Assembly: GCF_018350175.1 (NCBI RefSeq)
Contig: NC_058368.1
Coordinates: forward strand, 14,200,001-14,264,000
Direction: 5' to 3'
Length of the DNA stretch: 64,000 bases
From: Felis catus
Taxonomy: Eukaryota
Shown here: positions 1 through 64,000 of the stretch, one piece after another
Layout of the letters: every line of letters starts with the position of its first letter
How positions within the stretch are numbered: the first letter of the stretch is position 1
Program-made: the position numbers and the translations under genes
The notes under the pieces: generated by a model
Seen by the model: the letters and a program-made list of their open reading frames with translations, nothing else
Databases searched by the model: none
Told to the model about the DNA's origin: nothing

Positions 1-107
1 CAGCACAGAGCCTGCTTGGGATTCTGTGTCTCCCTTTCTCTCTGTCCCTTCCCCATTCATACTATCACTGTATCTCTCAAAATAAGTACATAAACTTTAA
101 AAAAAAG
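1..107 (+). mobile_element. CAN-SINE 3' part, cut by window start
   Basis: cagcacagagcctgcttgggattctgtgtctccc, CT-rich segment, A-rich tail. Confidence 0.85.
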
Positions 108-237
108 TTACAAATTTTAATTTTATAGTACTAATTTACATATTTTGAAAGTTGAGAATATTGTATACTTTTCCCTTCTGTTTTAATAGATTCATGCAAA
201 GCATGCACTCTCATCAAAGTGAAAGCACAGCATGTCT

Positions 238-270
238 GGCCCCAGGTGGCCCCAGGTGGCCCCAGGTGGC
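238..270. repeat. 10-bp tandem repeat (GGCCCCAGGT) x3
   Basis: ggc cccaggtggc cccaggtggc cccaggtggc read directly. Confidence 0.9.
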
Positions 271-1245
271 AGGAGTGGACAAGGATGTTGGGAGATAACT
301 ATATGCAAAATTTCAGTTATGTTAAATTCCTACATAAGAACAACTGACTATTATTGTAAATAATGGTTCAACAGCATCTGATAATAGTGGTAAAAGGGCA
401 GGGACAATGTATTTGCCACATATAAATATCCTCGTGTGCCAGTTGGTAGAGTGATTGATCCAAAACAGAAGCCAATTTATGGATTTTTTTTTATGTAATC
501 CTTTAATTTCAGTTGATTATAGAAGCAACACGTATTAAGCTTTACATGCACTTCAGTGATTCTTTGTATATATATGTAGCAGATAAATTAGAACTGTCCC
601 TTGGTGTTTATATGTTTGCATACTACAGCTCCAGAATTTAATGAAATCAATGTACTTCTAGTCATTGAAGAATATGAGGGATTCTGAAGTCTTTCCGGAA
701 TTGAATTCTTGTTTAATGAGCATGAAACACTTCCATTTACTTGTACTTGCCTGGCTAACTCCTTTAGATCCTGTGCCATAGACTTCATCTAAGAAGACTA
801 CCTGATACTCTAGACTAAGTTAGGTTCCTTTGTTAGAACCTTTGGTAACACAGTATACTTTTTCTTCAGAGCATGTATCAACATTATAGTAAGTCACCTA
901 CCTATGTGTAAAACTTGGTAATGTTTTTATCACCTACCAGACCAGACTCCACAAGGTCTCCGGGACCTGCCAGAGTACCCCCCAAAATACTTGTGGATAG
1001 ATAAGTGGATGATAGAACAAATGAGATTGTGTTCTATCATCAAATAGATTTCAATAATTGGTCTTAATAATACAAGAGAAGGGTATAATTTCACTTCATA
1101 CAAGCAAAAGGCAAAAATTTCTGGACTACCTTATTACAACATTGAGGAGTTTATGAGTGATGGTGATAGTAACCAATTTTTAATAGTGCACATGAAATAA
1201 TATATTTCAGTATCACACTTGAAGTTTTACTTGTATTCTAAAAAG

Positions 1246-1395
1246 CTGATATTTATCTTGATATTGCTCAACTATATTCCTAAACTATATTCCTAAAGTT
1301 GATATTCCCAACTATATTCCTGATATTTATCTTGATATTGCTCAACTATATTCCTAAACTATATTCCTAAAGTTGATATTCCCAACTATATTCCT
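1246..1395. repeat. 74-bp tandem duplication with internal AACTATATTCC subrepeats
   Basis: tgatatttatcttgatattgctcaactatattcc... starts at 1247 and again at 1321. Confidence 0.92.
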
Positions 1396-2283
1396 AAAAC
1401 AAAAGTTAGTAAAATAATAGTACAATACACACAAAAATACACCATGGATGACATTTGGTCAGGTTTAAACCTGATGGAGAAACCAGGGCCAGAAAAGCAC
1501 ATATTTGTTCATGACTACTGTTGAAATTTGTGGAAAGTCAATGGCATTGACTTTGCCAAATACACATATTCTACAGTAACAAACAAACAAACAAACAGCT
1601 AGGTCCTAGTCATCCTTGGAAGAATTCTGAACAGGGAGGGACTAAATTAAAATATGACTAAGAAACAATCTATTGAATTCCCGAAGGCCGAAAGAACAAA
1701 AAGATTTTATTGAAAAAAAAGCAATGCTTAAATTAAGGTCCAATGTGAACGAGGAAATATTTAAGACAGCACAATTGAAAGACGTTTCAACTCAGATAAA
1801 GAATATTAAAGTAGAAAGAAACCCTGGTTTCCCTTTCTCTACTTGCCTATTTTATCCTTATGAATTTGGCATGTACTTAACGAATACAGTGCAACATAAC
1901 TGGCCATTTTGTGGCCAAAACTAATCCCTTCAAAAACAATTCCCAACCCTTACTGGGCCCATCATAAAACAGAAACACTTAAGGGCTGCAAGTCAAAGCC
2001 CGGTGAACTCACAGGAACAGGTTCTGTAAATGATTTTAATCTTTATACTGTCACCAAATACTGCCTGTCAGTTTTCCCACTTTTCATTCTTGTTTTCAAG
2101 TATGGAATGAAATAGAAATCTAATGCCTAAATAACTGACCAAGAATCCACACTTTTTCGTATCATTTCCTTTTCCACTGTCATACATCTACTTCCCCTTG
2201 TTCTCAGGTTAGCCCAGTAGGGCATGAAGGACTTAGAACCACAGATAGTCAAGCCAGAAAGAACTATTAATGCCCTTTATTGC

Positions 2284-2575
2284 GGGAGTCAAGCAACTTT
2301 TTTTGATAAGAGGCCAAAAATAAGTACTTTAGGATTTTCAGCCATTCAGTCCCTGTCATAATTTCTCAGTTTTGTCATTGTATTGAGGAATGTTGCCACA
2401 GATAATATGTCAAGGAATGAACTTGGCTATGTTCCAATAAAACTTTATTTGTGAACAGTGAATTGTGATTATACAAACTTAAGTGTCACAAAATATTTTT
2501 ATTTCTCTTTTTTCCCCAACCATTTCATAATGTAAGAGCCATTCTTAGCTTGCAGCCATATAAACACAGGAGAGA
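2284..2575 (+). mobile_element. hAT-Charlie MER58B-like DNA transposon relic
   Basis: Resembles recalled MER58 consensus (ggctatgttccaataaaactttattt; ccattcttagcttgcagccata). Confidence 0.7.
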
Positions 2576-5156
2576 GTCCCAACTCTAGTGACATTCAGAC
2601 TGCAGACTGTGACCCATTAATAGTATGGTGTAATCAGTAAAGCACATCTTGATGGTATTCTTGTAATGGCATGTCATGACATAGCATAACATTGATGAGA
2701 GCATAGAACACAGGGAGTGGAAGTGTGGTTTTGTGAAACATTTGTTTCAGTTATATATACTGGATCATGAAGTAAAATGTACTACTTCAGATTGTAAGTT
2801 TTAAAAGTTTCAAAATAATTGAAATATGGTTTACCAGCAAAGAATTTTAGTATCAAGAAAGGCAGGTGTCTTAGCTGAAGTTTACCTAGCTATTTAGATT
2901 GTCCACTAAAACCAGATCTTCACATTTTTAGTCCAGGGCTGCTTTGACTTAATTAAAAGCTTGATTTGGATTAAAGGATTCTGTAATGCTGATAAAATGG
3001 GTTTAATCCCAATGTTAAAATATTTAGAAGTATAAGAACTAACTGGTTTGTTACTAGCATTCAGATAATTAGTAGCATCCACGTACATGGTGTTTGAAAC
3101 ACCAGTACAACCAAAGCGAACACAAAAAGCACACTTTTTCCTAGTCCATAACCCCCGCTGTCCAGATTTGTTGTGCCAGGTCTCTAGTTTCTGATACTGA
3201 GGTCAGGCTCAGGGCACATCAGCCTTGACCCTCATCCTCCAGTCTGTACTTCTCAGATATCAAAACACAGTTTTCCACATTACAGACGCCCCTTAATTAA
3301 CTGAAGTTACTGCAGTTTAGGTAGGCTCTGGATCACAAGAAAAACAAGCCCTTTCCACAGTAACTCTTTCCCTGGGACCCTCTTCATTTTACCAAGTGAG
3401 CATCTTGGGTTTCCTGTAACTTTTTCCCAGACTTCACCTCATACCGTCCTAGTATTCTTCCAACTAAATGGACTGCATTTCACTATGCCCAAATTTATAA
3501 ATTTACTGTTTGTAAATTTAAAAATGTACTGTTTCTGGTCCCATTATCGCCAAGGACAGTAAGATAGTGATTTCATCTTTAATGTTTCTACTATACAGTA
3601 ATAGAAACCAAGGTGGTGTAAGTTATGCCATGCATGGTGAGATTTTGATCAACTTCATGTTATTTTTTTGTTTCAGCTATTCATAAGCCATGTGAACATT
3701 TCCTAGAAGATTAAGCTTATCCCTTTGTGTCTCCTTCGAAGCTATTTTCCTGTGTAACTTCTTTGTCTTCACTGCTTTCTTTTGTATATACACTGCCCTT
3801 CCATGTAGTATCAGTGCTTTTAATCTATTTTTGCTTGGTATCCAGCTAACAAAATTTACTGGCTCGTGTATAAAATAAAGTCTAATGTGTGTAATAGAAT
3901 CCACGAAAGCTACAATTTAGACTTGTGATCAGTTTTAACTGCAAGGGGATGTTTTTCTCCTTTTTCTCCATCATATGGAACTATGACCTATAATGCATTA
4001 TCTACGTGCTTTCACCCATGCCTAAAATGTTCTTCTTTCCATACTCAGTAGGGTTGTTCTAATTACACTAAATCCAGCCAAAGACAGTTTTCTCTGAGGA
4101 TATTATTTTCAGTTTGAAACTAATTCCTTAAAAAGTTTAGGCAGGTAATTTTAAAAAGCTTTACTTTGGGACGTTTAAGCCGGAAAATATTCTTGTATTA
4201 AATGTGTTTTCTATTTACATACTTGTTTTGGTATAGAGAGACATCTCAGGGGTGGATACACTGATGAGAGTCGAGGAAGTTACTCATATCAGATTCTGTT
4301 TCACAAATTGAATAATACTGTTTGCGACTGCTGATCTTGGAGTGATCTCTATTTTTTCTAAGAAATTAATAACTGCACATTACTTCAAATTAAATATTTC
4401 CTGTTGTTATTTCCACCATATTTTTGTAATCACAATAGGAATATCTTAACAACATTATGTATCTTGCTTACCAAGTCAACATCCTATAACGGTTCTGAGA
4501 TAACTCTTGGTCTCTTCACATTAAATAGATTTATCAGCATGCAACTTCTGTTAGAATGTAGGCTTCTGAAATACATGAAACATATCTGTTTCGTATTTCT
4601 GCTTGGCATATAGTAAGTGTGGAATACTGAATCATTGAAAGTCTTTAACTCTTGGAAATTACTAGCTCTTTACTTTTTCACAGACATTTTTGTGGTTATT
4701 TATTTGATTCCATTTTGTTGATTTCCTTGTTTATACTGTTTCAAAAGATAATTGATATTTGTAATAGTTCTATTATTGTAAGAAAGATTGGAAGAAATAA
4801 AAGCAACATTTGCATTTAGTTTATAAGTAGGTCAAATATTTATACTTGAAGTGTTATTTTTTAATTGCTGAGCAATCCACATGCTGATTTCTTTACTGCA
4901 TCATTATTGGATTGTATTCTGGTATATGACTATATAATTTGACTCTAAGACATCACTCTGAGTTATGGATATGTGAGTTTGATTGATGTAGACAAAATAA
5001 TCTTGTTAATTCAATGAGCTGTACTTTTTTTTGTTTATATAGTGCATGGTATATATTCCCAATAAATTATTGCTTGCATGGAATCCCATGCTTATAAATA
5101 ATTTCTGTAACTTTTGAGAGTATCTTCAATGTTGTAAAAAATTTAAGGAACTGTCA

Positions 5157-5300
5157 GGGTGCCTGGGTGGCTCAGTCTGACTTTGGCTCGGGTCATGATC
5201 TCACGGTTTGTGAGTTCAAGCCCCACATCAGGCTCTGCTCTGACAAGGAAGAGCCTTCTTGGAATTTTCTCTCTTCCTCTCCTTCTGCCCCTCCCCCATT

Positions 5301-5343
<43 letters not shown>

Positions 5344-5367
5344 AATAAATAAACTTGAAAAAAAAAT
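5157..5367 (+). mobile_element. CAN-SINE
   Basis: gggtgcctgggtggctcag head, (CT)n, A tail, TSD-like taaggaact. Confidence 0.9.
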
Positions 5368-5648
5368 AAGGAACTTCCAAGTTCTTCCAGGTCCCAAGAA
5401 CTTCTTCTTTTATTACTAAGAATGAATAGAACTGGATTAATTATTTATCTCTATTTAATATTATGTCCTAAATGCAGAATTCAGTAAAGAAAATGAGCTT
5501 GGGTCAAAATGGAAAATTTGTTGCTTTGAGCACAGATCAGGAACTTTGTGAAGGTCTTATTTATTTCCTCAGAGTACTTAAGCAATTTAAGCCTAAAATT
5601 ATTGGATAAAGTTCATGCACTTTTGAAAATAAGTGAGGTTCATCTGAC

Positions 5649-5751
5649 TGATGCAGCCAATGTGGGACTTGAACTCATGAACCATGCGATCATGACCTGA
5701 GCTGAAAGCAAGAATCTGATGTTTAACTGACTGAGCCACCCGGGAGCCCCC
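5649..5751 (-). mobile_element. CAN-SINE tRNA-derived 5' half only
   Basis: gatcatgacctgagctgaa...actgagccacccgggagcccc. Confidence 0.8.
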
Positions 5752-5782
5752 AATTTCTCACTTTTAGAAAGCTGTGACATTT

Positions 5783-5906
5783 GGGGGCACCTGAGTGGCT
5801 CAGTTGGTTAAGCATCTGACTCTTGTTTTTTGCTTAGGTCATGATCTCACGGTCCCTGGATTTGAGCCCCATATAGGCTATGTGCTGACAGCATGGAGGC
5901 TGCTTG

Positions 5907-5959
<53 letters not shown>

Positions 5960-5966
5960 CTACCCT

Positions 5967-6009
<43 letters not shown>

Positions 6010-6540
6010 CCTTCTCTGTTCTCTCTCTCTCTTTCAAATTAAACATTTAAAAATAAATAACTAAAAGGGGCACATGGATGGCTTAGTTGGTTAAGTGTCT
6101 GACCTCAGTTCAAGTCATGATCTCACTGCTCATGAGTTCGAGCCCCACATCAGGTTGTGGGCTGACAGCTCAGAGCCTGGAGCCTGCTTCAGGTTCTGTA
6201 TCTCCCTCTCTGTACCCCTCCCCAACTCATACTCTCTCTCTCTCTCTCTCTCTCAACAATAAATAAACGTTTAAAAAATCCATTAAAAAAATGAAACATT
6301 ATGGGGCACCTGGGTGGCTCAATCAGTTGAGCATCCGACTTCGGCCCAGGTCATGGACTTGCGGTTCTTGAGTTCGAGTCCCGAGTCGGGCTCTGTGCTG
6401 ACAGCTCAGAGCCTGGAGCTTCCTTCATACTCTGTGTCTCCCTTTCCCTCTCTGCCCCTCCACTGCTTGCACTCTGTCTCTCCAAAATAAAAAATAAAGA
6501 TAAAAAATTAAAAAATAAATAAAAAATAAATAACTAAATA
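5783..6540 (+). mobile_element. Three nested same-strand CAN-SINEs (heads near 5783, 6067, 6303)
   Basis: Three ggggcac heads, each with CT segment and A tail; nested TSD-like repeats. Confidence 0.9.
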
Positions 6541-6649
6541 CAAAGCTGCCCCATTTTTAAAATTTTACTAAATGCCTAAAATGCTTTCTTCAAAACCTTA
6601 GACCAGATGTGTCTTGTACTGCAGATATCTTGGGATTTAAGAAAGGTAA

Positions 6650-6870
6650 GGGGGCACCTGGGTGGCTCAGTTGGTTAAGTGTCCAACTCTTGAGTTTTAG
6701 CTCAGGTCATGACATCACGGTCTGTAGGTTCAAACCCCACTTCTGGCTCCGTGCTGACAGTGTGAAGCTTGCTTGAGACTCTCTCTTCCTCTCTGTGTCT
6801 CTCGGCCCCTCCCCTGATCTCTCTCTCTTTCTCTCAAAATAAATAAATAAACTTAATAATTTTTTTTAAA
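6650..6870 (+). mobile_element. CAN-SINE
   Basis: Full head and tail; TSD aagaaaggtaa on both sides. Confidence 0.92.
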
Positions 6871-7269
6871 AAGAAAGGTAATAGGTACCTATATGTATTA
6901 TTTCATAGCATCTTCGGGAGAGTATGGGGTAGCTTGTTAATCAAGCACATTAATGTGTCTGCAGTGATACATAAGGATGTTCACACTAAGTGGAATAAAG
7001 ATTGTGAATAGCGCCAACACTATTTAGGTGAAATTATGCTGATAATTAAGTTTGCAACAATCTTACAAGAAAGCTGCTTTTCAAAGCTGCTTGGATTTTA
7101 AATTATAAAGCATCATAGATATATAATCGAAAATAATTATCCGCGCAGTTTAAAAAATTTATAGATGTATGCATGCGCACATGTATGTGTTCTCTCTCTT
7201 CTTTACACACAGACATACACATGCACATGTACACACACATCTTGTGATGAGTAAATAGATTTTTTGGAA

Positions 7270-7417
7270 GACAGCCAAGCCGACTTGTTTTATGTGTTAT
7301 GTGGCTGTTTTTGCTCTGCCTTGGCAGAGTTGAGTAGTTGTAACAAAAATTTATGGCTGCCACCAAAGCCTGAAATATGTTACCTGTGCCTTTATAGAAA
7401 AAGTTTGCTGACTCCTG
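7270..7417 (-). mobile_element. MER58A-like hAT DNA transposon relic
   Basis: ggcagagttgagtagttgtaac...tttatagaaaaagtttgctgactcctg. Confidence 0.7.
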
Positions 7418-7599
7418 ATATATAGAGAATTCAGTTTTGTTCCTATTCTAAAGACATTAAGACTTCCATAAGTTGCTGGCATCTTAGTTTTCAGTGAACT
7501 GAAGTAAATTAGTGAATGAATGAACTCTCACTGTCTCTACAGTATTTCGAGGTGGGTTTTTTTTTTTCAGTTGAAATGTATAATCTAAAAATAAACTGT

Positions 7600-7821
7600 G
7601 GGGCGCCTGGGTGGCGCAGTCGGTTAAGCGTCCGACTTCAGCCAGGTCACGATCTCGCGGTCCGTGAGTTCGAGCCCCGCGTCAGGCTCTGGGCTGATGG
7701 CTCGGAGCCTGGAGCCTGTTTCCGATTCTGTGTCTCCCTCTCTCTCAGCCCCTCCCCCGTTCATGCTCTGTCTCTCTCTGTCCCAAAAATAAATAAACGT
7801 TGAAAAAAAATTAAAAAAAAA
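7600..7821 (+). mobile_element. Young SINEC_Fc-type CAN-SINE
   Basis: CpGs retained throughout; perfect 14-bp TSD taaaaataaactgt (7586-7599 and 7822-7835). Confidence 0.95.
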
Positions 7822-8269
7822 TAAAAATAAACTGTAATAGTTTAATTACACTTAAAAAGCTTTTACTTAGAAAATGAACTTAATGTTATTTTAGTTTCTG
7901 GAAGGTAATATTATAATTGTTTCCATTTGTAATGCAGTTTTAAATTAAAATCTTTGAAATAACATGAAATCTTGAAACATGAAAACAGTAATATTACGTA
8001 TACACATATTAATATTAGTTGTAGTTAATATTCAAGCCATCATCATTATTGCAAAGGATGTTTAATATTAAGTTTTTTATTTGGTTTTGGTGTTTTGGTT
8101 TTAAATGAGAAAGTCACACAAATTACCTCCTTTGCTAATTTTTAAGTTTTGGCCTTAATAAGTTCAGATGACTTACATGGTAAAGCTGGAAGTAAGTTTT
8201 TACATACAGGGGCATACCACAGTGATGAAATAGAAAAACAAATTTAATATTTCAGATAAGAAAGTAAAA

Positions 8270-8677
8270 GATTGGTAAACCAAAAAAGGAAATTGTTATT
8301 ATACTGATAGAGATGTGTAAACATTGCAGAGGTCATAAATGATAGACACAGATATACATATGGTGTATATAGAGTATAGTGTATTTTAGAATGCTTTAGA
8401 AAGCATTTGGTTTGGAAGCCAAAAAAGGACATTGCTATTATGCTGATAGAGATGTGTAAGCATTGCAGAGGACATAAATGATAGACACAGATATACATAT
8501 GGTGTATATAGTGTATAGTGTATTTTAGAATGCTTTAGAAAGCATTTGGTTTGGAAGCCAAAAAAGGACATTGCTATTATGCTGATAGACATGTGTAAGC
8601 ATTGCAATAGACATAAATGATAGACACAGATATACATATGGTGTATACAGTGTATACTGTATTTTAGAATGCTTTAT
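8270..8677. repeat. 139-bp tandem repeat, about 2.9 copies
   Basis: aaaaaagga unit starts at 8282, 8421 and 8560; also visible as near-identical ORFs 8244..8498 and 8386..8637. Confidence 0.93.
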
Positions 8678-9572
8678 AATACACTGTGAAAACTGCATGG
8701 AACAGAGACTTTCAAAGAAATTAGCAGCTGTGGACCACTGAAGCTAAAACAAGTGAAGCATAGCGAGCCCATTCAATTCTTTCAAGGTCTGTAGTTTTTA
8801 TTCCACATTTGTTACTAAAATGAAACTATTTCAACCATTTCAGTGTCCCTCAATCTCTACTAATTTCGGAATTTAAGAAAGTTAAAATCATTAGAAAGTT
8901 ATTTAAAAACTAAATAGTCCTGGGAAGACTTGATTTTTAAAATTCAAATTATCAGAATAGTCATGTCTGTTAGATGGAAAATTAATTTGGATATTTTATT
9001 ATGAGGAGAAATAGAAAACTAGATTTTAAAACTACTGGTAGGAACTCTTCTAAAAATTACATAATTATGTTTTCTTTAACACCACACTCTCTGCCTGACT
9101 TCTTTATATCTGGTTTGTCAGAGTTAGAACATCTATACTTCAAAAACATACACTCCTAAAACTCAACATTAATTTTTTGCCTATATTTCTAATTTTGTCC
9201 AGGATGAAACTCGGCACTTTCTTTCCACATATCTGCTGCTTCATTTGTTATCTGTAGCTCAGGTAAAGTCTTCACCACTCACACTTTCATTGCTCCTGTA
9301 CCCTGCTGTTTAACCTCCTATCCTATTGTCTGAAATACTGTCTCGTCTCATTCCAAAATGACTTTCACATCTGCCTCTATTTGCTTTGTCACTGCCTTCA
9401 GCTCAGGCTCACATTGCCTTGACTGGACTCTACAGTTGTGGATTTCTGCCTCTACCACTTACAGAAAGGGATCTTCCCAAAATAGATGGTATTCTGTCTT
9501 CCCTCTGCTTAGAATCCTTCAGGGGCTCCCTGTTGACACTAGGAATACGTACCATATATGGTCCTGCTTCCT

Positions 9573-9576
<4 letters not shown>

Positions 9577-9628
<52 letters not shown>
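9577..9628. repeat. (CT)n microsatellite within an L2-like relic
   Basis: Long ct run; flanks have L2-like text (ctgcttagaatccttcaggggctccc; aagctcaataaatgctttttgaatgaat). Confidence 0.85.
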
Positions 9629-9632
<4 letters not shown>

Positions 9633-11255
9633 CTGTCTTCATTTCCACTTGCTGCCTTCCATCCTTTGCACAAGGCAACATAATACTCCAACCTCATTTT
9701 ACTATCTAGTTCTTGTTTCTTTATACCTCTAATATTTCTGTCGCCTCAGATGACTTTCCCTTCTTTCCTTTTTTTGCCTAGATAAGCATGACATCTTCCA
9801 AATGACATAGTGCATAACCTGTAAATTCTCAGCACAGTTGCTCACTACCTTTCTGTGCTTCTAACACTTTGTACTTTCTGTCTACCTCCTAGGATTCTAT
9901 ACATGATTATTTGTATATAAAACCTGTGCCACTTTCCTTACTTCTTTTTATACTTAGTACTTGACGTGGTATTTGACACATTAGACATTAAGCTCAATAA
10001 ATGCTTTTTGAATGAATTGGGCTCTTGTCCCTTCCAAAATACTCTTATTTTTTTCTCCAAATCTTATGGTTTTTTTTCCTCTGTCATCTATAGCAGTTAC
10101 TCAGTGAATGATGGTTTCCAGATTTATTCATTAATTGGTATTTATTGGGAGCGTACTCAGAGCACTGCCTTAGTCATAGATGCCTGTAGGTCTCCTCTCT
10201 TGGTAGAGGACCCTTGCTGAAGGAACACTGATACCGCTTAAAAGATGAGTCCCACCTATGAGTGTGATTCCTTGCTGGGAGTGTGGTTCCTTGCTTATCA
10301 CTGTAAGGCTTCACACCCCTTACCTCCCACTGTGAGGAACATCCTGCCAGAGAGAGAATTTCTCCATACTATTGTGAAGCTAAGGGTTCTTTTAATTTGA
10401 TCTAATTCTACAGATACATGAAATCAGACTCAGAGATTGACGCAGAAGAGTCTGACAGCTCTGTGTTAAAACAGCATCACTGGACCTTTCAGTATTCCTT
10501 GAGTTAAAGAAAGATAGCTTTCTCCCAAAGGTCAAAGTTTTAACTTTCCATTCATCTTACATTTTAATGGGGTTTGGTGGGGTTTTTTTTTTTTTTGCTT
10601 TGTTTTGTTTTGTTTTGTTATGTTTTGTTGTTTATGGTAGGGAAGTGGAGTTCTGAAAGTAAAGCTGACTTCTAACCCCTAATAAGTGGGAACCCAAAAG
10701 AACTGCCAATGTTTTGGATGGTGGTCTACTCAGATCTTTTCATTCCTTACTTCCTGCATCTGGGCCACCTCAAATTTGTCCATCCAATTAATCTTCTCAA
10801 GTGCTTCTATGTAGACACTCAGCTGACTTTATCTTTCAACAGTATAGTTCACAATATATTCAAAAGCTATTACTAGACAGTTTTCTTCACTGTTGAGTAT
10901 CTCCTTTACATACATATTTATTTTCTTCACTCCAGGTGTTAATTTTATACTGGTAACTTGTATGGTATACAGTATTGGATTAGTAATTCTAGTCAGAATA
11001 TTCTGGTGAATGTATATTTGCTGGTGAAAATAGTCTAGTAACTGGCCAATACTTCTAACTAGATTTTTGTTGGAGAGGCGCATGTGTACAGCTCTTTTGG
11101 GGGCTACCTCCCTGAGAGGGTGGGAAAAGTGATCAGAGAATCGGAATACATACCTTAGCCTTCGTAACATTTCCCCAATTTTGTATCTTGCTCTACATTC
11201 TTTCTCTTTCAAAAACATTTGTAATTTTACTGCTTTAAATCTTTACTTATGTTTG

Positions 11256-11470
11256 GGGGCACCTGGGTGGCTCAGTCAGTTAAGCATCTGACTTCGGCTC
11301 AGGTCATGATCTCACTGTGAGTTCGAACCCCACGTCGGGCTCTGTGCTGACAGCTCGGAGCCTGGAGCCTGCTTCGGATTCTGTGTCTCACTCTCTCGCT
11401 GCCCCTCCCCTGCTCACGCTTTGTCTCTCTCTGTCTCAAAAATAAATAAAACATTAAAAAAATAAATAAA
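11256..11470 (+). mobile_element. CAN-SINE
   Basis: Full length; TSD taaatctttacttatgtttg / taaatctttatttacgtttg. Confidence 0.92.
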
Positions 11471-11769
11471 TAAATCTTTATTTACGTTTGAATTTTACCC
11501 TAGGCCTCAGTCCCACTTTCAAATGCCTCCTATACTCTACTCATCCTTCCCCTAAGCAATAAAGGTCTTTCAGATTTATTTTTGTTCCCTTTCCCCTCTG
11601 TGCTTTTGCTAAATATAATGCTTTTTCCCCCACGTCTGACTAACATACGCTGTCTTCTCCAAGAAAGCTGTCAAAATCATCCCAGTTGGAATCAACCATT
11701 ATAACCTTTCTCATGGCCACATATTGCCATCCTAGTCATGTTTAATTATTTACATGACTCTGCAGAAGA

Positions 11770-11985
11770 CGTTAAATGGGCTTTCAAGTTAGGTGACTTG
11801 AATTCAGGTTTCAGCTCCACTACTTACTAAGGGAAACTCCTTGGGCCAGTGACTGAATCTTCATATTTTATCTATCATATGAGGTAATAATAACTAAATC
11901 AAAGAGTTGTTAAGAGAATCAGATGAGATAGCAAATATATAAAAAATGATTTGTAAATGACAAAGCTCCTGGTAAATGTTAGATA
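11770..11985 (+). mobile_element. MIR relic
   Basis: ttcagctccactacttacta...ttgggccagtgactgaatct...gagttgttaagagaatcagatgagata resembles MIR core. Confidence 0.6.
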
Positions 11986-13765
11986 ACCTTAGATGTGAAT
12001 TAAAAACTTGGAGCATATGGGAAGGTATAGATAATGTCTTAATTCCTCAATGCTAACACTGTACTGTGCTCCTCTGAGTAGATGCCAAATGAGTCGATTT
12101 GATTATGAATTTCTTGCCAGGTACAAAAAGGATAAAATCAACCTGTTTGAAATATACCCTTATAAAATATCTGCCTTATGCTTATACAGCCTGAGTTCTT
12201 TATAGCATCACTAGATAAATATGGCTTTCTTGAGCTTATGATTAAAGTTATAAAAAACCATGTTTATTCCTACATCTTAAACTTTCAGGTATGGATACTT
12301 TTTAATTTAGAAAGTGTGCAAGGATAGAGTGTCATCAGATATTGCTTGTGTTTTTAGTATCTGTAATGAAAAACATTGGAGTTAGCCTGTTTGTTATAGT
12401 AATACTAGAAATAGTTCCAACCAAAGTGATTGTATAGAATTGGAAGGCTGATAAGTTTTCCAGAATTGACTCTGCTTGTGTTCTCATTGTCAAAGTTGGA
12501 TGTTTTCTTCCTTTAAAAGAGAATCCATTAGTTCCTTCTGTTCAAAACCAATTAGACAAAACACATTAATAAAGTTGTGAGGCTTTATGGAGTTGAAATC
12601 CCAATGGCCGTCCTGATTGCAAATTGCAGTGTGGCTATGCTGTTGATTTGTTGTTATGTCCTTTGAATAAGGCATTGATGGGACATTTTTTTTTTATTTT
12701 TCCTTATGTCAGAATTTGTAAAAATTGTGAACATTCTTGTAACATAGAAGTCTTTTAGAAGTTCTTTTAAAGAATGAGTCTGAGAAATTAATGCAATTGC
12801 ATATTTTTCCTAATTTTTACTTTAAGTTGTTATGTATTTAAAAAAATTATACGCAAAATAAATATATGGTGAATAATTCTTTTTATAGTTATCTTTTATA
12901 TAGCCTGCAGTCTAAAATCTAAACTGATATGGAGTACATATCATAATTATGATTGTTTTGCTGTGCATAGTCCTTTGGCCTTTTACTTAGTTTTGTCAGA
13001 GTTTCAAATAGTTGAGTAGCCAACAGGTGATAAATGTCCCATTAATCTTTTTGACTCTCTAGCTCCTGAGCATGAGAATTGCTGATCAATTACAGCAATT
13101 GTCTCTTAAATGAGCTTTTCACATCTGCCTCTTATTTCATTAGTTAACTGTCTGCCCAAAGATCTGATAAGATGGAATACTAGTGCCTTTTTACAGCTTT
13201 TTCTGTCATGTGTACAATAAGGATAGTCTTGTTAGCAGAGTGGGCACAGAAGGGTATTTATCCACTACCTACAATAAATATGCATGCTACAGCCTAGAAG
13301 GCATTTGAGACTGTTTATTGAAATCACCTTAAGAAAAAAAAGCTGGCTCCACCTCAACTTTCCATTTAGCAACAACTAATGTAAGACCATGGCATTTCCT
13401 ACTATATACAGTGCTTTTACAGATTACTTTTGTACTCATATGAAAAGAAGAAACAAACCTATTAATTTTTTTAAAAAGCAAAAATATTTTAAAACCCTTT
13501 TTTTTTAATTAAGAAGCATCATGATTACATACATACTCTCAACCCAAGATGGTTATTAATTCTTAGTTATATCTTCCTCTATTGCTGGCACTTTTAAAAA
13601 ACTACCAATCATGATCTGCTTTCTAATTATATGTTATTCAGCAGTGATCCTTTTGATTGGGAAAAGTCTTGATGAATAATTAGTGTTTAAATTGTGGGAA
13701 GAATATTTTCCTGCCTGTAGAATGAGTATAGTAATAGTATGTAACAGTAAAAAATGAGAATTAAA

Positions 13766-13992
13766 GGGCTCCTGGGTGGCTTGGTCAGTTAAGCGTCCAA
13801 CTCTTGATTTTGGCTCATGTCCTATCTCAGGTTCCTAGGATCAAGCCCCACAGCAGGCTCCATGCTGAAGGCAAAGAGCCTGTTTGGGATTCTCTCTCTG
13901 CCACTCCCCTGACTCATGCTCACATGTGCTTGCTCTCTTTCTCTCAATAAGTAAACTTAAAAAACTAAAAAAAAAAAAAAAATTAAAAAAAG
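13766..13992 (+). mobile_element. CAN-SINE inserted in a MIR relic
   Basis: TSD aaatgagaattaaa; MIR text continues (acttaacacagtgcccagcacatagtaagtgatcaat). Confidence 0.88.
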
Positions 13993-14671
13993 AAATGAGA
14001 ATTAAATGAGACTATGTATATAAGACACTTAACACAGTGCCCAGCACATAGTAAGTGATCAATGAATAGTAGCCATTACTATGTACAAATTATATAACAT
14101 TTCATTCTTTTCTCTACTGATGACTGTTCAGAGACTTTGGAAACACAACAGTGGAAGATTTTATAAACATAGCATAATGTGATACTTGTGTGTGAAGTTC
14201 ATTTTTTTAAATGTTTTAAAAACATTTAACAACTGACAACCGAGGGAGTGTTACTATTTGTAAATTATTTTAATTTTGTGTTTTTAGAAGAAAATTTAGG
14301 CAGATCTTCACTGATTATTGTCCTTTGTTCTAGAGACAGTCACATAGCAAATGTCTTTGGAATAAAAGTAGCTCTAACAAGCTCACCAGTTTCAATAACT
14401 ACCCTGTACCTTGTTTAAATATGAGAAATGCCTTGACCAAACAAATAACCCAAGCATGAAGAAGTCAATTTTTTTAGTATTTTTTTATAACTTCTTGAAT
14501 ATCTGAATGTTTTAAAATTGTCATAAAAACTATGTGAATGTTTCCATTTGTTTTATTTTAGGAGTTCTATTTTAAAGAAAGTTTTGATAAGTTAAAATCA
14601 TGCAATTAATTAACTCGGAATGATGATTTCTGCCATGGAGATTTCATTGTTTCAACCTTTCCTCGTTGCAG

Positions 14672-14733
14672 GCCTCGTTTGTATGAAGTCCAGCACGTCT
14701 GTGGTTGAACTCGTTATGCTGCTTTGTTCTCAG
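14672..14733 (+). CDS. NBEA: Neurobeachin internal coding exon, 62 nt: (G)LVCMKSSTSVVELVMLLCSQ
   Basis: Pyrimidine tract plus ttgcag acceptor ending at 14671; donor CAG|gtagga; phase 1 to phase 0; peptide recognised as NBEA/LRBA family. Confidence 0.95.
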
Positions 14734-15001
14734 GTAGGAAATCTCATTCACTGGATTGCATTAAACTCCATGAGGATTTTTAGTCATAGAATGCATATGC
14801 ATATATTTGTATTTGTTTACATATATTTAAAACTTCCATCTCTTATAGATGACAAAAATAATTTATATTAAGATATTTTTATGTAGATGATCGTACTGTG
14901 TGAATATTGATATAGTCTCCCTCTCCCTTCTTCCACACACTTTAGCTATCTTATTCTTTCCCACCATCCCTATCCTTCTATTGTCTCCTATCTGGAAATA
15001 C

Positions 15002-15002
<1 letters not shown>

Positions 15003-15047
<45 letters not shown>
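15003..15047. repeat. (TA)n(TG)n microsatellite
   Basis: Read directly. Confidence 0.9.
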
Positions 15048-15050
<3 letters not shown>

Positions 15051-18000
15051 TTGTTATAGATCTTTTGATACCCTTCTTTACATGTCTCCATTTAAAAATG
15101 GTATAGTAGAATTTATAGTTTTGACATTTATTGTTAAATGATTTCTTCTATTAGATTAGAGATAATGAAAGCAAAGCCTTTTCATACAATAGCGGAGTAT
15201 AAAATACAGCTTATTAGTGAATGGCCTTTGATACAATACCTTGTGGTTTTCCTTTTTTTTAAGGTAATTTGTATATTTCAGGATACATTCCAAAAATCTA
15301 CTTGTGCTATTTATCTTTAATAATCAGATTCAAAAATACAATTTATAGTTTTGGGGTTTTCTTTCTTCTTAGCATTTATAAGAAATTAAAATACATATAT
15401 TACATTTTTCTAATAACTAAAATTAGGGACCCAGTGGTCTGTCTTATCAGCTCAGTCAAGTCTCCGAGTGATCCTGATTTTCATATAAGTATTAAATATT
15501 TTGTATTATGAGAACAAGAAAAACAGCTTATGTGTGTTTGTAATAAGTAGTTATTACATTTATCCCTAGTTTCCTCAATAGAAAGAAAAATACATCTAAA
15601 CTCTTTCTAGTTACTGACCTTGAGGTCCGTCTGAAGCTGCAGCTAACTCCCAAATAAACAACAATATGGCTTCAATATTTAAAGGATCACCTTTAAAATA
15701 TTAGCAAAAACAAAACAACCAAGACTTACCTATTGATTTCCAGTCTTTAGGTTTATTTTCTTGAAGAATATATTCATAGGGAAACCATTAGGTCCATTTC
15801 TCCCTTTTCAGCCAGGAAGAATATGAAGAATAAAGAAAACAGCATCTCTGGCAGGAGTTCATTTGCAGGGCATTTGAAAATTGTTACCTATTGCCAAAGT
15901 CCTGAGTTCAAGAGACATTCTGAGAGATCCGGACCTTTTAGGTTCTTGATGATGCACATGTATTAAAAAAAGAAGAAGAAGAAAAAAAAAAGCTTTTGTG
16001 GGAAAAAAAGTACCTTAAAATTCCTTCTTCTTTAGCTCTGGGTTTTACTGCAGTTCAGAGAAATAAAGAAGAATGTAGCATTAGGGTCTAGTGTCTTTGA
16101 TGGCCTCATCATCTAATCATAGGTTTAACATTACTCATTTGCTGGCTCCAGGAATTCCTGCCATTAAGGGCCCTAGAGATGAAACTTTGCCTCAGATATT
16201 GATTGAAAGGAAGAGTGAGAAATTTAAGCACTCTGTGCAGTGCACTTTCTTTCAGTGTTTCAGCAAAGCAATATTATAAACATGTCTCTCAGTTTGATTT
16301 TTAAGTTGAATTTTTTAAATAATTCAGAGTGTATTTAAATATTTCAAGTGGTTAATTGATTAAATATACTTCATTTAAGTGACTACAAAATGTATGTTTG
16401 TAAAAAATAGTTCCCATCATTCTGTTATTTGTTAAACTGAAATGCTGCTTTCCATAAAATATTTTTAAAGAAATAATGAGTAATAATCTTACTTTAATAC
16501 AGTTGAGGTGGGATGAGTTTATGATAATACTGTGAAATTAGCTTATGAAACCATCTTTATAGATCATTAATTTTTCCATGGATGTGTAAAATCTTGGTTT
16601 TAAGGACACTCACAAAAATAGACAAGCCTTTAAAATTTCTTTTAATCTGTCATTTTTCTCTACTACTCAAATTCGAGATGATCTATGTCCTGTTTTCATC
16701 CATTAGCAGGACAACCATGGCAGTAGCAGACTTCTGATAAAGGAAAATAATTACAGTTAATGATGCTCTGGAGCTTGCTGGGCCTAGCACTCTCCAAAGC
16801 TGGGTTCTCTTCTACAGGCCTTAATGCGTCTCTTGGACAATGGAGCTGATCCCTGTAGAATTAGCAAAGTTTGTAGGGCTGTCTTTGTGCCAGGGCAGTC
16901 CTGAGGAATCTTTAAAGCTACAGAGTTCTGAGTTGTCTTTTTGTTTTATCTTACAGTCAGCTTTTTATAAATATTTATGGCTCTATGTTGTTATGATTTA
17001 TTATAAGTTTGATGGTAGTTATGTTATTAAAATTCCAACGCAAATGGAATTTTTCTGTTTATTTATTTGCTTAAAATGTGTTTTTCTTTTTCCAAATTTA
17101 GATAAACTATTGAAGGATAAAATTTTGTTTGGAGAGACTAGGTAGCTAAGGATTGAAAAAGGAAAAGAAAAGGCAATCTTTCTCTCAATATTTGTTTTTC
17201 TTTCATTTGTGACAACACATTAGTTACTTTAATTTTTATGCTTTTCATTTCGGAAATTTCATGTTAACAACTATTACTAAAGATATCAGTTTTTCTTTTC
17301 TTCTTATCTGAGCTCCTGAACAAACTTACTATTGCCACTGGTTTGTGTGCAAAATATGGTCTAAATTTACATGAGATCGTATTACAAGTGTCTGAAGGTA
17401 CTTGTCAAGGATAATTCAGTTCATATGGACAGCCTTTTAAACTCCAAGGGACATGCCATCCAGTCTACTCCCCAGTGGAATTTTAGGTCTCTGTCGAGAA
17501 CATATTTTTACTTTTAAGAAGCTATTAGCATTATCATTGTATTGCATTTATTGTTCCACAAATACCCAAATGTTTCTTACAATATTTTGCATAGCTTTCC
17601 TTCCCATGCATACCTGACGACACAAGAGTACATTTTAAGAATTAACTCTTTGTTCTTCTTCCCTTTCAATGTGTATTAAAGTTGCGCCTTAGTAGTATCT
17701 TTTTAAAAAGAATTGGTTTCTTGTCATTTAGAAGTAAAATGAACTGAAATAAAATAAGTCAAATAATTAATATATTTTGTTTTAACAAAATCACTGCTTA
17801 ATCAGCTAAATGTAGTGTTTCCTAGTGTTCTTCAGGATATCACAGGTCTGACACTGTCTTCTGTCAACTTTTTTTTTTTAATGCTTTACAATTACATTTG
17901 TTTGAGGCGCTCTATGTCATTCTATATATGTACCTTAATTTTCTATTACATTATTCTGAGTGTATTGTGTTCTTTGATGAATAGCAGATTTAGTTTTCAA

Positions 18001-18814
18001 GTAAACTTTTGTAGGTACTATAATAGTTTCTAATTATTTCCAGATTTTTTTTTTAGGAAGTCTCCATCAGAGGTACTCCAGGAAAAATTGAGTGATGTTA
18101 TCCCGTAGGATTTCTTTAAGTTTTTCTAAGTAAAGCTTAGCAGATGTCATTGCATTTTTCTGTGCCTTATCTTTCAGTAGAAAACGTTTTATAAATTGAG
18201 AAACTTTTATGTAAAAAGTAATGTCTCTCAGTATTCAAGTACTTTCTGACTTGAAGTACTGATTAAGCAAAATGCATGCTTAGTAAATCATTTTTATTCT
18301 CATTAGAAACCCCAAAACGTATACGTAACATAAAATAGAAGTCAGCCTTGCAAGTTTCTTTAGAATCTGTGTATGAAGTTACTAACATGAATTATTTTGT
18401 GGTTTTGTTTGCCTTTTTTTTTCTAAATATTTCATATAGTTAAATAAAAAGGAAGTTAGTGACTTCACTGATGTGATCAAGGCTCAGACCCAGGACTTCT
18501 AAACACAGCACTTAACAAAAGAACCACAACTGAGGAACAATCTTCCTTTTTCAGATGATTTGGTATTTGAACTTTTAAAATTTTCATTTTTTCTCCAATT
18601 TGATACAGTTTATTCAGATGGTACAAAGGAAAAAGACATACTTTTCTTCCAACTATAATAAACCAAAGATAGAGGTAAAAACACAGATGAGATGAATATG
18701 GAAAGCTAGTAGTGCATACTCGTTCATGAGTGCCCACTATTGAAAACATTTGGGGTGTGTATAGTAAGATGATAAATGTAAGAAAACTTGGGATGGACTA
18801 GATTTTTTTCAGTG

Positions 18815-19002
18815 TTTTTTTTTTTTTTTTTTTTTTTTTTGCGGGGGGAGCAGCAGAGAGAGGGAGACAGAATCCCAGGCCGGCTCTGCGTGCGGTCAGC
18901 ACAGAGCCCAGCGTGGGGCTGGCTCTCACGAACCGCTGACATCATGACCTGAGCCGAAATCAAGAATCAGATGGTTAACAGACTGAGCGACCCAGTCACC
19001 CC
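18815..19002 (-). mobile_element. CAN-SINE with long poly(T) on the + strand
   Basis: Reverse-complement SINE; TSD-like ggactagattttt / ggattagattttt. Confidence 0.88.
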
Positions 19003-19239
19003 TGGATTAGATTTTTTAAAAGCATCTTCAGAAATAGGAAATCCTAGTTTTCTGATGAAATTGTGTCACAATTATTTATTTAGTGACTGCTTTTTTATAT
19101 TAGCCTTGTGCTGGTTACTGAAGATTTATTGGTAACATCCTTCCATTTCTTAATGTGGTCTGGTGTTGTCTGTGAAACTTGCCTGTTATGTAGCTGAGTT
19201 TGAACTCAATGATGAGTAAAAAAATTGTAGTATGATATA

Positions 19240-19443
19240 TTTTTTTAAAATTTTATTTATTTATTTGTATTTTTGAGAGAGAAAGAGTGCAAGCAGGGGA
19301 GGGCCAGAGAGAGGGGAGACACAGAATCTGAAGCTCTGGGCTCTGAGTTGTCAGCACAGAGCCCAATATGGGACCCAAACTCATGAAGCATGAGATCATG
19401 ACCTGAGCCAAAGTCAGAAGCTTAACCAAGTGAGCAGCCCAGA
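19240..19443 (-). mobile_element. CAN-SINE
   Basis: tttttgagagagaaag...gagatcatgacctgagccaaagtc...gagcagcccag. Confidence 0.87.
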
Positions 19444-21829
19444 CTTAGAGCACACTCTAAGCCTTTTATGCTTTAGACCACACTCCAGCTTAGAGCTGTG
19501 ACGTGCTTAGAGCTGTGACGTGCTTAGAGCACACTCCAGCCTCATTTTAAGTACATCAGAAATTAAGTAACCACACAATAGGTTTATTTGGGTTTAATTT
19601 GTCACGTAGGGAGTTACCCATTTCCAGGCAGTATATGAAACAATGTTTCCTCAAGGGTAGTTTTTAATATAAAGTGTTATTGTATGTTAATAGCATAGAA
19701 TTGAAGTCGATAAGAACTTTCTAACTTGTGATTAGTGTTGAGTAGTTCCTGGTGTTTGCTTTTATAAGTTCTGCCTCAGCATTTAGGAGAAATAAAGCCT
19801 CTGTTTCATTCCTGAATATCTCACAAATCCCTGCCTTTTTCTCTGGACAGTGCTTGGCCCCAACTTCTATCTGTGGCATAACATCCTCTCAAAGTTAAAG
19901 GGGAAAATTAGTCATTAAAGTTTTTTGAAATTGCCCAGAGCATACCCTCTTTCTCGCCATAAAGTTTGTAATATGTCTTGAGTAGAAATAAAAGTTTAGC
20001 AGGAAATTGCACATGTGATGATGCATGAAGGTTACTGTCAACTTGAGTCATAATAAAGTTATTAGAAAATATGGGGAAGATTTATAGTAAAAATATAGAC
20101 ATTTGGAAAAAAAGTATTTCCATTTAATGTATCTTGGGGAGAATGCCTACTGCACAAATGCAACAGACTCAGTCTGTTATTTACCCAACTATTATGGCAT
20201 CCCTCTATGAAAATTTAATCCAAGATTTAAAGAACATACAATTCAAATTACTTTTGATTATTTCCATGTGGTCTTTTATTATTGATTTCTTTTACTCAAC
20301 TCCTAGAAAAGTTAGGAGGTATAATGAACATTGAGTCTATCAGTTTTATGTCATAAAATATTTATTTTCCAAGCTACCTATAATATATGTAATTCTTGTG
20401 CATGATATAAATACTTTCATCCTTGTGTATTAATTAACTCATATCCAACTCAAATTGTGGACTGAAGAAAATGATGAATAAACAGAAGTTCTGAGCTCTG
20501 CTGTATGTAAATGGTAAAATATAAGAGAAACAACAGCCCTTTTTCTCATGTGTGAATTCTTATAGTTTTACTAAAAACAGGACAAAAAGAAATCTGTAAG
20601 CCTTGTCCACCCATACAATAATCCTTGGGAGCTATAATTTCTGTAGGAGAGGAGAAAGAATATAGTATATTCTGAGGTAGACAGATTTCCCTGGGTCACT
20701 GATAGACCACCTCCCTGACCTAGAACCCCTTCCCATACTTTGCCACAATATCCACCCCTTTCCTTTCTTTCTAGCTATTTTGGCATGTTTGTTTTCCCCC
20801 GTGTCTATTTTTCTATGTTTACGTTTTGTAAATTCTTCAGACACATTACCACAACTTTGAAAAATAGCAACAATAATGTGTATGCATTCCACAGTCCTAC
20901 AACTATTACACATTCTCTTGATTTTAGGTGGTTTGTTGTTGTTGTTTTACTTTTGACCAATGTATACTTCAACATACTTTATTTTTAATAGCTATTATGT
21001 GATAAGTAATTGTGTCCTCTTTTACTTTCATTGTTTAAATAATTTCAGACTCACAGTAAGTTGCAAAAATAGTACCTAGAGTTCCACGTGCCCTTCCCAC
21101 AGCATTATTCGCCCTTCACTGTTTTTTACATGCATTCATTTGTGCATGTGTATATAGATCAAAGCAATTTCATTTCTTATAATGGTGTAACTACTGACAT
21201 TATCAAACTACAGGATTATTAGTGTTACCTCATATCTTTCCAGTTAATTCAAACTTCTCTTTCATGAAGCTTCTTGTTCATGATTATGTGGTTCTAATCA
21301 CTCCATCATTCCCTTTAGCATTTGAAATACATACATCTAGATAGTAAATACAGGTGCCTGTTTACATGTTTTAATTAAATGCTCTTACATTTGATATACG
21401 CATGCTTTTCTTTATCCAGTTCATTGGAATTTCCTTTTGGATAAGCATTATGTTCAGTATTTCCTCTCTTTTCGAAGCATTCCATACAGCCAGTGGAAAA
21501 AATTAGTTATGTATAGTGTCATCAGTATATTTATTTAAAATCTATGGAGAGTATTTTAAATTATAGAATGTTTGAAATTATTCAAAAGGAGAGACTTCTT
21601 AAGGATGCTGCAAAGCCTTAAAGTCTTCCAAGGTTACTCTATGGATGTTAATCCACTTCAATTACACTACAAATTTACCCCATAACAAAGTTCATTTTAT
21701 ATTTCTGTTCACCATTATGTCATCCATGCTTAGCAAACTGTCTAACACATAGTATATATATTTATTGTTACTTACTGAATTAATGCATGACTAGAAAGAA
21801 AACACAGTCCCCAAGATGATTTGATTGAT

Positions 21830-23400
21830 ACACTTTTATTGTGGTAAAACAGAAAGAACATAAAATGTGCTTTTTAACTATTTTTAAATGTGCAGTTCAG
21901 TTGCATTAATTACATTCACCGTGTTGGGTAGCCATTACCATTATTTCCAAGAATTTTCAGCATCCCAAACAAAAACTCTGTGTCCATATCTCTCTCCCCC
22001 CAAACTCTGGTACCTCTAATTCACTTTTTATCTTTATGATTTGCCTATTCTCAGTATTTTATATAAGTGGAATTCCTTTATGTCTGGTTTATTTCACTCA
22101 GCATAATGTTTTCAAGGTTCATTCATGTTGTAACGTATCTCAGAACTCCCATTTTTTTATGGTTGAATGATAAATACTCCATTCTATTTACAGACCCATG
22201 TTTTGTTTATCCATTAATCTGTTGATGGACACGTGGCTTGTTTATACCTACTTACTATTCTGAATAATGCTGCTGTGTTAACATTGGTCTACAAGTATCT
22301 ATTTGAGTTTCTATTTTCAATTCTTTTAAGCATATACAATTCTTGAGTAGAATTGTTGAGTTGTGTGGTAATTCTGTTTAGCTTTTTGAGAAATTTCCAG
22401 TTTTCCAGGATGACTCACTTTTTCCATTTCCATGAGGAATCAACAAGTGTTCCAGTATCTCCATATCCTCTCTGACACTTGTTATTTTCTATTTTTGTTG
22501 TTGTTGTTTTAATGTGTTGCTGTTGTTTTAATTATGGTCATCCTAGTGAGTAAGAAGTGGTATTTCATTCTTGTTTTGATGTGCATTTTCCTAATGATGT
22601 TGAGCATCTTTTCATGCATCTGTTGGCAATTTGTATCTTCTTTGGAGAAATGGCTATTCACATCCTTTTTCATTTGCTAATTGAGTTTTTTTTTGGGGGG
22701 GGGGGTTGGTGTTTTTTTTTTTTTTAACATTTATTCATTTTTGAGAGACAAAGAGAAAAAGAGCATGAGCAGGAGAAGGGCAGAGAAAGACAGAGAATCT
22801 GAAGCAGGCTCCAGGCTCTGAGAAGTCAGCACAGAAGCCAACGCAAGGCTCAAACCCACGAACCATGAAATCATGACCTGAGCCGACATCGGATGCTTAA
22901 CCAACTGAGCCACCCTGGTGCCCCCTAATTGATGTTTTTTGTTTTTTTGTTGTTTTTGGTTAAGTTTTAGGTGTTTTTTATTCTGGATGTAAAATCCTTG
23001 TCAAGTATATAATTTGGAAATATTTTTTTCCTATTCTCTGGGTTATTTTCATTCTCTTGATACTGATTTTGGTACACAAAAGTTTTTAATCATGTCTACT
23101 TTGTCTATTTTTGTCCAATGTTTCTTAAACTTTTGCTATCATATTTTAGACCCAAGGCCAAATCCAAGGTCATGCAGATTTTCCCCTATATTTTCCTCTA
23201 ATAGTTTTAGTTCCTCAATTTAGGTCTTTGATCCATTTTGAGTTAATTTTTATATAGAATGTGAAGTAGGGATTTAACTTCATTCTTTTGGATGTGGATA
23301 TCCAGTTTTCCAAGTACCATTTATTGAGAGACCATTCTGTTTCCATTGAATGGTCTTGGTACCCTTGTTGAAAATCAATTAACTGTAGATGCCAAGATGA
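21830..23400 (-). mobile_element. Old L1 (L1M-type) 3' end and ORF2 C-terminal region, interrupted by a SINE
   Basis: ttcactcagcataatgttttcaaggttcattcatgttg; tttggagaaatggctattcac; aggtctttgatccattttgagttaatttt. Confidence 0.85.
22712..22925 (-). mobile_element. CAN-SINE inside L1
   Basis: Reverse SINE ending actgagccaccctggtgcccc; TSD-like ctaattga. Confidence 0.9.
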
Positions 23401-23423
23401 TATCTAAATCAAAAGTAGTGCCT

Positions 23424-23596
23424 GGGGCACAGGGGTGGCTCAGTCATTGTGCGTCCAGCTTCGGCTCAGGTCACAATCTCATGGCTTGTGAGTTCAAGAC
23501 CCGCATCGGGCTCTGTGCTGACAGCTTGGAGCCAGAAGCCTGCTTTGGATTCTGTGTCTCCCTCTGAGACTCTGCCTCTCTCCCACTTGCTCTCTG

Positions 23597-23633
<37 letters not shown>

Positions 23634-23655
23634 AATAAATAAACATTAAAAAAAT
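23424..23655 (+). mobile_element. CAN-SINE
   Basis: ggggcacaggggtggctcagtc...(CT)n...aaaataaataaacatt. Confidence 0.9.
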
Positions 23656-23909
23656 TAAGATTTATAATTCATAAGTAGTTCCTGTACATTAAAAGAAAAA
23701 CAATTTTAGGATATTAGAAGGTTAAATGAAACTTCCCCTCACCTCATATTTTCATTACCCAGGAGTGATAACAGTTAATCATTGAATGAATATTCATTCA
23801 AACTAGATTTCTATACATAAATGCAAAGTTACTTCTCTTGTTATTAGTGTAAGCAGAAATTGGTCTTATAACAGTGATGGCTTATAAATTGCTTTCCCAG
23901 TTGGTACTC

Positions 23910-24118
23910 TAGAGAGCAGCACTGTGTGATAAAAATGTAATGTGAATCACGTACAATTAAAATTTTTCTAATTACCACATTTAAAAAGGTAAACAAGATA
24001 GGTGAGATTAATTTTAATAATATATTTTATTTAACCTAAATATCATTTCAACATGTGATCCATATAAAAATAATGAGCTATTTTACATTCCTGTTTTTAT
24101 ACTGTCTTTCAAATCAGA

Positions 24119-24159
<41 letters not shown>

Positions 24160-24720
24160 ATGTGTCTGATATATATATGTGTGTATGTGTCTGTCTGTCT
24201 GTCATATGTGTATTTACTTGTAGACTCTTTTTTTATTGTTTTTAAATTATTTTGATGACCTTGTTACTACCCTGTGTTAATTATAATGATGAGAAAATTT
24301 TATTCACAAGTAACAGTTACTGAGGGAGTCAGCTTTACAAGTCTTTGTTCTTGTTCAGAAGTCCAAACACCACACAAGTTTATCAATTATTAAAATTAAT
24401 CAGGTATGGGACACCTGGGTGAGTCAGTCGGTTAAGCATCTGACTCCTGGTTTCAGCTCAGGTCATGATCTCACCCATATCAGGTTCTGCACTGACAGAG
24501 AGGAGTCTGCTTGGTACTCTCTCTCTCTCCCTCTTTCTCTGCCCCTCCCTGGCTCACATGAGCACTCTGTCTCTCTCTTTCTCAAAAATAAATATTTTTT
24601 TTAAAAAATTAATCAGGTATATAATTTATACTTAGAACACATATTAGTTCATCCAGCTACATTTCAAGTACTTCTAATAGCCACATATGAGTATAGATGC
24701 TATATTGGTCTCCACAGCTC
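23910..24720. mobile_element. MER33-like hAT DNA transposon split by (GT)n and a SINE
   Basis: ggtgagattaattttaataatatattttatttaacc; agctacatttcaagtacttctaatagccacat. Confidence 0.6.
24408..24605 (+). mobile_element. CAN-SINE with internal deletion
   Basis: TSD aaaattaatcaggtat on both sides. Confidence 0.9.
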
Positions 24721-25811
24721 TTCCTCCCATATATGAATATCTATGCTTCTTTTTTTAATGTTAATATAGTCCAAAAATAGAACAAGTTGTTCCAGAATCC
24801 CAGAAATATTATAAGTCTTCAAGCAAATATCAGTGAATTGTGTGTAAAAAATTCTTAGAGTGGGTTAAAAATTATGATATCTAAGTCTCTACAACGCTAA
24901 CATTCTTGTACTGGCTTATACACCTATTGCTATGTGATTATTTATGAAAAATATAAACTAATGTAACTGTACATGATTGCACTTTATGCCAGTGAAGCAC
25001 ACCAGGGTCCTAGCATTCAAGATTTAACATTGAAAGTTCCTTCTATTCTTAAGTAGTAACATGGGTAACTGGCATAGTGTCATTTATTGTTTTGCCAGGG
25101 CATGAGTTGAGACCATGCGTGCTACTAATTTGGTATGTGGGAATGAATTCACCAAGCAGTAACACAGCATCAACAGCTCAATACAGTGTGGTTGTTTTCT
25201 ATTTACTCTGGAAAATAAGGCAATTTTATAATGAACTTTTGTTGTGGGATATAGTATGAGCCTAGGTGGTAGTCACAAAACATAACTAAATACAAAGGTC
25301 TTGAAATGTACATCTGGAGAAATATCAAATGTCTATTATTAGGTTATTTATGAACATTTTTTGAGAATCTACGTATATATAGTAGCTTATTAATACCCAA
25401 CACTTTTGTGCTGCTGTTGAGTACAGTCTAGAGCTCTTACGCTAATGGTATAATTTTCTTCATATTTATATTTTACTGTGTACTCCTCCTAAGTTATGAT
25501 GTTTTGAGAGTCAGTCTACTGATACACTGATTCTTAGCCCTAGAAAAATATGACAAAGATGATCCTCAAAAAAGTGATCTCAACAGTATAGTATAACTTA
25601 AAAAATAGTAGTCCATCTAGCCATGTCTCAGACACATGGTAAGCTCTCAGGAAACGAATTTTTCTGAACAAATATTTACCTTTGTAAATCATGGAAATTA
25701 TAGAAGGATAGTCACTGTTATTTCATTGATTATAGTCCAGTACAGGATTTTGTTTTATTATCAAATATTATTTTTATTTTGTTTTATTTCTTTAATGTTC
25801 ATTTAAAAAAA

Positions 25812-26020
25812 ATTTTTTTAACGTTTATTTATTTTTGAGACAGAGAGAGACATAGCATGAATGGGGGAGGGTCAGAGAGAGGGAGACACAGAATCTGAAG
25901 CAGGCTCCAGGCTCTGCCTTGACAGCACAGAGCCGATCGTGGGACTTGAACTTATGAACCGGGAGAACATGACCTGAGTCGAAGTCGGATGCTTAACCCA
26001 CTGAGCCACCCAGGCGCCCC
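25812..26020 (-). mobile_element. CAN-SINE
   Basis: Reverse SINE ending gagccacccaggcgcccc. Confidence 0.92.
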
Positions 26021-26271
26021 TATTGTCAAGTTTTAAAAGTTATTATTCTATCAAACTAAAGTTCTTCAAAACCACATTAGTATTAAATCTTAAAGTGCAT
26101 ATTTGAATGTGATAAACCCTAACTTTTTTAATGTTGCATATGTTTTAAATTTAAATTTAATTTTTTTAAATTAAAAGCACAACTCTGAAAGTTTATTTAA
26201 AGAATCCTAGTCTAGCTTTTACCCTTCTCCTATCTAAATAGAAAATATGAAACATTTCCTCTATTTTCATA

Positions 26272-26476
26272 TTTTTTTTAAGTTTATGTGTTTTGAGAGA
26301 GAGAGGGAGAGAGAGAGAGAGATGTGGAGAGGTGCAGAGAGAGAGAGAATCTCAAGCAGTCTCCACACTGTCAGTGCAGAGCCCAATGCAAGGTTTCAAC
26401 TCATGAACCGTGAGATCATGACCTGAGCCCAAACCAAGAGTCGAACACGTAACTGACTGAGCCACCCAAATCGCCC
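26272..26476 (-). mobile_element. CAN-SINE
   Basis: (GA)n, gagatcatgacctgagccc...actgactgagccaccc. Confidence 0.9.
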
Positions 26477-26827
26477 TATTTTTTTATTTAATAAAGTTAT
26501 CATTTCTTGATATCTTTCTGATTGTTTCTAGTAGCATATGTTTTCTCACCAAGGAAGAAATATCTTCAGCAACTTAACATAGCATATAAATGTGTTTGTT
26601 TATTGTATATATTTAGAGTTATAGAAAAAATACTGTTTAAAAAATATCTTATAAAACAACCTAGATTATTTTTCATTATAAATACAAACACAAGTATGTG
26701 TGTGTGTATGTGTGTGTATATATCTATCTATCTATATATATATGCATAAGAATATTTGTAATAAAAAGCGGTGTTAAATTTATTTACATAATTTAATGAT
26801 CTACTAGGATCCTGGGAAACTTACACT

Positions 26828-26902
26828 TATTTATATTTACATTTACATTTACATTTACATTTATATTTATATTTATATTTATATTTATATTTATATTTAT
26901 AT
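26828..26902. repeat. Compound hexamer microsatellite (TTTACA)n(TTTATA)n
   Basis: Read directly. Confidence 0.9.
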
Positions 26903-28705
26903 GAAACACCAACTTTTAGTAACCAATTGGATCTACTTCCACATTGCCTAATGGTTTTTCTATGGCTGAATTTCATATCAATAATCTCTTTGAGATTGAT
27001 TATTCATTTCTTATATCTGATTTTTCCTATATGCTTTAGTAGGATGTTCATAAAAATAAGCAATGAAAATGAAAACAAAAGATACATTGAATACTTGCAT
27101 ATTTATTTTCATTAGTTCATTTTTGTATTCATTGAAAACATTAGTTATATCTGGTTTTATTTATATACAGTATGTTTTTACTTCAATCCTTTTACTTACT
27201 AATTTCTCCAACTTACTGCACAGAATTTATAAGCACACTTGTTATAATGAACATTCACAAGGAAAATATTTGAGGCACATAACCTACTTCTTTTCCTGGC
27301 AATTAATGATAAGTAGACATTAAGGATATAAAAGCAAAAAAATCAATTCTGGAGTTCCTGAAGACAAGATTTCAACTTAACCCTCCTTTTTTTACCATGA
27401 AATATTTTCAAAGATTTTGAGATGGATTGAGTCTCTAAGGACATTAAGTTGGTTCACCTAATTGTATACAAAGCAAAAGGAAATGAGAAATGTGAATTGA
27501 GCTGACATAGAGGAGGAAAAACCGTTGGGGGGAAAAATATGTCCTGGGTCTGAGATTTCTACTAGGTCATCTAACTACCATGAAGTGATTGTTGAAGAGA
27601 ACATAGGGATTTCATTGTCATCCTTCTGGAACCTATTTGTCTTCAAAGTGTTTAGTTTCAAAGGATCCTTAACTTGATATCCAATTCTCTGAAAAAGTCC
27701 TTCATCTTGAGGAAATTTTATGCATCCATATAGAAGAGTTAAAAAATTATGACAAAACTGTCTACAGACTTGGCATCTCTCTGCAGGCATTCAAACCTAG
27801 TTTAGTGTGTTTCCCATGAAGACAAAAATTTGATGCCGATGTTTAATTTACACCTTTTCTTATAGATGTTCATTTTTTTCCAACTTGAATGAATGCATAT
27901 GTGCGTGTTTTCTCAAATGGCAGAAAACTTTCTGGAATGAATTCGTAGACACAATTTGAAAATACACTTTTTTCCTGTCATTGCCAAAAGATTGTCTTTG
28001 TTGAAATGACAATAGATTATTACCCCTTTGTATACATTCTCATTGTCCGTTTCCCTTGTTTTAGGTAATTTCTCTAAGTCTACATGTCAGAGAGAATTGT
28101 TAGAAAGCTAGGACAGCGATTAAAGTGTCTTCCCTGTCCAGCTCTCACCCATTCATCAACTCTCAATGTAGTTTATGCCTCAGCCATCACAACAAACACA
28201 GCGCTCCTCTCTATGCTAGGTACTCTACTTGTGAGCCTCTCAATATTTTACCTAATTATTCTTTTGAAACTCCTAGAATCAGTTACATGGTAATGCACAT
28301 TTAAGAAACACTTTTTAAAATGCAGAACCAAATGTGCATCAGTGTTAAAGAATAGGACCATTGCCTAGCCTCTATCATTACTCACATTTTTTTACACAGT
28401 CACTAGAAGTTAACATTTGAGTCCTACAAAAATACCATGTGGGAGAATGAAATGCCATGTCAGAACTGGAAAGGACCTTAGTTACGGTGTTATTTTAGGG
28501 ATGTGAATACCTCAGTAATTATGGTGTAAGTTATGATGTAATTATGATACAATAAGATACTATTTATGAGAAGGAAATTTAAATAAGTGAACAGTCTGAA
28601 GGAAAAAATATATATTACCTCATGACTAAATTACTCCACGCTGGGAAGTTAGGTACTTTGAGGTTTGTATTGTGCAGTCTTTTTGGGAGAGAGAGATGAC
28701 CTAAG

Positions 28706-28865
28706 ACAGTGGTTGTCAACACTGACTTTACATCAAAATAATTTGGGAAGATTTAAAATGATACCAATGCCTGGACCCTGTCATTGGAGATTATTGTCTT
28801 ATGATTGGTACTTTTTAACAACTCCCCCGTTGATTCTTCTGTACAGCCAGATTGAGAACCATACA
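28706..28865. mobile_element. MER5A-like hAT relic
   Basis: cagtggttgtcaac...ccaatgcctggaccc...cagccagattgagaacca. Confidence 0.6.
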
Positions 28866-28964
28866 TTGAAGCGATACCCTTAATTTGGGAGGATTAAGTT
28901 CAGTTCGACAACAAAAGTACATTGAGTATGTACAGTATGCCAGGCATTTGTACTTAATATCCCA

Positions 28965-29156
28965 GGGCACCTGGGTGGTTCAGTCGGTTGAGCGTCCGAC
29001 TTTGGCTCAGGTCGTGATCTCATAGTTCGTGAGTTCGAGCCCCACATTGGGCTCGCTCCTGTCCGTGTCAAGCCTGCATCAGATCCTCTGTCCCCTTCTC
29101 TCTGCCCCTTGCCCACTTACACTCTCTTTCTCTCAAAAATAAACATTAAAAAAAAA
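28965..29156 (+). mobile_element. CAN-SINE
   Basis: gggcacctgggtggttcagtcggttgagcgtccgac...aaaataaacatt. Confidence 0.9.
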
Positions 29157-29899
29157 GATCCTCCCTTTCATTAACAAATTTATGATGTAATAGGGAGATA
29201 CATGTGTGAGTATATTACTACAAAATATAAATATATTTCACAGGGAATATTTTCTGATTAATGAAAGTATTAAGCAGTGAGAAAATAATGATCTAGGCTT
29301 GATCCCATTTCCAGAGTTTTAAGATTATCATTTCTTGTACACACTTTTGGGATTTATTACATTACCAACATAAACTGTTGTTACAAGTTATACTTTTCTT
29401 GGAGAGTACTTTTCCCTTCACATTCCAGTTTTTTCTTTGCATTTACACATTTTTGTTTACTATTCAGTACTGAGTATGATATTTTACTGAGGTTGTAAAG
29501 AGTTTGGAATTTTCAAAGATGCCCAAATAATTATTTGTGCTATTTTTATAACTGTCATTCAGAAATTATTAAACGAGCTTTAAAAACCATATTCAAGCCT
29601 GATGATTTCTGAGATAAAATATACTTTATCTTCTGAGGAATATTTTGTTGTCCCTTTTTCTCTCATTTAGTTTTTTTCTTCTCATTTGAAAGAAAGAAAC
29701 CTGTGTTTATGAGATGCCTTATGAGATGTAGAGAGGAACACAGGCAATGGACGTGAAGCTTGAGCAAGAAATTCATCTTTGGTTTTTAAGCCCCTGAGAT
29801 TCGGGGGCTGTCACAATGTAATCTTGTCTCTCCTGTGGGAGAGATGCCCTCATTTTTGGCAGAGTAAACCATTACTAGGTTCTTTAAAGAGAGTGGATG

Positions 29900-30715
29900 A
29901 AAAGCAAATATTTATTTGTGCCTGTCTGAAAATGTGACTCATCTATCCTCATATGTTATTGATACTTTGGGTAGATATTGTGCCCTGAATGTTCTCCATA
30001 ACTGTGCAAGCATTTCCTTTTCTTCTCTTTTCTGGATTTGCTACTGAGAAGTTTAGTTTGATTCTTATTCTTGATTCTTTGTATTTTTTTTCCTGTTAGC
30101 CTTTTTCTTAACCCTCATGTTAAGGAAAATGTTGTGATGATGTGCCTTGCTAGGGGTTTTATGTCATGTACTTCATTCCTGGGAGCAATTTTATTTTTTT
30201 TATTTTTATTTATTTTTTTTCAATATATGAAATTTATTGTCAAATTGGTTTCCATACAACACCCAGTCTCATCCCAAAAGGTGCCCTCCTCAATACCCAT
30301 CACCCACCCTCCCCTCCCTCCCAACCCCCCATCAACCCTCAGTTTGTTCTCAGTTTTTAAGAGTCTCTTATGCTTTGGCTCTCCCTGGGAGCAATTTTAA
30401 ATTTATCTGATTTAAACTAAATCCTCTCTTCCATGGTCCCCATCCACTCTTTCTAGACTTCCTACTCAGTGGGCCTTTCAGTTGGAGAGCCTCCAGTTTC
30501 CTTATTTCTTTACTTTTGTTGGTGCTGTTACGGTTTTTGCATCCCTTTTTCCTTTTGTTGGCACCTTATCTTTTTTTTCTGTTTTCTGGGGGGAGATGTT
30601 TGCAACTTTGTCTTTTAAGCCTTCTTTTTTTGATGCTTGCAATGTCTTCACATCCCTTAACCGTGTAATTACAGACTCATTTTTCTGTTTCTTCCCTGCC
30701 TTTCATTTTCCAAGG
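29900..30715 (-). mobile_element. HAL1/old L1 ORF1-region relic
   Basis: T-rich text resembling recalled HAL1 antisense (gctactgagaagtttag; gatgatgtgccttg; ttctggggggagatgtttgcaactttgtctt). Confidence 0.5.
30194..30383 (-). mobile_element. Young 5'-truncated felid L1 3' end (about 190 bp)
   Basis: Poly(T), aaattggtttccatacaacacccag...ccctcagtttgttctc; perfect 16-bp TSD cctgggagcaatttta (30178-30193 and 30384-30399). Confidence 0.9.
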
Positions 30716-30718
30716 TTT

Positions 30719-30754
30719 TTGTTGTTGTTGTGTTGTTGTTGTTGTTGTTGTTGT
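30719..30754. repeat. (TTG)n microsatellite
   Basis: Read directly. Confidence 0.85.
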
Positions 30755-30799
30755 TCCTGGTATCTCGTTTGTACTCTTGTCTTGGTCTGGGTCTTTCTT

Positions 30800-31665
30800 G
30801 TCGAGTTGCCAACTCGAGATCATGGCTTCAACAGTGATAGTAGAAGTGTCGGCAGCGGCTCTTCCGTGAGCTCTAGCACCAGCTCCGGCACCTGTGGAGT
30901 TCGGGAGAGCAACTGAACAAGCTGTAGGGCCTCACACAGCTCTGGGGCCCCTTCCAGCCCCAGAACTGAAGGCAGTGCCTGCTCTAGAACTAGAAGCAGC
31001 TCCAGACCCGCTCCAGGACAGAGCTCGAGCCGGCCCCGGGGATAAAGGTAGTGCCATCGTGAACTGCAGCACTGGCTCCAGCAGCAGTTCCAGAGCCGGG
31101 GCCAGTTTCAGAACAGGTCCCAGTGGCGGCTCTGGAGCCACAGCCAGCGTCTGCACCAGCTGCAGCGGTAGAGCTAGGGCTGGCTGCCGAGCTACAGCCA
31201 GCTCCAACAGGAGCTCTTGCTCCCACCCCGCACTTCACGCCAGTTCCGGCCCTAGCTCCAGAGTCACGAGCAACTCCAGCTCCGGAGTCCTCTGCATCAC
31301 CAGTTTTCACACCAGGTCTGGCAACAGTGCGAGACTTAGAGTCAGCCCAGAACTAGAGCCAGTCCAACAACCAGCTCTCTCACTGCAGTCTGAGCATCAG
31401 CTCTAGAGCTGGATCTAGCTCCACACCGAGTGCCAACTCTGGTACCGTACCACCATTGGCATCACAGATAGAGTCAGCTCCAGAGGGAGAGCCCGCGTAG
31501 GCTCCAACTCCCGTGCCAGCCCCCGCTACAGCCAGCGCCAGCTCTCACTTTCCATCCCCTCCCTTGGGATGGCATCTTTTTGTCTTTTCTACTTTTCAAT
31601 TTATATTGCGTATACTTTGGGGCGTGCTGTATTTTGCGTTTTACAAGTCACGTGCAATAAAACTT
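30800..31665 (+). other. GC/CpG-rich degenerate (GCTCCA/GAGCTA)-type hexamer island; possible decayed Ala/Pro/Glu-rich nested gene
   Basis: Abrupt composition shift; gagatcATGG at 30822; TGA at 30867; long overlapping open frames; AATAAA at 31656-31661. Confidence 0.5.
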
Positions 31666-31849
31666 AAATTCTTGATCATCAAAAGGAGAATGATGTTAGT
31701 GATTAAAGGGTCTTGTTTGTATCTTTTTGTTTCGTTGAGCCAATGCAACCAGTGAATTATTTTCTTTTAAATAGTGCTATAATAACTTTGCTACTGTTCC
31801 TAAATTTTGTTAGATCTTTTCTTATCTCTGTTAACTGCTTCTTTTTCTG

Positions 31850-32069
31850 TTTTTTATTTGAAGTTTTTATTTATATTCTAGCTACTTAACATATGGTAAA
31901 ATTGGTTTCAGAAGTAGAATTTAGTGATTCATCACTTACATACAACAGTCAGTGCTCATCACAAGTGCCCTCCTTAATACCCAACACCTATGTAACTCAC
32001 CCCCACACCCACCTCCCTCCATCAACCCTCAGTTTGTTCTCTCTAGTTAAGAGTCTCTTAGGGTTTGTT
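31850..32069 (-). mobile_element. Carnivore L1 3' end fragment
   Basis: tcagaagtagaatttagtgattcatcacttaca...ccctcagtttgttctc...aagagtctctta. Confidence 0.85.
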
Positions 32070-32277
32070 GGGGCGCCTGCATGGCTCAGTCGGTTGGGCA
32101 TCCAACTCTTGATTTTGGCTCAGGTCATGATCTCATAGATGTGGGATTCAGCCCTGCATCAGGCTACGTGCTGAGCCTGCTTTGGATTCTCTCTTTCCCC
32201 CTCTCTCTGCCCCTCCCTCCCTCACTCACACTTGCTCTCTCTCTCTCTCAAAATAAATAAATAAACATTTTTTTAAA
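32070..32277 (+). mobile_element. CAN-SINE inserted in the L1 fragment
   Basis: Degenerate TSD aagagtctcttagggtttg / aagagtctcatggtttg. Confidence 0.9.
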
Positions 32278-34451
32278 AGAGTCTCATGGTTTGCTTCTCT
32301 CTCCCCTTTTTCATTTTAGAAATGTGAATGATTCCCAAAACTCAGCCTAGGTCTTTTGATCCACTTTCTGTTGATTCTTCTTTAGAGACGTGCCTCTGGT
32401 TTGCCTTAATCAATATTTTCATGTAAATAATCTCAAATTCCACATTCTATTTGATATACCATCATGATTCTCAATCCAACAAATATAAACTTAAGCAATC
32501 GTATGGTTTTCCTCAAATGTGTTCCATTCTCAAATATTTTCATGAGAATGCCACCATTCTTCCTGCCATTCATGTTAAACACTTAAACCTTATATTCTTC
32601 CACGTTGTTACTTTAGCCGTTAAATCCAGTTTCTCATCCAGCCCTGCCATCTCTTCTTTGTAATGTCTCTTGTTTTCCATTCACCTGTGCGAAGTACCAG
32701 TGTAGGCCTCTATTGCTTCTCTTCCGGAAAGGCACATAAAACAGTCTTCTACCACTTTCTCTTCCTCAAAAATGTCAAATTACTCTTCTAAAACATATTT
32801 CTTGCATGAAGTCTTGCAGTGATATATTTTCAGTGTCTTTCTTCATCCTTTAAATTCTAATATCCTTAACTTGGCTAGGACTTATTTGTGCTGCTCCTCT
32901 ATCAAAGATTGCAGATTAGTGTCTCATGGGCTGAGGCGTCTCACAGATATTTTTTGTTTGATCTTTGATCTGAACAGAGTTTTTAAAACATTTTACTCTG
33001 TGATCTTTTAGACACAGTATAATTTGGGATGCATATGTAATATCTGAATATGTACTTTGAAATATCTTCTTGAAAAATCCCATGCATATTAAAGTTTATG
33101 CTGATAAAAGAGCCTTGGTGTACAAACAGTGTCATAAAGAAAATCATGTTTAAGAAGTTGTCTGTAAGAATTTATTCTTCGGAGTGTCATGGTTCTCACT
33201 ATATAAGAATCAGTTTTCCCTTTAAGCTAATGCCACAATAAATGTCAAGTATTCCTGAGAAATTTCCACATTTTGTGGGATATCGGCTTGTGATAAATAT
33301 AGTATATGTAATGGGAATATACAAAATACATAAAAGGATGATGGTAGAAGACATCTTATTAAAACATAGCAAAAAGAGTTCCCTGTAATTGTTCACAATA
33401 GAAATGATTGGAAAGCTTTAATAAGCTCTGTAAAGTGCAATAGTGGTCTTATCATTTAGATGAATTTTTGCCAAAGGTTATGTATGATAGCTAAAATACA
33501 GTGGCTTTGCTAAAACCACGTAGCCAACCATAGAGCCATTTAGGTCTTTATAAGATCATTATAGTCCCCAGGCTTCCATATCCCAAGTTGTTGATTCTCT
33601 CTCCTGGGGAAATGTAGGTTCATGATATGTTCTTCTTTAATTCTTCACAGATTGACTTACAGCAGAAAATACTTACACAGCAAGTGTCTATGTTGGGGAA
33701 CCACATTTTTTCCCCAGCATGGGTGCAAAGCTCTAAAAAGGCAGTGTGATCAAGAGTAGAGAGAAGGGCTGACATAAAGACTGCTTTATGTGAAGCTGAA
33801 TTTGTGGGGAGACAGGTGACTACCTCGGTGCGTAGCACTTTAGTGGTAGGAAAATCATGCAGAAAAATCTGGCTAGAAAATCTGGCTAGATGAGTGATGT
33901 GAATGGTCAGTAGTTTTTTTTATATAAAATGTATTAACGAAGTGTTTATTTACAGTACTGTTGAAAAGGATATTACTTTTAATCCAAAAAAGTTGTAATT
34001 TTCCAGCTATATAAAAAGCAAAAAAAAAAAAAAATCAGTCGACTAAACCAGGATCCATTGAAAAAAAATTGGTTAAAGCATATTCTAAATATGTCATAGG
34101 AAGAGTATAAAGTAAGCAATATACTTTCCTAATCCAGAAACACTGTATAACAATCAGAAATTTATAATGATTACACTGTGGAACTACCAAATTCACAAAT
34201 ATGTTCTCATCTAGATCAGCAAGGAGAGATTACATTTGGATATAGTATCAATGTTTTCTCCTTTTTTTTTGTTTTTTTACAAATTCAAAATAATTCATTT
34301 GTAAACTTTTCCCCTCTGTACTTTTCAGTCACTTGGAATGCACGTGTAAATAGAACATTTAATCTCCTGATCAATTTAAATATGTTGTATATAGTTCTGA
34401 TTTTGTTTATGTGCTCATTTTTCTTATACTTGGTTTGGTTTCTCCTTTTAG

Positions 34452-34516
34452 GAATGGCAAAATTCTATTCAGAAGAATGCAGGACTTGCATTTATTGAAC
34501 TCATCAATGAAGGAAG
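34452..34516 (+). CDS. NBEA: Neurobeachin internal coding exon, 65 nt: EWQNSIQKNAGLAFIELINEG(R)
   Basis: ttctccttttag acceptor; AAG|gtaatt donor; phase 0 to phase 2, in frame with both neighbouring exons. Confidence 0.95.
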
Positions 34517-35409
34517 GTAATTAATTTTACAGTTTTTAGATAATTCGTCTGTGTACCTTTTATTCCACTAGGCGACTGCTCTCCTACCATCTGTTCCAAA
34601 AATGGGTAAGAAAATATATTTTAGTTAAATAATTTATCATACAGGTAATTAATCTTCAAAGGAACAAAGTTTAAGATACTAATCATTTATTTTGGGGTAG
34701 GGGAAAGCATGTATGAAATAAAGGAACAGACTTGCTAAGGCTTTTGTGAGATGGAGCCTCATCTTAACTGGGTAGAAAAGTTGTGTAACACAGATCGAGT
34801 GAGCCGCTCAGCAAGCCCATCTGCCACTCCATCTGTTTTCAAAGCCATGCTCGGCATTCACTCCCGCAGCCCATCTCTGTTCATGTGACGGAGTTTTATC
34901 TGAACATATCATGTTGTCCGATATCCAACTGAAAATGGGAAGGATATTAATTATGGGAAGAAGAACAGTCAGGTCAGGAATTTATATGTACCATTGTTAA
35001 AATGAAGCTGTAAGGAAATTCATGTTTGAGCCCATCATTGTACTCATCACTTTATGATAAACAGTTGTTCACTGTGATTTTTCCAATACTTTATTGGCAG
35101 TGGATACATGAAGATAGATGTAACTGTCACCAGTTTGACATGTATAGCTTCTGTCAGCCAAAGACCTGCATCCTTTACAATTCTTTTCTATGATATAATA
35201 TATTCATTGGAAAATAGTGACTGAATATTTGGCATAATCTATTTCTTATTTGAAACTGGATTTAATTACATTGATGATAAGGGGAATAACACTTACTGTA
35301 TATAAAACTTCTCTTTATCAAAGGAGGTGTCATGAAAGGATATTTGACAAGATATTCCTTGAAAATTAATTTTATATATGCTGTAGAAACCCATTGAAAA
35401 AATTAACTA

Positions 35410-35608
35410 GGGACACCTGGGTGGCTTAGTCGGTTGAGCATCTGACTCTTGATTTCGGCTCAGGTCATGATCCCAGGGTCCTAGAATCAAGCCCTGTGTC
35501 AGGCTGCACACTCAGCATGGAGCCTGCTTTAGATTCTCTCTCTTTCTCCCTTCTTTCTCCCTCTCCCCTTCTCCCCAGCTCATGCTCTGTCTCTCGTTTA
35601 AAAAAAAA
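35410..35608 (+). mobile_element. CAN-SINE
   Basis: gggacacctgggtggcttagtcgg; TSD-like attaact. Confidence 0.9.
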
Positions 35609-36734
35609 GAGATTAACTTCAATGCACTTTTTTAGTATTTTTTAGTATTTTTTAGTATTACTTTTTTAGTATTAGTTTTTTCTCATCAGTTTATTGTAAT
35701 TAGAGACATAACCTCTTTTTATAGTAATTTATCTTATTTTATATTTCTCATTTACATTTTCCATGACTAAATTATTTTTAGTCATAGTAATACAACTCTA
35801 GAAGTTAAAATAAATTTTACATTTATTGCAAAGCAAAAGATACAGGAAAATACCAGTTTTCTTTTATAACATAAATACTAATTTTACATAATAATAACAT
35901 ACTTAGTTCTTATAAAACTTGGTTGTGATGAGAATTGATAATAATTATTATCCATCCTAAGGCAATGAAAAACATATAAAAACAAAAATTTGCCCAGACT
36001 ATTCATTTTCATTTTAGTTATAGAAATCTCTCAAATCACACACATGCTAATTTTGCCAATTTGTTTCAACTGTGAAGTAAAAAACAAAAATTATCTTGCC
36101 ATCAGTAACTCTGAAGACTTAATATAATTGGATCTTCCTCACTTAAGATTATAGTTATTGTCTTAGGAAAGGAAAGAGTGGAAAATTTGCTCATATCAGA
36201 GGTTTTAGCTTCTGATACTGTTTTATTGCTCAGGGGTAGAGTTTGGAATTTGTTTTGTTTTGTTTTAGGAAAAGAGTTAGATTTATAGAAAGCAGTTATA
36301 ATTTTTTTAAATTTTAGTCCCTGAAAACCTTCCAAATGCCCATCATAATGTTCTTTGTGTCATTCTAGAATTTGTTTTCATTTTTCATACTAATTATTCC
36401 TCCAATAAAGAGGATTTTGAAACAAAAATTGAAACATGACTAGCTATAAATATGAAAGAACAGATCATGTGTACATTGATACAGCAAAAGTCTATTCAGT
36501 GCCTATACTACATACAAATACTATTATGGAGATGGGAATAGAGAAGTAAATGATACAAACATGGTTCTGAATTTTGGGGGAGAGACAAATATTAGAGGAA
36601 TACACACAGTATTACAAGGGTGCTGTGATAGAGGTGATATAGGTATGAATACAAGTAAAAGACAAGGCATCTAATCTAGACTGAAGGGGTGTATTCCCCA
36701 GGTGGTAGGACTATCAGGGTTTTCAAACAATGTA

Positions 36735-38440
36735 TCAAAGAAAAGCAAATACAATAGAACAAAGATAGCCTTTTCAACGAATGGTGCTGGACATCCACAT
36801 GCAAAAAAATAATAATAAATCTAGACACAGACTTTATACCCTTCATAAAAATCACTTAAAGTAGATCAGAGATCTGAATGTAAAATGCAGAAGTATAAAA
36901 CCCATAGAAGATAACATAGGAGAAAATCTAGATGACCTTGCATTTGGTGATGACTTCTTAAATACAATACCAAAGACATGATCCATGAAAGAAAGAGTTG
37001 ACAATCTGGACTTCATTAAAATTGAAAACTTCTGGGGGTGCCTGGGTGGCTCAGTCGGTTAAGTGTCCGACTTTGGCTCAGGTCATGATCTCATGGTTCA
37101 TGAGTTCAAACACTACATCAGGCTGTCTGCCATCAACACAGAGCCCACTTTGAATCCTTTGTCCCCCTCTCTGTGCCCCTCCCCTACTTTCTTGTATGCT
37201 CACTCACTCTCTCTCAAAAATAAATAAACATTTAAAAACAATTAAAAACTTCTGTTAAAGTCAATGTCAAGAGAATGAAAAGACAAGCCATGGACTGGGA
37301 GAAAATATTTACAAAAGATACTTCTGATAAAGGATTGTTATCTAAAATAGCAAAGAATTCTTAAAACTCTACAATAAGAAAATAAACAATCCAGTTAAAA
37401 AAATGAGCCAAAGACATTAACAGACACCTCACCACAGAATATCTACATATGGCAAATAAGCTTAGAAAAAGATGCCTGTCATCGTCAGGGAAATGCTAAT
37501 CAAAACAACAGTGAATAGTACTACATACCTTTTAGAATGGCCAAAATCTGAAACACTGACACCACCAAATGCTGACAAGGATGTGGAGCAGCAGGAACTC
37601 TCATTCATTGGTGGTGAGAATACACAATGGTATAGCCACATTGCAAAACATGTGGGTAGTGTTTTTTGTTTGTTTTTTTGTTTGTTTTTTTTATAAAACT
37701 AAACATATTCTAACTGTAGATCCAGCAGTCATTCTCCCTTGTATCTACTCAAAAGAGTTGAAAACATGTTTACATAAAAACATTCACACAGATATTTCTA
37801 GCGTCTTTATGCATAATTGCCAAAATTGGGAAGCAACCAAGATGTCTTTAGTAGATGAAGGGATAAACAGATACCCGTATATTTATGTGGTACATCCAGA
37901 CAATGGGGTATTTATTTTTTAGTGAAAAAATAAATGAGACAAGAAATGAGCTGTCGAGCCATGAAAAGATATGGAGAAACTTTAATTGCATAATACGAAC
38001 TGGAAGAAGCAATCTGAAAAGGCTTCATACTATATGATTGCAACTATATGACTATATATGTCTCTAAGGAGAGAGTAAAAAGATTAGTAGTTGCCAGGAG
38101 TTAGGGAAGAGGAAGGCATAAATAAATAGGCAGAGCACAGAAGATTTTTAGGCCGGTGAATCTAGTCTGCTTGACACTCTAATAGTGGATACATGTCATT
38201 ATACATTTGTCAAAACTCATAGAAGCTACAATACCAAGATGTAAACTATGGACCTTAGGTGATAAAGCTGTCTTAATGTAAGTTCATCATTTGTGACAAA
38301 TGTACCACTCTGGTAGGGAATGGTGGTAATGAAGGAGATATGTGTGTGGGGAGGGGATATTTGGGCATTCTCTGTATCTTCTGCTCAAGGTTGCTGTGAA
38401 CCTAAAATTACTCTAAAAATAGTCTATAAAAAAAAAACCA
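36735..38440 (+). mobile_element. L1MC-like 3' ORF2 and 3' UTR, interrupted by a SINE at 37034-37238
   Basis: ttttcaacgaatggtgctgg; gactgggagaaaatattt; gctgtgaacctaaaattactctaaaaatagtctat then poly(A). Confidence 0.87.
37034..37238 (+). mobile_element. CAN-SINE
   Basis: TSD aattgaaaacttct / aattaaaaacttct. Confidence 0.92.
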
Positions 38441-39679
38441 ACAACAGGAGGTTCAAAATAAAAAGTGTATACAACTAGAATGCCAAAGATGGCATTGAGA
38501 ACTGAGAGATGGTTAGAACATGGCTAGATAAAAGAAGAAAAAAAAAAAGAGGAATCAAATTCTGGACCAAGGGAATAATTTGATACCAAAGCCTGGAGGC
38601 AAGAGATAGTAAGACATGTTGCTGGACAGCTCTTTTTAATCAGCCAAAGGCTAGGTAAGTGCCTGTTGTGTACCAGCCACATAGGCAAGGTCATCGCATC
38701 TTGGCAAGGGTGGCCGGCAAGGGTCATGCCATGCAGGGTTTATAAGCTATGCTAAGGGTGCTATGATATAATTAAAGAGAGCTAGGCATAATCTACAGCG
38801 TAGCAAGTGGACTCTGGATTGAAACTAATCTGAGATTCAGAAATCTTGTTTAAGATGCTGGTATCATAGACTGACTAATAGTGGCTATGAGGAAGGAAGA
38901 AGTGGACACATTTAAAGTATCCTTTGGAAATTAAGTCTAGAGAAATGCTGATAGATTAGATTGTAAGAGGGAAAAGAAGGGATCAAACATCACTTGATTG
39001 CTGGCTTTAATAGCTGGATGGTTTATACGGTAAGTATAGTTTACTTGGAACAATAGAGAAGGAAGAATATGGGTTGGGTGGGACATAGTTTCACTTTTGG
39101 TTACACTGATTTTGTAGCGTCTGTGAAATTTCTGAGTGGAAATGTTGAATAGACATCTTGAATTTGCATCTCCAAAGAGACAGGTAGAATGGGGATTTGG
39201 ATTTAGGAGTCCTGAGCTTATATGGTAAACGGTAGATAAGGATACAGATGTGATGCTCAGGGAACCTGTGTGGAAGGAGCAGAGAACATGATGCCATGCT
39301 TTTTGCTGCTGTTTCTGCTGGGAATCCTCTTTACCCACAGCTGTACATGATTGGCTGTTTTTTTGTCATTTAGGAATCAGCTTAAATGTCACCCCCTCAG
39401 AGAGGCTCCCTTAACCATCTTATTGAGTTACCACACTTCCGTCATATGATTTTGTTTTAACATTTAGTAACACCATCTCAAATTATTTTCATTCTTTACG
39501 TCCATCTTCTTTACCAAAATGTACTTGGCCTTAAGAATCTGTGTCTTCTTCACTGATATATTCCTGGTTTCTGGAAAAATACCTAGCACATAGTTCACAA
39601 TCACAAATATTTATTGAAGGAATTAAGAAAAGAATGGTGAGTAGAATGTTTGAGAAGCAATGAGGAGTCAACAAAAGAG

Positions 39680-39725
39680 TTTTTTTTTTAATTTTTATTA
39701 ATTTGAGAGAGAGGGAAAGAGAATG

Positions 39726-39784
<59 letters not shown>

Positions 39785-39910
39785 TCCCAAGTAGGCTCCA
39801 CACCATCAGCACAGGGCTTGACATGGGGCTTGAACCCATGAACCATGATATCATGATCTGAGCTGAAACCAAGAGTCTGCCCTTTAACTGCTGAGCCACC
39901 CAGGCACCCC
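39680..39910 (-). mobile_element. CAN-SINE with long (GA)n
   Basis: Reverse SINE ending gagccacccaggcacccc. Confidence 0.92.
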
Positions 39911-40558
39911 AGCAAGAGGGTTTTTAAGTTAGGATGAGAGGGACCACTGGATTCGGTGACAAGATGGTCGTGTTGGTTTCACCCACACATACACCGGTGA
40001 GTACCTGTGTGCTAAGGATGCTGCATAGAGACCCAGGCCCTGCTGTAAGAGAGCTTACAGTCCAGTGGGGACAGCAGTCTTCTAATTACTGATATAATAA
40101 ATGTGCCAGAGTAGAGGGTACTGTGGGAGCAGATAATTAAGGGAATGACTTCTGAGAAAGCAGTGACTTAACTAGAGTACTGGGGTCAGGACCTAGGTTG
40201 TTTTGAGCTGAGGAGTGAGTGGGATGTGAGCATGGTCAGCAAGTACACACAACTCCAAGGAGTTTGGCCAAGAAGGGGAAAGATAGAGTGGTTGCTGCAG
40301 ATGGGTTTTTTGGGTAGTGAGGGTATTTTTTGGAAGATCTTTCTTGCCCCTTTTCTCTGAATGTTGGAAATAATATATGACATTTATTATAACTGCTGCA
40401 ATATAGGCTTTTAAAAGTGGAAGTTTTGTTGTCATCGCTTATATATTTAGAATTACTGACTCTCACCTTAAGTTTACCTCATTTCTTTTCACTTTAGACC
40501 TTTCTCTTTCATAAATTTGAACTTGGGAGTTCCAGATTTTAAGAAAATATCATATATA

Positions 40559-40752
40559 GGGGCATATGGGTGGCTCCGTCGGTTGAGCATCCGATTTCAG
40601 CTCAGGTCATGATTACACCATTCGTGAGTTCAGGCCCCGCATCAGACTTGCTGCTGTCAGCACGGAGCCCGCTTCCAATCCTCCGTCTCCCTCTCTCTCT
40701 GCATCTCTCCTGCTTGGGCTCTCTCTCTCAAAAATAAAATAAACATTTAAAA
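40559..40752 (+). mobile_element. CAN-SINE
   Basis: ggggcatatgggtggctccgtcggttgagc...aaaataaaataaacatt. Confidence 0.9.
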
Positions 40753-40762
40753 ATATGTGTAT

Positions 40763-40926
40763 ATTTTTTGAGGAACCTACACACTGTTTTCCAGAGTGGC
40801 TGCACCAGTTTGCATTCCCACCAACAGTGCAAGAGGGTTCCTGTTTCATATTTTAAAAAATAATAAAATAAAACAAAATACGATACAAAATAAAAAACTA
40901 AAAAATAAAATAAAATAAAATAAAAA
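40763..40926. mobile_element. Short inverted L1 ORF2 fragment followed by a + strand A-rich tail
   Basis: ttttttgaggaacc...ctgttttccagagtggctgcaccagtttgcattcccaccaacagtg is antisense L1 text; (TAAAA)n follows. Confidence 0.75.
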
Positions 40927-43309
40927 TGTGTTTATATATCATATTTGGATAGTTAGGATGTAGTTACAGTAAAGACACATTACTCTGTTAGAAAAACAGA
41001 TAGGCTTCTATTTGTTGAGGCCCTACTATGTGTAAGCACAAATTAGACTCTTTATACACTCTTCTATCTCATTTGCGCAGACATACGGTATTTTTCTTAA
41101 CTTTCTCTAATAGTTTAAAATAAAGCATATAAAAAACACTTTCTCTTGGTCGTTAGAATATCAGTCTTTAATTTGTCCTTGTGGGAATGAAGTTAAAAAT
41201 CTTTAAGTTGAAATTGCTATAAATGTTGATCCTACTTAACAGCTATACCCGTGAATATAATTCATCAATCATAGCCGGAGAAAGCAATTGTGCAGTTGTC
41301 TACAATTAACAGGACAAAAACAGTTGATGAATGTGCAGCTGAATTAAAGTACTCCCTAGGACAGACTGAAATTATAAACTGGATCATTTAAAGGAATCTA
41401 ACAAAGGATCTTTATAATTAAAACAAAGCAAGGTTAATGGGATGTAAAATTGCCTATAATATCTTGGCAATAATAATTGGATTTTAAATTATTAAAATAT
41501 GAATTGAACTATAAAGCAAATAAAGACTTTTTTAAATTATGGAATTTGAGTATCCTTTGAAATAAATTAATCATTTGCCTAAAATAAACGTTTATCACTC
41601 TTTTGAAAGCATTTAGGATATAATTAATTAGTATGCACAAAGCAGTGTGTATTTGTAGTTAGTACCGAATTTAACATACGATTCATAAGATTCCAATTTT
41701 ATTTTGTTCTTTAGAATAGTGAAAAATATATAGCTTACATTTCTTTGGTTTTAAAGAGGAAAAGCATATTGCATCTAAGCATAATTCCTTAGTGATTATA
41801 TAGCCCCAACTTGAATATCTTCTTTATTTTAACAACTGTTATTTAATAATTAAGCCAATAAGCTTTGGTTTATCTATTCATTTTGTGTGTTTGATTTGGC
41901 AAAATGTGTATTAAATAAAGAGTAACTTCCAAAACTGTAAGGTAAGAAACTTTTTTTCTTAGAGTTGAGATTCCGGTTTAATTTTGAACCAAGAATCCCT
42001 GAAAACTTCTGGAAAACAGAAGCTCCCCACCTAATCTAAACCTTTCTTCTTTACTACTCCGTTATTCATTTTACACATGTGGTAAGTTATTAAATGTGCA
42101 AGTTTTGTAAATGAATGAGGTAAAAAAAATCTTGTACTTTTACAAAATTAATTGTATAGATCTTAAACAGTATTGCTAATTTACAGACTTAGCTTTAGAC
42201 ATTGATTATAAATAAAATGTTATTTACCTAAAACTAAGATTAGCAAGTCCTATCTAATAATGGCTAGATTTCAAGGAATAAGAAAATATATTTCAGAATT
42301 TGGTTATCATAAATTTTATTTGAATTGCACTTTTAACTATGTTTAAAATATATCTGCGTGTGTGTGTATTGAGATTCTTTTTCTTTTATGAGGACGACTT
42401 TAAATATACTTTCCTCCTAGAGAGGATTATTTTAACTTTGGTGAGAGTTAAGTAATAATTCATAAAACACTTCTAATTTATATTATTTTTATTAAGACCA
42501 AAAAAAAAGGCAAGAGTGACAATTTTTTGGTATAGTCATTTATATATCTTATTTCCTGTTGTTTCGTATTTCTTCTAGAGACATTAATTTTTTTGTTGCT
42601 CTTCTTAGCTTACTTATTGCAGGCAAATGCCAGTCAAGATTCAGATGATCCATATCTTTATTAGAAAACTTGGATTCAGTTTCTATACCATTCTGATATA
42701 ACTGGTTTCTATTTTTGACATAACTTGGCAACAGAGGAGCTGAGAATTGGCATTTATAGCTCGTATGTTGTTTAAATAAAAGATATGGGTAAAAGTGAGC
42801 TAACATGTTGCCAGAGGGCCTGTGCTAACATAAAGGTGCATTGTGTATGGCCAGTCCAACCATAAGCTAAAGGTGAGAAGTGAGGTGAAGGAATAGAATG
42901 AGCAATCCAGGTAAGACCAGAGTAGAGCCATGGCCTGGGCTATAGATTTTAGTCTAGAAGCTCTTCCTAAGGTGCTAGGGAAATAGAAGCATTAAGTATA
43001 TAGGCTGATTATTTTTCATGTTAGTTACTGTTGTAAAGACCAACGTTTGAAAAACCAGGATACTTCCTTTATAATATGACTATCTTAAAGAGTCACAGTC
43101 TGAGATAGAAGAGTAATAAGAAAAAGTCATTTGTTTATATTTGCATATATAAATGTTTACATATTTTTTTAAAAAAGCACTACTCCTATTTATGAATCAG
43201 ACTTCAAAACAGTCCATTATTCAAGGTCTAGATTTTTTTCATTCCTAGCACAATGTAAGAAAAATAAGACTTAACTTACTTAAGAATAGACTGATGTTAA
43301 AATTGTTTA

Positions 43310-45180
43310 ATATTTCTACCAAACATTTAAGGAAAAAAAATGATAAAATTAATTTCAAAGTCTTCCCAAAATAGAAGAGTAGGTAATGCTTTACACTTCA
43401 TTTTATGAGATTTCATCTCCCTGATAACAATAACAATTACAAGTAATAAAATTATAGATCAATATCCACCATAAGCATAGGTACAATATTAATATTACCT
43501 TTAATAAAAGTTGGCTAATCAAATCCAGGAATATGTGAAAAAGATGTATCATAAGCAAGAGGTGTATATTCCAAACATGCAGAGTTGATTTAATATTCAA
43601 AAATATCTATGAATGAATTATACAATGTCAGCAGATTAAAAAAGAAAACATATGTATGGATATTTTAATATTCATAAGAAAAACATTTGAAAAATTCCAC
43701 ATATGTTCATAATAAAATTCTCAGTAAACTAGAAATCAAACTCCCTCAATGTAATAAGTGCTATCTATAGAAAATAAACAGCTAACATCCTACGTAATGG
43801 TGAAAGACTAAATGCTTTCCCTCTAGATCAAAAACACTGCAAGGATGTTCTCACTCACTATTTCTATTCAATATTGGGCTGGAGGTCTTAGCCAGTTCAA
43901 TTAGGCGAGTAGAACATTCTAAGATGTTTGAAAAAAGATAGTGTCATAAGTGAAATTAGCAAAGTCACATGATATGAGGTCAGTATTCAAAAATCAATTA
44001 TAAAAAAGGATTATAAATACATGCAGCATGCATAAAAAACCAAAAATCTATTACAATAACATTTAGTTATATGTGAAATATTGGAAGCTTAAATAAAGCA
44101 AAACCATTATAATATTATCAAAAACATGAACTACTTATGGTTGTACTTAATAAAATTTGTGAAAGACCTGTGTGATAAAAACTACAAAATATTTCTGTAA
44201 AAAAATTAAAAATAAATAAATGCAGAAATATGTATTCATGAATCAGAGGGCCTAACATGGTTAAGATCTTAGTTCTCCCCAAACTGGTCTATAGACTCAA
44301 ACCTAATCAGAATTCCAGCAGGCTATTAACAAGATAGTTTTTAAATTTCGGTGAAAATACAAAGGACTAACAGTAGCCAACACAAATGAAAAATGAACAG
44401 AGTTGGATGATTGGTGTAAAGATAGAGAGATAGAGCAATGGAATGGAGGAAAGAAGATCTTACAGCTCAATAATAAAAAGACAAACTACCCAATACAAGT
44501 CAGACAAATGATTTGAACAGACACAGTAACAAAGAAGATATACAGATGGCCAATCAGCACGTGAAAACATGCTCCACATCATTATTCATTTGGGAAATTC
44601 AATTTTAAATACAGTGAGATAGCATTATGCACATACTGTAATCGACATAATTCAGTAGGTTGTCAATACTAAGCCTTGGTGAAAATGTGGAGCCACTGGA
44701 ACCTTGTACCTTGCTGGTGGGTGTGCAAAATGGCACATCCACTTGAAAAACAGTTTGTCAGTATCTTACAAGGTTAAACATCCACTTAACCATTTGACCC
44801 AATAATTCCAAACTTAGATATTTTCTTGAGAGAAATGAAAATATTGGTCCAAATTAAGACCTGTATGTGAATGTTCATAGCAGCTCTATTTATAATAGCC
44901 CAAGATGAAAATAACCCAAACGTCTATCACTAGATAAATGGATAAGCTACTATGTAATGTTATAGGGAATACTACTCAACAATAAAAGGTATAAGCCACA
45001 GATATGCACCACATACATGGAACTTAAAAGTATTTTGTGAACCCAGTGGCAACTGCGTGACTCAGTTGTTTAAATGTCTGGTTCTTGATTTGGGGTCAGG
45101 TCATGATCTCACAGGTTCCTGGGATCGAGCACCACATGGGGCTCTGTGCCGACAGCGTGGAGCCTGCTCGGGATTCCCTT

Positions 45181-45220
<40 letters not shown>

Positions 45221-45525
45221 AATTAATAGACATTTTTTAAGTATTTTGTGAAGCTAAAGAAGCCAGACAGAAAAAATATGCTATGTGGTTGCATTTATGG
45301 GCATTATGGAAAAAACAGAATTAGAGGGACAGAAAATAGTTCGATCCTTGCTATGGATGGCAGGATCAAAGCACAAGGGAACATTTTGGGTGATGGAAAT
45401 GTTGTGGTTGTAGCAGTGGCTACCTAAGATATGCATTTGTCAAAACTCATGAAATTGCATTTAACAAGAATTAACTTTATTATGTGTAAATTATACCTCA
45501 ATAAACCTCACTTAAAAAAAAAACT
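43310..45525 (+). mobile_element. Old, internally deleted L1M ORF2 and 3' UTR with a SINE at 45047-45240
   Basis: aatggtgaaagactaaatgctttccc; aaagaagatatacagatggccaa; tatgtgtaaattatacctcaataaa. Confidence 0.85.
45047..45240 (+). mobile_element. Diverged CAN-SINE
   Basis: TSD aagtattttgtgaa on both sides. Confidence 0.85.
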
Positions 45526-45809
45526 ACAGTAGGGCTTCATTGCTTATAAAGTTCTGTAACATGACCTGAGAGGCTTTTACTTATCTGGCCTCCCTTGCCT
45601 TCCCACACTGACTCAAGCACACTCCATTCACTCCTAAAGCACCCCTATGTCACCTCATATTTCATTGCCCTTTACTACCACGAAGAAGGCTCCCAGTAAA
45701 TTATTGTTAAGTGAATGAATGCCTAACTCTGCATCCCACTCTCTGGAATGCCCTGGGAGAAGCCATACTAAGCTGTTTATTTCCCAAACAAGTCAAACAC
45801 AATTTGCCT

Positions 45810-46030
45810 GTTTGTGTGGCTTTGAGCAAGATACTTAATCTCTCTAAGCCTTAGTTTCTTCATCAGTATAATGGGGCTAATTATGCTTGTCTAATAAGAT
45901 ATCAAATGAGGTAAGAATCAAATGAAATGATACCTATAATGCACTTAGCCTGGTACGTAATCAGTACTTAGTGTTCCTGACACATAATAGGGACTCAAGA
46001 AATGAGCATTTATTTATTATTATTATTTAT
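45810..46030 (+). mobile_element. MIR relic
   Basis: tgtgtggctttgagcaagatacttaatctctctaagccttagtttcttcatcagtataatgggg. Confidence 0.75.
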
Positions 46031-47691
46031 TTAAGTGACATTTGAGCTGGATTTTGAAGACTATGGACAGAGGAGGTTGAGGACACTAGAGTACCTTACA
46101 CATCCCATCCAGAGCACTGATGGGTTTCTGTGTGTTCTCAATATGATAGTGTCACTACTCCCTCATTGACTAAATCACATTTTACGCAGAACACTAATAC
46201 GCACACAAGTGGAAGGATAGGGTGGTAATCATGACCTAGTCAGAGGCTTCCTAGTATATTGTATCACTAACCAGTGGAAACAGCAAAGATAAAAGCCAAA
46301 TGTTACTTGTTCTCTCCCTTCTTTTCCAAAAGAAATATATTTTAGATTGCATCATTCCCTAGTTCTTAGAATTCATACTGGTAGACTCAACAATAAGTTG
46401 TATTTTTAGCCAAGGGTAAAGCTTTTATTGGGACTTGTAATCATAGTATTTGGGACACTTTTTGCAACCATTTTCCCTTGGTAAAGGAACCATATCACTG
46501 AGGGCACACAGAACTTGGTAAATTAACCAGAGACTCTCCTGGAGTACACATTTTTTCCTGGCATCACTGTGGCCACTGGTGCTGTTATGCCTCATTTGCT
46601 TCCAGATTTTTCCCCCAAGTTGTCTTTATACACCATCAATCCATGTTTCTCTACTCCTGTTACTAGAAGTTAAGTAGAATAAAATGGCTTGAAGCAAGCC
46701 TTCTTTTCTTTTAGTCACTACTACATCTCTGATCTTGAGCTGGTTTTTCTCACTTCACCAAGTCCTGTTCCATTGCTTTTCAGCCTTGTATTCCCGTTAG
46801 CATTGGCTGTCCTTCTCCTGGACATTATAACTTTGAACCGTTTACTTGCAATCACAAATTTAAGCTAGGAGCTTGATTATTTGGCCCAGGGTTAACCCTA
46901 AAAGGAGGGAGTCTTCTGATCAGTATTTTTGAAACTATTTTCTTGGCCTTTAACAGTATATGAAAGTAATGGGTTGCTGTTGGCATTTTCAAAAATAGGA
47001 AATAGTAAATAATAGAAAAAATAATTGGGTATAGGTAAATATTGCTTGCTGAAGTGTTTGCTGTATGGATGTATAGGGTTATGATATGAAGTGTATTTCT
47101 CGTAGTTTACTTTGAGACACAGTTTAAAAGTCACGATTCTAAGCTGATTTTCCTAGTTTGTGTGTCTTAAAACAACTTCAACATGTTCTGCCCTGATAGC
47201 AATGTTTTCTAAATCCATATTAAACTATAGGGTGAGTAAAGTATACAAATCCTTCATAGTGGTATTCGCTGGTTTTGCATAGAAGAGTAAATAGCTAAGC
47301 AATTAGTCACTGAAGAGACTGGAAAGAAGAAAAGTAGGAGATTTGATAAAAATTGACCTTTGTGGCCTGTGAACAAATGGAAAGTTACTCTCTTTGTATG
47401 TGTACCATAAAAGTTGACTTCCTTAATCTAGTGACGAAACTAGTATTAGAATACCTGGAGACTCCTCTTAAGAAGTGACCAACAATGTTGAATTAGTGTA
47501 TACTCTTTGTAATCTTTCTAATAATATTGTTTCTGAGCTGGTTAATTCAGGGATAGACTTTGGGACTGTACAACTAAATGAAACTAACTAAGCAGGGCCA
47601 TGCTCCCCACATAAAAAAAGAGAAATGAAGCTTGCTGAGAAATGAAATCCAGACTTTGCCATCTGCACGAACTCAGAACACTGCATGAACT

Positions 47692-47875
47692 CAGTGGTCC
47701 TCCTATGTCAATGTGCATTAGTATCACAGGGATGTTTATTAAACATACAGATGCTAGGGTCTCACCTCAGTCAGACCCGTGCAATCAGAATCTCTCCATG
47801 GGAGTTATCCCACCCTTTTTAATATGTTCTGCAAGTGATCACATCTTCAGTATACACCAAAATTTGAGAACTGTT
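47692..47875. mobile_element. MER5-like hAT relic
   Basis: cagtggtcctc...tgcattagtatcacagggatgtttattaaacatacagatgctagg...aaatttgagaactg. Confidence 0.6.
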
Positions 47876-49695
47876 ACACTTCATTCATTCATCTTACGAG
47901 CCATGTAAAATTATCACCATCTTTACCCGTAACTGGAAACATAAATATGGTCATGAGCTAAGTCATTTTTTTTCTATCCTGTACTAAGAAGTATAATAAC
48001 TGTTCAGGTTCATGGTAGATTATAATATATTTTTCTACAAAAAAATTCCACTTTTATGTATTTGAAGTTATAGACTTATATGAAGTTGCAAATAGGTGAT
48101 AAGAAAATAAATGCTTATCTGTGGATCCTTGTTTTCATCCAACACAATTACTTAATTCCCAAAGCTTTTTCGTAACAGTTAATTAGATGGAGGGTGGGTG
48201 CAGAGGTAGGTTTTCAACCAAGGTGAATTCCCTCTCATCACCCCACTTTGTATCTTTAATGCCTCTCTCTCTTCATATCAAGTCCTTCGATATCAATCTC
48301 AAACTCCAAAATTATCCATTAGGCTTTATCTTCCTTCTCTCTAGTTCTCCCCAAGCAAACCCCAGTCCTCCAGTGAATCTGACACAAGTGTAGGTCTGAT
48401 TATATTTTTATATAATAGGTTTCCATATATTAATTTGATCCAAAGTCATGAATAATTAGTAGATTTTATCCTCTGGGAAAGATTTAGTGTTTTAAGAGAA
48501 TAACTTGATATTGTATGTAATTTTTTTTTTCCTAACAGCAACATAAAGACAGAGATTTTTAAGTCTCTAAGTGTCTGTTTTCCACCTTTCCTTCTTTCGT
48601 TGCAATAGAAAGGCTCAGGATAGCCCACTCCAGAGACCCCCCCCCACTGTACCCCAGCTTTCTAATCTTTGTATTATATCAGTATATAATTGAGTAAATT
48701 GGGTCTTGCTTAAAAAGAATTAAAAAAAGTTTGATTGAGTAGTACAACTCCTACTAATATTCCAAATTCCAAATCTAGATTCAAATATGCAGAATCTCTT
48801 TGAAAGTCCCACCACAGCCTGGTGTGGGGGTTCATAGACAAATGTCAAAATGTGCCATTGTTTTTCCTTCTAATGAACATAAAATAACCAGTATATCAAC
48901 GTGTACCTTTTAGAAAAGTGCAGTACTCTTTGGCAGGGGTAGAGGTAGGGGATAATATATGTCAAACATTTTACAAATATTCTTTTACTTATGCTCCTAA
49001 CAAATTTTCCCTCCTTAAAGGACATGTACTTTTGGCTAATGCAGGAGAGTTGGAGTCAGAGATATACTTCTCAGGAACAACATGGTATTTATTCTACTAT
49101 TTTCATTAAGTGACGACTGTTGGCACTAAATTAAGAATCAGTAGAGGCCAAAGCTTGTAAACATTTTCCAAAAAAAAAAGAAAAAAAGAAAAAAACAACA
49201 TTAATTTTAGATTTAAAAATTAGATTATAATTTTTTTAAATAGTCTATTCAAAGACTATAGCACAGGAAGCAGTTGAACTTCTCTGACCCAGTCAGACTC
49301 CACCTTGCAGTGTCACCAGAATCTCCATGCCTTTCTCTTAAGATTTTGGCACCAAAGGGAATTCTGCTCCTATGCTGTGTGGCCACTCCACTTTCAATCA
49401 GTCTGTCTTCTTGGCTAAATAAAAATCTGATCTTACAGTTTGAGCCTGCGTTCTTTCCCACAGTTTATAGAATATCTGAAAGAGTACACCCTCATTTTCT
49501 AATCAGGAAACTGAAACACAGACACAAGGAAAATTCTTTGCGCAAATTCATAATGCTGACAAAAGGCAGAACCTTAATATTAACTGCTTTTGTCCCCTCT
49601 TCACCTATAGATGATAGAAGACTAATTTTTTCTGACCTCTCATATTGCCTTTTCTGTTGACTTGTTTTCTTTCATCAAATTACAGAGATTATATT

Positions 49696-49906
49696 GGGGC
49701 ACCTGGGTGGCTCAATTGGTTAAGCATCCAACTGCAGGTCATGGTCTTGCAGTTTGGTTTGTGAATTCGAGCCCCGCGTCAGGCTCTGTACTGACAGTTC
49801 AGAGCCTGGAGCCTCCTTCAGATTCTGTGTCTTCCTCTCTATCTGCCCCTCCCCCACTCAGACTCTGTCTCTCTCTCAAAAATAAATAAACATGGATTTT
49901 TTTTTT
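49696..49906 (+). mobile_element. CAN-SINE
   Basis: TSD aattacagagattatatt / aattatagagattatatt. Confidence 0.92.
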
Positions 49907-52429
49907 AATTATAGAGATTATATTTAAAATTCAGGATCTGTTCATCTCAAGTCAAAGACAAATAATTGAATTATAACAGATGGCCTAAAATTGGATTCTT
50001 CCTAGAATATCAGAACTTGCTCTTCTGATATCTGTTCCATTTGGAATAGAATACTTTCTTTTGTCTCCTGACTTCTTTCCTGTATCCATGACAACTCTAT
50101 CTGCTTTAGAATAGGAATAAATAGGATTGAACAAATTACGTTTTGTTCTGTTTCTTTTGGAAAGTAGACTCACATTAGAAGATGAAGACCTATTCACTTC
50201 CTATTTTGTATAGATACTTGAGAAAGAAAATATCCTGTAACAGATACTCCTAAATTATCCAATATTTTTTATTTACCTCATTTTATTTACATTGTGCTAA
50301 ATGTACCATAGAATTTCCTGGTATTAAGAAACTACCTTAAATTAAATTAAAACTCTACATTAAAATTCTATTTCTTCTTTGCCCCTCCTTCTCATATAAC
50401 ATACTCATGTATTCATTCAGTCATTTATTCATCTAGCCATATATTACTGGTGAGTCTATATTTCATAACAGGTACCTTGTCAGTGCAAGTTGGCTAGAGA
50501 TGAATAAGCACTGTACCTCATTTTATGAACATCCCAGTCTTCTTAAAAAGAAAAGAAAGAAAAAGAAACAAAACAATGTGATTAATATTATAATGACAGC
50601 ATCGAGAAATTGGGAGGCCTCTTAGCTTTATTGGGCGCAAGGGTTGGTAGGGTTTACAGGAAGAGATGGCACTTACAAAGGTCCTGAACTATCATTAAAA
50701 GATACTATAAAGATTTTTTTCTAGACCATAGAATAAGTATGTTAAAGAGGCAGTAGACAAGATTAGAAAAGTATACAGTCATCTATATATAGTAAGCTTG
50801 ACTATTATCTTGTCTATTATAAGTAGGCATTGAAAAAATTTAAGAATAGATAGCACTGATGGACAAATGGAAAATGTATTAGATAGATTGAAGGTGGGGA
50901 GGCAGAAAAATGAGGGAGCCATTGTAATCCAAATGATAATGATTTATGTGAACTTAAGTAATGGCTTAAATTAAAGCAATGTTAGTGTATGAGTAAAACA
51001 GTTTAAAATATATTGAGGTAAAATCGACAAGACTTGGTGACTAGTTTACTGTGGGATGATCTTAAAGCCACATTTCAATGGATTGGAAAGTGAATAGGGG
51101 TGTTAAAGATTATTTCCTGTTGTGATGTTGATCTAGCTCCTAAGATCCAATATTTTGTGTTTGACACAATGTTGATATTTTTGGCCTACCTGCTAAATAT
51201 AGTCAAATTTCAATGTTAAGCAACTTAAGACTTTGTTCCCTTGTTCAGAATGCTTAACTTTTTCCACACTATGTAAAACTTGTGGTGTAATTGTTCTTAA
51301 TCTATAAAAAGGAGCATAGGAATTAAAACTCCCCCAAAGTCTACATTAATGTTGTCTAAGAAATATATAAATAATAAGTTGATTAATACCCAAGATTATA
51401 CCATGATATCCTAAGGGAATATGTGTATCAGATGTGAAGAAAGAGTTACTTAATTTTCTTAAAATCTTTCATTTCAGGAGTCAGCCTCACATAACAAACC
51501 CAGACAGATTTGGGTTGTACATTGGTTCTGTTGCTGGAAGTTCCCTGGACTTAAACAAATTGCTTAACTTATTTAATTAGTTATTTATTTTGGTGCTTTC
51601 CACTATAAAATGGGACTAATAATATATCCAACTCATGGTTGTTTGGGGATTACCCAAAATAGTATATGAAAAGAACCAAGCATGTGTAAGGTGTTCAATA
51701 GAGTTCATTTCTTTCCTTGAAATTTTATTTTTGAGGGGGACATGTGTGGAGAAACCACATAGACAGTTCATATTCAGGAACAATATTGTGAAATAATAAT
51801 TTTATACAAGAAAAGGAACTACGGGTTACTCAGTGATCTGAGGTTATGTTCTGCAAAGAATACTCACATCCTACATAGGGTGCACGCTTTGAAGCAACAT
51901 GGGTCTTACAAGTGTTTTAGGAGTTCTCCAGTTCTGCTCCTCCTCCCTATAAACTGTTGTCTCAAAGAGCAGGAATGCTCTGTGAGCACATGCCTAAAGC
52001 AGTTGGTATTTTAAGCCTATGACAAGAAATTAAGTAGAGAATCTAGCCTGGAACATTCTGGATAAGCCAAGACCCATGAGAGGCTAATACGGTCCTAGTG
52101 ATGAGTCCTCCTTGATATTACCAGGAATTAAAGGAAGCACTTACCGAAGATAGATCTGTTGTTCCCACTCATTAAGACTAGAAGTGAGATTTTAAAAAAA
52201 GGTCACTAAGTATATGAGAATGAAAACTACTGTATATGAGAATTATCAAGGAAAAAACAACAAACTTGCTATTTAGTTTATACAAAATTAAGTGAGGTTC
52301 AATCTGCCCCGTTCTGATTGAACTTGACAATTGAGCAAGAAAAAAATGATAATTCATTTCATTAATGAGCAGTGCAAGTAAAGAATGGCAATCTTGAGAA
52401 TAGCACTGTTGTTAAAAATCTAAGTAAAA

Positions 52430-52607
52430 GGGGCACCTGAGCATCTCAGTAAGTTAAACATCTTGTTTGGGTCAAGATCTCGAGGTTCATGAGTTCAAGC
52501 TCCACATAGGGCTCTGCATGGACAGTGCAGAGCTGCGTGGGATTCTCTGTCCCTACCTCTCTCTGACCCTCCCCCACAGCACAAGCTCTTGCTCTCAAAA
52601 ATAAATA
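52430..52607 (+). mobile_element. CAN-SINE whose tail resumes at 53470-53490
   Basis: ggggcacctgagcatctcag...ctctcaaaaataaata, then after the insert taaataaacattttttt. Confidence 0.85.
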
Positions 52608-53469
52608 CAGTAAAATCTTGGTTTGCAAGCATAATTCATTCTGGAAACGTGTGTAATCCAAAGCACTCATATATCAAAGTAAATTTCCCCATAAGAAATA
52701 ATGGGAACTCAGATGATTCATTCCACAACCCAAAAATATTCATATAGAAATGATTACAACACTGTAATATAATATAAAATAATAAAGAAAAAAAATATAA
52801 AGAAAAAATAAAACATTAACTTGCCCCTACCTTTGAAAATCTTTGTGACTGGTGTGAGAGAGAGGAGGGTTATTGTGTAGGATGACTTTCACTATCACTG
52901 ATGGAATCACTGCTGTCTATTGGCTCAATGGAATCTTTTTCTGCATAGGGCCATTGTATACACTCACACAGATGTTTACCACAGTACAGTTTTAATAAAC
53001 TCTTGTGATATACTGTATTTAATGTAACTGGCAATAAGGCAACAGAGGAAAGCGTCTATATCTGCAGGCAGCCTGACCTGGAATGAAGCAAAGCATTCTA
53101 AGCTTACTCTTATATGGAGCAGCAAGGACTGTCCCTAGATGTTTTGAAGTGACAAAAACTACACTAGTGCCGATTGTGGGCACCTTCCAACATTCTGAAT
53201 AATCACTGATTTCTGCCAAACACCATGGCCTGAGACCAAACATCTGAGCATGGGACATAATTACCCACAATCCCTCAGCGAGAGAGGGAGAGAGAGAGGT
53301 AGAGAAGAACCATTGGTTCATTTATGATCATGATCATGTGACAGTTGGCATCACGTACTACTTGTATTGCCAGACATCACTCATTTATCAAGTTAAAATT
53401 TATTAGAAATGTTTGCTCATCTTGCGGAACACTGGTAGAACAAGTTACTCGCAATCCAAGGATTTACTC
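52608..53469. mobile_element. Non-autonomous Tc1/mariner (Tigger-like) DNA transposon, 862 bp
   Basis: TIRs CAGTAAAATCTTGGTTTGCAAG versus reverse complement GAGTAAATCCTTGGATTGCGAG (17/22 identical); TA on both sides. Confidence 0.85.
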
Positions 53470-53552
53470 TAAATAAACATTTTTTTAAAAACTAGGTAGA
53501 GAAAAACTGGACCAGTGAATGAATGTCAGTGTTAGAACTGAATTTAGAAACA

Positions 53553-53754
53553 ATTTTTAATGTTTATTTATTTTTGAGAGAGAGAGAGTTGCAGCACGAG
53601 CGGGGGAGGGGCAAAGAGAGAGGGAGACACAGAATCTGAAGCAGGCTCCAAGCCGTCAGCACAGATCACGATGCGAGGCTTGAACCCACAAACTGCAAGA
53701 TCGTGACCTGAGCCAAAGTCAGACGTTCAACCAAATGAGCCACCCAGGCACCCC
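53553..53754 (-). mobile_element. CAN-SINE
   Basis: TSD ttagaactgaattt / ttagaactaaattt. Confidence 0.92.
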
Positions 53755-54247
53755 ATTAGAACTAAATTTTAAAAGGACAATGGTAAAAGAACAGACATTA
53801 ATTTGTAAGTTTGCCCTTTAAGAAAAACCGGAAAGACTTGAGTTAACTTCAAATATCCTATGATTATTTTTAACACAGTAATTGCTTACTGCAAAAGAAA
53901 AGAATGTAAAAAGACCTAATCCCTGTTCATAATTGGAAAAATGAAAAGAATTAATGTTAGAATGCCCACAATGGAGGAGAGCACTAGTAAACACAGAGGT
54001 TTTACTTCAAAAAATATTGTTGGTTAATGAAGATGCAATGCAAATATAAAATTAGGAGAATTATTTTTTTTAATTATGATCTGAAGCAAAGAACTTAATT
54101 TTTCTGAACCTTGGTTTCTTATGTTTAAAAATCAAAATAATATGTATCTCCAAGGTTTCTTGTGAGAATTGAGTATTATGTGTAAATTACCTATTTTATT
54201 ACCTAGCTCTCAATAACTGGTTTGGTGACAGCTATTATGATCAATAT

Positions 54248-54320
54248 CTTCTTCCTCCTCCTCTTCTCCTCCTTCTCCTCCTTCTTCTCTTCCTTCGTCA
54301 TCATCATCATCATGATCGTC
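54248..54320. repeat. Low-complexity (CTC/CTT)n(CAT)n tract
   Basis: Read directly. Confidence 0.8.
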
Positions 54321-54707
54321 ATGTGGCTTAAACAAACAACCATTTTTTAATCTCTCATTGTTCTCATTGACTGGGCTCAGCTAAGCTGTTCCTTTGCACC
54401 ACTCTGTGGAGCTGTCTGGTACTGTAATCACTTGGGAGGCTGGCTCTGGGCTGGGAGTTCAACTAGGCCTGGGAGCCTAACGTCCTCTCTTCTCTTCCTT
54501 GAGGCTCTCCACGTAATATGAGCTTCACTCAGCATTGCAGCAGATTCTACAAGACAGGTTTCCAAGAAAGAAAGGCAAAAGCTTCAAGGCATCTTATACC
54601 CTAGGCTCAGAAGTTACAACACTTCACTTCTGCTATATATTCTGTTGGTCACAGGAAGTCACCAGGCATATCTAGGGGAGCAGAAACTCTTCATTTTTAA
54701 AGAAATA

Positions 54708-54953
54708 TTTTTATTTTTATTTTTTTATTTTTATTTTTTTCCTTTTTACAACGTTTATTTATTTTTGGGACAGAGAGAGACAGAGCATGAACGGGGGGGA
54801 GGGGCAGAGAGAGAGGGAGACACAGAATCGGAAACAGGCTCCAGGCTCTGAGCCATCAGCCCAGAGCCCGACGCGGGGCTCGAACTCACGGACCGCGGGA
54901 TCGTGACCTGGTTGAAGTCGGACGCTTAACCGACTGCGCCACCCAGGCGCCCC
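54708..54953 (-). mobile_element. Young SINEC_Fc-type SINE inserted in the tail of the older SINE
   Basis: CpGs intact; TSD taaagaaatattttta / taaagaattattttta. Confidence 0.93.
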
Positions 54954-54961
54954 TAAAGAAT

Positions 54962-55141
54962 TATTTTTAAATGTTTATTTACTTTGAGAGAGAGAGGGAG
55001 GTTGAAAATCCCAAGCAGGCTCCATGCTGTTAGCGCAGAGCCTGTTGTCAGGCTTGCTCTCATGAACTGAAACCATGAGGTCATGACCTGAGCTGAAATC
55101 AAGAGTTGAGTGCTTAACCAACTGAGCCACCCAGATGCCCC
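54962..55141 (-). mobile_element. Older CAN-SINE
   Basis: catgacctgagctgaaatcaagagt...actgagccacccagatgccc. Confidence 0.9.
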
Positions 55142-55979
55142 AACATTGCTCTTTTCCACGGAGCAATAACAGTATCACACTGCAAAAGAGTATGTGGGAT
55201 GGGAGATATTGTTGCAACCATCTTTGGAAATAAGCTTTGCTCCATGCTATCAAATAAGTATGAAGAGGCCCCCTGTGCGCTCCCACTTAAGGAAGGATCT
55301 TCAGATATATTGCTAAGTGAGAAAAGCCAGGTATAGAAAAGACTGTGTAATATACTAATATTGGTGTAAGGATGTGGAAAAGAACATTTGTATTTTCTTA
55401 CGTATTTTTAAAAGCCTCTGAAAACATATGCAAGAAACTGTCAACAGCAAGTGCCTGATGAGGTTGGAAATCAGGTCAAGAGGTAATATCGTGAGAGGCT
55501 TTTCACTATATGTCTTAAACTTTTTGAAAACAATTTGAATATTCAAATAACTTTGTTAAAAAGTTGAGTGCATAGGTTTCCTAATATATGATTATCTAGC
55601 TTTTGTGTGAAAGTTTACTTCCAAGATAGTAAAGTCTATTGTTTTAACCATTTCCTTCAAAGATAGGGCATTCTGTTGTTTTAACCATTTAAAATACTAA
55701 TAAAAAACCTTGATTTTTTTTTTTGCATTAACTAATTTTATTGAATTAATTGAATCATTCATTCACAAGATACACTATTGAACAGAGGCATTGTTGTAAC
55801 AGTTTTATGGTACATTTCTATATTTCAAATGTCTTTGAATTATAATTTTGACTGTTAATTTCATAATGTAACTAAATTTTATGCATAATTAATATTTCAA
55901 ATACTGAAATTTGATTATTAAAAATTAGATTAACCAAAGATATTAGGAATAATAATTGCAAAGGTATCTTCCTTTTTAG

Positions 55980-56088
55980 ATTACTATGCCACGCTATGAA
56001 GGACCATATAGTTCGTGTTGCAAATGAAGCTGAGTTTATTTTGAACAGACAGAGAGCTGAGGATGTACATAAACATGCAGAGTTTGAG
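55980..56088 (+). CDS. NBEA: Neurobeachin internal coding exon, 109 nt: (R)[36 protein letters not shown] (DUF1088 region)
   Basis: cttcctttttag acceptor; GAG|gtaagg donor; phase 2 to phase 0; overlaps ORF 55996..56214. Confidence 0.96.
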
Positions 56089-58143
56089 GTAAGGGTTTGG
56101 TGGCAGATTAAATTCTGCTTCTCTGTTATAAGTCAGCTGTCTCTGATGGTAACCTTACATAAGTTTTTTTTACAGGAAAATTTCATTCAAATAATTTTGG
56201 TCCTTTTTTTTTAAGGCTTTAGTAAATACCAAACACAGAGCACTAATTTTCATCTCATTTACAACATGGAGAGATCCCTCTTACCTTGTGCCTAACCCTT
56301 TAGTAGACTGAAGTTTTTCTAAAGTACTCTTAAAGGCAAATAAAATTTTAGAATGCAATTACCTTAGTAATTTTTAAACTAGCAGAGTTTATACACTACT
56401 AAATGTGGGTTTAACAAGTGGTTATATAAAAATACTCAGTTTTTCCATGTATTCAGTAATTTATTATTTATCAATGTATCCATCTTTAGAGTGGCCAAAG
56501 ATCATTGCAGTTCATGTTTTATTGTTATAATTGATATTTTATTGACAATTGAAGGATTGCTATTATGTGATATGCTTGCAGATCGATACGTATATCTGGG
56601 AATATATAATTTAAATTTAAATATGTAATTTTATAATATATAAATATATAAATTTAAATATATAATTTAAAAATCCTCACAAGTCCCATGACTAAAGAAA
56701 AAATTAAGTATCATTTCTATTTTATATGAAAAAACTAAAGTATATTGAAATACTGTATATTCCATACTAACAGGTTTTATATACAAATATTATTTTTATA
56801 TTTCTAGCGTGTCAAATTATTTACCATTATTTGAATTTCCTCCATTCAGTATCCTGATTTCAGTGTTTTAAATTACAGCAATTACTTCATTCAATTTGCA
56901 AAACAAACTTGGTTTCAGAAATAATCAGGTGACTTGGTATTTGGCTTAGGTTGAACTGCCATTGGCCTTGAAAATAATAAATAACCATCCATTTATTTTC
57001 CTGATGCCACATGCGAACAAGTGTGGCGTGGCTAGAAATCAGAGCCCAAGATTTCAGTTTTGATGAGGTTTTTATCTCGGTAAACCAGCTCTCTTAGTCA
57101 TGCGCATTGATGCCCTAGGTCTAGTAATCTCTGACCTCGCTGGCTGAAAAGCATGAGACAGAGAAATAGCTGTTGTCACTTCCATACTCTTAACCTCTGC
57201 TTCATTTGTCAGATGAGACAGCACACACTTGTCATGTGAGATCGCAACTACCTTATTTTGAAAAAAAAATACCAAATATTTTAAACTTTGATAAAAGCAC
57301 GTGGACAATTGAGTGTATATCAAAGTGAAGCTTCATATCTCTTCAACAATAAATACCATTGGGCATTTATCAGGGGGTCCTGTTGTAATCTGGATGTCAA
57401 GAAAATTCTGAGTTATCTGTTCTTTGACAAATATGTTTAGATATAAGATATATCAGGACTTTAAACAAAATAAGAATATTCAATTAAGCATTGACTTCCG
57501 TTAGTAAATAAGATTTAGAAAATTAACTGAATTCCCTGCAAGATGAATTTTGAGGCATTCATATTTCTAGTAAGAAAATCTAGATGCTTTGTGGGGATAT
57601 AAGAAGATCAATATTTGTCATGTGAAAACATTTAAAATAGATTCTCAAGCAGCTAGGTATCAGTAACAAGCTTTAACACATATTTAACGAAGGTGAAAAT
57701 TAAGCTGAAGGCAGTGTTTCTCAGCCTTTTTTTCATTATTGCCCCCTAAGCAAGCCTTTTAGACCATTTTCACTCTAATCACCCCCTCTCCATAAAATTT
57801 TGTATCTACTAATATGCTGTATATCTGTTTATGTACTATATACACATCTGTGCTTTACACATAAAAAGAATACAATTTTTTCACACACACACCCCCCTCG
57901 CAATACCACTTTTCACCCCCTGGGGATGAGATCATTCCTATTGAGAATGCATGGCTAAGAGTGATAAGAGGCCATGAAGTGGATGTGAAGACTCAGTGTT
58001 TTTTAGAATTATGTAAACATAAAATAAAATACTACTGTAAATCAAATTGGAGAGTATTATCCTTGTTATTTAATGGATTATACTGTTTTTTTAACTAAAA
58101 TGTTTGTTCTTTTTAGGTTAGAGCTGTCTTAGTAAATGCATTG

Positions 58144-58144
<1 letters not shown>

Positions 58145-58183
<39 letters not shown>
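58145..58183. repeat. (TG)n microsatellite
   Basis: Read directly. Confidence 0.92.
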
Positions 58184-58185
<2 letters not shown>

Positions 58186-59566
58186 CACCATTTACCACTT
58201 TTAAGTTATAAAAAATTTCACAAAAGCCATGGCATTTTACTAGGCCTTTTTGGGGGAATTTCTCTCTCTCCCATATAAGCTTGTATTTAACAGATAAAGT
58301 ATATTTAATTTGAGATGGGTACCTCATAGTTAAGTTTTTTTTTAGTTAACCATTGTAATTGTTAAGGAAGAAAAATGAAAATTTAATTTTGCTCTCCAAT
58401 GAGCTAATGAAATATTAACCTCATTATGGAGGCAGATCATTGTACTAATTGGTGATTCCCTGTACAAAAAGATAAATTGGAAAATGAATTAATCCTCCTT
58501 AGATTACTGTAGGGTTATTTCTCTGAAAGAGATAACTTGTGGTAGTAGTGGATAGAATAGACAGACTGAAGGGATATGTTCAAATACCTTCCTTGAAACG
58601 GATTTTTACATAGTAAAGATGAATGTGAGCCAATTATATGTATTTTTTTTAGATGTGAGACTTTTTTTCTTCTAGTTATAAGACTCATATTACATACTTG
58701 GTAATGTTAAAATTTACAGTGAATCCACCCGATATAAAAATCACTATACAAAAAAAATCACACTCATAATTAAAGAGATGCTCATCTTCATCATCATATT
58801 GAACCTTTTTTATACACAGTGGGATTGATTAGCTTTGTTGCTAATGCCAGTGAACATGAATACAGTAGCCGACAGAACAACTGATTATTAGGAAAGATAA
58901 GAATAAGATAGTTGTTATCCTGAGAACCTTTGAACACATTAAATACTAGGATTGGGAAGGATTGTAGAGAAAAAGCTTACCTTATTATTTTACAAATATG
59001 AAACTGAGTATGATGATGAAATAAAACAATTTTCATAAAGTGTGAAATAAAATGCAAGCCTAAATTCCTAAATCACTGCTTTTCCTTGTACATCGCATTG
59101 CCATTTATGAGATGGAAATATTAATTAAATGGCAAGTTTTGGATCTCTATATAACTATCAGGAATGTAACTCTTTATTTTAAGTGCAATATATACTATAT
59201 TGGTTAAAATAATAATTAGATTTACATTCTTAATAAACCATTATTCTAAAATGTTTTTTTTTTTTAATGTATTAGCAACAGACTCAGAATTTTGGGAGCC
59301 TTAAATGTCATTAATTGCTTTATATAACATCATCCAAATTATCTTCCATATACTTTATGTATAAACACATAGGACACATTTTTACCAATTTAAAAAGTAA
59401 TTATAATGACTATATTCTTTAGAATAAATTTTCACAAGATTGGATTATCTGAGTTTTTAAAATTGAATTATTACCCTTTAACTGAAGGTTAGATAATATT
59501 CCTTACTTAGCCATAGCAGAAGTTATGCATTGTTAAACATTATGTACTGTTTGTATGTTTTTATAG

Positions 59567-59733
59567 TCTCAGTGTGCCCAGTATGCTGCTGATAGAAGAG
59601 AGGAAGAAAAGATGTGTGACCATCTTATAAGTGCCGCTAAACATCGAGATCACGTTACGGCAAACCAACTGAAACAGAAGATCCTCAATATTCTCACAAA
59701 CAAGCATGGCGCTTGGGGAGCAGTTTCTCATAG
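59567..59733 (+). CDS. NBEA: Neurobeachin internal coding exon, 167 nt: [55 protein letters not shown](S)
   Basis: ttttatag acceptor; TAG|gtgagt donor; phase 0 to phase 2; residues ISAAKH, NQLKQK and GAVSH match my recollection of NBEA rather than its paralogue LRBA. Confidence 0.95.
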
Positions 59734-60614
59734 GTGAGTAATAAGATTACAAGTAAATAATAATTCACAAGTTATTTATAATAGAAGTTTTAAAAACGTC
59801 TACAAACTTTAAAATTATCTAGAAAATATGATTTAAAGCATAAAAAATTGCTTGATTTTTTCCCTGATATTTTTAGTAATTCCTCTTTAGAATCCTTTGG
59901 AAGAAAAGCTAAACTTTTAACAGAAGCTCCAGTGGAAGTTATTTCTAATTTAATCCTAATACACAACATCATAAAAAAATTAGGCAAGTATTTTAGACTA
60001 CTGTCTCTTACATGATGATGTGTGTTAATTCTAAGAAGTGGCTCTTTTTTTCATGTTTCAAGAGTCAACTCTTCCTACTTATTAAATTTATATCATTCTG
60101 AATTTTTCTTATAAACAGGTAATAATATAAACATTTACTGTGGAGAGTTAATACGCCCTTTTTAGAAATTTTTTTCCGTATTTTTCTATTCGGTCTTTCT
60201 TGCGATGGATTTTCATTGCAGATTAGGACATTTGTGATATTATAGTGTAAGTAAAACCAAAATTGGTTGTTTATGGATTACAGATGTTCTCCTTGCTAAA
60301 GTGTTGTGGTGTAAAATTATTTTCTTTATTTTCTCTACACAATGAAGTTTTCTAGAAAAATAATAATGAAGCAGATCACTATATTTAGATTGCTAATATT
60401 ATTCATTTTTATATCTTCATTTTATTTGTTCCCATTAATTGCTTTTAAGTGTTTAGCAGAGTTTAGGGGTTGGTTAATTGTGGACAGGACACTACTAAGA
60501 AGAATTCTGATAGAAGCAATTCTATTAGTTAGGGAAGAACATCTAGAATATGACGAGGATAGTGTTTGATCATCTGACCTGGTATTTCAAGTGTAAGATA
60601 GATTTAGTAAATCT

Positions 60615-60844
60615 TTTTTTTATTTTTTTATTTTTTAATGTTTATTTTATTTTTGAGAGAGAGAGAGAGAGAGACATAGTGTGAGTGGGGGAGGAGCAGA
60701 GAGAGGTAGACACAGAATCTGAAGCAGGCTCCAGGCTCTGAGCTGTCAGCACCGAGCCTGATGCGGGGCTCGAACCTGCGAACCGTGGGATCGTGACCTG
60801 AGCCGAAGTCAGACACCCAACTGGCTGAGCCACCCAGGAGCCCC
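60615..60844 (-). mobile_element. CAN-SINE
   Basis: TSD tagtaaatcttt on both sides. Confidence 0.92.
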
Positions 60845-61039
60845 ACCCTAGTAAATCTTTATTATTTTTGCATTTAAGGTAATACTAAGAACCTTACGTG
60901 AATTATTTCATTAAACCTTCATAACATCTCTACTTAGATTGATACTCAAACGTTTTCCATATTACATTGAGAAAACTGAAGCTTTCAGAGGTTACATAAA
61001 ACTTACATAGTATCACACAGCTTATACAAAAAGAGACAT

Positions 61040-61270
61040 TGTTCCAGTCAGGGTTCTCCAGAGAAACACAGAAACAGAACCAATGGGATATATGTGAGAC
61101 ACAGAGATATACGTATAGGTATAGGTATAGGTATAGGTATAGGTATAGGTATAGGTATAGGTATAGATATAGATATAGATATAGATATAGATATAGATAT
61201 AGATATAGATATACAGATTTATTTTAAAGAATTGGCTCACATGATTGTCAAGGCTGGTAAATCTGAAATA
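61040..61270. mobile_element. MLT2-like (ERVL) LTR fragment containing an (ATAGGT)n(ATAGAT)n expansion at about 61112-61212
   Basis: agtcagggttctccagagaaac...agaaccaatggga and gatttattttaaagaattggctcacatgattg flank the repeat. Confidence 0.75.
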
Positions 61271-62009
61271 ACGTATTCCAGTCACTACGGCTTTCTCCTA
61301 TTTTTTTAGGCTTTTGGGACATGCTTACTCTACTTAGAATGCTTTTTCCCAAACATTCTATGCAGCTAGCTCTCCTACTTTCTTCCAGTTTTAATTCAAA
61401 TGGTACTTTCTCAAAGGAGTCTTCTGTAGCCACTCTGTCTAAAATTCTGCTTCTTCCCCCAACTATTTTATATTGTATTTTTCTGCTTTATTTTTCCTTT
61501 CCAACATTTATTTCTATCTTACGCATTATATCCTTTACTTATTTGTCACTTGTATTGTTTTGTGTCCCACCAGCATCCAATTCCATAAGGGAAGGGATTT
61601 TCTCTCTTTTGTCCACAGTAATATACCTAGCACCTAGAATAATGCCTGATACATGTAGATGTTAAATAAATATCCATTGACTAAGTTAATAAATGAATAC
61701 TTAATGTATACCCTTTTTTACAGTGATACTGGGGATGAGTAGAAAAATAAATTAGTCTATTGTCTGGGACAATTTTATATTTTAAATGAAATTATTTTAT
61801 TAAATGACAAAATGTACTTATCCTTGCATAAAACCAAAGTTCAATTCATCTGGGAATTAGGATGAACAATTCCTGTATCATTGGGTTATTTTAATGGTAA
61901 AATAAAACATGCAAAATACTTAACACGATGTCTAACGCAGAGTAGACTTCTCATATTTGTTAGTCTCTCTTCTTTTTTGGTAGCTCTTTGAAAAAGACTT
62001 TAAAAAGAC

Positions 62010-63720
62010 TTATTTTTTTAGAGCAGTTTTAGGTTTACAACAGAGATCTCCCTTATATCCTCTCCCAACACACATGTGTACCCTCCCCCATAATCAAGGT
62101 CATTCATCCAAATTGTACATGTTACCAAGAATGAACCTACATTGACACATCATAATCACCCAGTCCATAGTCTACCTAAGGGTTCACTCTTGGCGTTGTA
62201 TATTCTGTGGCTCAGGACAAATATGTGATGACATATATCCATCATTTTAATATCATACATAGTATTAAATTTTATTTATTTATTTATTTATTTGTTTTTT
62301 ACATTTATTTATTTTTGAGAGACAGAGCATGAGCAGGGGAGGGGCAGAAAGAGAGGGAGACACAGAATCAGAAGCAGGCTCCAGGCTCCAAGCTGTCAGC
62401 ACAGAGCCCGACGCGGGGCTCAAACCCACAAACCGTGAGATCAAGACCTGAGCCAAAGTCAGACACTCAACCTACTAAGCCATCCAGGCACCCCCATACA
62501 TAGTATTTTAACTGCCCTAAAAATTCTGTGTTCTGCCTATTCATCTGTCTTTTCCCCACCCCTGGCAACCACTAATTTTTTTTTTAATTTTATCCACAGT
62601 TTTGCCTTCTCCAGAATGTCATATAGTTGAAATCATACAGTATGTAACCTTTTCAGACTGAATTCTTTTACTTAGTTACATGCAATTAAGGTTCCTCCAT
62701 GTCCTTTCATGGCTTGATGGCTCATTTTCTTTTAGCACTGCATAGTATTCCATTGTCTGGATGTATTTATCCATTCACCCAGTGTATTTATCCATTCACC
62801 TACTAAAGAGCATCTTGTTTGTTTCCAAGTTTTGGCAGCTGTAAATAAAGCTGCTGTAAACATCCATGTACAGGTTTTTGTGTAGGCATTGGTTTTCAGC
62901 TCCTTTGGGTAAATACCAAAAGGCATGATGCTGGATGGTATGGTAAGAGTATGTTTAGTTTTACAAGAAACCACCGGAGTATCTTCAAAGTGGCTACAAC
63001 AGTTTGCATTCTCAGCACCAATATATAAGAATTGCTATTGTTCTCCCTTCTTGCCAGCATTAGGTATTGTCAGAATTCCAGATTTTGGCCAATCAAATAG
63101 GTATATAGTGGTATCTCGTTTTGATATGCATATTCCTGATGACACATGATGTGGAACATCATGTCATGTGCTTATTTTCCATTTGTACATCTTTGGTGAG
63201 GTGTCTGTTAAGGATTTGGCCCATATTTTAATAAGGTTGTTTGTTTTCTTATTATTGAGTTCTAAGAATTCTTTGTATATTTTGCATAACAGTCCTCTAT
63301 CAGATGTGTTTTTTGCAAATATTTTCTCTCAGTCTGTGGCTTATTTTTTCATTGTCTTGATAGTGTCTTTTGTAGTGCAGAAGTTTTTAATTTTAACGAA
63401 GTCCAGTTTCTGTTATGTCTTCCATGGATAGTATCTTTGATGTTGTACCTAAAAAGTCACCACCAAAAAAAATAAATAATAATAATAATAATAATAATGA
63501 TAATAAATTTTAACAAGGCACCAACAGTACCAAACATCATCTAGGTTTCGATGTCATCTTCTAGGAGTTTTATGGTTTTACATTTTACAGTTAGGTTTGT
63601 GATCCATTTTTAGCTAATTTTTTTTCAAGTGTGTTAAGATTGTAGTCTATTTGTGGGCACTTTGTTCCACTGACCTATTTGTTCTTTCACCAATGCCTTA
63701 TTGTCTTGGCTAATGTAGCT
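62010..63720 (-). mobile_element. L1MC-like 3' end with a SINE at 62270-62495 and (AAT)n near 63470-63505
   Basis: ttttagagcagttttaggtttaca; cttctccagaatgtcatatagttgaaatcatacag; ttttgcaaatattttctctcagtctgtggctt. Confidence 0.85.
62270..62495 (-). mobile_element. CAN-SINE
   Basis: TSD atacatagtatt on both sides. Confidence 0.92.
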
Positions 63721-64000
63721 TTTCATAGTTCTATAAACTAATTTGTTCTTCTCCTTCCAACTTAAAAATTACTTCTTAAAGTAACTTCCCATGCCACTTA
63801 ATCACCCTCTAACTTGCAATATATAGCTCTAATCTATTGATTTTATTCATATAATGAACAGATAGCTCTTATTAGCATAGTGGGAAGCAAAGTAGAATAA
63901 CTCCCTCCCTCGCTTAGTTCATAGAAGTCCAATAGAAGAGACATATTACACGAACCAAATGATTATAGAAATAAAAGATGTAAAGGCAAACTTCGGCAAT

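Follow-up and report, generated by a model that had tools for sequence, protein, structure and literature searches.

A GC-rich, single-copy block of degenerate hexamer units in an NBEA intron of the cat is probably the remnant of an old non-coding array

Results

Locus and host gene

The window analysed here is the whole stretch of 64,000 nucleotides at C1:14,200,001-14,264,000 (+ strand) in an assembly of 2.43 Gb and 71 contigs, and positions below are those of the window unless a contig is named. It lies between exon-sized matches to DUF4704 (Pfam) at C1:14.02-14.09 Mb and Beach matches at C1:14.45-14.53 Mb, all on the + strand. One Beach exon (C1:14526976-14527164) agrees with the neurobeachin PH-BEACH chain 1mi1 at 56 of 56 aligned residues past the splice site, whereas four of its residues differ from LRBA (1t77). 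This identifies the host gene as NBEA, as the first-pass annotation of this DNA had proposed, and the GC-rich block that is our subject sits inside it on the sense strand. A search with DUF4800, intended to locate exons close to the window, hit two other BEACH genes (one on C17, one on C2) and nothing else. Of the 254 open frames with 44 or more codons on the + strand, the 125 that fall from 15138 to 46873 were scanned with Pfam, and no family came out above cut-off; the sole result, DUF5908 at 20.4 bits against a cut-off of 27.7, was taken as chance. No recognisable exon lies within 15 kb of the block, which is consistent with a deep intron, although the middle of NBEA may escape Pfam.

NBEA also holds an intact 395-codon Mab-21 frame (match at C1:14367610-14368149, minus strand, Pfam E 1.3e-41) about 104 kb past the window, and a second Mab-21 frame lies inside an LRBA-like gene (C11 76835372-76835917). 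Both known nested pairs, Mab-21 in NBEA and Mab-21 in the LRBA-like gene, are thus present in this genome.

Unique region and its LINE-1 borders

The block belongs to a region, from about 30385 to 31838, that is unique in the genome. On the + strand this region comprises a T-rich flank (30385-30714; 70% pyrimidine and 48% T over 30400-30803), a (GTT)14 microsatellite directly upstream of the block (30715-30755; period 3 and 14 copies in Tandem Repeats Finder), the block itself (30800-31560) and an AT-rich right flank with an AATAAA (31561-31838).

To the left, and not part of the block, is a 190-base piece on the minus strand (30194-30383) with an A-rich tail, seen as a T-rich run on the + strand, and with a 16-base exact target duplication, CCTGGGAGCAATTTTA, on either side (30178-30193 and 30384-30399). 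It has at least 40 matches in the genome, itself included, and all 39 of the other places listed are 96-99% identical to it. One of these copies (locus L020) comes after an ORF with a match to residues 901-1274 of human LINE-1 ORF2p (E 2e-156, PDB sequence search); Pfam had found no families in the eight ORFs next to L1 copies, one of which the PDB sequence search then showed to be this ORF2p. This makes the insertion the 3' end of a 5'-truncated, minus-strand L1, and a young one; the 96-99% identity of the listed copies points to recent activity of an L1 family here. The right border is an older LINE-1 3'-end fragment, also on the minus strand (31839-32100, right end approximate), which by direct reading resembles the piece at 30194-30383; the 38 other places listed (at least 39 with itself) match query positions 279-341 at 77-91% identity. 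The HAL1-like relic proposed in the first-pass annotation was not found beside the block, the flanking repeats being these two 5'-truncated LINE-1 3' ends.

Some further elements lie outside the unique region. A (TC)n-rich stretch follows the older L1 fragment at 32188-32249, and an element at 28960-29155 with a tRNA-like start and an A-rich tail, which resembles a carnivore tRNA-derived SINE, accounts for a local peak of GC and CpG. The highest CpG observed/expected ratio (o/e) of all 1-kb bins of the window falls at 7001-8000 (24 CpG, o/e 0.73, GC 0.36), which may be a young SINE or something else.

Hexamer periodicity and register

The block is a GC-rich, single-copy run of about 125 degenerate hexamer units (~760 bases), as seen in its GC content, periodicity, unit profile and the genome search, and is assigned to neither strand. 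Its self-identity at lags 6, 12, 18, 24, 30 and 36 is 0.36-0.40, with z between 6.5 and 9.1 (300 shuffles), and this series bears out the degenerate 6-nt units that had been read from the letters. Lags 3, 9 and 15 are at chance (z -0.5 at lag 3), and other neighbouring lags are at or below it. The inferred unit is G(0.63) C(0.45) K C(0.52) C(0.56) A(0.53), that is G-C-K-C-C-A, or NNNCAG on the + strand. The strongest lag-6 excess of the window, above that of the block, is found at 60900-61400 and 26600-27000, which are probably di-, tri- or hexanucleotide microsatellites.

Tandem Repeats Finder (minimum score 30) reported nothing between 30756 and 32187, and thus no array in the block. The units must therefore be heavily diverged, and it follows that only the periodicity speaks for a tandem origin. 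Pure (GCTCCA)5-like runs occur at other places in the genome (20 matches, and 1 with a control pattern), and the four sites inspected among six loci fetched are periodic over only 120-240 bases, far under 760; a length of ~760 bases is thus unusual for a GCTCCA-type unit. One pure run of this type, in C37:17742827-17745856 at about locus position 1500, lies within an apparent Ser/Arg/Lys-rich coding stretch, so a GCTCCA-type hexamer can sit in real coding sequence elsewhere. A broader pattern, six CAG at 6-base spacing, was uninformative: it gave 1344 matches against 402 for its control, and the 100 listed were nearly all plain microsatellites (CAG and AGACAG repeats), with a few other short-unit arrays. 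The cat major satellite, presumably also a GC-rich, hexamer-derived repeat, was rejected as an identity for the block on copy number alone, the block being single copy.

The longest stretch in a constant hexamer register holds 55 units (30998-31327, 330 bases, + strand, register 1 throughout). Around it the register changes at about 30878, 30998, 31328, 31370, 31424 and 31508, by steps of 3, 4, 5, 2, 5 and 4 (mod 6); only the first of these is a multiple of three, and the other five break any reading frame. The shifts previously placed near 31010 and 31340 are thus present, mapping to 30998 and 31328, and are joined by further ones at about 30878, 31370, 31424 and 31508.

Composition and CpG content

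GC content is 0.603 in the block (30800-31560, 761 bases) and 0.349 across the whole window, and the 30 CpG of the block give an o/e of 0.44 against 0.23 for the window. The block is thus GC-rich and has about twice the CpG o/e of the window, but its earlier description as CpG-rich is overstated, as the o/e stays under the threshold of a CpG island. By the criteria of Gardiner-Garden and Frommer for such islands (GC >0.5 over >200 bases, o/e >0.6), the block has the GC content of an island, and its overall o/e of 0.44 is too low. Windows of 200 bases inside the block range from 0.34 to 0.47, and the sole 200-base sub-window with GC >0.5 that reaches 0.6 lies at the right edge (31450-31649, GC 0.52, o/e 0.61).

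The hexamer unit itself gives a clue to the origin of these CpG. In the 55-unit stretch of constant register, CAG makes up the 3' half of 18 units, CGG of 6, TAG of 4, TGG of 4 and other triplets of 23; of the 15 CpG in this stretch, 7 fall at that position. CAG, rather than CGG, is the more plausible ancestral form, because decay of CGG should yield CAG and TGG in similar numbers, yet CAG is found 18 times and TGG 4 times. This suggests that part of the CpG in the block was newly made (CAG to CGG) rather than retained, so that the doubled o/e does not in itself imply protection from methylation, nor does a value of 0.44 require an unmethylated germline state.

Copy number and homology searches

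A DNA search of the 2.43-Gb genome with 30760-31690 returned only the block itself. Three translated queries against the same genome likewise yielded no paralogue (best foreign hits of the first two at E 0.29 or worse, and only the self-match at E up to 1 for the third), so the translated search for paralogues that had been proposed as a check came back empty. These genome searches score the best candidates only and, run without a curated repeat library, could miss very old families. Pfam recognised no family in ORFs of either strand of the block. Word-based searches of 5.8 billion protein clusters with two + strand frames, in limited length ranges, gave no relatives, and a search of 1.84 billion protein representatives with no length limit gave a single one, P0001, described below. 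That same search contained no neurobeachin-like protein among its matches, only P0001, and on this ground an NBEA coding exon was rejected as an identity for the block.

Rfam, run over 28000-34500, found no family that reached threshold; two matches below the gathering score, to the ybhL leader and to Whalefall-1, were taken as chance. The Whalefall-1 RNA match lies at 29824-29898 (+ strand) with 22.3 bits against a gathering score of 37 (E 0.025).

The lack of a poly(A) tail and of a target duplication had been pointed out from the letters. Both observations are correct: there is no A-run after 31661, and no direct repeat longer than one T-rich 8-mer flanks the block.

Gene-like features and open frames

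The first-pass annotation had seen gene-like ends around the block, and each of the features it named is where it had been read. An AG ends at 30805; an ATG at 30822 with A at -3 and G at +4 (context GAGATCATGG) opens 15 codons closed by a TGA at 30867-30869, the whole spanning 30822-30869 on the + strand; a 178-codon stop-free frame without Met occupies 30870-31406 on the + strand, Ala/Pro/Glu-like to about 31010 and Ser-rich beyond; and an AATAAA stands at 31656-31661. If the single TGA is read through, the reading from the ATG extends to 194 codons. As signals of a gene, these ends do not exceed chance expectation. There are 121 AATAAA (one per 529 bases) and 112 RNNATGG (one per 571 bases) on the window's + strand, and the block has 93 AG, that at 30805 among them. 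No open frame in the block begins with ATG, and its frames of 178 and 97 codons are without Met.

The length of the open frame can be accounted for in the same way. When hexamer units are shuffled, 30% of trials give a + strand frame of at least 178 codons, and shuffling within phase columns does so in 36%, against 3.9% of order-1 shuffles (1000 trials each). Since no rotation of the unit contains a stop codon on either strand, long open frames arise automatically, and the frame length seen here is what the repeat unit leads one to expect. All tests run on coding status speak against a gene.

A diverged, colinear relative

P0001 is a singleton ORF call of 259 residues on a 1573-base contig from another organism (E 1.2e-16, 46% identity). 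Pfam finds no family in it, a search repeated with P0001 returned only itself, and a search of metagenome contigs with the two-sequence alignment gave 299 pattern matches, none of which was confirmed. Residues 3-83 are colinear with 30559-30810 in frame 1 (37/89 identical, 42%, with three stops in the cat), residues ~88-113 match the Ser-rich frame 2 at about 30830-30905 (9/26 identical), and residues 123-259 match 30933-31355 in frame 0 (64/141 identical, 45%, with two small gaps and no frame break). We read P0001 as a probable product of automatic ORF calling on the orthologous intron in another organism.

Given this colinearity, the two lineages had not yet split when the block and its T-rich flank arose, and both lineages share the register shift near 31000-31040. 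P0001 crosses frames 1, 2 and 0, which means that the region of the proposed ATG and TGA does not lie in a common frame. With 45% identity in the block and 42% in the stop-carrying flank, the block is no better conserved than non-coding flanking sequence, and identity over alternate residues of the block is even (32/71 and 33/71). Codon positions 1-2 have a residue-implied GC of 0.64 in the block and 0.51 in P0001, so the high GC is not shared. This interspecies comparison covers one species at the protein level only. Coding constraint could also account for 141 columns that keep one frame, but we attribute this to indels of the hexamer array that would have come in multiples of six.

Sequencing runs

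All 100 sampled words of 30760-31690 are present in 14 DNA-like runs from seven studies, although one run may be the source of the assembly. Errors of assembly are therefore an unlikely cause of the stop and the frame shifts. The presence of every word in 14 runs also speaks against length variation of the block, although it is not a length assay.

Part of the stretch is also carried by RNA libraries. In three RNA-labelled runs (X16, X17 and X20, from two studies) the share of the words present is 0.91, 0.87 and 0.75, and in three runs guessed to be RNA (X15, X18 and X19, also from two studies) it is 0.92, 0.79 and 0.78. These six libraries comprise 718-1887 million letters each and were picked from the index as its best holders of the stretch. 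Stray genomic DNA in libraries of this size would cover 2.4 Gb less than one-fold, so shares of 0.75-0.92 suggest enrichment as RNA. The figures thus suggest that the 931-base stretch may be genuinely enriched as RNA, beyond what is expected for a deep intron, the yardstick being that expectation and not a control stretch.

Discussion

The block at 30800-31560 is probably the degenerate remnant of an old hexanucleotide array of (GCTCCA)n type in an NBEA intron, and non-coding. Periodicity, a single copy in the genome, missing coding signatures and one diverged, colinear relative are the observations behind this reading. We envisage that a GCTCCA-like (NNNCAG) array expanded by slippage or unequal exchange inside the intron, that this expansion would predate the split of the cat lineage from at least one other species, and that the array may later have decayed in place through substitutions and small indels. 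The high GC would then stem from the unit, with its four G+C per six bases, and the long Ala/Pro/Glu-like, Ser-rich or Gly/Ala-like frames would be by-products of a unit without stops, while the ATG, AG and AATAAA could be chance features of the flanking intron. As the block lies on the NBEA sense strand, it should be copied into the pre-mRNA, and would presumably be removed with the intron as a passive passenger. Several points weigh against this reading: the blank result of Tandem Repeats Finder, the much shorter periodic tracts at the other GCTCCA-type sites inspected, the 141 columns of P0001 that keep one frame, the doubled CpG o/e, the high shares in RNA libraries, and a comparison confined to one other species. 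Of the two possibilities left open by the first-pass annotation, that of a non-coding minisatellite comes closer: a non-coding repeat fits the data, but the block does not behave as a classical minisatellite, given that Tandem Repeats Finder is blank and the words sampled in 14 runs give no sign of a length difference. The other possibility, a nested gene either decaying or nascent, finds no support in a block with no ATG-initiated frame, no 3-base periodicity, frame-breaking register changes, and neither paralogue nor Pfam family.

The alternative that survives best, though we consider it unlikely, accepts the same repeat-born block and has it exonised: an unannotated sense transcript, in the form of an alternative terminal exon of NBEA or of an independent non-coding RNA. 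The decayed array would be the body of this transcript. As a terminal exon it would be spliced in at one of the many YAG that follow the 400-base pyrimidine-rich tract, end at the AATAAA at 31656 through intronic polyadenylation, and so truncate NBEA; we regard such a transcript, in either form, as a doubtful proposition. The RNA-labelled runs (0.75-0.91 of the words) and the RNA-guessed runs (0.78-0.92) argue for it, as do the shared strand with NBEA, the 70% pyrimidine of 30400-30803, and the 46 CAG and 16 TAG in the block with an AATAAA downstream. Against this, the splice and poly(A) signals occur at chance frequency, and an RNA run may carry the stretch as DNA or pre-mRNA, the runs being the best holders in the index. 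It is equally unlikely that the transcript would be abundant enough for assembly from small RNA libraries, gut samples included, at a locus common to at least one other species.

A protein-coding nested gene is very improbable, and we consider it largely refuted. It would be either a decaying gene for an Ala/Pro/Glu- or Ser-rich dipeptide-repeat protein or a nascent one, starting at the ATG at 30822 and with read-through or a recent loss at the TGA at 30867. The strong start context, the 194-codon reading interrupted by a single TGA, the 45% identity of the frame-0 translation to P0001 along 141 columns that keep the frame, and the rarity of 178 codons in order-1 shuffles (3.9%) would all suit such a gene. 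However, 3-base periodicity is absent, five of the six register changes break the frame, and 178 codons are to be expected once hexamer units are kept (30-36% of shuffles), in a frame that has no Met. P0001 matches frame 1, then 2, then 0 across 30559-30933, which leaves the start and stop outside any shared frame; its identity to the block (45%) equals that to the stop-containing flank (42%), and no paralogue, family or homologue other than P0001 was found in the searches above.

The relic of an inserted sequence, whether a retrocopy (processed pseudogene) derived from a low-complexity gene or a piece of some old interspersed repeat, is just as improbable and was rejected for want of a second copy, a tail or a target duplication: composition does change sharply at both edges, an AATAAA lies near the right one and the (GTT)14 on the left could be the decayed A-tail of a minus-strand insert, but neither the DNA query nor the three translated queries found a parent gene or second copy, no A-run follows the AATAAA, no AATAAA or ATTAAA precedes the (GTT)n on the minus strand, and target duplication is limited to a T-rich 8-mer where the neighbouring L1 has a clear one of 16 bases.

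Read as the non-coding remnant of a hexamer array, the block is ordinary intronic low-complexity DNA. It also carries a caution, in that a stop-free hexamer can give rise to frames of ~180 codons and to plausible "proteins" in several of its frames, along with chance signals for start and polyadenylation. Should the RNA hint prove true, the block would become a repeat-born terminal exon that produces a truncated neurobeachin isoform, or a new non-coding RNA; the gene affected is one linked to synaptic function, and the locus would offer a worked example of exon birth from simple sequence.

Comparison with known systems helps to place the block. MAB21L1 is said to be the known gene nested in NBEA, reportedly from the nested-pair paper of Tsang et al. 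in 2009; the block too sits inside the NBEA transcription unit, but MAB21L1 has an intact frame and a Pfam family and lies on the minus strand, whereas the block has neither family nor intact frame and lies on the sense strand. It resembles a CpG island in having GC >0.5 over >200 bases and in standing out from a CpG-poor intron, and differs in its o/e of 0.44 (<0.6) and in a GC content that is not conserved in P0001. Intronic polyadenylation and alternative terminal exons occur in long genes, and the block shares with them a sense-strand pyrimidine tract, YAG sites and an AATAAA within 0.9 kb, together with its presence in RNA-labelled runs; the difference is that its signals occur at background frequency. 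With GC-rich minisatellites (VNTRs) it has in common that it is GC-rich, tandem, strand-asymmetric and intronic, but its unit is of 6 bases rather than 10-60, the units are too diverged for Tandem Repeats Finder, and the words sampled in 14 DNA-like runs give no sign of variation in its length or sequence. The remaining likeness is to degenerate microsatellite, or "cryptically simple", sequence, a concept said to go back to Tautz, Trick and Dover in 1986. The block is unusually long for that class (~760 bases, ~125 units) and common to another species; like such sequence, it is non-coding and intronic, its short-unit periodicity is still statistically visible after heavy substitution, and its open frames on both strands are a by-product of the stop-free unit.
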